Of a DNA stretch of 64,000 nt, positions 1 to 64,000 are shown piece after piece (position 1 is the stretch's first letter; each line of letters begins with the position of its first letter). Under the pieces are notes generated by a model that was not told where the DNA came from, did not search any database, and saw only the letters and a list, made by a program, of their open reading frames with translations. Made by a program: the position numbers and the translations under genes. Source of the DNA: Curvularia clavata. Lineage: Eukaryota. The DNA lies in NCBI GenBank assembly GCA_023920165.1, contig CP089279.1, positions 930,001 through 994,000 on the forward strand, given 5' to 3'.

Positions 1-652
1 TTCTAAACCTAGTAGGTATCATGCAACTGGTCATCTTCAGACCTCTACACTTATTTCCTTGCTTCAAGTTGTGTACCTTGTCATCATGATACGCACTTTA
101 GCTCACCCTTTTTATGGCCTTTCATCGTCCGATGTTCACATCTTTACCATACAACTGCACATCCGAATGGCGAAAGGGCTCGCAAAGTGGCTCAGACCAC
201 CAACCACAACAAATCACTCCAGTCCATTCCTTTCGCTTGTCAAGATCGCAATTATGCTAGGACAGACATTCGTTTGATGGCCACCAGCCAGGAAAATCCC
301 TGATATGCTATGCCTAATGCGAAAAAACTACTGATCTTTCTAGACCAAATGTTTGATAGTTGTATAGAATGATTGAGTTAGTAGAAAGACAAACGTGGTC
401 GAGAATGATTGTCTTAGAACTTTTGACATTCCACGTCTGATTTCAGCATTATCGGCGTACTGCACAGACCAATGCATGACAGCGGCTAAGTAATTGGCAC
501 TGCGGGTGAAATTGGAGGTGGAGCGAAACCAAAGTGCTGTGCATCAATGTGATCAAGATCTAGATTGCATTTCCACTCTCCGGAACTATTCACAAATACG
601 TAGGTAATACAGCCCAGATGGGGTACATTTCGACTACAGGGAAAGAAGATGC

Positions 653-1422
653 TTAGAGGACGGACAGATCGCCGAACTTCTCCTGCGGGGCTGTTAGTAC
701 TTGTGCATGGAGGACCATGAATGTTCCAAAGACATGCCTTGTAGCCTGGGACGGCCCAGCGACCCTTGGAGACGAGCTGCTCGGTGCGCTTGTCAATCTC
801 AGGCTGGGCAGCCGCAACCTCGTCCTGCGATATTCGTTAGCCTACACACTCGACCCCACTCATCCATAACCGTGTCTACGTACAACAGTGAGGTCAGCGA
901 ATGGCCTGGCCTCCTCGATGTTCTTGAGGGTCTTCTGGAGATCGCTCAACTCCTTGTCAACGACGGCCTTGGTCTGCTCTGCGCTCTGGACGGCCTGGGC
1001 CTCGAAAGCCTCAATGGCCTTGATCTGCCTTCCTACGTCGTATGTCTGGGGCTTGAATGCGTTGAACTGCTTCTCGATATCGTCGACGACAGCCTGGTTC
1101 TTGAGGACGCTGCGGTAGTAGGCAAAGTCGACGGTCTGAGACTGCTCGGAGAGAACGGCCAGCTTGCGGCGCGCATCGTCGTTGCGCTTCTTGAAGGCTT
1201 GGAGGGAGGCGGCGGTTTGTCCCTTAAGGCCAAGCTGCGTAGCGAGCTTGGTCCAGTCGAGCTTGAGGGCAGCGCTGCGCTGTAAGAGGGGATAAGTTAG
1301 TTTTCTTGATATTCAATTCGGGGCTGCCATTGCGGGCGGGGGTCCGCCGGCGGCGCAGCAATTGGGCGGACTAGAGCTTCGACGGGGTGTTTGAAGGGGA
1401 TCTGACGTACTCCGACGGCCAT
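653..1422 (-). CDS. ATP7: Mitochondrial ATP synthase subunit d; exons 1422-1411, 1279-884, 824-738, 682-653
   Basis: Spliced translation [43 protein letters not shown]...[49 protein letters not shown] matches fungal subunit d. The last intron has a GC donor. Confidence 0.93.
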
Positions 1423-1653
1423 TGTGATGGATTTAGACGGGAATGCGGTGGTTTCGGTTCGTGAGGGTGCAAGTCCAAGTTCTTCGCGAGAGCTCGGAAC
1501 AGCGCCGCCAAGCATCCGACGCTAGGACCACCGATCACTTCCGCCCTCCAGTCTATGGTGGCCCTCTTCCCCAACTTTGCCTCTCCCAAACACACCCGAC
1601 GCCGCCCTTCTGCTTTTTTCCCGAGAGTCTTCGCTTCAGCCTATCTTGCAACC

Positions 1654-2811
1654 ATGTGGATTATTGACTGGTGAGTGACCTGCTGTGTGACTTCATGTGT
1701 CTCTGCTGACCTTGCGCCAGGTGTAAGTACACTTGTTTCTCCCTCTCGTCACGAATGAAACCCGATCGAAGCCGAACATGTCTATGCAGCATAGGCAGCG
1801 GGGGGATTGTAGAAAACCTGCCTCAAGAGCCTGCCTCGCTATCACCTCTCGCCTCTGAGAGCCTTCAAAATTCCCGAGAAGATGCTCGGATCGACCTTAT
1901 CACATGCGAATAAATACCCCGTTCCTACACACAGAATATATGTTTCTCTATACACACATCACTTGTTGGGGTTTTGAATCAACAGAGGCTGACCTATCAT
2001 GACAGTTTGGGATGTTCTGTCCTCGCTTGGACTGATGAACAAGGTCAGCAAAAGCACCGAAGATATGATCGGATGAATTCTAACTTTACGTCTAGCATGC
2101 TAAGCTCCTTTTCCTCGGACTGTACGCACCCTTGCACACTTGCAAACCCAAATGCGCATGGCTAACTAGGTGGCAGTGACAATGCTGGAAAGACCACGTA
2201 TGGCAACCGAACCAGACACACGAGCGTCAACTGACGTATCTAGGCTTCTGCATATGCTTAAGAACGACAGGGTTGCTGTTCTGTAGGTGAACCACGGTCG
2301 ATCCCTTCACCATTGGCTAACATATGTGCTAGTCAGCCAACCCTGCACCCAACCTCTGAGGAGCTCTCGATAGGAAACGTCAAGTTCACAACCTTCGATC
2401 TTGGAGGCCACGCGCAAGCCCGACGATTGTGGCGCGACTACTGTATGTTTTGCATACTTTCCGATTCCTGTATACTGGATTGACTTTGCGATAGTCCCTG
2501 AAGTTTCCGGCATCGTTTTCCTTGTCGACGCCAAGGACCACGAGCGTCTCACCGAGTCGAAAGCTGAGCTCGATGCTCTCCTCGCCATGGAAGAGCTCAA
2601 GAACACTCCCTTCGTCATTCTTGGCAACAAGATTGACCACCCCGACGCCGTCTCCGAGGACCAACTTCGCTCCGCGCTCGGTCTCTACCAGACAACTGGC
2701 AAGGGCAAGGTGCCGCTTGAGGGCATCCGACCTGTTGAGGTCTTCATGTGCAGTGTCGTCATGAGGCAGGGATACGGAGAGGGTATCAGATGGTTGAGCC
2801 AGTACGTCTAG
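1654..2811 (+). CDS. SAR1: Small GTPase Sar1 (COPII); exons 1654-1670, 1721-1722, 2006-2043, 2096-2121, 2177-2197, 2244-2282, 2333-2442, 2495-2811
   Basis: Spliced protein [59 protein letters not shown]...TFDLGGH...GNKID...[13 protein letters not shown]. All introns are GT-AG with branch points. Confidence 0.97.
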
Positions 2812-3156
2812 GTGTACTACTAAGACCATTATTAGGGCAATGGAGGATGGAGGTTGACTGAATATGGGAACGAAAGCATGATGTTCACACGCGTGTCAGA
2901 TATACTCTTACGGGCGTTGGCGTTAGCTCTTGAAATAATATTACATTTTGCATACCACTTCCAGCGGCACACTGTCAACGGCTCACGACCGCACCGTCAA
3001 TTTGCTCTGGCCGACGCTCATTGCAAACACAGGAAGAAAAAATAACTTGCTCGTGCAAGCGCCCTAAACGCCACCCAATGCTCGTATATCCCACCAATTC
3101 GCTGGACATCTTCCACCGTCTTCGTCGTCCTTGTCCTCCATCCACTATGTCGCCAT

Positions 3157-4694
3157 CTAGTCATCGTACTCTGCATCCCTCACTCCGCAAAAGTCACTTC
3201 CAAAGCAATTATCCACCATGTACCACACGCGCCAGTACAAACTAGCGCCGTTGGCATCAAAAGTTCCGTCCTCTTTCCTCGGCACCTGATCACCGATGAT
3301 GCCCTGACCCGATCCAAACACCCATCCGATAATCGGCAACGAGCCAACCGTCTGCTGCCAGCGGGGTTTCGCGGGGAGAAAGGCCTTTTCTTGGGGCAGG
3401 AAAACGGCGGGTTTTACATTTGCGCCTTTGAGACGCAGCGTGGCGCGTTGGGAGCGAGGGTTCAGTGCAGTGGTTATGCTGCGTGCGGGAATGGTGCTTG
3501 GGTCGAGGGCTGGATGGAGTTCTCTTTGCTCGGGTTCTGCGAGCATGTCGTCGAGATGGGAAGGGAAGGAGCCGGCTGTGCTGCGCATGAACGGGTCAGG
3601 AACGGAGCGGAATCCATGTGATGCTGGTAGTGTAGGCTGGGAAGCGGTTGCTGTAGCAGACGAGGCGGTTGCTGAGGATTGCGATGTGCTGATGCCGCGG
3701 GCACCGACGGTAGCGGAAGATAACGTGTTCGGTGAGGCGGTTTGCGATATGCTTCCTGGTTCTGCTCGGATCGCTCGATCACCGCCTTGAGGACCGGTAC
3801 CCCTATACATTTCTGCGTATACGGTATAGCCTTGGATGTTTTTAGGACTATAGTGGCATGCGCGCTCTGCCGCTTCTGCGCTGTCGAATGTGACCTTGAT
3901 CCAGTGGTCGCCTCCAACATACTCGTTTATCTTTCTCAGTGCCGCCTTACTCAAGGATCGGTAATGCGATGCCCGTTGCGAAGTGAAGGTATATCCGTAT
4001 TTTGGGTTGAACGGCTCACGGTCGTATTCTTCGTAAATTATTCCGTTGGAAATCTTCTCGTAGTGCGCTATTGCTGCCCATTGTGTGTCGCTACCGTAAC
4101 CGTATAGAATGACTTCCTTGGGTTCTTGTGTGAAAGCTGAGTTTGACGATGGGCCTGCCGCGAAAGAGTTATTGAGGCCATTGCTGGCGTCTATGAGATT
4201 CGGTGCTGAGCCCGCTGGGGGTAGTGCGGCGATGGGACGCGATAATGAGCGCCTCTTATCCTCTTCTGCCTTGTAGCGACCAAAGATGTCATCGATTGTG
4301 CGTTGATTGTGGAGTTTCGCTTCGTCTGCGGCTTGGTTGGCGCCCAAGGGTGTCTTCGCTCGTGAGGTTCCGCGTTTTCGTGCTTTGCCAAAGGGACCTT
4401 TCTCTTCAGGCAGGCGTCTTTGGTTTTGATCTGAGCTATCAAGGTCTAGTGTCAGCCGCGTGCTCTGGATGACCGGAGTGTCCCATTCCAAGTCTTCCAT
4501 CATGAGAAAATCCAAAGATTCAGATGGTTAGAACGCCCAGATTTCTCTGCCGACGCGCTCGTCTGTTTAAAAAGATGCATCTTGGACAGATGCCGCAAAA
4601 CATTGACTTACTCCGCAAACTCATATGCCCACGGTAGCTTCCTCCCTGTCGAATCAAACGCGCGCTCAGAATCTGGCACAGCGTGGACCTGCAT
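3157..4694 (-). CDS. Nup53/Nup35-like RRM nucleoporin; exons 4694-4612, 4435-3157
   Basis: RRM-like segment EVILYGY...GGDHWIKVTFDSAEAAERA and an amphipathic C-terminal region. First exon MQVHAVPDSERAFD... joins in frame through a GTAAGT..CTGAC..TAG intron. Confidence 0.7.
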
Positions 4695-4994
4695 TTTCCC
4701 AGGCTATTCAATTTTTATCACTTGCTGCTCTTCCTGTCGAGGGCGCTGCGGGTGCGCGTAATGTGCTTGGTTGTGTCGGGTGCCTTTTGTTTATGCGACA
4801 TGAAGAACAGCGGAAGACGATCCACGCTAGCCAGGAACAACGCCGCGGCAAAGCCACACTTGTGCACGCACCAGGTGAGGCGCACCACCTCTGATCTTCA
4901 CCGGCCACTGACCTTTCCCGATCTATCCACATACAGTAGATGCATGCTGGTTATGCTGGTGCCTACAGGTGACGCGGCGCATACAAAAGGTCCA

Positions 4995-6170
4995 ATGGAC
5001 CTCACGCCCATTATTGTCCGCGGCAAGAAACGCAAATATCTACCCCCAGCAATTATTCAAGCCTCTTCCACATCTACTACCTCTCAACCGAAACGAACCT
5101 GGAAACCGAAAGCAAAAAGCAAACCCAGGATGGCCATGCCCGCAATGCCGACACTCGACGGCCTTCCAGTCGAGCTGCTGGAAATTATTTTCTTGCATAG
5201 CATGAATATGGCACTTCCACGGTGCTCCCATTCCTTGGGCAAAAAACTGTCCTCACGCACCATTACCATGGAATTTACAATGCGGTCTTTTTTTCACACA
5301 GTCGATCACCGCACTGTACATCGAGACCGCGAGGTGACCAGTGATGCGGCTCTGCAGTCGGATATCCTATCCTGTCGCTTCTTTACCTACGATTTTTTCT
5401 TAGCCTACGTCCGGCGTGCGCACGAGGCCATGATCCAATTACGCGGAAAGGCATGGGCATCCACTGGTGTTGTAATTCCTGATGTATCGTACTTTGATGG
5501 ACTGTGGCCATTTAAGTTTACCAAGATACCGTATCTAGGATTTGCACACGGCTTTGCTATTCCAGAGAAGCTTCTGCATGGGCCTTGGACAGAGGGTAAG
5601 GCATCATTACTCTATGTCCTAGTGAGCCTGACCGGTGAAATTGACTGGGAAGGTAGTACGGCAGGAGAGGTAGCGAAGACAGGTATCCGAGAAGCAATGA
5701 GAGAGGGCAACGAGCGTGCGGTTGCCGCTTTAGCGGTACTCTTAGGTGTGTCAAAGGGTATCACCACTGAAATGTTACAGTATGCCGTCATGGAATGTGG
5801 CTGTAACTTGAACATTGTTCGACACCTGCTGTTCAATGCGCAGATTCTCGCAGCAGAGACATCAAACAGCCTGAACTTTTTGGATCCGGCTCTCTGGGCA
5901 TGGGCAGGTGTCAATGGCACCAAGGGAGAGATGCTCAAAGACATGCTCAAGAGAGCAGACGTGTTTGAACTGGAATTCTACTTCGAGGATGACGCTGACT
6001 GGACTAAAATTGTATCGTTTCCGTACGGAGGAAGCAAATTTGATGCGAGGACAGCGTTTCAGCCTGTTGTCAGGGAACTGTTGATGAACCTCTATCGAAA
6101 CTATGGACGGAAGATAACGCGAAGGAGAGCACCGACACCAGAGCGAAACACATGGCCGGACGTAGTTTAG
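4995..6170 (+). CDS. Hypothetical protein with an F-box-like motif
   Basis: Long single-exon ORF. LDGLPVELLEIIF...LPRCSHSL resembles an F-box. Start taken at ATG 4995; upstream ATGs are possible. Confidence 0.6.
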   Translation: MDLTPIIVRGKKRKYLPPAIIQASSTSTTSQPKRTWKPKAKSKPRMAMPAMPTLDGLPVELLEIIFLHSMNMALPRCSHSLGKKLSSRTITMEFTMRSFFHTVDHRTVHRDREVTSDAALQSDILSCRFFTYDFFLAYVRRAHEAMIQLRGKAWASTGVVIPDVSYFDGLWPFKFTKIPYLGFAHGFAIPEKLLHGPWTEGKASLLYVLVSLTGEIDWEGSTAGEVAKTGIREAMREGNERAVAALAVLLGVSKGITTEMLQYAVMECGCNLNIVRHLLFNAQILAAETSNSLNFLDPALWAWAGVNGTKGEMLKDMLKRADVFELEFYFEDDADWTKIVSFPYGGSKFDARTAFQPVVRELLMNLYRNYGRKITRRRAPTPERNTWPDVV

Positions 6171-6508
6171 TTAATGGATGGATGGATTGTTATTATACAA
6201 CTAGCTAATTCGCAGATATGCTTGAAGAATCAATGGCCGCTTTCGGCGCCTACCTTTGCGTCCTACGATCATAAAACCCGCTGAATGAAACGGCGCACCA
6301 GGTGGTGCAGATAATGTGCGACGCTCTCTACAAAAGACGCAATACAAAAGCAGCGTCTCAGCTTAGCTGGTGAACATGTCATGCTGGCCCAGATGAACCC
6401 TTGGCTATAGAGAGTACTGAAATGTGAGGCTTTGTTGTCATTGCATCTGCAAGCTTGTTAGCTATTTGTGCCAGCACAAATATGTCAAGCAAATGCGTGG
6501 TGGAAGTC

Positions 6509-6584
6509 TTCCTCAGTGATCTTGGTGATAAAGTAGTAATCACAGAAATCATCTACTATCTATTGCATGTTGTAATCATTGGAA
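6509..6584 (-). ncRNA. Box C/D snoRNA, U24/snR24-type guide for the 25S rRNA Cm (yeast Cm1437 equivalent)
   Basis: Minus strand TTCC-aATGATT...TATCACCAAGATC-a-CTGA-GGAA: terminal stem TTCC/GGAA, C box, D box and a guide complementary to 25S GAUCUUGGUGGUA. The D+5 rule points to the C. The D box lies 65 nt upstream of the 3' splice site. Confidence 0.85.
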
Positions 6585-6770
6585 AGGGGGGGTGACGAAA
6601 GCAAAGCCGTACTGACCTTGGGTGAGTGTTACTGTTGGCTTCGGAGCCACAGGGCAAATAAGCAAGCAGTGGCCTATGCGTGGGTAGGTGTCTAAAAATC
6701 TTTTCAAAGTCAGCTTTGGCCCTCTAGCGTATCGAGACGTGGAAGAAAAGTGCGTGCGTGCGTGAAGCAA

Positions 6771-6872
6771 ACTCAGAATATGTAAGAAATTGAATATCAT
6801 AAGACCGCCGCCGTTAAGAGACCCCGGCGAGGGTCTCCGACGACGGACTCAATCGCAAATTATGTCATCCTT
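6771..6872 (-). ncRNA. Box C/D snoRNA, snR87/U16-type (18S Am436 equivalent) with a second 25S guide
   Basis: Minus strand gATGACA-TAATTTGCG-a-TTGA(D')-long GC hairpin-ATGATA(C')-...TTTCTTACATATT-CTGA(D). The D' guide pairs with 18S CGCAAAUUA and the D guide pairs with 25S AAUAUGUAAGAAG. Confidence 0.8.
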
Positions 6873-7330
6873 GGATGGGGAAGAGGGTTGTGGAGGATGG
6901 AGACGTACCAGTGGAGCGAGCTATAGAGCCAGTTGCAGCTGCAGTTAGTTTGCTGATGCATGTCCGTTGTCAGGAGAGAGCGCGCAGTCTGGTCCATCAT
7001 AGATGCATTGCTCAGGATGCGCAGTATAGACGCAACAAGTGCATTGCACTAGATTGCAGCTGGTCTGTTGTGTTGTTGTTGTTATTGTTGGCGCAGAGTC
7101 CAGTGATGAGGAAACAAGTCGCGGTCGCGGTTGCGTTTTTCTGCTTGTGCCAAGCCGGGCTTCGCTTGTGCACGGCCCCGGCGCCGCACTTGGATTTTCG
7201 ATTGTGTCGAACATTGCCTTTACTCCCGACAAGAACATCACCAACGACCTAATTTCCGACCAGTACGCCTTTCGACGCTGCACCACACACGCTTCATCAG
7301 TTAACATTCATTCGCAGCACAACCGACGAA

Positions 7331-7929
7331 ATGGGTGACGCCGAAATCACAACGAGCGCCTGGAGGCTGGTCGAGGTCGGCCGTGTGGTCCTCTTCAACG
7401 AGGGCCAGTACGAGGGTCGCCTGGCTGCCATTGTCGAGATCATTGACCACAAGCGTGTACGGAATCCCGGTGTTTCGGTTGCTGTTCAGCCGCTCACACA
7501 AGCATAGGTTCTCGTCGATGGTCCTTCCGAGAAGGCCCCCGTCCCCCGCCAGGAGGTCGCCCTTGCCAAACTCTCCCTCACACCCATCGTCATTCCCAAG
7601 CTTCCCCGCGCCAGCGGTGTCGGTCACGTTGCGAAGAAGTGGGAGGAGAACAAGGTCCAGCAAAAGTTCGACGAGAGCGCATGGGCAAAGAAGCGTGCGG
7701 CCATGCAGAAGAGGCGGGGACTCAACGACTTTGAGCGCTTCAAGGTCATGAAGATGAGGAAGCAGGTATGTTGTGTCCGGCGCCGTCCTGTTCACGAGCC
7801 ATGATTTGACTCTTGAATTTTGTCGCGTGCCGTCAATATTGTCTGGGAACGTCATAGCTAACGAGCACGCAGGCCCGCTTTGAGGTCCAGAAGACCTTCG
7901 CCAAGATCCGCGCCAGCGCAAAGGCATAG
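7331..7929 (+). CDS. RPL14: 60S ribosomal protein L14 (eL14); exons 7331-7456, 7508-7765, 7873-7929
   Basis: [48 protein letters not shown]...[22 protein letters not shown]; strong codon bias. Confidence 0.96.
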
Positions 7930-8428
7930 GCATTGTAAATGCTGTCGGGAGACAGGCGTTGTGGTGGTCGCTGCATGCAGGTGACGGAGAGGCATGTTGT
8001 GCATTTTCATGAGCATTCCGAAGGCCACCCTCAAAGGCATTCAAAAATTCAAGACCTGGCTTCGGGTGAATAAGTCCAATGTTTGGCATGGTGCAATTCG
8101 GTATGGGAAACGTTTACTCGGCTCTCGCATGCATTCTACATGTAGCCAGAGAGTCCAATCCACAATTTCATGAACACACAAAAGACTGCAACTAGAATTG
8201 CCAATTTGATACCCTCTTTGAACTGGCTTGTCTCGGTGAAAATGTGATTAATACGACGATGCTGTGATGGTAGCCATAATCGTCATATGCGAACTTTCGG
8301 GGGAGGAGGAGCTCGCGCTAAACCGCCCACAAATCATTTTTGGGGGGGAGCTGCGACCACTACCGGGCGAACGAACCTCGATCTCGCAGCACCACCCACA
8401 CGTCTCGTCACCCACACACACCGACAAA

Positions 8429-9221
8429 ATGGCCAACCCACGCATTGAAGAGATCCCCGACGAGCCGGAGAAGAAGAACGCCCAGATCGAGGAGGATGAC
8501 TCCAGCGACGAGTCTGAGGCTGAGGAGGGCGAGGTCAACGTCCCCGCGGGCTCCTCGGTCGCTGTCCACTCTCGCAATGAGAAGAAGGCTCGCAAGGCCA
8601 TTGCCAAGCTCGGACTGAAGCACATTGAGGGCATCACCCGCGTTACCCTGCGCCGACCGAAGAACGTGAGTGTCCATTGGACAATTGGTGGTGGTGTTGG
8701 TGGTTATGGCACCCTGCAGTCAACAAACACTAGAATGCGGGCAAAGCCAATGCTGTAGAATTGGAGCTAACAACCAGCTAGATCCTCTTCGTCATCAACC
8801 AGCCCGACGTGTACAAGTCTCCCTCAAGCAACACCTGGATGTTAGTTCACTGCCCCTCAATTGTCATCCCACCCACTAACCCCGCATCAGCATCTTCGGT
8901 GAGGCCAAGATTGAGGACTTGAACTCTCAGGCTCAAGCCTCCGCCGCCCAGCAGCTCGCTCAAGCCGAGGCTCAATCCCACGACCACGCTGGCCACGACC
9001 ACGGTGACGAGTCCGGCAAGGGCAAGGGCAAGGCCGTTGAGGACAAGAAGGAGGAAGAGGAGGAAGAGGACGATGACGAGGAGATCGACGACTCTGGCCT
9101 TGAGACCAAGGATATCGAGCTCGTCATGCAGCAGGCCAGCGTCTCCAGGAAGAAGGCCGTCAAGGCCCTCAAGGAGAACGACAACGATATCGTCAACTCC
9201 ATCATGGCGCTGAGCATATAG
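8429..9221 (+). CDS. EGD2: Nascent polypeptide-associated complex alpha subunit; exons 8429-8665, 8782-8840, 8891-9221
   Basis: NAC domain [46 protein letters not shown]...IFGEAKIED and C-terminal UBA domain [36 protein letters not shown]. Confidence 0.96.
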
Positions 9222-11457
9222 ATTGTCCTGTGCTGGGCGTCTAGGTGCGATAGGTGGATGATGACTTCCAAGGCATTGCAGAGTCGAAAGACCATCTGCT
9301 CGCTCATGTAAAAGAATCGATCAACATGAATCTTTACGGCCAACTCGTGCTGCCTCTTTCTCTATTGCAATCTGCAGATCGTCGACAAATGATTGAGCTG
9401 ACACTGAAACACATCTGTGAGTGCTAGGAAAGCAACTCACTTGAGACTTTCTCTGTTCCGAGACAGTTATGCGGACCACTCCGAGTTGGTGATGGGCATT
9501 GCCGGTTTCCCGAGATAAGACTGTCCAGTAATACTCGAGCTGAAGAGGATCCATGTCATTGTTCTGGTCTTGTATACCCTAGCGTGCTCAAATAATGTGT
9601 TGAGCATGGTCCTGGATATCGCCAAGCACCATTTGGGACAAGAAGACATCCAAATCGGGAGGCGCTTCAAGAGCTTTGACAGTCAGGAAGTATGCGGTCT
9701 CGCAGTTTGAACTAACTACGTGACCAGTACTCCCATTCTAGTGTCTTCGATCCCTTTTCCAGGAAACTTTTCCTTTCAGAGTAGGTCTCCTTCCGAATCC
9801 AGCACTGTCTGACTGTTGTGGTGGGCCCATTGACAATGAGGTGAGCCACAATAAGCATATCTTCTAGCAGGCGATCATTCAAAGCTTGGTATTGTATGTC
9901 CAATGAAGACTAAGAGTAGCCCTGAGAGGATGTTGGAATTGCATCATCGTGTTGTAGCTTGTGACACACTAACCTGCCAGTGTGGAGGAAAGATCTCTCT
10001 GACGTTGGACTGCTGACGCCCGCTCTCAGCCTCACGATCACTGTCCCCTTTGCAAGGCTAACATGAGCTAGTAGGGATTGTAGTCGTGATCACAACTGTG
10101 GCTAGTAAGACGATCAATCTTCGTTCATCTTGGACAGAAAATTTCCTATTGTACAGCATATTATGGCCACGCGCTTGTCACAGCACACATGGAAATTTCA
10201 GAAAATAGTCCATCTTTACACGGCCATGTGAACAACTTTAGATCGACCATCAATTCAGAGGCAACAGCAGTGAAGTTGAAGTTCACGTTGCTGAGCCACA
10301 CGCTAAACTAGCCGCTGTGCGGCTGTTCCGACATGTTCCCGAATTTGTTCGCTTGGACCGTCAGCATCTACCATCAGCCTCAACCTCAGCCTCAAACCAA
10401 CTTCCTAGATTTAGTTACTGATCATGACATCAACTCTTCCAAGTATACGCCGGAAACTTGACTTTCCGAGCATGTATCGCACTGTCCGATTCATCTGCGC
10501 CTGGTTCACTAATACAACAATCTCAAACAAGCACCTTCAGCTCGTACTCATTGTCATTTGCACTGGTCTGTAAGGTTTCGCTTACTCAATACGCGCTCTT
10601 CTCCGAACCGTTTTGACAGGGATTGTGAGACCTTTGAAGGCCCTTACAGCCAATAAGGTTCATTTTGTACCCAGCTATTATGATATGTCAAGCAAAGAAC
10701 GAATGAGCAATCAGTCCATGTTCCTGGCGTCTGATTTACGAGTACCGAATCCACGGACCCATCATGACACCGCATGAGCTTAGATCTGCCGGCCCGCTGG
10801 GCATCGAGTCATGCCATCCTTGCTCAAAGTCCACAATCTGACGATAGCATCTGTGTTTGACCTGGAAAACGGCCCGTTCACAAAAACTGATTACTCTAAG
10901 ATTTTCTCCCGGATGGTGGTGATTTCTTCGATCCCAAGCCACGGGTGCTTCTCACGCCGATGGCTTTGACCATGTCTCTTCCCTACGGGAGTTGAAATCT
11001 TACCTGATCCTTCCACCTTGAGCCTTGCCCAGCTGGCTTCATCATTCAAGCTCTGACCTCTAAGAACGCCGTACGGCTTCATGACCGAACGGCTTGGCCG
11101 AACGGGCTATGTCTTTGCGTTCGACTTTGTAGAATTTCCTCTTCCATCTTGTTTGAGCTGAACTTCTACACAGCAGGGCCCAAGCCTTAGGCGTCATCCT
11201 TTGGAAGGCAGCAAAATGGAAGTCCATATAATGAGGTTCTTTTCCCATGCTAAATAAACCATTCGACACAATAACAAGATCACACGAGCCCTATACTTCA
11301 TTCCATAGCATCTGAGAAACTCCTAACGCGACCGCTTGTTCGATCTTTGTTCTTTTAGCATTGCATGCAAAAGTACTTAAACGGTTCAAAAGGCTATATA
11401 CTTCAAGATTTTAGCAGCCCTCCAGCCCGCAAATACCGCATATCAAGTTTCATCGCA

Positions 11458-12362
11458 ATGGCTTCAGCTCGAAGAATCACAATCGTACGTTTTTAGCCTC
11501 ACTGGCCCTCGTCACGCAGTGTACTTTGCTGGATTTCTCCGCCACACGCCTCTAACAAAACGTAGGCAGAAAAGGATAAATACATCCAAGCGCTGCGAAC
11601 CCACCAGATCAACACTATCGTCGAACTCCGCCGCATTGAGCAAGCATTTGCAGTTCTCGGAACCCCAGACTGCAGCGAGTCCATGACACAAGCATGTAAG
11701 CCCATAACCATCCACATCTTGATATGGAGAAAACGCTGACATTTTATTCCTGATAAAAGGGTCTTACTACGTTGATTCCCACGGTCTACTCACGGAGCTA
11801 CGTGGACTGACTCGAAACTATCCATTTAGGTAAGTCACTTCTTTGTCCGTTATAACCAACCTCGAGAAAAGCATGGGTTTAGGTACTTGAAAATAGCAGC
11901 GGAAGAAAAAGAAAAGGCCGCTAGCCATGTTCAACCCGCTAACCAAACGACCAAAACAACAGCTCCGACTGCCTCGACGAAGCCAAACGCCGCGTCTATA
12001 CCGACCCCGCCAGCAACCGCTCCTGGAACCTATGCTGGCTCGTACTGAGCAAGATACAGAATGAGTATGCTTCTCTTGTCTTTCCTTTCACTCCCACAAC
12101 TCCTTTACGCTAGTCCCTGATCTATTCTCCTTCCTCTTTGACCATCCATTATAAGAAAATGCGAACGTCTTTTCCTAACAGCGGTTAAAACAGTCAACTC
12201 CTTCCGTACTATGCTCGCTACCAAGCCTCCCAGCCTGCCATGTGGGCAGGACATACGCCGACGTCGGAGCAGATCACACAGCTGACCCAAGCATTTGTGA
12301 ATGAGTGGAATTGGGCAGTAGCGCAAATGCTGAGGCATTGGGTACAGCCGCCGGTGAGGTGA
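11458..12362 (+). CDS. Hypothetical 165-aa protein, five exons (11458-11484, 11566-11695, 11760-11829, 11963-12064, 12194-12362)
   Basis: Four introns with canonical donors and branch points (one AAG acceptor) join into a stop-free 498-nt CDS: MASARRITIAEKDKYIQALRTHQINTIVELRRIEQAFAVLGTPDCSESMTQAWSYYVDSHGLLTELRGLTRNYPFSSDCLDEAKRRVYTDPASNRSWNLCWLVLSKIQND...WNWAVAQMLRHWVQPPVR*. Confidence 0.8.
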
Positions 12363-15300
12363 GGTGAGGCGAGGGTGGTTTTGGAGATGTAGGGTACGAA
12401 TGGGTGAATTGGGAGTTTGGAAAGTTGGGAGATTGGGATTTGGATGGGGTATCCATGGGGGTTTGGGAGTTAGGGAAGGCGTTGATAGGGAATGAATGTG
12501 GGACGTAGCAGTGGTGTTGGTGATGGGGCGTTCTTGATGTGCTTTTCTCGGGATTTCCTTTTTATCTTATAGAGGTTTTGGCGCTGGGTCTGCAATCTGC
12601 TATTCAATCAAGATACTAGATATTAGAAACTGGTTTTCTCTAAAGTTACTTTTGGACTTTGACTTGAGCTCATCATCATTTCCCGCCTCTTATGATTATC
12701 TCGGTGCTTTGTCTCTGAGAGAAAGGATCGACAGGATACTTTATTAAGGCAATTTAGTACTTTCTTCTATCGTTTCTCTTCGATCTTATCGTCGACAGTC
12801 CACCAAAAGTATTTTGATATGATTCATACTATGCTACGGTACTAGACAACTGCACCAACCATCTGTTGTTCCTCTCCCCACGCTCAGTCCACGGACCACA
12901 AAAAGATCGTTGCCACGATCCGTGCGGCGCGATCCTTATCAACTGCTCTAAAGTCCCAAGCATTCAACACTAGTCTCGGCAGCAGCGCATCACTCCACCG
13001 TCGGGAAGTCATACCACCTTTGACCATCTACCCGCTCCTGTAGCCTGGCCTCAACCCCCGTCTACTAACTGCATGCAAGGGAAATCTCACATCGCTCTCT
13101 TATTTCCGACCCTGTTTCCTGCCCAACTCATGTGTGGTCTGCGTGATCTCAGTGCAGGTGCGGTCATATCCGCCCTCCCATGTTTCTGCCTGATCATGTG
13201 GCACATGCACGTCATTCTACGCCTCTCATGCACACGCATATATACCCCACGCCGATAATCGTTGGAGCTGTTGGGGTTAAATGGCGTTTACGCACGCCTT
13301 GCGCCATAAGCTGCAAGTCACGCACTCAACTCGGAGTCGTCGCTCGGCCGCGGCTCCCGCCAACCGGTGAGACATGGGGGTCGTGTCTGTTGGGGTAGTC
13401 TTGTTCTTTTCTCGGGCATTAATGGGAATTGCAGGTGAGAGGCTTTGCTTACTCCCACCTCTTTTTGGGTTCTTTCGACCCCTCATTTAGCCGCGAAGGA
13501 GAGGCTCGCTTGGCAGAGGGTACATGTCCCAGCAATATGGGCGGCTGGCCCTTGTTCATTTGCCTGGGGTATGTGGTCTAGTAAAGACGTTTTAGGTTAT
13601 AGAGTTTATCGATGTGGACAGTGAAATCCGAATTCGTCCAGCGATTATTTGTGGGAATTCTTGGCAGTGACATGTCGAGTCCAATTGATGGGACGACCTC
13701 AAAAATGACGTTGGAGTCTGTGGGGCATGCCCTGGAGTTACAGAAGTGGAAATTTCTCGCAAATGTACATACTGTAGACAGGGGAGGGACAGTCGGGCCT
13801 GAACAGGTAGAATATCAGATAACTTGCATAAGCTTAGTGCTTTAGGCCTTGTACTAGAGATTACATGCCACGTTTTGAGGGATGATGGAATGGCTTACGG
13901 TGGTAAGCCTAGCGCCGTCAGAACATACGACCGCGCCACAGATTTTCCATGCAGGCACAGGCCTATAACAGCCTTCGCCAAATCGAAAATGTCGCTCCTT
14001 CGTGCTTTGCAATCGAATTGGCGGAGTTGTGTCTGTGCGGACTCAAGATGACCTGCACTTGAGCAACGACAATAATACGAGCACACATTGTGGTTAGAGT
14101 CTCTGCAGTGAGCATTATAGTTCTATGCTCGTGATCGTATATGTGCTCATCCATGAGAAGCATGCGAAGCCTGGCAGTGTTCTAGAGTAGTGACTGTGCA
14201 TAGTTATTCGGATTCCAATACGGACATCAGCCACCGTCAGTCTTATTTGACACGTGTACATACACTGTTGCCTATCTCTCTGCCACACCGAACAAGCTTT
14301 TCTAGTTCATCCTGACTTTCCTGGACAAAATCAAGATGGACCAGATGAAGTAGCGGTCAGTGGATCTTGACACTTGTTCTTCTTTCACTCATATCACCTA
14401 AGATTGGGATAGGCACAGAAAACCCCTGCTGTCTAGTTCGTCTGATGGTACTGTTTCCGGGATCACGAAGCAGTGATTACGGCCGTTAGCTGCTCGGTTG
14501 ATGAATCCTTTCCATATGCAAGGTTTCCAGTCTGGTGGAGTCGGTATGCAGCTGAAACAAGGTAGCTAAAAAAAATTCAAATTCGCAGGCATGTAATTAA
14601 CGCGCAAGCCGAGATGAGCGCAGGTGTTGAGAAAGTCCAGAACTTCGAGCCCCTGAGCCAAAATCGTGTCAATGCAATAAAAGCAGAATTTCTGGGCCCA
14701 TACTCGCAGTTACGCAGGCTTTAGTTCCACTGAGAATCAGGGTGGAGGCATGTGTCTATGTAGTATAAGCAAGTATCTCCGTATACAGACCACTAATGAT
14801 ATTCACTCTCAGCTGCTGCGTTGTATGGGTCGTAAACTCTATGCAGGCGGGGATGCCAGGCTGGGTCTGGGTATTGGTACTAAGCCATACAGCATGTCAG
14901 GGTATACACTTGGTAGAGGGCCTCGAGCCTGCAGATCTGAAAAGCATCCTGGGAGCAGCACGAGCATTTTCCCCACGGAGTCTTGGGACGGGAGAGCGAT
15001 AAGTGGCAGGCCATACTATTTTGAAGCGTTCCCACAGGACGGCAGTCGAGGGCAGTTCCCCTAGTCCGCCCATGACTAATGTCACACGTTGCAGCCCCGG
15101 TATGCGTGTGACGTGCATTAGAGAATCGCTTACCGGACCGTGGGGCGCGCTGATAGGTGGGCATGGCGAAACTGTCGCGGATGTGGACAAGAAGCCGCCG
15201 GCTTGGATTCTAACCCAACTCCTCTCTTTGTTTTTGCATGGCACATCGCGGCTGCTTCCCAGTGGCGCTTTACGCAGTGGCGGCGGTGGCGGATGGGCGC

Positions 15301-18300
15301 TGGGTGGATGAATGTGAGTAATTGTTTTTGGCACCCCTGTCCTACCCTCGCGTTTCACTCCAGGATTCGCTCACCGATCAGCTCAAGCCGCGTCGTGGGA
15401 GCTCCTGGAAAACAGACGTCCTCTGCCAGAACGCCGGGTTGCCACGATCATCGTTGTCGGCGCCACTCTCTATACACACTGTATCCATCAGTCAAGCCCG
15501 AAGGATTTCGGCGTGTATTCACAGACGCGCCTCGGCAGAGGGACTAGGTAGTCTGGTATACCGAAGTAGCAGATACCAATCGACCGGCTCAATCGTTCCT
15601 TATTCTTTTCTGATGGAGTTTCACTACTATGCTAACCACCAAGAGCATGTCGCTTTGTGGGTACGCAACCGACAGTAATGCATTGTGGAGCTCGGTTTTC
15701 TTCCCATGTTGCATCATCTCCTACAAATCGGGCTTGAATTTCAGATCACGATGCAAGGCGGAAACAAAGGCCGCCTCGACTTCAGCCATACGGTCGTCAA
15801 CACGGCAGAGAACTCATGAAGCAACAGTGCTATCACCTTTATCGAAGTGGGCGATCTTGGCCGATCCAGGCGCGAAGTCCCAGGCGCGCAATTCACCTCT
15901 TTGGAGTAACTTCGCCGATTACACGCGAACTCGGGCTTCGGCCAATTCTTACGCGCATATTCCTCTTGGCCCGCGATCACAGATGAACCGACAGACAGTC
16001 TATGGACAGTGCTGATTCGAGGCCGCACCTCACAAGAAGAAAAGAAATAACTAACTTTCGACTGGGCTAGTATTGCGGATATCACGCTGAACACTATTGC
16101 GCCAGGAAATTCTTGCTGTTATCATGGTGTTCCAAAGATCGAATAGCTACTTCTGGGTCCGGGGCGCCACCAAAGCTCTAGTAATTTGCCTCGCCATCAT
16201 TCTGTCCGCCAACGATGGGATAAGCCGCTTGGTTTCTTTGTGCGGACTGATCATGTAAAATGTGCACCCACCGCCCAACTTGGCTACACATCCGCTCCTT
16301 GGACTTGCTCGATTCCATACGTGCTTGTTTGCCGACTTATCCTGAGCTGCTGTAGCCTACTCTAGTGAGAGGGTCGGTTGGAGTCATGCAAGTAATGTGC
16401 TTTAACAGGAGCCGTAAGGCTGAGGATGAAAACGACCGTGTGCGTAGTGGCGAGCCAGTCGCCGTGCAGTGCAGGTCATGATGGCCTGTCTAGCTGCATC
16501 CTCATGCAAGAAACCATGTTCGCTACAACACTCTGTGTGGATGTCCAGCTGATCATTCATGCAGTGCTGAAGCGATATGCAGCCGGCTCTCCGTTGATGA
16601 GGCGTGTCATGAGGCTATGGTGTGGGCGCTGCCCTAGCCATGCATGGTGGAGTAGGCTCTGCTCGAGACGTTTTAGCCTTGGAACGTATGATTGTGACAA
16701 GCGAACGGGCCGGTAGCAAACCTAACCGTCCCGTATCAGTCAAAACGAAGTTGCGTTTGGCGGTGAGCTGCATGTTGATGCACAGTCACATCGCAGCAAG
16801 TTTCCGCATTCGCTGTAGCGGTCATCGCATCCGTTGATAGTGGATTGGCGTTGGATACTGGCGAGACGGAGCCGCTCCCATGGCTCTCCAGGATTCTCAC
16901 GCGAAGCAGCTTGTGTTCACCGGAAAAACATTGCTTGTGCGAGGCGCGACGATGGCACCGTGAGCTGGCACGGCAAAGAGTGTGAAGGAGGGAGGGGCAG
17001 AAGAACCGCTATAGGATTAACTGGAGCACACCAATCGGATTGCGTCCGCTCCAGCGAGCTGAAGAGTCGGCGGCTCATTTTGAGCATTAAGCCCAATGAT
17101 TCCTTGCGTACGTAACCCCTGGTAGCTCTGCAGCTCAACGGGGTCGCAGATGGGCGCATCCGAAGCATCTTGCAGAGAGATGCCTGGCACGGGCCAGGAC
17201 TTCTCATGCAGTCCGGAGGCACATCATCACGTTATCGTCTTTTGAGTAAGTCTCGGCAAACCGATGGCTGTGGGAAGAGATGCTCATTGGGGGGGTGCTG
17301 GTCCGCCAACATGCCGCTGTTCATGTAACACCAAGGAGCTTCCTCGGCAGCCATGGACGTTGGCAAGCGTAGCGAGCTTCTGCAAACGAGAAAAAAAAAC
17401 GTACAACAAGCCTCTGATCAGCTTTTGCTAGCATGTTCTAATCACATGCTGACAGTTACCCACTTGATACTGGAAAAATCAGGTCCCGTGAAAGTATGGG
17501 ACTTACCGTATGATTATAACTGCGTGCGAAGGATTAAAGCAAAATAGGCAGCGGTAAGCGCGGTCATATGAGGCTTACGCGACTGAGATCGCACCTATTT
17601 TTGCGATCCGCGGTGTTCCTAGAAGAGGCTTTCTAAGTACCGAAATTGAATCTTCGATGGCTCGCGGTCATTGTCCAATTAGAGGCATTGGCTCCCACCA
17701 AGAAAGATGTTCACCAGCCCGTGTGTCTTTGGAAACCCTTTAATTAGTACAAGACGCCTCGTCCTACAGCGGAACCAGGGTGGCAAACACGAAGCCACAT
17801 GGCTTCCCGAAGGAAGCCTTGCCGCAAGCGAGAGCAAGTCACTGCAGCAGGGAGACGTTGGTCAAGGGCAGGCGACCACTTGTCTCCATATGGCAAGGCC
17901 TCGATACATCCCGCTGCCTTTACCATAATACTGGACCCGAGTACTAGGGGTTTGTTTGAGTATTTTCTTTCTTTGCCACATCTGACCTGCAGGCATTAGC
18001 ATGACAGGCGTCGTCAGGTCACAAGCAATCCCAGAAAGAAACTGATGGGGTTCTTTCTGGTCGCACGAGCCTAGTCAGAAGGTGTGTTGGCGCTGATTCA
18101 ATGAACTGGCGGGCTCAATCTAATGTAAGCCTTGCCTTGACAAGTGCGGGCCTGTCAGCTCTAAATTCACACACACCGGCACTCCGCAGGACCCTGCACA
18201 GCTTGACCAGGGCAATTAGCTATCACTGGATAACTATTTGGAAGGTCATCTTCGATCAATGACAGACAGGTATAAGAAGACCCTTCGTAGCCACACTCTT

Positions 18301-18453
18301 GAATTGCAACACAACCATACAAACCTGTTTTACCAAAGGTACTAACACTTCGGCCAATCTCTCGGTGCCAAGCATTCGCCATCAGACTACACCTACACAG
18401 AGTCTGTCTTGTGTACAAACACCCTGGTCTCCTTAGAACTGTCTCTTCCGACC

Positions 18454-20106
18454 ATGCTGTCGCCACCTCTCAGTGCGAGGTCCTCCTCTGAGAGCCTACG
18501 CAGCAACACTTCGTCGATCCTCAGTTCGCCGGATAGGCTTCCTCCTCCGGTAACTGGCCCTATGGTATGGGAAGGAAAGGCGCTTGACCCAGCCGAATAC
18601 GTGGTAAACCTCAGTGACGGCGAAATCCGAGATATCAGAGCCGCCATTATCAAATTCAAGCGTGAGTCAACCACAAGCAGCCACGCACATGTAAATACGA
18701 ACTAAGTTTTTCCGTCTTAGTCACTGGACTCCCACGCAGCGATATCAACGTAGACACCTTTGATCTTGGCAACGCCCAATTAGCAAGCAAGCTAGCATCG
18801 TTGAGCGAACGTATCCACCGAGGCCGAGGCGTTGTGGTATTACGAGGCCTAGACGCCGCCTACTTCAACGATGAGGAAGCAGTGATTGCGTTTGCAGGCG
18901 TATGCTCCTACATCTGTCCGGAGCGAGCCACGGATTCTTACGCCAATCAGACCCTCAGTCATGTGTTGGATGCGACTAAGAAGCCCGTGCCAGTGGAATG
19001 CAGGGGTATAGGGCTCGCGGGCTCAAAAGTCACGGATGCCATGGACTTCCATAGCGACCGGTTCTCCGGTGACGTGCTTGCTCTGTACGTCCGGAATGAT
19101 GGGGGGCCTAACGCTGGCGGCGAGCAGTTTGTCGTTAGTTTCGCCCGAATTTACAACGAGCTTTTGGAAACGGATCCAGAGGTTCTCGAGACACTGGCGG
19201 AGCCAAATTGGCCGTTTGAACTCAAGCAAAAGTGAGTTTATCTTTCCCTTTTTGGCGCAATGGGTAATCACTAGCCACCCTGTATATGCCCCTGCCTATA
19301 TCTCTCGTCTTTCCTTCTCTGTTTCTTCGGCCCCCACTATTCTACTTCCTCTTCTTGTACCAGCCTACTTCCGTCCCCCAATCTCCAACCAAGAAAAGCC
19401 CCCACCGCTCAGAAAGCAGACAAGTCTCCAAAACTCCATCGGAGATCGGTGGAGATTTCTCTCGTCATGCCACCCACTGCCCCCCCCCCTTCCCAACAAA
19501 ATCATCAAGAAAGCAAGAGTAAGACAACGGAAACATTCCGCTAACCACTTCGCGAATCAAAGAAACGGGGCGCCCTACCTTTCCCACGGCCCCATCCTCT
19601 TCTTCTCGCCCGGCACCAGCACCACAACGACGATGCCGATATGCCAACTCGTCAAAGCGCCTCTTCTTGGAACACCCAGTCTCCCTCGCGCCACGCACCT
19701 CCCCTGCCTGACCCCCCGCCAACAGTGTGCTCTAGCGCGCGTGGAACAGCTAGCCCGCAGATACAGCCACCAGCTGTCCCGCCGCCAAGGTGACATTCAA
19801 CTCGTCCACAACCTATCTGTGATGCACGCTCGGTCGGCATACCGTAGTTCGAGCGCCAACGTCGGTACGTTGCCAAATACAAACACGAATACGACTACGA
19901 CTACGACTGCTACGACGACAACGACAAAAGCGAGCTCCCGCCATCTCCTGCGCATGTTCCTGCGCGACCCCGCATACGCCTGGGACAAGCCAGTTCATGC
20001 TCGCCCCCACTTTGACGACCCTTTTGTCCCAGGCAGACCGCAGAATCTGCCTGTTCATGATACGGATCCATGGCGCATCATTAGTGGAAGGGAGAGCCAC
20101 GGTTAG
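18454..20106 (+). CDS. TauD/TfdA (clavaminate synthase-like) Fe(II)/2-oxoglutarate dioxygenase; exons 18454-18661, 18721-19231, 19563-20106
   Basis: VTGPMVWEG, GRGVVVLRGL, HxD motif (DFHSD), GDIQLVHNLSVMHAR distal His, RHLLRMFLRD. Confidence 0.85.
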
Positions 20107-21272
20107 ACACGCTCTCTGTCTCTCTCTCCTTCTCTCTCTATTTTCCCTTCCCTCTCCTTCCCACCTCCCCCTTTTTTTTCCCTTCCCTTTCCCTCTATCT
20201 GTTAATCCATGGGTGAAAAATATGCTCGGTGAGAGCACTTATCAAAACCATTTAATTTTGCTCAAAAGCAAGGAAAAAGAGAGAGAGAGAAGGAGAGAGA
20301 AGGAAAAAAAAACGGGGGCGGGCGCGTGCTGGAACTGCGGACTAAAGAGTAAGGAGCTAGCGGGGCTGGCTTTTTGGCTTCCCGCATGACGTGCAGGCCC
20401 TCGCCGAGGAGGGTAGGGAGGGCGGCTCGACTAGACGTTTTATTTCTCGGAGCGGCGAGGAAGAGGAAAAGAGAGTGGGAAGTGGGACGCGGGGCCAAAC
20501 GCTAGTGTCGACTGGGGGCTGGGCTGGCTGCGTGGCGCTCACGCAACGTCGTAGTCGTCGTAGTCGCTGTCGTAGTTGTCCGCGTGGTGGCTGCTGCAGC
20601 AGCAGCGGCAAAGGTAAGGGTGAGATGTGGTAATGTCCAGTTAGATTTTCTTGTTCAATCGTTTTCAGCTAGAGCAGAGGGGTCAGGAGGTGGAGGGGGC
20701 TTGCAACGATCATGCGATCTTTGCCTCTCCTCCCTGCCTTGAGTCTTCGTAGTTTTTTTTGCTTTTTCTCTCTTTTTTCTTTCCCATCACTCTCGCTCTC
20801 AACTCGGGGAAAAATGATTGGTCACAGGAAACGGCGTGTAGGGCGTGTATGTGCTAACGTCGGGTATGAGGTTTCACATTTTCATATCGCCCTCAGCAAC
20901 TTGTATTATTTTTCTTTCTTTTGGTCAAGTTTCTCTCGCTCCGCATTGACGCATTCGTTCGTTCTTTTCATTCTGTTCAAACTAGACTATATGGCTGCGA
21001 TAGACCCACAGAAATCATAGACCTCACAAATTACTTCAGTTAAGTGCTGTTTCCTCATTTCCCGTTGAATTGGCCCTCAGCAAATTAAAAAAAAAAATAA
21101 AAGCTCGGATCAACTTGCCCCGATAATCTCGTTCTGTTGTTAGGCAGCGGGGCTTTGTTAGACGTAGTTGTAAAGGCGATTCATGCTCCTCGTCGGTACA
21201 TGACTGGGTATCAAAAAAAAATAAATGGGGTCGGAATGACTCGAGCGCGCGGACATGGAAAGGGAGCTACGC

Positions 21273-23890
21273 TCACGCTCCAGCCTCCTTGAAGAGCTTG
21301 ACAATCCATTCACTCGAAGTTGACCAATGAGCCGAGGCAAACCCTGTAAGTGGTGGTTGGAAGCGATCTAGGAAAAAGAAAGACCTGTCAGTACCGGTTG
21401 CTTGCAGGAGTGGGGAGAGACGGAGAATGCCGACCACTTACCGGGATTGTTGCGATCAAAAAAATTGGCGATTGATGTAACATACTGGAAACCTTCTGCG
21501 TCAATGTGACCACGCTCGCGCAATTCGTCCGGGTTATCACGTGCTAATTTAAATGGCGAATAACCTCGGAGAATACAGCGCCAATGGTAGAGAAGGACAG
21601 GGAAGGCAAATTCCCACTTTTTGATCTGCGTTGTGACTACGTTGCTGACCTGATTTTCAAGCAACTAGTGCTGAGGTTAGTGAAAAAGCAATTTGATATT
21701 GCTGATGAGCAACTCACTGTACCATTCTTTGATTTGATGTAGTCTTGGGCTCCGTGATGAATGTACTCCAGGTTCCAGAAGATGACATAGAAGGTCAGAA
21801 ACAGCTCGTACCACGGCTTGATCTTAGGCTTGAAGATGAGTGTAGCTAGTTCCTTGACGAACAGCTTCTCTAGCTTCCGCAAGTACTTGACAGCAGCAAC
21901 ATCCATCTGGTGAGTGATTGCACCGGGGAGTGGACGGTCGCAAGACCCCCGATCATATGCCTCGTAGTCGCTGTGACCCAGCCTGGAAAAGTCGTATTCG
22001 CGTATTCCCGGTATGTTGGGTGACACGACTGAGCCATAGCCCTGGGAAACGACGGAGAGACACTGCAGCCGCATGGCTAAATCGAGGGCTTTGCTGCCTG
22101 TTACTCTCCGCATGCGGATCACTTCCTGGTAGGTGCTATAGGCAATCTGGTCGCGGCTAATGCGAGCAAATATCCACTCTTCAATGGCAGGCTGAAGGCT
22201 AGAAAAGTATCTTTCCACTGTCATCACGAGGTTTGCCGTGTCGTACACGGCATATGCTGGTTGCTCGACAGTAGGCACTTGTCCTTCTCTGTTCGACCAG
22301 ACAGACGTAGCAACGTCGAGCGGGCCGCGCTTTGGGCAGTATGGCCGAAAGGCGATGCGTAGAGGCTGCGCATTTGGTATGGGACCGTAGGCTGGGAGGT
22401 TCCAAATGATTTCCATTTCATACAGCTGACTGTTGTGTATCCAGTCGTAGCCCAGGAACTCGGCCTCTTCTTGGTGTTCACGTCCATTACCTATTGCACA
22501 GTGAGCAATCAATCATGGCTAGCTGGCTGTAGAGACGTACAGCGCCGGATAAGACTGGCATCTTCGAGGTGTTCTCGGTAGCATGGCTCACGGAAGGACC
22601 TGGCATGGCCAGTGATCTTCTCGCACTTTTCACACGGGTCACCTTCGTCACACTAGATGCGTCAGCCTAGGGGAGACAGTACACAATGAGCGTAGGCACA
22701 TACACCAGACTTGTAGAACCTGCAGCGGACGCATATGCGCTTAGTCTTGCGCATAGTATGCGTCTTCTCCCTCTGTCTCTCTTGAAGTGGACCTTTCCGC
22801 TTGGAGACCTTGAGCTTCTCCTGTCGCTCTACAAACGACGAAGGCACCTTGGCTACCTTCTTCTTGGGGGGCGGCCGGTGGTGCGGTATCAGCTGTGTGT
22901 TTGGTCGTTCCAAATGCTCTACAGGGGCAGGCTGTGGGGCGTAGAGTTGGTGGTCAGCGGCAGCTTCTGCGATGGGCCAGTCCTGTGCTATGTTGGGAGG
23001 TCGCTCATAGATGGCAGGGGCACTTTGGGGTTCGCTCTGCTCCACCATGGGCCATGGAGCGGTGGTGATGGTGCTATCATGGCGGGTTACTGGTAGAGTG
23101 GATGCAATGGCGTCACTGGTGTGGTCTGGATAGGGGGCGTGGTTTGCCCAAGTGGCAGCATGGTGCAATGGCTGTTGGGGTTCATGGCTTGTGTGCAGCA
23201 AGACAGCCTGGGAATGCGAGTGTGATGGCGACGGGACTGGGGGCAGTTTCTGAGCATTGTTCGAGTACGGTGGGTCAACCGTGGTGGTGGGGGCGTCCTG
23301 CGAAGACTTAGCGTAGAGCCAGCACCATAAGCGTAGTGTGCACTTACTGCTGAGATGCGCAATGAATGGAAATGGCCGTGGGGGGCCAACGACAGGGCGG
23401 GTTCCGTGTTTAGCACTGGCTGATGATGATGATGGTGCTGATGGTGTTGATGTTCGTGGTGCTGGTGCTGGTGCTGGTGCTGTTGGTAGTGGCGAGAAAT
23501 GGCGGGCAGTTGGTGATGGGGCACAGGCGCGCTCCCCTCAGCCTCGCCGTACGATACAGAAGCGCGCTCTGCATACGTCTCATCGGGCTGCTGGTGCTGC
23601 TGCCACTCGTGGGGCCCTTGGTGTCTGACATAGCCAGCCGGCCACGTCGCTGGGGGATGTAAGCTAGCGGAGTCGACTCCGGGCTGGGGGTAGTGGAGAA
23701 AAGCGGCCGTTGATGGGCCGAGGGGGTACGAGTCGTGGGCAACAGCAGTGGCAGCAGCGGCAGCAGCGACAGCATCGTGCTGCCAGGCTGCCAGGCCGGT
23801 CAGCGCATCGTGGGCGGCGGCGGCGGGATAGTCGTGGTAGTGGGGTGGAGTTTGGGCGGGATTCCTGTACTGCGAGCTGGTGGCCGACAT
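21273..23890 (-). CDS. Zn(II)2Cys6 transcription factor with His/Gln/Ala-rich N-terminus; exons 23890-23348, 23297-22704, 22652-22541, 22490-21718, 21664-21442, 21367-21273
   Basis: Spliced Zn cluster KRICVRCRFYKSG|CDEGDPCEKCEKITGHARSFREPC. Five GT-AG introns keep the frame to the TGA at 21273. Confidence 0.85.
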
Positions 23891-25369
23891 GGAGGGCTGG
23901 GCTGCTGGGCTGGGCTGACCTGACCTGACTGCGTGCGGCGGCCTGGAGGAGGCGAGAGTCGTCGTCGTCGTCGGCCTGGCGGTGCTGGCTACAGAGGGCT
24001 GGAGCAGGGGAGGGCCATATAGCGGAGTTTAGGCAGCAGATCGATGCGCTCGCAACTCGACGGTAGCAAAGGCTTAAGGAGTCTCCCACGGCGGCATGCC
24101 GAGAACCTTGGAACCGGACGGCTTCGCACTGTCAGTGCCATGCATGCCTTAGTTTCCGCTAGGGCTGCATCTCCCCGCAAACCCGCCTGTCTAGGGACCA
24201 CCCGGGAGGGCACTTGTTTAGCCTCTGGTGGCACGACAAAGGAACATGCTAGTCGCTCCTACCGACTCAGGCTCGCGCCTGGTGTTGAAAACATTGTCCT
24301 GTCTGCCCTCTCTTCGCCCTTCTAGCGTTGTCACGTCCCTGCATCCATGGCCCTTCTGCCAAGACGACCCGGCCCTTCACTATCTCCGAGGCAAGCGCCC
24401 TCGTGTCTCAACTCCAACCAGCCCCAGCTCTTACCCTCATCTCTTGATCAATCCCTCGCCCGACAATCGGGGCACAGCGCATAAAAAGTGCCCCCTACCT
24501 AGGCCCAACAGCCTCCCGTCATATCTCATCGTGCAGCGGCAATCCCAAAGCCGGATTCCAGGAACGCCCCCTTTTACGTCACACACTGACAACAGACCAC
24601 GCCGCAAATGCTCTCCCAGAGAATCACGTCCTCGCCTGCTGCTCTATGGCTTGCGTAGTGGTACAACTCGAGCCCCATCACTATTGTGTCTCCAGACCAC
24701 ACACGTGCGTCTAACGCTGACACAGTGATGTCACTGACGCATGAAAATACTTACGCCAGTCTGCTAGCCCACCTTTTCCCGAGACCACGGCAATAACAAC
24801 AACCATCATCACAAGCTCTCCCACATCGGTGTGAGACAGTCTTGGCGATCTGCAACCCCGTTAGGTCCCAGCCCGATCTTGCCGTCAAACACGTGGTGGT
24901 AGTGTCTTTGGTACTGCCCATCTTACGCAAATGATCGGTACTGGTACCGAGATTACCATCGTTTTGCCGCAGAGGCAGGGCAACCGCAGGCACCGGCTCA
25001 GGGCGAACCCTCAGTCCAAAAGCAAAAAGACTAGGCCTGCACCATCATGTGTATACACCCGCTGAACCAGTGTCGCGGGTTGGTCCCTAGATCATCGAGT
25101 GCACACCGCACCACCCATGTTCTTGGAAATAAGAAAATTTCGGTCTAGTTATCTCCGTCTGCTTATGCTGAGACTATGCTCGTGAGAAAGTGCCATCTGT
25201 CAGACTTACGGGCGAATATAGTACCTTACTCCAAGAAAACAATGACCAAAGGACGCTAAGCAGCTTAGTTGTAGTATTAGCAGAGGAAATGGCACCCAAC
25301 CTTGCGCCCATGACCCGGAATTAAATGTAAACACAAGAGTAAAACACCACTGTTCACCAACCTCCTTGC

Positions 25370-26208
25370 TCACGATTTGCTCTTCTTCGTCTTGGGCTTC
25401 GTCGTCGTCTTCTTCTTCTCGTCCTCTTTGCTGCTATTATTGTTTTCGTCTTCATCGTACGATTTCCTCTTCCCAGCAGCCACCCGAGCAGATTTTCTCA
25501 CTCCCTCAGTCCTCTCTTTTCCCTTGCCTTTCAATGTCTTTGAATCTCCTTTCTTCGCTCCAGCCTTTGCACCACTCGTCTTCTTCGCTCCCGTGTTGGC
25601 TTTTGTCTCTTGTTTCTGTGCGCTCGGAGGCGCATCTTCATCCTTGTTTTCTTCATCCTGCGCAGACTCGGCGACTTCGTCTTTCTTGCCACCATCTGCC
25701 TTGTCTTCTTTCTTCCCATCGTCTTTATCATCATTCTTCTCCTCCTCTTTCTCTTCAGCCTTCTTCTTACCTGGCGACTTTTCCTGCGGCACCCCCTTCT
25801 TGGGCTCGTTCTTGCTCCCAGGTTCATTCTCATATCCGCCGCCTTTCTTCTCATACTCTTTGGCTAGTTTGCTTGCCTGAAATTTCTATATTAGCATTTG
25901 ATTCTACGCCAGCCACCGCAAAAACGAGCGTTGTGACAAAACAGGAAAAGCATAAAACAGTAGTTTTGTATTCGCAGAAAGAAAGTGAAGCAGACAAGAC
26001 CATACCTTCCAGGCACTCCATTGTCCCTTCCCACCACCATCTTTATTCGTCTCCTGCTTAACTTCTTCCTTGACCTTCTCCCTCAACTTGGGATCCGTCG
26101 GTTTGCCCTTGCTAGACGGCCTAATCGCACAGTCAGCCAAATTCATACAACGATTCATCCCCTTCGCCTCTCCATGCAACACAGAATCAAAGCCGAAAAT
26201 ACATACAT
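25370..26208 (-). CDS. DUF5872-like small domain plus K/E/D-rich disordered tail; exons 26208-26207, 26120-26006, 25876-25370
   Basis: MPSSKGKPTDPKLREKVKEEVKQETNKDGGGKGQWSAWKASKLAKEYEKKGGGYE... The ATG is split AT|G by an intron. Family assignment recalled from the WSAxxxxxLxxEYxxxGGxY motif. Confidence 0.7.
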
Positions 26209-26692
26209 TTCTCTCCTAGACGCGAAAACGTGGTGTATGAGGTGGGAAAACAACAAAGCCCAAAATTACACCCGTAGTACCTAGCGTAAATCAATCACTC
26301 AGCCACCAAGACAACAACAAAAACGTCCCAGGCACATGTAAAGTACCTTCGCAACACAAACCCCCCTGCCAACTCCCCTCTTTATGCTACTTTCCCCCCC
26401 TTTTAAAACCTCACACGTCACCCACCCAATACTTTCCCACCTTTCTAAACGAACCTCGTACTACCAAAAACAAGGTCCAGGGTGGGAAATTAGAAAAACA
26501 TGACATCACGACTAAAAACAATAATGGCGCTAAACTAGCCCTGGAGACAGACTTCAGCCTCACCAGCCTTGCTTGCTTAGAGACGAAGAGACTAAAAGGA
26601 TATGTATGCGTATTGAGTGCAAAAAATCGCGTTTTCTTCGCATATGCTTTTCGTGAAATGGTCATAGTGCAATGATATGGATGGAGAATCTT

Positions 26693-26693
<1 letters not shown>

Positions 26694-26743
<50 letters not shown>

Positions 26744-26746
26744 CAC
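26694..26746. repeat. Poly-A tract (about 36 nt) followed by a (CA)n microsatellite
   Basis: Directly visible; lies just 3' of the APP1-like stop codon. Confidence 0.95.
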
Positions 26747-26807
26747 AATATGATATCAATACCCTGTATATTCCTATACAACACACCAACACCCAAGCTC
26801 TCTATGT

Positions 26808-29800
26808 TTACCTATCCCTCTCATCCACCCTCCTAATCGTCCCCCTTTCCCTCCCATTCCCTCCACTCCCCCCATTCCTCTTCGCATCCCGAACATTCTC
26901 ATCCAATCCCCTCTCCTCTCTCTTAAACCTCCTCTCCGCATCCCTTATAATCCCTACTGCCTCTTCCATAATATCTCCACCTACACGCCACGACCTCAGC
27001 ACCACGCCCTGCTCCCCAAGAACCTGTTCTGCATGTGCCCATCTCTGGCGCCAGAGCATTTCCTTCTTGCTTCCGTATTGCTGCTGCTGCTGCTGCTGTT
27101 GTGCATCGCCGCCAGGTCCACCGAGCGTGCTTCCCGTGCTTGTGCGATTGATAGCTTGGCGGGACGTTGCAGTGGAAAAGGGTTGCGAGGTTTGTGTAGA
27201 AGTAACTTGCGGGCGCGCGTGGTATGGGATAGATGGTGCGTGTTGCCATGCTGATGAGGCTTTGGAGCCCACGTATGAGGCGGCGTTGGTGGCCATGTCA
27301 CGGTTTCCACGACGCGGTGGCGGAGGAGGAGGACCTTTTCGGGCGCTAGAGACTTCGAGGGTGGATGCATTTGAGCTAGGTGTTTCTGTTGATCGCAGCG
27401 CGGGTAGATTGTTGTAGACGGACCAAAGCTTGTCACGGGCCATGCCGGCGTAGGATTGTTGGTCGTCTGGTGGTTGGCTCTCTTGTCGTATCGTTGGCTT
27501 GGGGCCTACCGGAGGCTTTGTAGGCGTAGATGTGCTTGCGTTCCTAGGTACATTTTGCTGTTGCGAGAGCGGACTGGATTGATTCACAGTCGTTGATGTC
27601 AGCCGGGGTTTAGGTGGCTGTGGCTTTGGAGTAGAAGGAGGAGGTGGCTTAGCCAGTGTGGATTCACTCGAGGGACTCCGCAAGGCGACAGGTTTTCTGG
27701 GAGGCGGAGGCGCAGACTTCGTGCTAGCAGTCGATGCGACCGACGCACGATGTTTCTCATTGTCAGCCCTGGTCTCTGAGTTGAATCTTTTTAGTGCTGG
27801 TGACTCTTCTGTGTCGTCGTCAGAGGATAGATCTATCAAGTTCGGCGCTGATTTCTGCTGAGAAGCAGCCTGAAGAGACGGCTTCCTTGCAGGCAACTTG
27901 GGTCGTTGATCCTCATTCCATTCTGGGAAGAGTGATTTGGCGCGTTTGTTATTCTCTGAGTCCATATCGCGCAATGATGCTGCAATTGCGGCCTTGAGTT
28001 CGGGATCGTTCTCTTCAGAGAATGAACGAGCCTTGCTTGGGGCTGATGGACGACCTCCACTGGCGGCTTGCGCTGGTTGTGGAGATGAAGAACGACTGCC
28101 TGATGATGGGGCCACCGATGGGTCAAAGAAGCCTGGACTGTCCGTTGTGGTCACGTCGCGAATGAAGACTGCGACCACTCTTCCAGGGTTTTCAAGGACA
28201 AAATCAGTGTATACCTCGAGATCAGCTTCACCGCTGTCTCCAATCAAGATGAAGTTGCGCTCCGGGAAATCTCTGGCAATCTTGTCCAGTGTGACCTTTT
28301 TCCTCTCTGCAACAGGCTCGAAAATGCCCTGCAACATGCCGCTGTACTGCTTCAGATGGAATGATCCAGGCGGTAGCCCAGCCAGCGAAAAGTATTTCGA
28401 AATGACAGGATAAAGCTGCCAGGGTGAGTTGGAGACGTAATGGAATTTCACTCCCATTTCCGCCATTTTGTTATACCACTCCCTGACACCGTCGATGGTA
28501 AGATCAAGGAGGTCGCGAATGAAGACATTGCGGAAGATCTCACGGGCACCACTGCCAATGGCCGAGTGCTTAATAGTGTCATCAATGTCACTTATCACAC
28601 TGATACCCTGCGAAGCAGTAACGATAACCTCCTCCGTTGCCGAAAGCTTGTCTGATGCTAAGATGCGTACGTGGGTGGGTACAAAGTCTAATGCTGCGCT
28701 TATGCTGAAATGTCCCGCGGCGTCTGTGTACACTGTCCGCTGCTTCGAGATGGTGTCATTGTAGAAGAAAACACTGATGGGTGTGTTGGCCATAGGCATG
28801 GCAAGAAAGTGTCGTAATCGAGCCATGAGGCGGGCATTAGCTTCGGCAAGCTCCGTCGCGCTCATTTCAGAAGGCTGATTCCAAGAGCTGCGTTTCTGAA
28901 GAGGCCTTATGCCAGTCTCACTCCGCAATGAATCCTGTGATGTGCTGTGAGCCAACTGATTGACTCTGTCATTGTTGGGTCGGACAACGCTGCCACTTTC
29001 CGTGCGGTAAAGCTCTATATCATCATTTTGTTTAGCAGGCCTCTCGCTGTAGGCGCCACGTGCAGCAGCTCTTGCTTCGCTTTCGCCCCTACGCAGAATT
29101 TCTTCCGCTTCTCTAGCGGCAATTGCTTCGTCGTGTTGGGCATCGCGGAGGTGGGCTCGTTCCCGGTAACCAGGGCGCTGTGGGCTTGCATCCCGGCTAC
29201 TCTCTGCGGACGAGCCCGAATTTTGCGGAGGAGCCTGTACGCCAACCAGCTGCCGTGCAAGGCCTATGAAGAGTCTCTGTTTCCTCGTCATGGGCCCCTT
29301 GTGTGGCGAATATATCCAGCCACGAACATCAACATCTACTACCGCATTGTCGTCCTCATAGTTGTTCCACTGCTCTCTCCAGAAATCGGCATCTCCCGGG
29401 TTGTTGGATTCGTGTGTATCGCGCCCTTGACCCCCCGCCTCCTGCATTGTCCCTGTCTGTGCTTCTGGCTTCCTCTTGACGTGTCTACGGGCATAGCTAG
29501 GGAACAGCACCATCTCTTCGCGGCCGCTCCTAACGACGGCGGCGTCGGGGAACCCCCCCGGCGTGTCATCCTCGTAGTCGTACTGTGCCTCTCTGTTGCT
29601 CCAGTTCGAGGTGTATTGTTGCGTATAGGTTTGCCTGAGCTCGTTCGCCGCCTTCAGATAGCCGGCCAGCTTTCGCCTCCGCGACCCTGGCTCCCGTGCT
29701 TCGTAGTCCTCGTGATACGACATCGCAGAGTCGCTCAATGCCTTGTCGCCCTGTTGCTTCGCTATCTGCTGTCGTCGTACTCTTGCAGCATCTTCGAGGT

Positions 29801-30059
29801 AACTGCTGCCAGCCAGACGTCGAGTATAGCCTCGCAGGCGCTGGACGATGCTCGGCTTGCCCCGGAGCCTGAGGGACTGGCGATAGAGCAGGTATCTGTA
29901 TATGCGTGACTGGGCCCGGTGCTTGAGTGACGGGAAGGTCTCGTGGCGGAGCTTGGAGAGGTGGATGCGCGCGCGGGCTCGTGTCCGGGGGAAGAGGAAG
30001 CGTAGGATGGACTCGCGGCCTTGGGCAGAGGGCTTACGGCGAAAGGGCAATTTGGGCAT
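26808..30059 (-). CDS. APP1: App1-like Mg-dependent phosphatidate phosphatase (DUF2183 domain) with Pro-rich tail
   Basis: ISDIDDTIK (DxDxT), HYVSNSPWQLY, FILIGDSGEADLEVY, a UIM-like DPELKAAIAASL segment and PPPPPRR SH3-ligand motifs; single 1083-aa ORF; alternative start at 29723. Confidence 0.88.
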   Translation of the reverse strand: MPKLPFRRKPSAQGRESILRFLFPRTRARARIHLSKLRHETFPSLKHRAQSRIYRYLLYRQSLRLRGKPSIVQRLRGYTRRLAGSSYLEDAARVRRQQIAKQQGDKALSDSAMSYHEDYEAREPGSRRRKLAGYLKAANELRQTYTQQYTSNWSNREAQYDYEDDTPGGFPDAAVVRSGREEMVLFPSYARRHVKRKPEAQTGTMQEAGGQGRDTHESNNPGDADFWREQWNNYEDDNAVVDVDVRGWIYSPHKGPMTRKQRLFIGLARQLVGVQAPPQNSGSSAESSRDASPQRPGYRERAHLRDAQHDEAIAAREAEEILRRGESEARAAARGAYSERPAKQNDDIELYRTESGSVVRPNNDRVNQLAHSTSQDSLRSETGIRPLQKRSSWNQPSEMSATELAEANARLMARLRHFLAMPMANTPISVFFYNDTISKQRTVYTDAAGHFSISAALDFVPTHVRILASDKLSATEEVIVTASQGISVISDIDDTIKHSAIGSGAREIFRNVFIRDLLDLTIDGVREWYNKMAEMGVKFHYVSNSPWQLYPVISKYFSLAGLPPGSFHLKQYSGMLQGIFEPVAERKKVTLDKIARDFPERNFILIGDSGEADLEVYTDFVLENPGRVVAVFIRDVTTTDSPGFFDPSVAPSSGSRSSSPQPAQAASGGRPSAPSKARSFSEENDPELKAAIAASLRDMDSENNKRAKSLFPEWNEDQRPKLPARKPSLQAASQQKSAPNLIDLSSDDDTEESPALKRFNSETRADNEKHRASVASTASTKSAPPPPRKPVALRSPSSESTLAKPPPPSTPKPQPPKPRLTSTTVNQSSPLSQQQNVPRNASTSTPTKPPVGPKPTIRQESQPPDDQQSYAGMARDKLWSVYNNLPALRSTETPSSNASTLEVSSARKGPPPPPPRRGNRDMATNAASYVGSKASSAWQHAPSIPYHARPQVTSTQTSQPFSTATSRQAINRTSTGSTLGGPGGDAQQQQQQQQYGSKKEMLWRQRWAHAEQVLGEQGVVLRSWRVGGDIMEEAVGIIRDAERRFKREERGLDENVRDAKRNGGSGGNGRERGTIRRVDERDR

Positions 30060-30420
30060 CTACCGGCAGCCGACTAAACGGCCGTAATTACCCTTTGTAT
30101 GTATAAAGCGAGTTGATGCGTGCAGCGCCGCTGGCAACATGCGCCGCATGTTCTGAGGCGTTGCTGCTTCTTGAAATCAGGAGCACGACGTCATTTGTGG
30201 AGGTGCATTGGAGATCGCGTGGTGCAGCCGTCCCCACCCAAGATGGGATTCAGGAACAAGCACGATTTCCTTCACGAAGATATGTGCAGAAGAAGAGCTC
30301 AGCCAAACATGCACTTTGTCAAAGATGAGACGTATACCGTAATAAAATCATTATATGTCTTGCGAACGAATAAATACGAAGCTGGTGATCGAACACTCTG
30401 TACTTGTGACTCCCTCACGG

Positions 30421-31419
30421 CTATGACAATGCAACATCTATAGCCTTAATGACATTCGGCACATCTTTCTTGAGCGCATCTACAATCTCTTTCCACATTC
30501 TTATCTTGAGTTCTTGCATTTCAGCGCCTTGCAGACTGAGTGGAGTTGGCTGGAACTGGTCATGCTGCCAGAATCGACCGTGAGCCCTTTCTCCCTGAAC
30601 TGCCCCGCTTAATATTGTGTTCGCCCCTTGGGACGGTGTTCGCATGAACATAAAGATGAACAAGAATGCTAGGATGTGTATTCCAGGAAAGAAATGATCT
30701 CGGCCCAGGTTCGTATCGACCCAGCCGGGACAGACGCTCGTCACGATGACGTTGCCAGATGATATCTCGTCAGCGAGCTTTATTGTGGCATATCTGAGGA
30801 ACACTTTAGAGAAGCCGTACTGACGTCCTTCTTTGTGGTTCTCCTTCCTGTTGTAATAGTCGAGCACACTGGGCTCCTGGCGGACCTCCGGCGGAACCAC
30901 GGCTTTCTGGTGGAGACCTGAATTTACCAACTCGAGGACTGGGATCCTGCCGGTGTGTTGTTTCGACTGCCTCAACTTTGGCAATAGCAGGATAGCTAAA
31001 AGCGTTGTAGAGAGTGTGTTGACCTGGATGTCCTCTTCCCATCCATGAGCCGACTGATGGAAAGCGGCCCGCCGAGTGCCAGCGTTCAATACAGCTATGT
31101 CAAGGTGCTCAAGCTCGTTTGCGCGGTTTGCGAAGGCCTCCACACTATCGTACAGCATTAGGTCCAGATCCCAGACTTCGAGTTGGTCCTTTCGCCCCAG
31201 ACGAGCTTCCAAAGCAGCCTTGATTGACTCTCCCTTCCCCAAGTCTCGTGCGGCCATAATGACTTTGGCAGCCCCTAGTTTCGCAAACTTGAAGACTGCC
31301 TCTTTTCCAATGCCAGATGTCGCACCAGTCACAATGATGTTTCGTCCTGTGAAGTCTTCTTTGACTTCTTTTGGTGAATTAACCCATTTGTGCTTGAAGA
31401 CTCTGAACATAGTAGCCAT
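30421..31419 (-). CDS. Short-chain dehydrogenase/reductase (retinol dehydrogenase-like)
   Basis: TGATSGIG Rossmann motif, VLNAG, YGFSK catalytic YxxxK, VCPGWVDT. Confidence 0.9.
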   Translation of the reverse strand: MATMFRVFKHKWVNSPKEVKEDFTGRNIIVTGATSGIGKEAVFKFAKLGAAKVIMAARDLGKGESIKAALEARLGRKDQLEVWDLDLMLYDSVEAFANRANELEHLDIAVLNAGTRRAAFHQSAHGWEEDIQVNTLSTTLLAILLLPKLRQSKQHTGRIPVLELVNSGLHQKAVVPPEVRQEPSVLDYYNRKENHKEGRQYGFSKVFLRYATIKLADEISSGNVIVTSVCPGWVDTNLGRDHFFPGIHILAFLFIFMFMRTPSQGANTILSGAVQGERAHGRFWQHDQFQPTPLSLQGAEMQELKIRMWKEIVDALKKDVPNVIKAIDVALS

Positions 31420-32131
31420 GACTGTTGCGAATGTCGAAGCAGAGTAATTCAGTAGGATGCTAGAATCGAGGCAGGCTGTAGCGAATGCAGTTAAGTTAGA
31501 CCTGACATTCTAATAAAGACAGGCTAAAGAAGGGATGTATGGGAGATGGAGCGTGTACGTCTTACTATGCGGCGTAACTCAGCTCTGATTCGTCCGCTGT
31601 TCTCTGGTTTGATCAATATGTTGACGATGAGCGATGGTGACAGCTAGGCAAGCAGGATGGAGCTGCTGTATACCGCTAGCTTTTATGTTTCTTTCTTCAC
31701 TTAAAATACAACCTAATCCAGGAGCCGGCTTCTTAGCATACTTTGCTTTTGGTGCCGAAGGGTGCATTGGGCTGTGAGCTGTGGTAGGAGGTCCTCTGAG
31801 TGGGCGTGAAGAGTAACGAATCTCTATGATTCTGTTATATATCAAACCTATCTTGTAGAAGAAATGATATATCAAGACGTAAAAACTGCATCAATGCTAT
31901 AGAGGGGTTGAACAGCCTCATAGTAATCGTCGCAACCTCTGGCCCATGACTAGCGTAGGCTTGGCATACGCGAGCGGTTGGCTGCCTCCAAACTACGTAA
32001 ACAGCAAAGGTGACTGCGCAAAGCAACATTCGAACCTCTCGCCATGATTGCGCCTTGCCCATCACCTTCCCGCAATCGCTAAGTAACTCTCCAGGAATAC
32101 CATCATCGCTGCATTGAGCAATCCCCGCCTC

Positions 32132-33006
32132 ATGGCCTTCAACAACCACCAGCCGCCCAGAGGCCCCGCGGCCACAGGACCAGACTTCAATGCCATGCTT
32201 CAGCGCTCCATGCAAGCACCAAACCAACTGCAGCCGCAGATTTCTGAGCTTCCTCGCGGCCCGTCGCCAGGCATGGGTGAGGTCAATCCGCCACTGAAAT
32301 GCTGCACGGCGCAATGCTAATGCGTCACTACAGGCTACGAGGGCGTATATAGTGCCACACCACCACCACAGTCACAGCAGCAACCACATGGACCAAACGT
32401 ACTCGGCGGAGCGCGTGGACTCGCTCCCCAGCCAATACTCCCGGTCGACCTCCCGCCGCAAGCCTTCTTGACCTCGGCCATGCTGCTAGACATGGTGGAC
32501 AGTACGGACACATCTTTGCACAGCGTACTGACAGCACGTTGACATTGTACAGAGAAGGTTGATGTATTGCTCCGCGACGAGAAAGAGTATATTGGTATCC
32601 TACGCTCCTACGACCAGTTTGGTACGTTTACACTTATCGGCCCGCTCCTCTCCCATGTCATGTTAGTTAACAATCTACAGCAAACCTCGTTCTCACAGAA
32701 TGCTACGAGCGGATAGCAGCACGCAACCCAGAAGCTACACCTTCGTCCGACCCCTCGGTTCCCCGGTGGCTGATACACGATGTCAAACTCCCCGGCGTCA
32801 TGACTGTCAGAGGCGAGAACGTCACGATATGCGCAACCGTCGATCTCGACCGAGAAGAATACCCCAGGGGCGCCAAGTTTGCAGAGGAGGATCAAGTCAG
32901 GGCGTTGGCGGCGTCACAAAAAGCAGAGAGGAAGGAGGTAGACTCACGCCGAGCTAAAGCCCTGAGGCAGGCAGGCATTGAGCCCGGATTCGGAATGCAA
33001 GGATAA
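32132..33006 (+). CDS. LSM1: Sm-like protein, Lsm1-like; exons 32132-32276, 32334-32501, 32553-32621, 32681-33006
   Basis: PPQAFLTSAMLLDMVDKKVDVLLRDEKEYIGILRSYDQFANLVLTECYER...VRGENV contains the Sm1/Sm2 motifs plus the C-terminal helix typical of Lsm1. Confidence 0.8.
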
Positions 33007-33571
33007 ATGACTGGTTTGCATCTTGCAAACATAAAAAAAAAGACGAGAAAAATGAGAGATGTGGATGTGAAACGGATATGTAGTAGGCTTAAAAGGCCTG
33101 GATAGCTACATTGGCTGGTTATGATATCAATGATACCAGGACGCCATGTCCACCTGCGATGAAACAATGCTCATGAGTAGTGTGCAAGGCTGAGTCTCGT
33201 CGGCTAGCGCTGGAAAAGCTCGGAACGATATTTCCACCATGTTCTGCTCAGTTGAATATCAGATGCACAATCATGCCTAAATTATGCAGGGATTTCGTTT
33301 ACACAAGCCTCAATACCAGCTACTTATGACCAAATACTGGGCCCTGTTTTACACAACGCAGCTCCAAAGGCGTGACGTAGCGTGACCTGTGCATAAGGTG
33401 TCAAACATAGACCTGCTGACCTACCACAGCTCCAATCGGTGATTTGTCGAAGGAAAAGGAAAAGAAATAAACGGGAATCAAAAGAAAATTATTGAAAGCT
33501 TCCTAGGATGGCAGGAGAAAAAGGAGTGGGTTTGGGGGTAGTCTGTACGTGGTCAGGCTGTGGGTGACGCC

Positions 33572-33650
33572 CGGTTTTCCCAGTTTTCCCCGTCTGTGTC
33601 CTGGATCCCAGTTTTCCCATGTTTCCCATATTTCCCATGTTCCTTTCATC
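33572..33650. repeat. Imperfect tandem TTTCCC(A/C)-type 9-10 nt repeat
   Basis: gttttcccagttttccccg...cagttttcccatgtttcccatatttcccatgttcc. Confidence 0.7.
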
Positions 33651-36054
33651 CATGTTGCGTTTATGTATATAACTATTATACGTGGACGTGAATACCATGC
33701 ATGTACACTAGCTGTAGGAAGCTGATAAACACTAGCTGTTGCTCAACGCAGCCGTGTCAATGAGTCCTATTGTTGTCCCTGGGTGGTTGTAAAGGCTATG
33801 CGGGTGAGCATCCTTGTGTGGCCGTGACCGTGATCGAAGCAGAGCGGGTATCGCGTATCGAGTGGGATTAATGGGTGGGGCGGTAGGAAGCGAATAAGCG
33901 CCTGTAGTGAATTGCTTTTGTGTAGGAAGGTACAAGGTTCGTCTCGTCGCCAGGTCACCATACAGTCCGTTGTGAAGCGAACTGGGGAGCTACAAAGTCG
34001 GTAGGACGGATTGGGTCGCATCATTCTATCGTATCGCCCAGAGAACCTAGCTCAGTATTCCACGGACATTCGCGGCTTGTACTTACTGTCAAGTGTTGAT
34101 AGGCCCTCTTCCGCTAATGCACGTAATTGCCCGCTTCCGAGCAACGACCCAGCCTGGGAAGCTCCACCGAGTTCCGCCAGAGACCTCAATGGTATCTGCA
34201 TCCTATCCACAATCATCCTGCGAACCTGCACACCGAATCTCATGCCAAGTGGGAAGATGCCGCCACCACCAAATTTCTGGGAAGGAGCAGCTATCAGCCG
34301 GCGGCTGTGAGCCATCTCCCCAAGGCTGTGGGTCACAGCTCAATACAGTGAGCGAGCACAGGCAAAGCCTCTCATCCCATCCGAAAGCTATTGAGGAGCG
34401 TCGATAGGTCTGGTTATCTCGTGGCTGATACATCTCCCCCTGTTGAGCTTCTCCAGGAGTGCACAGATGGTTAGCCGGACCGCGGAGGTCATATCCGAAG
34501 CGACGCGTGGATAAGGACGAGCTCGTCGAAAGTCGATTGAGGCTCCGTACAAACGAGACTGAAGAGAAGCTGGCTAGGTCTGGAGTGCTCGAGAGATAGG
34601 GCGGATGGTACAGAATAGCATTCTCGGCTGCGGCGCCTCTGATGTATGCTACACTCAAAGTGAACTCGCGTGATAACAAGATGTAGCGGATACATTGGAC
34701 TTGAATGGATAGGGCGGATGCAACGTAGCTGTTGAAGAAGGTTGCTGTGTACAAGAGCTTGGGAACAATAGAGTGCGGGTAGGGTCGCCGTACGACATGG
34801 ATGAGGGCAGTACTAATACTAGGGTACCAGACTTTCAAGGCAGGCGCGTTCCTGTCCATCATCAACACCAACGTCCTATCTTCACTCTCTACTTTTCCCA
34901 TTGGCTTTTTATCCTACTCATCGATTTGCGGAGTGCCAAAGCGTTGGAGCGTCTTTAAGACCAGCATCCCTTGTACAGACACACGCATTGCCGTCCCCAA
35001 GCTCCAACAGTCCTGCTCAACCCTCTGCATCAACAAACTAGCAACATTCATTCTCGCGTGGCCCTCGATTAACTCTTACAAGCTCCAACCTTGACTGGAG
35101 ATCAGATGAAACTGCCGTCTTACATCATCGTTTGTCCACCCATCAGGCATTACTCATTCGCTCGACTTGGTAGACCCGTTGGACAAGACGCGAACGCGGT
35201 TGGTGGATTCAGCCAGCATCAAGCTCTTCTTAATAGTCGAATCGTTACCGATGCGCCCTTCGATATGTCGCCTCGCGTTACGTCGTGTATGATCGCGCCC
35301 TCTACACGCACCACATCCATGTCGTCCACTACCCCTGCTTGACGAATTTACGAACTCGGCACGAACCCTGGACAGAAAACGGCCATCTCCATCTGTCAGA
35401 AATGAAGGAGTGTTGCAAGAAAAAGGCACAGAAAACAAGAGCAAAGGCAAATTGGGAGAATGTTCGACACACGGTTTAGCACCGCGATTATTCCGACTCT
35501 TTCTACATTTGACCAGATACACAAGGCACGAAGACGGAAAGCAACTATGCTAAGGAATAGTTGCAGGATGTGTACCAATCACCTATGAATAGCCATCATG
35601 AGAGGATTGAAAAATGTGGAAATAGTGTGGGCATACGAAGAAAGCGAGACATGTTGAAAGTATGCAAGAGCTGGGCTTGAAAGCGCAAACCCTGAGCACT
35701 GCCTCGGCTACGTACCAAAGCATTACCACTCAACAATATGCCGGTCCCGCTTGGTGCAGCCGTGTTGAATTCTGCACCCGTATGGTCAGGCCCGCTTTGG
35801 CTTGATATCCATGGCCACCAGGGCTTTTCGGAGCCTTACACGACGGCTATACGAAAGAGTTTCGCGGCAAGCCTCAGTACGCTCCTTGTTTGTCGTGAGG
35901 CGCTCTCTCGGGCTCGCTCTTTCGCTTTATCCATACCGGGCCACGTTGCTGCTGGACTCAGGCTTTCTCGAACACCACTAATAGTCGAAGCTTCCTTTTC
36001 GACGTTTGAACACACGCTGTAAAAAGACAGGACTCCCTCCGGGCATCGTGGACT

Positions 36055-36660
36055 CTAAACATCTCGTATTGGGTCGTACGGGCGAGACTCGCTTGGCGAA
36101 TACTCGGTTCGTTGTGGGCTCGAAGATTGAACGCTGCTGTCTGAAGGTGCCTGAGCAGTATGCACATGTATTGGCGAGCTTGGCCCTGACCCTGAATTCG
36201 ATCCTGGGATTCCTTGCAGCATGCTGCCTGCTTCTGCGCAGCCATCGAGGTCAGCTAGTGTACATTTGAAAAGCGTTTGACTACCTGCCCGCCAGGCGAC
36301 GTTTAGAGGGGACAGTTGCCATTGTACGTACCGTACTTCCGTTGGATGTCTCGGAGGAGTTGTGACACGCGCCACTTCAAAATAATCATCTCGACTGGCG
36401 GGATACCTTCAGCTCTTAGTCGAGCATTGATTCTCTCCAACATTTGTTCCTTTTCGTTCGCGGGGATGAGGATCCATCTTTTCCAGTCTGGATGCGCCTC
36501 TGCAAGCTGCCTGGCCTCGTCTTTTGTTATGAACTAGTGTGATTAGCCCAGCATACTCTTGCGACCAGAGCCTACTCACATAAAAACGGTCCCATTGCTC
36601 CTGACTGTGGTTGGCAGCAGTACGGGCCTCCTGGACCGTCGCATTTATCCGAATGCTCAT
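36055..36660 (-). CDS. Hypothetical 153-aa protein; exons 36660-36580, 36533-36332, 36233-36055
   Basis: Two canonical introns (GTGAGT..CTAAT..TAG; GTACGT..CTGAC..CAG) give MSIRINATVQEARTAANHSQEQWDRFYFITKDEARQLAEAHPDWKRWILIPANEKEQMLERINARLRAEGIPPVEMIILKWRVSQLLRDIQRKYEAGS...RPYDPIRDV*. Confidence 0.78.
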
Positions 36661-39658
36661 AGTGGCAGTATGGCCTGGGGACAGCGACACCCAAGGAATG
36701 CCAGCCAGCCTCTAGATTCACGGAAAGCAAGAGAAGCAGGAGATTTGAGGGCACCGCGGTTCACCCCCCGCTTCGATCTAGCCTTGGCAGGACTTTGTTT
36801 TTGGAGAGGCTGAGGTGAGGAACTGTGACAGTGCTCGCAGGGCTCGGGCCAGAGAGAGTGTCGGAATCGGCGGTGGCTGAAATGCTTGTGCGTCATATCA
36901 ACTGGCATCATTGGCAGACAGCAGACTCAGGTAGAAACAGGCAATTCCTTATGCCTGTTGCTTTTCTACCTCGCTCTGCGAGATGTGGCTTCTTGCGCCA
37001 TCTCACTCTGAAGGTGAGCCCTCGGGCACGACCAAATCAGCCCCCCCGCGGTCGAATTTGATGCCGTACGCCCAACACTTGAATGCCCAAGCACGGACAT
37101 TCGGTAGCGTTCGGCAACATGATTGCTCAGTATTTTTCAAATTCAAGGGCGATTGCTACTCTGATTGCCCCTCGCCATCACAGTTCAGGAGGAGCACAAA
37201 CCCAACCCGACAGCGTCTCTGATGGAGCCGCATACCGAACCCAGAGCCACACCTCCTACCGCACTGTCATGTCTGACCAACACGAAAATCATCCAGGAGG
37301 TGCCAGCATCCTTGTCCACGAGCACACTCCGCCGCTGCCGAGCGCGGAAAATTCGATACTGTATGCGTTCGGCCGCTACCTGGTCGATCAACCGTGTGCG
37401 CGGACCCGGGGTCACTTGGAAGTCTAGGTCACATTTCCGGCCCTAACCGGCCCGAGCCTCAACGTGCAGCAAATCCCAGGGCCATCCTGGAGAGAGACCG
37501 CAGCGACTGAATTTGCTCTCTGTATAACTTCTGCTCGGTGTCCAATCCCTCCCAATCAAACTCTGAAACCCACCCCGGGCCGACGGGCTCCTCCTGGCTG
37601 TGTTTAGGGTAACCTCATGCTTCCTTTCATGGCTACCACCAGGGCCACGTTGTGGGGCAGGGACCGGCACGGCAACTTACGCCGCGCACCTTTGGGCTGT
37701 TTCAGCGCCACGACTCACGTGGGCCTAGCACAGGCACAGGCAGTCCCAGAGTCGTGGTCATCATCGTCACGCTGCGGCCAGGACTCTGGAGGCGCCACGC
37801 GACAACACTAAGCTTAGATCTCTGGCCTTTAGGTGTTGCCACAGATACTTCAGCGCTGCCACGCACGGCCAACGTGCGCGTTGTACAGCATATGCACATC
37901 TGCGCCATTTCCAACAAGTCAAGGCTGACTGCATCATCGAGGCTGGCATTTCCTATACGGTCCATTCCGCATTGGCGCCGTCTCCCCATGTGCCGAAGAG
38001 ATCGTGAGCGCCGAACATGTGCCCGACCATTGGATCGACTCCTCACAGCTCGTCTTTCACCGCTAATCTCAGGTCTTAGATACCTTTGCCTGCTCACAGT
38101 CCCCCCACACTAGCAAGGCACTCGCCCCCGTCCTCCGTGATCGATGTCGTCATATCGTGAGAAAGCTGATAAAAACAGGTTGCCTAAAGTTTTCCGTAGC
38201 CTAACATCTTCTCAGCTTCGAGAGCAATGACATCGAAGACATAGCTGGGTTTCGGTGCCCCCTAAGCCTTTCTCACAGCCACTATGGTGGAAATGAAGGG
38301 ATCGGGATCGAACCTTTGCTGCCCCTTGCCTGGGTCTCGATACGAGGACATTGGCGTACGACGATGCCTGTTGCTCTTGGGCCCTAGCCACTGCTATCGC
38401 TTTGGAGCGTTCTGTGTATTGCTGGCTCTAGTTTTGCGATTAAGTATTAAGATGGGCCTTGATGCACGTATCGGCGGCATCTTCGTTCGTCGGCATGCAT
38501 GCAAGCGTTGGGCCTACGCATGACATGGCGGCCTTACGCTCGGGACGGATTCCAAAAAAAGTGAGAGCGATAAAAAGCAGGTCAACGATTTCAACGTCCC
38601 TCCTGTTTTTGTGCCCGCACATTCTTGACCAAAAGTCAATAGCTGAGACCTGGGCCTTTTGCCGTCGCGAAAAACCGCGGGTACCGGGCCGCAGGTTACG
38701 AATAGTATTGAAACGGCAGTGTATCTGACGGTCCAGGATTCTCTTTTTATAGGCCATCACGCTCAAACTTCCTATCATGGTATAAGGCTGCAAGCGAAAA
38801 GATATCGTTTCAGCTGTTTAACGCCAGTCGCACGATAGCCTCTTGTGTTCACTCATATTCCCTCAAGGTGATATATCTTAGCTAGAGGTCGATATTACAG
38901 CTCAGGCCAGATACGACACATGTCTCAACACTCACGTCCTTTTTCTCACTTCTCACGTCATATACACATGATCCTGGATGTTTTGGTATACTGAATCGGA
39001 GCTACAGCCCATGTCTGCAGTTGAGCAGCAATCAGAAAGGACAAGAGGTCTTGCAATCAGAGAACCCAGCAGTCTGGAACCCATTTAGCTAACCGGTACT
39101 ACTAGAAAGCACTGGCATGAAGCTTACTGAAAGTTGGGAGCACATGTGGCGCTAACATAGCAACAGAGGGTCGGCCCGTAGACGTTCCTGCCAAGAGCTG
39201 ATGATAATTGACCCGCCTCGATATCACCCATTGTTTGGAGAAAACTCTATCGTTCTTCTCACTAGTTGGAACTAGTGGTATTGGTGATGACTAGCGCTCC
39301 AGCTTGGTTCCTCTCTTCGGATGTTGCCTCCGATTTGTAACAAGGATTCCTAGCCGAGGGCCAATTCAATAATCTTCTTTCCACATGTGCTATTCGCACT
39401 TCCTCAACTCAGAATGGCAGGCGATTAACGCACCAATCATGGGCATGTTAAGATACCAGCCCCTATATCACATCGCGACCAGAGCTTGTTTACCACCATG
39501 TACAGTGCAATCGCCGTCCAGCGTGACCTTATGAAGCGGGGTATGTCATGTTGTTTTGTTCCTAGTACTTTATCAACGGAGTTGCAGAAAGGTGGTCTAC
39601 TTTTTTTCCTCGTAGCGACACCTACTATGCAGACTTGAAGAAAGAAACACAACCTATT

Positions 39659-40783
39659 ATGATGAGATTGATCCCATTGCTTTTTTTGGGCGCAATTGCG
39701 GCTGCAATGCCGACCTCAGTGGATCTCTCAACTCGATCCTCCATTTCGAAAGTTGACGGACTGAAGTTCAACATCGATGGTACAACCAAATACTATGCTG
39801 GCACCAATTCCTACTGGATGCCGTTCTTGACCAACGACAGTGATGTGGACATCATCATGGGCCATCTTGCTACCTCGGGCGGAAAGATTCTGCGGGTCTG
39901 GGGATTCAACGATGTGAAGGGCGATCCTGGTCCAGACGTGGTATACTTTCAGTCTTTCTCCGGCTCCTCTGCGACTATCAACACGGGTCCAAATGGCCTC
40001 CAACGCCTCGACGCTGTGGTCAAGGCGGCTGAAAAGCATGGGATCAAACTGATCATCAATTTCGTGAACAACTGGGAAGACTATGGAGGCATGAAAGCAT
40101 ATTTCAGCGCATGCGGTGTCATCACTCATTTTGGGTGGTACACAAAGACCCAATGCCAGTCCATGTACCAAAACTACATCAAAGCGGTCATCTCGCGCTA
40201 CCGCGACTCCAATGCCATATTTGCCTGGGAACTCGCCAACGAGCCACGCTGTAGGCTGTGTCCGACATCCATCTTGACAAACTGGATCCGCCAGACTAGC
40301 GACTACATCCGCTCGCTCGACTCGGAGCACATGATTGCGATTGGAGACGAAGGCTTCGGGCTTGAAGGCGGTATCACTTATCCTTACTGGCAGGTAGAGG
40401 GCATAGACTGGGCTACCAACCTCGCCTTACCTAACATCTCCTTCGGCACATTCCATCTATACCCCAACGCTTGGCTCGTTACCAATTCTTTCGGTAGCGG
40501 CTGGATCAAAGCTCATGCCGAAATTTGCCGGCGCCTCAACAAGCCGTGTCTGTTGGAAGAGTACGGTGTGCCTAAGAAGGAGGATCACTGTCCGGTGGAA
40601 GGAGGTTGGCAGAACACCAGTTTGAGTCTCAAGGACAGTGGCATGGCTGGAGACCTGTTTTGGCAGTTAGGCGACACGTTGCCGAGTAGTGGGCAGCCAA
40701 CGCCTGATGATGGATTTACAGTCTATTATGTGAGCGAGGATTGGAAATGCTTGGTGGATGAGCACATTCGAGCTATTGGGTGA
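39659..40783 (+). CDS. Secreted GH5 endo-beta-1,4-mannanase (subfamily 7-like)
   Basis: Signal peptide, YYAGTNSYW, ILRVWGFND, NNWEDYGGM, WELANEPR (acid/base), TFHLYP, LLEEYG (nucleophile), LFWQ. Confidence 0.93.
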   Translation: MMRLIPLLFLGAIAAAMPTSVDLSTRSSISKVDGLKFNIDGTTKYYAGTNSYWMPFLTNDSDVDIIMGHLATSGGKILRVWGFNDVKGDPGPDVVYFQSFSGSSATINTGPNGLQRLDAVVKAAEKHGIKLIINFVNNWEDYGGMKAYFSACGVITHFGWYTKTQCQSMYQNYIKAVISRYRDSNAIFAWELANEPRCRLCPTSILTNWIRQTSDYIRSLDSEHMIAIGDEGFGLEGGITYPYWQVEGIDWATNLALPNISFGTFHLYPNAWLVTNSFGSGWIKAHAEICRRLNKPCLLEEYGVPKKEDHCPVEGGWQNTSLSLKDSGMAGDLFWQLGDTLPSSGQPTPDDGFTVYYVSEDWKCLVDEHIRAIG

Positions 40784-41700
40784 GATTTTCGCCAAGCGCG
40801 GGTCATTTTTATAGGAAGCGGGCGGAAATGGCTATTATTATCTCATCTGCTTCTATGCGAGCCTCGGCATCTTATGGAGGCCATAATTATGTCTCTAAAA
40901 CAGATATGCATTTTTTAAAGTCTTGACACTCTTTCTCTATATTCTTTTGCTATGTAGTAGCGTCTGACGTCAAGTTCGCAAAGAGGGGCTCGCGGCTCAA
41001 TACTTAGCACTGGCCACCACCAACACCTTAGCTGTACAACTCCGCCACACTCCCACTTACTGTATGTAAGCAAGGGTTATTGGTTCCTGACCGCTTTCGA
41101 CTACGCTTATTCAACTCGCATACAGACTGATTGTTTGCTTCGCAAGGCTCAGTGCAAACAATAAACTCCAGAAGGAGGGTTAGCCAGGTGCTGATAGCTT
41201 ATCAGAGGATCGTAGAAGATGGCTTGCAGAGCGCAAACCACCACGACTGACAGATCGGCTTTTCCAGCCAGTCGCAAAGACTCGTTCAGTGCCATGTGGT
41301 CTGGAAGGAAGGGTTGGGGGCCCTATTGCGCGCGCCACAAGCGCACAGCTTACAGCTGCCCAGAAAAGAGCTGAGAAGCGCACACACAAAACGGGAACAA
41401 TCACTAGTTGATCTTGTCTGCCTCGCTTCCCAGGCACTCTCCAGGCTGTCTCTTTTTCCCACTTTGAATCCCTTACTTGGAAGTTCTTTTGCTCAAGTTG
41501 TGGCTCTTTTCTTTGTTCAACCCGTTTGACTGCGCCGCAGAGAATCCACCATCGGTCGGTTACACACGATCAACATCCCTAACTCAGCTCCACAGCAGCC
41601 CATCAGCCAATGCGCACTGCTGTTCTTACTGACGCCAGAGCATTCTGAAACGCAAAGAATCCAGCCTATTGGATAGGCGTGGGAAGTTGGACAAGATAAC

Positions 41701-44700
41701 ATGGCTGACCGTCGGCCACTTATACAAGAGACACCAGATCTCTCAGAGAGCTCTGATAACACGCCCGCGTTGCCTTCGCTCGGCTTCTCTAACCACTCAC
41801 CCTCCATTGGATACACAAGCTTTTCGCATCCGCGACCGGGTTATGTACGGTATGCCAGTGACTCCACAGCTGTGAGCCGGAACACGCCAAGTATTGTGCA
41901 AGAAGAAGACGAAGAGGCGGGAGAGGAAGACATTGCGCATAGCTTTCAGCAGCGAGGAAAAGAGACCGGACTAGGAATAGCCACTGTGTCTGGCGCATCG
42001 CCGCAAACAGCCAGACGTGTCAGTATCCAGGCTGTTCCGAGTCGAGGAGCTGGTCCCGGTCCTAAATCCCCACTGGTTAAGAGCCCAGGTGCGCTTTCGC
42101 CACCAGGTTCAGCAGACCCTTATTTTGGAAATTTCCCAAGTCCAGCGGAGTCGACACCGGATCTACGACGCGAGAGGTTCAGTCCTGATGTTGGGAGGGG
42201 AAGCCCGGATGTAGGGTCCTATGAGGATTTTCGCCATGGGATCTTGAAGAACGTGAAGCAGGGCAGTAGTCCGAGTGTGAATGACTATCAGAACTACCTT
42301 CACGCCTCGGATACACAGAGATTAAGAGGGGGAGTAGGCGGAGGTGCAGCTCCCTCGATCAAATCGGCGTACGAGAATGACTTTCGTCCTATTCACGAGT
42401 GCCCAACGACTAAGGATTTCTACCACCCAAAGTTTACCTGGCTGAACCTGTCTATCTTCAGCATTTGTCTTTTCTCATGCGTCTTTTCTGGTATATTTTT
42501 GGCTCTGGCAATCCGCGCACCGCATTATGGACGGCGTATAACGAGCCATGGGCCCATTACACCTTCCGATGCCATCTTACTTACGACAGTCATGGCAAAA
42601 CTAATCGAGTTGTCGTTTGTCACGGCATTCGTCACGTTTCTCGGCCAAGTACTCAGTCGACGAGCGTTCATGAAAGAACACGGTCGCGGTGTAACGCTCT
42701 CTGAACTCAGCATGTGGCGCTGGGTAGTGCAGCCCGGTACACTCCTCACGTCCTGGGAGTCTGCTAAATACGCCGGCCTCTCTTTCCTAGGGATACTAAG
42801 TCTGCTGAGTGCCATACTAGCAACGCTGTATTCTTCTGCTGCCGCGTCCCTAGTGCAGCCCATGCTGCGAGACGGAAGCTGGGATAATGGCCTTGTGCTT
42901 GCTGGTCGAGTCAGGAGTGACTTTGCCAACATTGATTACCTCAAGAAAATGTGCCAGACACCAATTCGTACTGACAAGGCACACCAAGGCGAAACGTGCA
43001 TTCAGCTAGAACACGCTGGCCAGGGGTATCACAATTTTCAGCGGTATCTATCTGACTGGGACTTGAACGCGCGGAACGGAAACGGGACTTCGGATTTGCG
43101 GATGAGGCCGCAGGGATTTGGTCTCTTGTATGAGAATACGACGGTTACGGGGCAGTGGATCGAGATTGTGAATACGACGGAGGTGTCGAAGAAGCACGGC
43201 AGAGTGATTAACAACATCACAATGGCTATGCCGCACTCGGGTGTGTTTGCCGCAGCCCGTGATCAGCGAAATGGGATTCTGCAGCCGGCAGAGCTTAATT
43301 CCGAAGGCACGTATTCGCTGCGTGCGGCAGTTCCCTCGCCTGTCGTGAACGTTCTGTGTGTTAATATGAACGCCACGGAGCTGGCGCCTCTTGTGTACAG
43401 CGAATGGCCGAATGACGATATCGTCAACATTACTACCTGGGTCACTGTTCCGGGTATCAGAGACAATGCGAGTACGAAGAACAAGACAGTGGTAGACGAC
43501 CTCTTTGGCTGGAACAGCAGTGATCCGACCACACTCAACTGGCCCCCGGTATTCGGCAGATACCCTGCTCCCTTCAACACGATACTCAACCACACCAGCA
43601 ACGCCTGGGGTCGACCAGCCATATACCTGCTCGGTCAAGGCGGTCCAGATGACATGGGCGCAGACGGAACGGGCATCTACTCCGTATGTAAACTCCAAGT
43701 CAGGATTGCGCCTGGATGCAGTACTCGTCACAACGTGACAGGATCAGGCGCAACCATGGAAGCGCTGTGTGAAGATCCAAACGATAAAATGGCGTTCAAG
43801 GATACAAGTGAGACGCCTAGTAAAAATACTGTCGGCGTGGCCAATTGGCGGGACGTTGGTACCGATTGGGCAAACAGCCTTTCTCTGGGCACGGGTCTCA
43901 TGGACGCAAATGCGAGCACATCGAGGCTGTTGACGCAGCTGATTCTCAAGCCGAGTAATCCCGACCCAGAGAACCTCCAGGTCGAGTTGAGTCGTGCTTT
44001 GCCTAGCATGGCAGAAGCTCTGGCGGTGCTATCGAGCTGTACATTGCTCTTGAGTATGGTGGACACGCCATTTATCACGACATGGGTACGTGAACGTTTT
44101 TTTCTTTTTCCACATGAGGACAACAGTCTCGTGAGCATTATCGAGCATGCTGCAACTCGATTGGCCTGCAGATACCTCGGCATTCACTTGATGTGCAACA
44201 GACTCGCTGACGATCGTCATTCTAGGACTATACGCATCCCGCGCTAGACGAATACCAAACGGGATACTTCAATGCGTCCCTCAAAGCCCAGCAGTACGCG
44301 TCTGGCGGTATGCCTGGGGGTTCGAAAGCGTGGGTTATTATTCTCGCGCTGGTTTTTGCCATGAACGTGTTTGTTCTCATTTACTTTATCTTGCACCGTG
44401 GTCTCGTCACCGACTTTTCAGAACCGCCCAATTTGTTTGCCCTGGCTGTCAATTCGCCGCCATCACATGTGCTCGCAGGCTCATGCGGCGGTGGGCCCCA
44501 GGGCAAGCAGTACGGGGTGAATTGGTTCGTCAACCATGAGGGGAGCCACTTATACATGGAGCCCGGCGAGAAGGCACCTCTCCTCGATGGACACGGGCAT
44601 GGGCATGGACATGGACATGGACATGGACACGTGCACACGCAGGAACCTGGTCAGGGCCCGGCCGACAACGCTGGATCAACGGTGACCACAGGGGTGGGTG

Positions 44701-44918
44701 GGTTCTTTGCCTCGGTCACAGAAACCGTAAAAAGAGGACTGGGGTTAAAGCAGCGCCAGACACCGACAAGGCTGCAGTCGGTCAGCGCCGTGGAGGGTTT
44801 CCGGGCGCCTGGGACATTGAGACGAGGCAGTATGGCGTCAAACTACGAGATGGAGGACGGGCTGACGAGGACACGGAGACAGTACCAGAAGCTAGCGAAG
44901 CGGCGGAGCGTGCTGTGA
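41701..44918 (+). CDS. Large fungal multi-pass membrane glycoprotein of unknown function; exons 41701-44085, 44226-44918
   Basis: Disordered N-terminus, about three TM segments, a large NxS/T-rich lumenal region, a C-terminal TM and a (GH)n run. A phase-0 intron joins the two ORFs. Confidence 0.8.
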
Positions 44919-45824
44919 GGAAGGGCCGCGGAAACATACTTGTAGGTCACGTTATATCTATATCCAATGAAAAGCAGACAAATAGGGAGGGTCGACGGGG
45001 TGCAATGGCTCAGTGACGAGAGTGGTGTCAATGCGAGGGCCTGTTTTCCCCGGATTGGCGCGGGGGTTCCCCTGGCTGGCGGCCCAAGCTAGTATGTTGT
45101 CAGAAGCATGTCAGAGAGGTGCGTGAAATGAGGAGGGCGGGTGCATTGGTGTGGCGGGCGGGATGCATCGCAGAGGGGCGGAGGAGATGCCCGTTTTGTA
45201 GCGCAGGTGGTGAATGTCCGCAGCGCTCGGGCCGGCTCGGAAAGCTTGGCATGCCGGGGGGTTGCGGGCGGGCAGGCAGGCGCAAGCGAGGCGTTCGGCC
45301 ACTAGCTCCTGCTCAGGCGGGCGCGGGCGCTGTCTGGTGCTGGCATGTGAACATGGAACTTCTCATGCGCACATGCACTCTCTTCCCACCACTGCTCTCG
45401 TCACCCAAGGAATCCCCGCGAGCCACCAACTTCGCCGTCGCCTGCTAAACACCTCGCTGGGCATGCCGCTGCTGTCCGCCCCAAGCGCCGTCTCTCCCAA
45501 AGGTCCCGCCTCCCGCCGCGCAGCGAGCAGTGAGCAGCCAGCACCCTTCGCGACCGCCGCCCATTCTTCACGTCATCTCGCGCCCAACACTTCCCAACAG
45601 TCCCTCAGTAGCCTCAATCGCACACGTTTACGCACGCCTGCCCGCTCGACCGCCCCGCCGAATGCGCTAGGCTGCCCTCTGCCCTTTGTCTCCAGCTCTC
45701 CACTCTCCATACCCAGTCCTCGGGCCAGAGAGACGCCCTCCAGCCCTCCAAGCTGGCGACACTGTCGCACCAGTCGTTCGCGGGGCTCGCGGGTGTTACG
45801 GCCAGAGGCCTCCCTCGTCCCGCC

Positions 45825-47198
45825 ATGAACGACAAGGATCCGCCGCCATTTGGCTGTATGCGAGCTTCCTTTCTCTTCCATCCAGCAGCTTCAACCGAAC
45901 TGACTTGCGGCGCAGACACCTTCTCTGACGACTTCTTCGACAGCTCCGTCCCTCACTACGACAACAATGGCCAGTCGCTGCTGACAGACACCGAGAACCA
46001 GCAGCTCGACAACTTCTTCTCTTCCACTAACCCCTTCGACCTCCTCGATCCTCACGCCCTTCCGCCCGCGCTTGACGACAAGGCGAGTGCTCACGACTAC
46101 AACAACTGGGAAGAATTTATTGCGCCACCCACCGTCCACCGCGTCACCAGCACCATACCAGACCAAGCCCGCCTCCAAAACACCTTCCACCAAGAACCGC
46201 ATCACGCCCCATCATCTTCCCTCCACAACACCTTTCTCGGCAACACGGACGACGAGCTCCAGGCAGCCGCCACCCTCTTCAACAATGCGCAGCCCTCGTA
46301 CTCAAACGGTCGGATGCATAGCTTCTCCGAGCAGCCGGCGGCGAGCACCAATTTCTTGGCAAACGTCGCATCCGACTTGAACCAGGCCACCTTGCCTATG
46401 GCCATCCAACCGCATGGTCTTTTGAATCAGCGTATGGCGTCGTTGCTACCGAGTCACAGTGGTCATTCATTGGACCCCCAGTTTCCAACACAGTGGGCAG
46501 GCAAAGCCCCACACCACCATCAGCCCGACTTTGGCCCGCCTCTGCAAAAGGTCGACCTAAAGAGGTCGTATACCTTTGGGACGGACAACTCTTTCAACAG
46601 TCCGTCCGGCTATTCCGGCCCAAACAGCCGCTCGGCCGAACGTAGCGCGGCAAGGCATTCAATACACGATGTGGATGAGACCCACACACATCTGTTGCGA
46701 GCGGTGGCAGGTATCGACGCAACACAGACCAGCCCAGCCGCTTACCACGATAAATCTTCCGGTCTTGCTGCTGCATCACGCGACGAAGACGACGAGCAGT
46801 CGGATGACTCGGCCTCGCAGGAAGAGCAGGACGACCGACCAGCAAAGAAGCGGAAGAAGAGTCAAGCCCAGCCTGGAAAGGAAACCCCGAAAAAGGCTGC
46901 CCGCAATGGAAAAGCTCGCAAGGCTTCCATGGCTGACGAGAGCAAGCGGAAACGGGCCTCTACAACAACACATAAGACACACCGCGAAAACCTAACTGAA
47001 GAACAAAAACGAAACAATCACATCCTTTCCGAGCAGAAGCGCCGCGACCTGATCAAGCAGGGTTACAAGGACCTCAACGAAGTTGTGCCTGCAGTTCGTG
47101 GTGGGGGGCTGAGCAAGAGTCAGATATTGGTGGAGGCAGCAGCGTTCTTGGAAAAGCTGATCGAGGACAACCTTGCGTATCGGAAAGCACTTGGATAA
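45825..47198 (+). CDS. bHLH transcription factor, Ino4-like; probable 60-nt intron 45856-45915
   Basis: C-terminal RENLTEEQKRNNHILSEQKRRDLIKQGYKDLNEVVPAVRGGGLSKSQILVEAAAFLEKL; NLS PAKKRKK. Confidence 0.85.
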   Translation: MNDKDPPPFGCMRASFLFHPAASTELTCGADTFSDDFFDSSVPHYDNNGQSLLTDTENQQLDNFFSSTNPFDLLDPHALPPALDDKASAHDYNNWEEFIAPPTVHRVTSTIPDQARLQNTFHQEPHHAPSSSLHNTFLGNTDDELQAAATLFNNAQPSYSNGRMHSFSEQPAASTNFLANVASDLNQATLPMAIQPHGLLNQRMASLLPSHSGHSLDPQFPTQWAGKAPHHHQPDFGPPLQKVDLKRSYTFGTDNSFNSPSGYSGPNSRSAERSAARHSIHDVDETHTHLLRAVAGIDATQTSPAAYHDKSSGLAAASRDEDDEQSDDSASQEEQDDRPAKKRKKSQAQPGKETPKKAARNGKARKASMADESKRKRASTTTHKTHRENLTEEQKRNNHILSEQKRRDLIKQGYKDLNEVVPAVRGGGLSKSQILVEAAAFLEKLIEDNLAYRKALG

Positions 47199-47763
47199 TG
47201 GAACGGAAAACAATAATTTTATGCTGCTGGCGACTGATATTAGCATGTTTGCCCAACTGGGCAAAACGTCGTAGGACCGAGGATTATGGCTTCGATGCCA
47301 GGAATCCTCCGCTCATCCCCCGTTCGGGGTAAAAGAGAAGATATCTGGCCTGAGCCCGCACGGGGAGGCAGGCGCCAGAGACTACCAATATGCCTGGGAA
47401 TATATAAAGCGCATTGGTATAGGAAGGACGAAAAAAAAAAGGTCTGCCAAGGCAGGTGGATCTGTAGTAGGATTCATGCGGTCATGAATCAGGAGTTATG
47501 GAGACTGCGATACCCCCTTCTCCCTTATTCTTTTTCGGTTAGGAAGAAGATTTGAAGTATATAAAGACACCAAGTCTGTCGAATATTTTTCAACAAAAAA
47601 AAACAAATGTTTAATTTCAAGATCCTCTCTGCACCATGTTGTCTATGCACGACTAGTATGATAAAGGAAATGATGATGGTCTAGTCGTTTTTTGGAACCT
47701 CCACTGTTCCAACTTTAAGAAAATAAAATCCTCATTTACACCAAACCGAACGAATCTAATCTC

Positions 47764-50210
47764 TCATGCCGTAGCCACCAACGGGGCTCCCGTCTTCCTC
47801 GCCCCTTCCACGGGAATCACCACTCTCATCGCCTCATCCCTTACTCTCGCCGGTCCACTCTCATGCCCCCTCGGTACACCAGGAATCCTCTTCCCCTTGC
47901 CCATACGCGCTCCCCCAGGCCCCAGATTCAATTTCTTGCGTTGTTCAACATAGTCGCAGCGTCCGTAGTCGTTGCAGTATCCCGTCTTACACTTGTTGTT
48001 GCTGCGGCACGGGGCGCCGAGACACGCGTCGGAAGATGTACAAGCGACGCAAGTGCCCCAGGAGCAGTATTCGTCCGCTGAGCAGTGCGTTGACTGTGTA
48101 CAAGGTGAGGCGTGGTGTGCGGGTGGGAGACAGATAGGTGGCGGGGGAGAGATTCCAGATTCCGCGATACGAGAGGAAAGGGAGGAGAAGAGATCAGGTA
48201 GGGAATCCGTGTAGCATTGGCCGTTTACATTGTTTGGATTTGGGGTCGACGAGATGGAATCTCGCTGGGTAGGCAGCGGAATAGGCTCGTTTGGTAAACT
48301 CCTCTTCCTCTTCTTTTCCTGGGAAAAGGGGATGCTGCTACGTGGTGTGCAGGCTCCGCATTTTCCAGCGGAACAACGTAGGTGTGATTGACATGGATTC
48401 TTGCTATTGCACATGTCGCCTATTCTTCCAGGCTGAGACGCTGTGTTGCGAGTGCAGATGTTGTTTTTACACAAGAGATCTGGTGCGCATGCGTCTTGGG
48501 CGTCGCAGAGATGCCCTTCGCAGCCAAAAGTGCAGTCGGCCTGCTCGAGGACGAAGGGGTTGAACGGGATGGAAGTTAGGTTTGAGAGGCCGAGGGGACG
48601 GATTTTCCATTCTTTGTTCGAGGAGCCAGTGATCATGGAGCTGAGCTCTTGGGCCGTTTTCTCGTCTTCGGAGAGGGGCAGGATGGTGAAAGGTGCCGGG
48701 AGGTAAGACGACCAGTCGAAGTTGGAGCGCGCGGTTTGAGCGGCCTTTAGGACTTGTTTTAAGGCGGTCCAGCTGGTGTAAGCGGGGCGGAGGGGGTTGA
48801 TGCGGACTGATTTGCCCTCGTCGACTGTAGTGAGGTGCGAGTATAGCTGCGTTGGTTGGTTAGTATTTCCCGCCGCTTTTTGAGTTCGTTATATAGGTAG
48901 CAGGCGTAGGGAAGAAAACAGACATACCCAAGGTATCCCCCTGTAATTCAATGCATTTCCTTGATCAAATAGGGCTTCTTGCTTGTAAAATAACCCAAAG
49001 TCATTGTTGTGCATATAGCTCCATTCCTCCACGAGGAGTAGCTTGCCTTCACCCCTCTTTTTCCCTTTAGCCCGACTAGTGAGTGTGTTTCCAGGAACAA
49101 ACATTTCAGCCCACGGCGTTCCTGCGGTCTTATCCGCCTGCTTGGAAAAGTACCCATGAATGCCGATAACGTCAATGGCTTTGCAGTCAAATACACTGTC
49201 AGGAAAGTTTTGGAATTGACCTGGCTTCTGGGCTCCGGAGACTCCGCCGCTGATGACAGCGATGTTGGATGAATCCAGTCCAACCTTGAACTTCAAGTGG
49301 GTGGCTATGTCGCAGATCCAGGATTCGCCAGCTGGAATGGGGAAGACGTCACTGAAAGGCTGGTTTTGGATGTCTACGCCCTGTGACGTGTGTTGGACAA
49401 TGCTGTTAATTTACTAATGGGCCTGACTTACGAGAATGACTTCAGATAGCTGACCCCATGAGCGGCCGTCGAAGTTTTTCGAGGGATAGTGCTTGAAGAA
49501 GACTTCGAGGCGCTGTTTGTATAGGTCTCGATCTAGAAAAGGGAGTGGAATGGTCAGTCCTACTTGTTGTCGTTTTGATGAGAATAGACCGGACGTTGAA
49601 CATACACTTTTCTAGGCTGTAAAAATCAAGGAAATACCCATTGAGGTCTTTGCAGTAGGCGTCGCAGGGCACGCCGTTGTCTCCTCGTAGTGCGTGTGCG
49701 TCGTGTGGGGCAATGATGACCTTCATCTGACCTATGCTTTGTTAGCAATGAAGATACCAAAGCACGCTTTTGAACAGATAGAGTGATCTTACCCTTGGAA
49801 AGGTGGTGAATGGCAGCCAGTGTATCGTCAAATTGATCAAGCAACGACTTGTCGAATGCGCCTAGCTCATTCTCAGGCTGTATAAATTAGCACCACGGCG
49901 ACATCACGCTTTCTTCAAAGTTCGCCTCTTACATCTGGGTGAAGATCATCTGGACGAACTATAGGATGGTTAGTATATGATTGTTGGCTCGAGTGCAACA
50001 TTGCATACTGAACAACCGTATGACTCTGGCGCCGCTTTTGACGATTTCTTTGATAGTATTGTCTCTGTGCTCTGGGGAAAAGAACTGCAACTGCGGATAG
50101 TTGACACCGCCAAAAGAATGATGATTAGCTGTAATTCGCAGGCTGGCAGCAACGGGTCTTGTCCATGTCGCCAGCGACACGAGTGTTACGAGAAGAGTTG
50201 AGAAGATCAT
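47764..50210 (-). CDS. Secreted GH5-fold (clan GH-A) protein with C-terminal Cys-rich repeats; exons 50210-50009, 49958-49933, 49877-49793, 49731-49606, 49532-49432, 49380-48928, 48846-47764
   Basis: Signal peptide, FGGVNY, GARVIRLF, KVIIAPHD, DIQNQP, DVIGIHGY, LLVEEW, GIPWLY; six canonical introns keep the frame; Cys-rich C-terminus. Confidence 0.8.
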
Positions 50211-51078
50211 CCTTGCTCAGGATAGCCACATGAACAAGTTGGAGGACCAAATTGTCAAATCTTGTCTACTACGCCGCCATATAAGCCTTTTACAGCCATG
50301 TGGACACGTATAGGCGATACCGCTCATGGGCATGCTTTCAACGGCCGCTAGTTATAGTGTTTGTGATATTGAGGTTATTCATATATGTATATTAATTGCG
50401 GTGCTTTGTGCAGCCAATCACGTGGCGCTTGAGCTTAAAGCCGACAGGGATATGAACCATGACAATGGAGTAACGGCATTGACTAAGACGGAGTGACGGA
50501 CCATGTGAGAAGCAGATTGGCATCGACGCGATCGACTTTGCGGCTACCTACAATGACCGGGAAAGTCGCCGAAAGGAGAAAGATGGGGTTGGCTAGTGAA
50601 GACGAAGCAGAAAGACCTCGTGACCGTATTGGTTTGAGTATGCAGCATAGATCAAGTCACTCATATACTACTTTGAATCACGCAAAGGTTTGTTAGTACA
50701 TTGGTGTCTCGCTCGAGGTGATTCTTGAGACGCGGGGTCGCATCAGCCTCCGGATGCCGCGCCTAGTGGCCGCCGCTATACTCCGTATCCAAAATGACGG
50801 CAACGAGTGAGATTCAGGTTTCAAGCCCTATGCTTGTACGTCTGTGACCATCTCAGGATTCTCAAGAACTGGAGAATGCCGCCGCGACAGTCCCTCTGAA
50901 TGGATGCTTATGCAACGTTTCCTAGGGTGTGTATCCAGCATTGGTGAGAACAGAAGACACTGGTGTGTCGCATTTGCAAAGCTTGTGTCCCCTGTAGGTA
51001 AACAATACGATGAGGCAGCAGATGCAGACCAGTCTCTGTTACAGGAGAGATTGTATCGGTGATGACTGTCCACGCTCT

Positions 51079-51707
51079 TCACCCTGCTGGCTTCCCACAA
51101 ACAGTCTCCAGTTGCTTTAGTGTTACCATGACTTCCTCTCCGAGACTTTCACCGCTGGTTGATGGAGCAAAGCGGCCATGTCGTAGATCGCTGAGTGTCC
51201 CAACTACCTCTTGGACCTCACGCAAGACGTCTTCGTTCTGCTGCTCTATTTCCGCAATCTGTGCCTCGAGACTCTGGCAAGCTTCCTCGATGTCGGAGTG
51301 GACGGTCTGTAGCGTGTGCGGTTTCTTACGACCCTCGCCGGATAGCTGCTCACTGTGTAAGCTAATGATGGTGCGTCAAGCGTCATTGTAGACAATACTT
51401 CTTCTTCCATCTGTAGTGCGATGGGGTCTAGTCCAGCGACATTTGCATTGTCCACCTGGCGCCTCTCCCGCGCATACTCGCGCCTCAGCTGTTTGGAGCG
51501 TTTGACCTCTTCGGCAATGTCCCGGCGGACGAGTTCAATGTCTTTGTCGCGCAACCTTTGGAGTTCACGGTAGATATCCTGAACAGCTGGGTTTCCACGG
51601 TGAGCTCGGGGGAATATGTCGGTGAACTCGCGGAGGGTGATGAAGTCGCGCAGGGGAGCAGGTGTTAGTAGAAAGTCTCCCAGAATTTTCGCTTCTTGCG
51701 AGGTCAT
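51079..51707 (-). CDS. Cnl2/Nkp2-family kinetochore protein; exons 51707-51399, 51345-51079
   Basis: MTSQEAKILGDFLLTPAPLRDFITLREFTDIFP...YRELQRLR...VGTLSDLRHGRF matches the family pattern as I recall it. Confidence 0.8.
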
Positions 51708-51777
51708 GGTTGGTATAGTGGCTATGGAGTGACAGGGCAGTGTCCTTGGTGGGATGCTGTTCGAAGAGGAGCACCCG

Positions 51778-51788
51778 ACGCGACGCGT
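51778..51788. promoter_or_regulatory. Tandem MCB-like elements (ACGCGA/ACGCGT) in the Cnl2-EAF3 divergent promoter
   Basis: cgACGCGACGCGTgc about 75 nt upstream of the kinetochore gene start; motif match only. Confidence 0.35.
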
Positions 51789-52063
51789 GCTGGCCCGTGC
51801 GAGAAAAGACTCCCGTGAAGAGCGTCTGCGACAACATCGTAGCAAACGTCGATAGAATATCTTTAAGTAGGCTCATCCATTGACTCTTGGTTCTCGGTGC
51901 CATTAACTTCTACGTTGTCGCGGCAGTCATCTTCTTTCGGTGATTGTTACTTGCAGGGGGCACGCGATACGTGGTGAATCTCGCGCACCTTTTACTCTTT
52001 CCCTTCTGCCTGCCAAACACTTCAAACACTTCGACATCAAAACCGACAGACATCATCGCAATC

Positions 52064-53369
52064 ATGGCACCCGCCGCTGCATCAGAAGCGGCATTCAGAA
52101 AAGACGAGAAAGTGTTCTGTTTCCATCACGAACTGCTCTATGAGGCCAAGGTTCTCGAAGTCCGACCCGTCGCGGGCGACGAGAAGAAGAATGGCTTCGA
52201 GTATCGGGTGCACTACAAGGGCTGGAAGAACACGTACGTATTGTCTACTTGATCCATTTGGCTTCTCCTTGATGCCACTGCATATCCGACTGCCTCAGTC
52301 ACGTTCGCCTTTCCCCACATGCACTTCAGCCCCCCTATCTCAACCACGGTACCACTGCGTCCGAGATGGGTCTATACAATCCCGCAAGCATCAACTTTGA
52401 TCACCCACGCTTTTTGGCCTGTGTCTGAGACCGAAAACTAACATTTTGCAGCTGGGACGACTGGGTTCCCGAAGATCGGCTTCGCAAGCTCACACCCGAG
52501 AACCGGGAGTTGGCTAACAACCTGAGGCACGAAATGCTGGCTGCCCAACGCGCCGCAAGAGCTCAGCCCGCGCCTGCTAAAAAGAAGGCCCAAGGCTCAG
52601 TTCGTGGCAGCGAAGAGCGACAGAGTTCGGTCACTGCTGCGCCTCGCGGCCAAAAGAGGGTACGCGACAATGACCTTGAAAAGGTACGTAGTATCCGCAA
52701 GCCCGGGCGGCTTCTTGGCCCTTGAACTGCTAGCTAATGAACCACAGGAGGAGACTTTCCAGAACAAGCTCGCTGTCAGGATTTACATGCCAGACAGGCT
52801 AAAGAGTCTTCTCGTTGATGATTGGGAAAACATTACCAAGAATCTGCAGCTTGTGCAGCTGCCTTCAGCGCATCCGGCAGGTGTTATTCTCGATGAGTAT
52901 CAGAAGTATGCCATTCAGACCGGAGCCCGCAGCAGCACCGAGCGCGACATTCTTGAAGAAGTCATTGCCGGCCTAAAAGAGTACTTCAACAAGAGCGTTG
53001 GACGTCTCCTTTTGTACCGCTTCGAGCGCGAGCAGTTCTATGACATCTGGACGCGCATCCAACAGCCCACTGACGAGCTCGCGGGTAAGCAGCTTACCGA
53101 CATCTACGGGGGCGAGCACCTTCTGCGTCTTCTGGGTAAGTAACATTGAGAACACTTTTGGCTTGATGACTAACGTGCTGGCTGCAGTTACCATGCCTGA
53201 ACTCATCGCCCAGACCAACATGGATCATCAGGCTGTCACTCGGTTACGTGAGGAACTCAGCCAAATGACCACATGGCTTTCCAAGGACGCGCAGATCAAT
53301 ACGTTCTTTGTACCAACGTATGAGAGCCCTGGACAAGCCTATATCGACAAGGTCAAGTCCAGCACGTAG
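52064..53369 (+). CDS. EAF3: Chromodomain/MRG protein Eaf3 (NuA4/Rpd3S); exons 52064-52233, 52452-52683, 52748-53135, 53188-53369
   Basis: Chromo-barrel CFHHELLYEAKVL...YRVHYKGWKNTWDDWV and MRG domain LVDDWENITK...LLYRFEREQ...IYGGEHLLRL. Confidence 0.95.
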
Positions 53370-53629
53370 TAGAGCGCTGGCCACGACTCAAGCGACTCTG
53401 AGCACGCAGAAGCTTGTACCCTGATTATTTTCTTGACTCACTCTGACACAAGTGTACTATGATTACTGCATGGATGTGGGGCATTGTTTGGATGGCGCAC
53501 TGGCGTTTGTGGTTGGAAGGGCCTGGGATGGGATTGTACTGGCGATGCCAGCATTTTCTCTCGACACAGATTCTAGCCTATTAATACACGTTTCGCACAT
53601 GAGCCATTCTGGCCTTGTGTTATGCGATA

Positions 53630-54373
53630 TCATGATTTTTTGATCACATCTCTCAAGACCCCAATAGCCCAGGTTAGGCACTTGGCCATGTTCTCCTCGG
53701 CCTCCCTGGGCATGCCGTGAATATCAGCATCTTGGCAGGCCTTCTTGTCAAGCTCCCCGTTGATATCGCCGTTCTCAAACAAGAAGCGGTGGTCGTGGAC
53801 ATAGTTGGGCCACACAATCTTGTCTACATAGCCCGGAGGGTCTTGCCAGAAGCCTTCGAGGGTCACGTAGCCGCTCCTGGCCTCGCGCCGTCGCTTTGCA
53901 GTCTCGTAGCTAGTTCTTAGGAAAAGACGTACGTCGAACATGGAGCGTATATCTTGCATATCCTGGGAGAAGAGCAGAAAGCCATCAACAATACATATCC
54001 GCCTGTCGCTCCACTCGGGCTTGGACTCGAACAGACTGGCAATTTCCTCCCGCAGCCTCTGGATCTCGGCCTCTGGCACGCCATGCTCACCGACGCTGTT
54101 CTGGTCCTCCTGACTGACTAGCCAATCTGGACTCTTGCCCTGCGTCTTGATGTGATGCAGGGCCTCTTTGAGCGCAGGCAGATTGAGCGACTCGACGCAA
54201 TCCCAGTCCTGGACTCCGTTCTTGACGGGGATTTGAGCATCGGTTAGGTAGAAGTCGTCGAGATGCAGGATGAAGAGCTTGGAAGGGGGAAATACATCCC
54301 GCAACAGGCGTGACAGGGTCGTTTTGCCGGAGGAAGAGGGGCCGGATATGCCGACGAGGAGTGGTGAAGCCAT
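53630..54373 (-). CDS. NRK1: Nicotinamide riboside kinase
   Basis: P-loop GISGPSSSGKTT, HLDDFY, DWDC, IVDGFLL, RREARSGYVTLEGFWQDPPGY. Confidence 0.9.
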   Translation of the reverse strand: MASPLLVGISGPSSSGKTTLSRLLRDVFPPSKLFILHLDDFYLTDAQIPVKNGVQDWDCVESLNLPALKEALHHIKTQGKSPDWLVSQEDQNSVGEHGVPEAEIQRLREEIASLFESKPEWSDRRICIVDGFLLFSQDMQDIRSMFDVRLFLRTSYETAKRRREARSGYVTLEGFWQDPPGYVDKIVWPNYVHDHRFLFENGDINGELDKKACQDADIHGMPREAEENMAKCLTWAIGVLRDVIKKS

Positions 54374-54628
54374 GTCCACGGTGGCTGTACTGACCGGAAC
54401 CAGTGTGTATATCGGGTACCTTGGCGGTACTAGCGTACGGTACCTGGGATGAGAGATGCTTGATATGCACTTTGATGTCCCCCACGTGTGAAATGGTGGG
54501 GCAACGGATCGCCCCACGGCCCGCTAGCTACGTAGTGCCATACGTCGCCGTGTCTGCGACGCGACTCCAACTGCGATATTCTATGTCATCCCGACTGTAT
54601 TGCGCCTGATCAGCCCTACCCCTCAGCC

Positions 54629-56767
54629 ATGGAGCCGTCGCCTCTGACCCAGGACTCGCGGCCGCAGATTTTCCAACCCAAGATCATCCACCTCTACGAA
54701 ACTCTCTTCAAGGTGCGCTAGTCTCGAATGCGCCCGGCCACTACTGACATCCTGCAGCAAACCGACGATGAATCAGTCGAGCCCTCCGAAGGATTCTGGC
54801 AAGAGTTTTTTCTGCATAAGCCAGAGCCTGCCGGCCTGAAGCGTGTCCTGGCTTCAACAGCGCCTGACGAGATGCTACACCAACAAGCCAACTCGCAGCA
54901 GCTTTTCCGCCAGGCCATTCTGCGCATCAAGCAAGCCAAAGCCCCGGCCGACGACATTGCCCTCGAGGTACGCTACGCCGTACGCACACAGAAGCCGCAT
55001 GCGCTTACCGCTTAGACCTTGACAGTCTTCCTCGACGCCGCCCTTGCTAAGAAATACACCAACCCAAGCTCCGACATTATCTCGGTTCTCGCTGGTCTGA
55101 ACGATGCCGACGCTGTCATGACCGACTTTGTCGCCACACTTGACACAGCCATACGCAATGGACGCGATATATCGACACGCCAAAGGGCTGTGCGTGCTGC
55201 TCTCGCCATGACTGCTGCTGGGTTTCAGACAGCACTTCCATCTTACTTCACTCACCGGGACCTGTTCCCCGCACTTGTCAAGGTATGTCAGAAAAACAGC
55301 CATTGGATTATCTGTATGCCTCCTTACCGACCAATAGTACACCCACGACTGCGAAAATAGTACAGATGTTCTGCCTGCCCTCTACCTCCTCGGCCTGCTC
55401 TCCAACTACAACAAATTTGAGTTCCAGAACCCGTACAGACTGCGACTGGAAGATTTTGTGAATGACGCAATTATACAAGATATGATAGCATGTCTTGGGA
55501 GCACTTGCAAGGCCCTGAGGGATGCCTACGTAGCTGTCCAGGACGATATGCCTGAGGGGTGGACGCTGGGGTCGACGTTGAGCTACATAGGCTTGGGCGC
55601 GCTCGCTCCCAACTCTCGGCCTGCGTCACCTGTCCCTCCGCCCCAGGACGAAGCCAAGTCGCTCTTTGCTGCGCTGTGAGTCCATTCTCTCTAACATACT
55701 GACAGTGGCTGATTGTCAAAGACCTGGACCGGAAGCTGGAATATTACTCTGCGCCTTTGACTTTGCAAACGCTAATAAGGTTTTCTGCTACAACATGGTC
55801 ACATTCGGGCTGGGAAACAAGAGTCAACCCTCTCCTTTTAGCGAGTTTCTCTCCTTGACCTCCTACATGTTTCAGCATGCGCATCGGACTACCAGGGCCG
55901 CCTCGTACGCATATCTCAATCTGTTCGTCTTACAGATTTTAGTCGAGGACCAGACGCTATGCAAACGCCTGTGCAATGACGAAACGAAGCTTTCGGTGCG
56001 CCTCTGTCGTCAAAGACAGCCCTATCTCCCAGTAGTAAAGGGCGAACGAGTCCCTGCAGCCATCATTCTCGACATGATGTCTGATGCCATCAGTCACAAC
56101 CTGCGCAGGCGATTGGATGTAGATTTCTACGTGTATGTTTTGTGATTCCGCCTCGAATGCCTCGCTGACATTACACAGTTTATGCCTCGGTGTTCTCTTG
56201 CGACTGCTCTCGTACCTCAGTCGTGCCAAAGCCCGCATCACATACCACTGGTCAGAGCTTTGGAGGACCTTACTCTCCTTTGTTCGCTTCCTTACAAACT
56301 ACGAGAGCGACATCAAATCAAACTACAAGTCGAATGGCATGATCACTCTCTTGGTCAACCTCTTGGCCTTTGCCCTTTCCAGCGGAGAGAACTTCCTCCC
56401 TGACGCCGCGGCATACGATGATCTGTTCTACAAACTTGTTGAGAGTGGTGACATTCTTATTAAATTCAGAGATGCCTTTGGTCTGTCTGGCCAGGCTGAT
56501 TCGATGCAAACACTCATCAACGTCTCGTCTCACTATCACACCTTGCTTGAAGAGAAAGGCAAGTCCCGCAGCAAACATCTAAGTCCTCAAGAAGTCCACG
56601 CTGTGATCAAACAGGGTTACGAAACCCTGTCCATTGACGCGAGCGAAGGCTTAGATCGGTGGGAAAAGTTCCGTGAAGCGGATCTAAAACCTATTCTGAA
56701 GAAGATTGCGAGGGTTGCAGTAGAAGATGCAAAAGCTTTGAGTTATGAAAGCTCAGGCCAGCATTGA
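54629..56767 (+). CDS. ARMH3/C10orf76-like (DUF1741) armadillo-helical protein; exons 54629-54712, 54758-54967, 55016-55282, 55338-55675, 55722-56132, 56179-56767
   Basis: PKIIHLYETLF, FWQEFFL, LLSNYNKFEFQNPY, LCRQR, HNLRRRLD, YHWSELW, YDDLFYKLV motifs; five in-frame introns. Confidence 0.85.
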
Positions 56768-57187
56768 ATGACAGCCGTTCCAGCACCACCAGCAGCGACC
56801 GGATGTACATGAAACCATTTGGATTCCTCATTAGTAGTACAAATGCAAAGTACTAGTGACAAGCACCTACTTGGGAGCGTGTGTTCTCTGTCTCTGGTAC
56901 CAGGGCCCCGTTGGGGCGATTACGTGCTGAATACGTTCAGGTTGCGTCTGTTGGCTTCCCTACTCGGTACAACCAAACCACGACTCCTCAAATACATGTC
57001 AGTTTTAGAGCCTCGAACATGGCTACCGGTGTCGATCATGCATCACATGAATGAATACATTACCCTTGATCCCTTACTATCATCACGCAACGTTGCATCA
57101 TCTGACCCTGAGTCCAATGGTGATTCTTCTTAATGTACTGAAGCATCTTTCTGTTTCCTCTCACATCTTGAATCGGCGCCTGCAAGA

Positions 57188-58761
57188 ATGGCTACCATGA
57201 CACCTCTTGTGGGTGAAAACACGATGGAGCGGAGCACAAAGGTATGTGACATGTTTTGTATGGAGACGTTGTATTGACGCTAGACTAGGGTTTACAGCCA
57301 GTTGCACCAGCACATATACGAGCAGCAGATGATAGTGCAGCGGAATCCGCAGATATAGGCACTACCGTTTGGGGCGGGAGCGGAGCCACGCAACCATCCC
57401 CCACACCTACTTCTCTACTTGATTTTAATTTTTCTCAGAAGTTGGTCACACCCGCAGGCTACCACCTGGGCCCTAATGGCGAAGGCTGGCGGTCTTCCCG
57501 CTCTTCTCTCTCCAGACATCGTCCCGATGCTTCAGGAGTATCTTCACCTAGGAGGGATAACCCTAAGACGTCGGGATTTGCAGCAGGTCTTGGTGTGCCA
57601 ACACCAAAGACCAAGCCGGACTACGAGGTTGTCACTGAGTATCAAGGGCTGAAGCTTGGACATATCAATGATGCCGTGCCGTATTGTACGTGGGCTTTCT
57701 ACTACTAGAAGGATTGTTGCTAATACAAGTTTTCGAATCCAGTACTCGGTCCACGCAGCATTATCGACAGGATTCAGGTCGTACTTGAACACGAGCTTCA
57801 TTTTAACAAGACATCTTCTGACGAGACCGACACATCTCAGGATATCCAGCAGCCTGCCTATACGGACCGTGACAAAGCACTCATGGCCATCCTGACATCC
57901 CTCCGCACCCCCGAATTCGTGCGTATCGAAAAAGGGGACTGGTATCCTCAAGGTCTAGCCGCTCGCAACGACGCTCTTCTGCTCTACAAGAACACTGCCA
58001 AAAGCGGTGTCCGCACCGTCCACGTCACTCTTGCCGACTACGTGAACATGGCACAATCCTGGCTTCTCTCGCCCAACCCAACCAATCTCTACGGTGATTC
58101 TCCCAACACCAAAAACCCCTGGTCCCAAATCGCCGCCTCTCTTCGCGCAAGAGACGTCGACGTATCCAAGATCGACCTGGAAACCTACCTCAGCCTAACC
58201 AACGACCTCGAGGGCCCAGTTCTCACAAGCAAACTCGATGAAATTGCCCAGTGGGCCAAAGACGGGACACTCGACGAGCGTTACACCGCATTCAAGGCAA
58301 GTCAAACCGCCACTCAGGAAGCACGACGCGGCGCAAGTCCTTTGACCACCGACCCCAACACCAGCAAGCCCTCATCCCCTACATTCGGCAGACCCGACGC
58401 CCTGTACTCTAAGCGCTTCACACACGAGTACCCGCTCGGCCGCTCCTCGACCTCACCCACCCATCACCACCACCATCATCATCACCATTCGCGCCCCCAC
58501 CGCCGCGACAAAGACGCCGAACAGCAGGCCGTGGCAAACGCCGAGCGCATGTGGTTTTCCCGCGGCACAAATGGCAGGGGTGCAAACAGAGGTGCGTTGG
58601 CTGAGGCGCAGTGTGAGGAAAAGCAAACTTTGAAGAAGAAGAGGCACAAGATTGTGTTTGTTAGCTGCATGGTGATATTGATTGGTGGGGCGGTTGGGGC
58701 TATGCTGTGGGCGATGGGGACGAGGAGGTGGGACTTTACGGCTGATGCGCAGACGGGGTGA
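57188..58761 (+). CDS. Hypothetical protein with poly-His tract and C-terminal TM anchor; exons 57188-57241, 57289-57685, 57744-58761
   Basis: Two canonical introns join ORFs 57442 and 57883 without stops; ends KKKRHKIVFVSCMVILIGGAVGAMLWAMGTRRW. Confidence 0.75.
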
Positions 58762-60162
58762 GTTTGATGTGGGACGTGGCAGGTTTGGTGGGTCGAGTTT
58801 GTGGCTCTGGGCTTTGGATTTGGATCTGGTCTTGGCTTTGTAGACTGTGCTAGAGAAGGCGAATGCAAGATTGTGTCTTGTTAAATCGCTGGCACAGTAT
58901 GCATAATACTCATTCTAGTGCTTGTCTGCGTCTACAGGGCTGAATAGATCTCCATTCTTACTTTCGGGTTTGTTTTTGTGATGATGATGACGCGGTTTGG
59001 TAATTGTCTACGACTTGTTTGTTCTCAGACTAGTTTGTATCAAGATGGAGCTGCACGACCTGATTTTGAAGAGTGACATTCGGAATTGCTTACGTATAAG
59101 TATGCTGCCTTCCTCTACCAGCAAGAGGTAAGTATCGAACGCAATATCTACTTCGCCATACCTACTCAACTAGACTTGTGTTGCATAACCCCAGATTGTC
59201 AAATTGCCCTCATTATATATGATACATACTTCTTTCTCTAGTTTTTTATTTCTTCTTCTCCCGGTTCGGTATATCAAGAAAACGCCACGTCCCTGACAAT
59301 GACATGCATCGCACCCGTCATTATCCTGCGAACAACAATCCCATCCCAACCGCCACCAACTCGCCTACTTTAGGAATTATCTGCTCAGAGTATTGCACCG
59401 GCAAAGAGAGCGTCGGGGAGAGGACGTTACGAAGATTCAGGAGAAGGTCATCGGGAATTATGGACTCTGGCCTCGAGGGTGATGATTGAGGGTAATCGTC
59501 TTCACCCTCCAGATCTTCCGCAATCTGCAGGCGACATTTTCTCATCGTCCAAGATATTATTTGATTGTGGTTGCGTGGAGGTTGGTGGTAGATAAATGAG
59601 AGTCGCTGGCGGGAGTATCTTCCTAGAACAAGGTTTTCGAAATGTCAACCCACACCAGATCCGACTTTATCATCCGACAACCCTTGCCCGAAAATTTCAT
59701 GACCTCCATGGAAGGTGCGTTGGCGAAGTTGCGGAAGAGGAAAGAGTTGAAGGACACTGCCCTGGACCGCAGGGACCTGTGAATCATCTTCGACGAGGTC
59801 AACTCTCATATACACAGCACCATGTTGGTGAAGCCCACGCAGTGGATGGAGATTAACGGGTAGGAGATGCTCATGAATTTCCTCCCGTCCTCGGTCATCA
59901 GGGATCTGAGTGAAGTACTGTGCGATGGAGGCATGACTCTGAGAACCAGCTTCAGCGTCGCGACAACACACTCAAGAAATTCTCGTCAATCTACGTGTCA
60001 CATTACGTATATGGTTGATAAAACTCCTTGAAGTATATATCACCATGTGCAAGTACTTTCTAGACTTGCCCTTCTTTCGCCTCACCATCCCCTGACCAAC
60101 CTGTTCCTACCCGAGGCACCTACACGCCATAAGTCCAGCCCGCCGCAGCTGGAGTATATTGC

Positions 60163-60376
60163 CTGCCACCTACAGAAGAGTATGTAGCCGAAGCTACTAG
60201 AGAGATATCTATGAAAGAGACGCCTAGCCACATATTAGTGTTGGATCTCAACGGCCTATACCGACCTAGTCGCAACGCAAAGACTGTGATCGAACGCCCA
60301 TTTCAGAAGCCCTTGCTCCGCCACTTGTTCTAGAGTTTGAATGCCACGATCCGGTCAATCGCTAGAGTGCTAATCT
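60163..60376 (+). pseudogene. Decayed fragment of an NIF/FCP1-like HAD phosphatase gene
   Basis: LPPTEEYVAEATREISMKETPSHILVLDLNG--LYRPSRNAKTVIERPFQKPLLRHLF*SLNATIRSIAR: the DLNG(TL) motif lacks two residues, there is an in-frame TAG at 60331, and I see no continuation. Confidence 0.6.
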
Positions 60377-61731
60377 TAGGCTGTCACCGTCAGCGACTCC
60401 AAGAACCCCGACTTGGATTTTGAGAAGCTGCAGTTTCGCAAGAATATACCACCTCAATGTCGAACAGGATAGTTTCAAGCTCCTCGGGAGACAACTGGCA
60501 GGTTATCCCGCCACAGGACTCGCGTTCGTGCTACACACAGGGCAAAATCCTCGCATATGTACCTGGTGCCGATTGCAACGTACAAGGAGACTCGCATTGC
60601 AAATCCTAAAATTCGGCCAGCAGTACAATCAGATGGCAACCATGTCCAGCGGGTTGACGGCCGAGTTCTAGGATCGTTGGGTGCTTTGCTGAGTCTCACG
60701 GAGATTGACTCCAACCCGTTGGTGGTGATGGAATTCGTCGAGCTGTCCGTTTCCTTCACGTACCACGATTCAACCATGTTCGATTTGCTGGTCAAGTTCG
60801 TCGCCAAAGAGTTCAAACATGCGGGTGCTCCTCGACCAACGAAAATCGCTTTTATATACTGTTTTCCCAACCTGCTTTCAATATCCTTCGCAATGTCAGT
60901 ATACTAGCAGCAGAAACAACACTCACATATAATCCCTTTCTGGCTATCATCGGAAAGTTGTGCGGGTAAATCCCGTCTTATATTGCCTACTGTCGACGTG
61001 CTTATCTGCGCTAAAGAATCTCAACTGGGCCCCTTTCCGAGAAGAGAACCTTTTCATGGCATTTGGAGCGTGGTCGGCAAAGAAGATGGGAGATTGGAAA
61101 TCTGATCGTCCAGGATTTCGTGCAAAGAGATGCACTGTTTGGGAGAGCACGATCCGCCCTAGGTATGAGGCCGAGTTCTCAAATTAGCGGGCTCTAACTA
61201 AATATGCAACTCAGATATACTTCCCCAACCTAAACCCTTTCTTTTTTAAGACTACTTAATTCATCTCCTCTGCTTTATTTTTGGCTTCACTCTGTCTGGT
61301 ATACAGTTGATATATCAAAGCATCGTTACCTGATCACTCCGAGAGCTTCATAGCCAATATCCAGCATCCAAGTACTACTTGTACCACGGAAGTTCCCAAT
61401 ATTCCTCAGTCCTCATTAGTCTATAATACATATATCGCGGATGATCTCTCCGCATTTAGCAGTACTATACTTGCAAATCTACAATTCCTTTAAGTTGAAG
61501 TTGTGATAGAAACTTTACGATACAATGTTTTGACTTGTCATCTCTAATTTTACGTGAATAAATAAATCATCAACTCATTACAAGAAGCATGGAAGCTCCG
61601 ATGCATCTACCACACTTTCTCCCCATTAATTACTCTTTTCCTCTCACCCTTTAGCCTTCCAATTCATTAAATCAATGACCCAAACCCATATTCTCCCACC
61701 CAACCATTGCACCAACTGGATTAGCCTCCTA

Positions 61732-61772
61732 CCCAGCCAGCCCAGCCCAGCCCAATCCAGCCCGGTCCAGCC
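61732..61772. repeat. Imperfect (CCCAG)n pentanucleotide repeat
   Basis: cccagccagcccagcccagcccaatccagcccggtccagcc. Confidence 0.8.
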
Positions 61773-63116
61773 ATTCCTAAAAAGCAAAATCCCGTTCGCT
61801 CTAAACTTAGCTCCGCCCGCTCAGAACCCACGTTCCGTTCCCACCGCTTATCTCTTTTGCTTTTTTCCCATCTTCATTTCCGCTGTCACGCTAGCCCCTC
61901 TCGGTATTGACAACGTGGAAAAAAAAATAAAGCTAGTAGAAAGATTTTAAAATTACATCCCATTTTTGATGGGTTGCATTGCGTGTACAGTTACTAGTGT
62001 CGCCCCACCCGCTTATTTTGGGCTAAGTAGGCGACGTAGGTGGAAGGGGCAAGAGAGGCGATATGAGCGGGAATAGATGCGCATGAGAAGGGGGGAGGAG
62101 AAAAGGGGATAAGCAAAGGGAAGACGTTGAAGAACGTGGAAGAACTGAGTGATCTGAACACAGTTGCAGGTGTGAAAATCATATATGGTGCAAAAGTAAC
62201 TCATTCGTACCCTATATACGGGATCTGCGCCTGCAAGTATAGTATTCTTAATAGAGTGATGTTCAAAGATGGGAGAGAGAAAAGGGCCTAGTGGAGGCTT
62301 TCCTAGACTCGGGTCACGTGCAGATATACTACGTATCCATAGCACGAGATAGGACACGAACACGAACACCACGTCTATTAGGAAGATGTCCCTTATGAGA
62401 GCAAACCCACTCAGGAAGGGTACATAACTTCGTATCGCGAACATGCGCATGTTTATCTACGGTATATGTACGAAGGAAATTACCCCACTCTACCACTAGC
62501 TCTGCTCTACCTTCCTGCTCAAGCAAACCACCTCATATACATGCTCCTCGCCACCCAATGTGGAAAAAACAAAAACAGAGTATTACGATTCCACGCACAG
62601 TGCCGAGGGTTTAGGAAATCTGCCGAAAGACGCAAAACCCCCCCGTTCTTCCTTCCACGCTCAAAATAGACACAGCATGATATAATGCCCACGTGTTGTC
62701 TCGCCTCTTCTTACTTTGTAGCAATACAACGTCTGCTATACTTTAACCCACGTACCACCTGCCCATACGTGTTTAGCGTATAACATGCCCTCTGCATGTC
62801 ACCCCTCCCCCCAAACACGTAACCAGAAACTCATATCGACATGTTTCAGCGGCTAGTCATACGTTTGGAAAAGAATAAGTGGGGCAGGGGACAAGAAGGG
62901 GAGCTGGTGGGGGGAAGGGGAACGGGTGTTTCATGTCAGAGTAACATGTAATTTTTTTTGTACTTCGGGACAACGGCTCTTAGTCTGGTAGAACGGGGGG
63001 AGGTGTTTGGATACTGAAGGCATGAATCAAGGTCAGATTCTTAGAAGGGATTTTTTTTTCCTTTGGTCTGGTGCATAGCATGATAACGATACGTAGATTT
63101 CCGTATGCTTGTGCCG

Positions 63117-63133
63117 CACACACACACACACAC
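63117..63133. repeat. (CA)n microsatellite
   Basis: Directly visible. Confidence 0.85.
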
Positions 63134-64000
63134 CCTTGCAAGCATGGTAAAACGTTGCTCGTTTGTTTCGTTTTGCACTTGTTGCAGTTGCATCAACGTA
63201 TCATGGGCTTGTATCCTATGTCAGAGTCCCCTTGTCTCTTGCACTTTCCCCATCAGCTACTTCTATTTATTTTTTTAGATGTACGAATAGTACGTACATT
63301 GCGCAAGACCTTCCTTCGTGTTCGTAGCGATGACGCTATTCAGCTAAAAACACCGACTACGAATGGCGGCTGTGCGCTTGACGCGTCGACTATCGTGAGA
63401 TGAAAGTGAGACATATGATGTCATATATTATGTAGTTCGCACTCGCACTCGGGTTTTCTTTCCCCCCTCACATCAGTTTGCCCATCTCATGTCAGATGTT
63501 GCCCCAAGTGCAGCTCTAAGCAGAGAAAATTTTAGGTTTTGCTGTTTTTGGGTATGGACGAGGTGCCACTTGGGATGCAACTTTGAGTGGGTTTGTGTAG
63601 GATTGCGAACCTGGGTCGTGTGGTTGGGTTGTGCGCGTGCATGACCCACTCGATCGGCAGCTGGCGCGATGCCGTCACATGCTCGAGTCACTACGGCGAT
63701 CGGTCCCAAGTTCAGGTCATGTAGTAATTGTAATGTAGTATGTACAGGATGTGGAATTGTTCACACCCACTCTCCGTGGAGCAGGTGGCAGATGCAGTAT
63801 TAGAAGATCTAGTGTAGTATAGTATATAAAAGTTAAATGCGAAGCGCTGGATTGCCTCCCAATGGACAATGTATGCAAGTGGTATCTTGGGAAAAATGAA
63901 ACAAAGACAACACCCGAAAATGCTCATAAACGCCCCTCCCATCGTGTTCCTGTATTGTGGTACTCGTAACTTCTTAACACTCGTCATCGTGGTTTTTTCA

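Follow-up and report, generated by a model that had tools for sequence, protein, structure and literature searches.

The 64-kb window (the whole stretch of Curvularia clavata DNA that was analysed) carries the ribosomal protein gene RPL14 (eL14) on the plus strand at 7235..7929. Head-to-head with it on the minus strand, at 6182..7096, lies a short gene delimited by RNA contigs, which is very probably a non-coding host whose introns yield two box C/D snoRNAs. RPL14 is defined by spliced RNA contigs in four of four runs and by its Pfam domain: the ATG lies at 7331, introns occupy 7457..7507 and 7762..7868, the stop codon ends at 7929 and the mRNA continues beyond 7950. Exon 2 alone matches Ribosomal_L14e (PF01929) with 98 bits, in agreement with the gene name given in an initial annotation of this DNA. 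The convergent ORF flanking the host on the side away from RPL14 (4761..6170), which that annotation had described as F-box-like, returns no Pfam match at E ≤ 0.01. Only a few bases separate the end of host exon 3 from this ORF's stop codon (6170).

A spliced minus-strand transcript divergent from RPL14

A minus-strand spliced transcript running from about 7096 to about 6182 is present in the RNA contigs of all four runs (X1, X2, X7 and X13, from four studies), which are recognized as RNA by the spliced RPL14 found in those same runs. The divergent host gene that the initial annotation had proposed is thus transcribed. The contigs of every run contain the two joints 6446^6617 and 6699^6909, and the segments skipped at both of them read CT..AC on the plus strand, hence GT..AG on the minus strand. 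One contig (X2, record 10) comprises 7096..6909, 6699..6617 and 6446..6182 in a single spliced RNA of 536 nt. Exon 1 (6909..7096, 188 nt in the contigs) is followed by intron 1 (6700..6908, 209 nt), which has GTACGT at its 5′ splice site, a CTGAC branch motif at 6714..6710 and its AG at 6701..6700. Exon 2 (6617..6699, 83 nt) is followed by intron 2 (6447..6616, 170 nt), with GTCAGT at the 5′ splice site, a CTAAC branch motif at 6461..6457 and its AG at 6448..6447, and exon 3 (6182..6446) adds about 265 nt, all on the minus strand.

Two minus-strand introns had been predicted in this gap, at 6908-6692 and 6616-6448. Both are real and spliced, and their ends are corrected to 6908..6700 and 6616..6447. 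The 3′ splice site used in intron 1 is the first AG past CTGAC, 8 nt upstream of the one predicted. With intron 1 ending at 6700 and intron 2 starting at 6616, exon 2 measures 83 nt and not the 75 nt claimed, and neither of the predicted junctions (6909^6691 and 6617^6447) occurs in exactly that form in the contigs. The outer ends of the gene are approximate, since its extent is taken from RNA contig ends, a weak proxy for transcript ends: on the 5′ side the X2 and X13 contigs both end at 7096, and on the 3′ side contigs end at 6172-6182, with one at 6236. The longest ORF in the 536-nt RNA is 37 aa; there is also an ORF of 30 aa, and the first AUG opens one of 10 aa, in keeping with the earlier description of the spliced exons as having only tiny ORFs.

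Two box C/D snoRNAs in the introns

Each intron holds one box C/D snoRNA, as had been proposed, and Rfam identifies an Afu_514 RNA above the gathering score in intron 1 and a SNORD24-like RNA below it in intron 2. The distances from D box to 3′ splice site, given earlier as 81 and 65 nt, become 73 and 66 nt with the true splice sites. Relatives for comparison come from a metagenome scan with an 18-mer, which returned 97 matches; 63 of these lack the other conserved block of snoRNA 1 and are chance matches, one (L096) is not long enough to be judged, and 33 are candidates.

snoRNA 1 (6771..6875, minus strand, ~105 nt) matches the Rfam covariance model Afu_514 (RF01515) from end to end (model positions 1-106 of 106) with 64.4 bits, the gathering score being 39 (E = 2.1e-9 for the whole 64-kb window). 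All 19 relatives given to Rfam, of the 33 candidates, also exceed the Afu_514 gathering score. Its match to SNORD16 is weak and not significant (19.8 bits, E = 1.4). The C box is GGAUGA (6870..6865); 5 of the 20 relative groups have this same variant of UGAUGA, the others UGAUG. The invariant UAAUUUGCG at 6862..6854 is followed by AUUGA, and the RNA further contains an internal hairpin, a C′ box at about 6799..6794, the D guide AUUUCUUACAUAUU at 6790..6777 and the D box CUGA at 6776..6773. This D box is unchanged in 21 of 21 sequences (20 relative groups compared); the invariance of the D guide among the relatives is imposed by the search pattern itself. RNAalifold reports only 6 pairs for snoRNA 1, between the invariant GCGA and the loop's UCGC; a double change occurs once, in L029, and given this small amount of covariation the hairpin read by eye was put to the test. 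Pairing in the hairpin reaches 82.4% of cells and drops to 39-54% if the partners are slid; both sides change in 13 of the 16 pairs, and none of 500 shuffles reaches the observed values.

The D guide of snoRNA 1 includes the 12-nt UUCUUACAUAUU followed by CUGA, identical to the guide of Neurospora crassa CD10 (104 nt, listed as 'Intron'), and the two RNAs also have in common the C-box-proximal block UAAUUUGCGAUUGA and a CGCC loop (PMC2780460). snoRNA 1 is the homologue of CD10. In Additional file 4 of the N. crassa paper the UUCUUACAUAUU guide is shown with 12 bp to 26S at Um1039, and with the pairing taken from there, the equivalent of 26S-Um1039 is the predicted target of snoRNA 1; the targets listed in that paper are themselves predictions. 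No RNA contig of the four runs covers 6720..6905; these are probably poly(A) libraries, which cannot show mature snoRNAs. The Afu_514 homologue of Aspergillus fumigatus was cloned (74 clones; PMC2377427), and for CD10 the method column of Table 1 in PMC2780460 reads 'C, N'.

snoRNA 2 (6509..6584, minus strand, 76 nt) is a box C/D RNA with a U24-type D guide. Against SNORD24 (RF00069) it reaches 37.4 bits (E = 2.3e-4 in a 1.4-kb search), short of the gathering score of 41, and its relatives score 35.4-39.6 bits. The RNA has a terminal stem of UUCC (6584..6581) with GGAA (6512..6509), the C box AUGAUUA (6579..6573), a conserved UAGAUAGUA block (6562..6554), the D guide AUCACCAAGAUC (6529..6518) and the D box CUGA (6516..6513). 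Its AUCACCAAGAUCA, then CUGA, aligns with the conserved ACCACCAAGAUC of the SNORD24 model. The second-guide consensus of that model, AUAUUUGCUA before box D′, is absent from snoRNA 2 in the model alignment, and in its place snoRNA 2 and its relatives conserve the different block UAGAUAGUA. Rfam gave SNORD24-like matches in only 4 of 19 relative loci, though the guide is present in more, and the counts for snoRNA 2 were therefore made by motif searches. By these, snoRNA 2 with its U24-type guide, whose core ACCAAGAUC lies next to box D, follows snoRNA 1 in 16 of the 18 testable groups. In the relatives the C box, D box, guide and 4-bp terminal stem are all kept, the stem with compensating variants (UUCC/GGAA, UCCC/GGGA, GUCC/GGAC and GUUU/AAAC); RNAalifold returned no pairs for snoRNA 2.

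The ACCAAGAUC guide is common to snoRNA 2 and N. crassa CD50. In CD50, which is listed as intergenic and has a (UGUA)n insert, the U24-type guide stands before the D′ box (PMC2780460), whereas snoRNA 2 is a compact 76-nt intronic RNA with the guide before the D box. Additional file 4 of that paper has the ACCAAGAUC core within the guide paired with 26S at Cm1418, the equivalent of which would be the target of snoRNA 2, a prediction that takes over the published pairing. CD10 and CD50 are both on N. crassa linkage group I; the host and neighbours of CD10 go unnamed in the text and seven supplement files of PMC2780460, figures aside.

Linkage to RPL14 and the shared intergenic region

Of the 23 loci whose upstream sequence extends for 500 nt or more, 21 have RPL14 upstream in divergent orientation, as do 14 of 15 groups. 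The L036/L040 lineage has snoRNA 1 without adjoining RPL14 or snoRNA 2, and in L078 snoRNA 1 and the start of RPL14 are 1361 nt apart, compared with ~290-490 nt elsewhere. In A. fumigatus, Afu-514 sits between Afu6g03830 and Afu6g03840; these flanking gene numbers are all that the paper gives for its neighbourhood (PMC2377427). AFUA_6G03830 is annotated as 'Ribosomal protein L14', which by gene numbers places Afu-514 beside the L14 gene. Our literature search found no paper describing the pairing of a snoRNA host with RPL14, or a bidirectional pair of a ribosomal protein gene and a snoRNA host. A paper on Phytophthora ribosomal protein promoters mentions snoRNAs only as intronic ones.

Between the contig ends of host and RPL14 lies a gap of ~138 bp (7097..7234), the presumed bidirectional promoter. 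The RPL14-side contigs end at 7235 or 7242 (X2, X7) and the host-side ones at 7096 (X2, X13); by these ends, which indicate transcription start sites only weakly, the divergent starts are less than 1 kb apart. The gap contains CGCGACCGCGAC in minus-strand reading (7122..7111) and GATGAG on the plus strand (7100..7105), and both motifs that the initial annotation had pointed out, the GTCGCG repeat (7111..7122, plus strand) and the PAC-like GATGAG, are therefore in the sequence. Eight of the 15 representatives have CGCGAC/GTCGCG close to the start of the host; the 3 Aspergillus-like ones all lack it. Of the 15 representatives, the window alone has GATGAG, which had been put forward as a shared promoter element, at that position; the relatives have TCTCACCA or TCACCA there, and the candidate was rejected. 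Contig depths cannot rank gene expression and were for that reason dropped as a measure of co-expression. Co-regulation of host and RPL14 through a shared promoter is plausible.

What the linkage reflects can be read in two ways. It may reflect, as a possibility somewhat short of probable, an old, selected module of RPL14 and host in filamentous ascomycetes, from Aspergillus-like to window-like lineages, in which the two guides would be driven from the RPL14 promoter region. In such a module the invariant UAAUUUGCG of Afu_514 would be what we take to be a U16/snR87-type 18S guide, making snoRNA 1 a double guide, and the UAGAUAGUA of snoRNA 2 would presumably be a second LSU guide. A literature search on the equivalence of the snR87 and SNORD16 sites returned nothing. 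The other reading, likewise a serious possibility if short of a probable one, is that the adjacency is inherited gene order (neutral microsynteny), with separate core promoters and a host that is tuned independently. The conserved block exceeds the pair: a NAC-domain gene (Pfam) adjoins RPL14 in the window, and 10 sequence groups have it there too, the Aspergillus-like L029, L055 and L075 among them; because this gene is syntenic as well, the link between RPL14 and host may be plain microsynteny. The absence of any motif shared by all lineages, by the CGCGAC and GATGAG counts above, speaks for the same reading, as do the separation of snoRNA 1 from RPL14 in L036/L040 and the wide spacing in L078.

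Against inherited gene order stand the tight spacing of host and RPL14 and the persistence of the pairing in 14 of 15 groups at RPL14 first-HSP tblastn identities of 36-95%, of which the low values are unreliable, as they come from intron-bearing DNA. The Rfam scores of these groups are typical of both Aspergillus-like and window-like sequences. A search of 1380-3000 nt downstream in L029, L055, L075 and L078 does not find the ORF 4761..6170, and the neighbourhood is thus broken on that side and not between host and RPL14. A selected module of RPL14 and host would also agree with the reported co-enrichment of one promoter motif upstream of genes for C/D snoRNAs and of those for ribosomal proteins in 8 of 13 Ascomycota species (PMC4138321). 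N. crassa and A. fumigatus are among the 13 species analysed there, and the part of that paper used here does not name the 8 with co-enrichment.

Intron geometry and divergence of the exons

In nearly all relatives the two snoRNAs are bracketed by splice signals whose distances hardly vary. Of the 18 group representatives that could be tested, 15 have GTNNGT 30-47 nt upstream of snoRNA 1, and two of the three misses (L085 and L082) have GTATGC there. In 19 of 19 representatives a CTRAY branch motif and then AG come 45-69 nt downstream of snoRNA 1; for snoRNA 2 the downstream distance is 48-61 nt (13 of 13). In the introns of the window each snoRNA begins ~30 nt past the 5′ splice site and lies ~50-60 nt ahead of the branch point. 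That the snoRNAs come from transcription units of their own or from unspliced read-through, with splicing incidental, does have some points in its favor: nine C/D snoRNAs are independently transcribed in N. crassa, the U24-type CD50 is listed as intergenic (PMC2780460), and one low-depth X1 contig (6464..6646), the sole contig over snoRNA 2 in the four runs, retains intron 2. The constant geometry of the splice signals, the spliced form in four of four runs and the listing of the homologue CD10 as intronic (PMC2780460) argue against it, and we consider this origin very improbable.

Identity to five relatives is 14-47% for host exon 1, 28-45% for exon 2 and 6-38% for exon 3, with long gaps in the exon alignments, compared with 77-90% for snoRNA 1, 65-95% for snoRNA 2 and 80-95% for RPL14 exon 1. 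The host exons have no coding potential and diverge fast, while the intronic snoRNAs are conserved, a contrast (6-47% versus 65-95%) that the initial annotation had anticipated. It is most unlikely that the spliced RNA is itself functional, whether as a regulatory lncRNA or through a micropeptide, for although ORFs of 30 and 37 aa exist and the spliced form is abundant enough for assembly in four runs, its exons show the low identity and long gaps just described, its snoRNAs are conserved, and its first AUG leads into the 10-aa ORF.

Discussion

We propose that the host (~7096..6182) is a short RNA polymerase II gene, divergent from RPL14, whose transcript is spliced to a non-coding RNA of ~536 nt. 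Its useful products would be the two introns, each with one box C/D snoRNA. By the established pathway for intronic snoRNAs, splicing and debranching would release the introns, and exonucleases would then trim them to the snoRNP. The spliced exons would be a disposable carrier, like those of mammalian UHG/GAS5 and of the N. crassa snoRNA cluster hosts. The promoter region of ~140 bp in common with RPL14 would plausibly tie guide output to ribosomal protein expression.

Mammalian hosts of the UHG/GAS5 type have a 5′TOP start and are sensitive to NMD, and vertebrate U16 and U24 reside in introns of ribosomal protein genes. Like UHG and GAS5, the present host is spliced, has poorly conserved exons of low coding potential and carries one C/D snoRNA per intron (PMC2780460, PMC3596301); unlike them, it has only two introns and stands head-to-head with a ribosomal protein gene. 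snoRNA 1 resembles vertebrate U16 in having UAAUUUGCG beside its C box and in its internal hairpin, a likeness that falls short of established homology, and snoRNA 2 resembles vertebrate U24 in its match to SNORD24, below the gathering score. As with U16 and U24, the guides are tied to a ribosomal protein gene, here by adjacency and not by residence in its introns.

Closer counterparts are found among the fungi. Of the 55 C/D snoRNAs of N. crassa, 45 are encoded in introns, whose hosts are either coding or non-coding (Liu et al. 2009, PMC2780460), and the Neurospora precedent cited in the initial annotation is thus real. The present host is like the non-coding ones of N. crassa in its single C/D snoRNA per intron, canonical splice signals and short ORFs. 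A. fumigatus Afu-514 (RF01515) belongs to the same family as snoRNA 1 and is likewise beside the L14 gene. Its original description makes it an orphan in an intergenic position, with neither a target prediction nor a host gene (Jöchl et al. 2008, PMC2377427), whereas snoRNA 1 is intronic in a spliced host. Coupling of snoRNA genes with those of ribosomal proteins in trans has been described, through Homol-D in fission yeasts and Tbf1 sites in Candida (2014, PMC4138321). Unlike that coupling, in which separate loci have the same motif, the one considered here would act physically, by way of a single intergenic region that both genes share.

Non-coding snoRNA host genes have been known in filamentous fungi since 2009. 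The present host is a further example, and it leaves the understanding of snoRNA biogenesis unchanged. Both snoRNA families and the type of host gene are already in print; the head-to-head link to RPL14 is conserved across many relatives. An apparently empty intergenic gap beside RPL14 turns out to contain a real, expressed gene, and a snoRNA listed for A. fumigatus as intergenic and orphan is here encoded in an intron of a spliced non-coding host. The NAC gene, RPL14 and the host together provide a synteny anchor for annotating both snoRNAs in other Pezizomycotina. The conserved link to RPL14 offers a compact, testable case of a possible coupling in fungi of rRNA modification guides to ribosomal protein output. 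If the selected module is true, it would be a fungal counterpart of the vertebrate U16-like and U24 guides that lie inside ribosomal protein introns.

A spliced non-coding host transcript beside RPL14

The minus-strand gene next to RPL14 is genuine and expressed: a snoRNA host that is non-coding. The gap between an open reading frame at 4761..6170 (+) and RPL14 (+, ATG at 7331) holds two minus-strand stretches with fungal intron signals. Intron 1 (6908..6700, −) reads GTACGT ... CTGAC ... AG, with the first AG past the branch motif serving as 3′ splice site, and intron 2 (6616..6447, −) reads GTCAGT ... CTAAC ... AG. The stretch is present in public sequencing runs (24 rows from 13 studies), and we compared the contigs of four runs from four studies (X1, X2, X7 and X13). 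One is recorded as a metatranscriptome. The remaining three, presumed to be RNA, prove to be so, since RPL14 appears there with both coding introns removed. In all four, contigs run straight from 6446 to 6617 and from 6699 to 6909, and the skipped parts start with CT and end with AC on the plus strand, that is, GT..AG on the minus strand. The initial annotation had correctly proposed that both introns are spliced out, but the true AG of intron 1 lies 8 nt upstream of the one it chose and intron 2 ends one base further. With these boundaries exon 2 measures 83 nt, not the proposed 75 nt.

A single X2 contig covers 7096..6909, 6699..6617 and 6446..6182, a spliced RNA of 536 nt. Its eight AUG-initiated ORFs span 2-37 aa, the first AUG opening one of 10 aa, in agreement with the earlier reading that the spliced exons hold only tiny ORFs. 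Contigs stop at 7096 in both X2 and X13 and at 6172-6182 in three runs, while RPL14 contigs start at 7235 (X2) and 7242 (X7); the two transcripts therefore stand head-to-head about 138 bp apart, as far as contig ends, a weak proxy, reflect the true ones. snoRNA 1 is covered by none of the contigs in the four runs. One X1 contig (6464..6646, 183 nt, depth 3.5) passes unspliced over the exon 2/intron 2 boundary and through snoRNA 2, and could be precursor RNA or trace DNA.

The neighbor is eL14, as exon 2 matches Pfam Ribosomal_L14e (98 bits). Its 5′ leader likely contains an optional intron (7263..7317, +; GTACGC ... TTAAC ... CAG): in an X13 contig that begins at 7318, 15 loose letters match 7248..7262, and X2 and X7 contigs retain 7263..7317. 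Relatives conserve no part of the leader better than the splice and branch signals of this segment. In X1, one contig connects 7393 with 7726 (TT..AA ends) and several loose ends fall within RPL14, a pattern suggestive of chimeric contigs or of another organism's RPL14 in that run.

Two intronic box C/D snoRNAs

An Rfam scan of the whole window at gathering thresholds returned exactly one match, the box C/D family Afu_514 (RF01515), which matches snoRNA 1 (6875..6771, −) over the full length and scores 64.4 bits (cut-off 39; E = 2e-9), and so bears out the box C/D snoRNA predicted in intron 1. The snoRNA 2 candidate in intron 2 (6584..6509, −) came from a permissive Rfam scan of 6000..7400. 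Its best match, SNORD24, aligns through the boxes, the guide ...ACCAAGAUC that stands ahead of CUGA, and a terminal stem; this prediction thus gains a SNORD24-like match, but one below the cut-off (37.4 versus 41 bits, E = 2.3e-4).

Between D′ and C′, snoRNA 1 folds into an internal hairpin of 16 bp. Across 21 distinct sequences, 82.4% of its cells are paired, versus 39-54% with the partners slid, both-sided changes occur in 13 of the 16 pairs, and none of 500 shuffles reaches any observed measure, in a test somewhat biased in favor of the structure, which was derived from the window sequence itself. Directly after the C box (6862..6849, −; alignment columns 15-28) stands UAAUUUGCGAUUGA, invariant in 20 of the 21 sequences and changed once in the metagenome locus L029. 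This block stands where a D′ guide would be expected and is also common to a weak SNORD16 match; the accessible parts of the A. fumigatus (PMC2377427) and N. crassa (PMC2780460) papers assign it no target. In the RNAalifold model, its GCGA is joined instead to UCGC in the loop of the hairpin, and L029 shows the one compensating change.

According to PMC2377427, Afu-514 is a 105-nt C/D RNA represented by 74 A. fumigatus clones and listed as an orphan, and Table 1 locates it as 'Intergenic; Afu6g03830/Afu6g03840'. AFUA_6G03830 is called 'Ribosomal protein L14' in tables of two unrelated papers. Because an eL14 homologue occupies the equivalent place in three Aspergillus-like metagenome groups (L029, L055/L074 and L075; Rfam 94-105 bits), we infer that this 'L14' is also eL14. 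The N. crassa homologue in PMC2780460, Nc CD10, is a 104-nt RNA of linkage group I listed as 'Intron'; it has in common with snoRNA 1 the C-box-proximal UAAUUUGCGAUUGA, the ...UUCGCCGG... center and the D guide (Additional file 1). Its authors predict that UUCUUACAUAUU before CUGA pairs with 12 nt of 26S (Um1039) and that the central GGGACCCUUUCGCC is a D′ guide for 26S (Am3264; Additional file 4).

In the same paper, the N. crassa carrier of the U24-type guide is Nc CD50 (linkage group I, 'IR', 26S-Cm1418). CD50 differs from snoRNA 2 in layout: its guide precedes D′, and it contains a (UGUA)n insert. If the fifth nucleotide 5′ of box D sets the site, as the rule has it, the pairing printed there implies that AUCACCAAGAUCA-CUGA in the window and the CD50 guide would target one and the same cytidine. 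The terminal stem of snoRNA 2 has 4 bp in 13 of 16 sequences, in four compensating versions; it has 3 bp in L078 and only 2 bp, in the flank examined, in L055 and L075. UAGAUAGUA (6562..6554, −), which precedes a UGA-type D′ box, is a possible second guide. Most relatives retain it, and so does the L002 group (L002:1012-1091), whose second snoRNA is without the U24-type D guide; it is absent in L080 and L078. The second snoRNA of L078 has a canonical C box, UGAUGA, not UGAUUA.

Conservation of the arrangement

Metagenome contigs scanned for the 18-nt D guide and D box of snoRNA 1 yielded 97 loci, of which 33 carry its other conserved block and one is too short to judge; the remaining 63, without that block, were discarded as chance matches. 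Rfam was run on 19 of the 33, and every one scored above the Afu_514 gathering score (51-105 bits). The 33 form 20 groups of identical snoRNA 1 sequence. Where at least 500 nt is available upstream, an RPL14 homologue lies on the opposite strand in 21 of 23 loci and 14 of 15 groups, the single exception being L036/L040. From the RPL14 start codon to the snoRNA 5′ end the distance is 287-488 nt (1361 nt in L078). Where at least 300 nt is available downstream, a second C/D snoRNA with the [CU][AU]CCAAGAUC guide is found in 16 of 18 groups, 154-428 nt after the first, the maximum being that of L078. The second snoRNA of the L002 group keeps the AGAUAGUA block with another D guide, and none was found within 1016 nt downstream in L036/L040. 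The L036/L040 lineage (L036:1013-1120, −) is the only one whose Afu_514 homologue has neither RPL14 (2913 nt upstream) nor the second snoRNA; a 426-aa ORF on its strand lies 5′ of this homologue, which is still flanked by GTATGT and CTAAC signals.

Intron geometry is equally regular. GTNNGT occurs 30-47 nt upstream of snoRNA 1 in 15 of the 18 testable representatives (GTATGC in two of the three misses), and 19 of 19 have CTRAY and then AG at a distance of 45-69 nt downstream. For snoRNA 2, 12 of 13 show GTNNGT no more than 120 nt upstream (ten at 34-42 nt, two at 60 and 87 nt), and 13 of 13 the branch motif 48-61 nt downstream. Processing of intronic C/D snoRNAs depends on position, and the constant placement seen here fits. 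Likewise, constant placement is reported for N. crassa intronic snoRNAs in PMC2780460.

Comparison of the window with five relatives (L025, L042, L048, L006 and L080) gave identities of 80-95% for RPL14 exon 1, 77-90% for snoRNA 1 and 65-95% for snoRNA 2, versus 14-47%, 28-45% and 6-38% for host exons 1, 2 and 3, which also contain long gaps. The expected contrast of conserved intronic boxes with fast-evolving exons is thus what the relatives display.

Adjacency to RPL14 could be read as plain microsynteny, as a NAC-domain gene also stays beside RPL14 in 10 groups, the Aspergillus-like ones included; but the gene on the host's other side (ORF 4761..6170) is conserved only in window-like loci and was not found in L029, L055, L075 or L078. 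In the window the NAC-domain gene follows RPL14 at 8429.. (+; Pfam 36.5 bits on the first exon). ORF 4761..6170 (+), first labeled 'F-box-like', has no Pfam match and is conserved, at 40-73% identity, in window-like relatives only.

The gap between host and RPL14 shares 62-67% identity with the two closest relatives and 32-43% with the rest, and its best-conserved block, GCGTACCGGTCGGAAAT, is part of the RPL14 5′ leader. Of 15 representatives, 8 (window included; one reversed) have CGCGAC(T) 187-268 nt ahead of snoRNA 1; the three Aspergillus-like groups lack it. The PAC-like GATGAG once proposed as a promoter element is at that place in the window only, among the 15. Given these motif distributions, the geometry and the conserved adjacency make co-regulation of host and RPL14 a reasonable inference but take the case no further.

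Place among known systems

PMC2780460 describes spliced snoRNA hosts of the non-coding, UHG-like type in N. crassa, so the Neurospora precedent invoked for C/D snoRNAs in introns of non-coding transcripts holds, and PMC3596301 (section 5) does the same for fungi at large. For Ascomycota, PMC4138321 (section 8) reports that transcription of snoRNA and ribosomal protein genes is coupled through shared motifs. Both snoRNA families are already catalogued. In the literature searched, with subscription journals and figures outside its scope, neither the head-to-head pairing with RPL14 nor the intronic nature of Afu_514 was found. The host is a known kind of gene, to which the conserved link with RPL14 is a modest addition.
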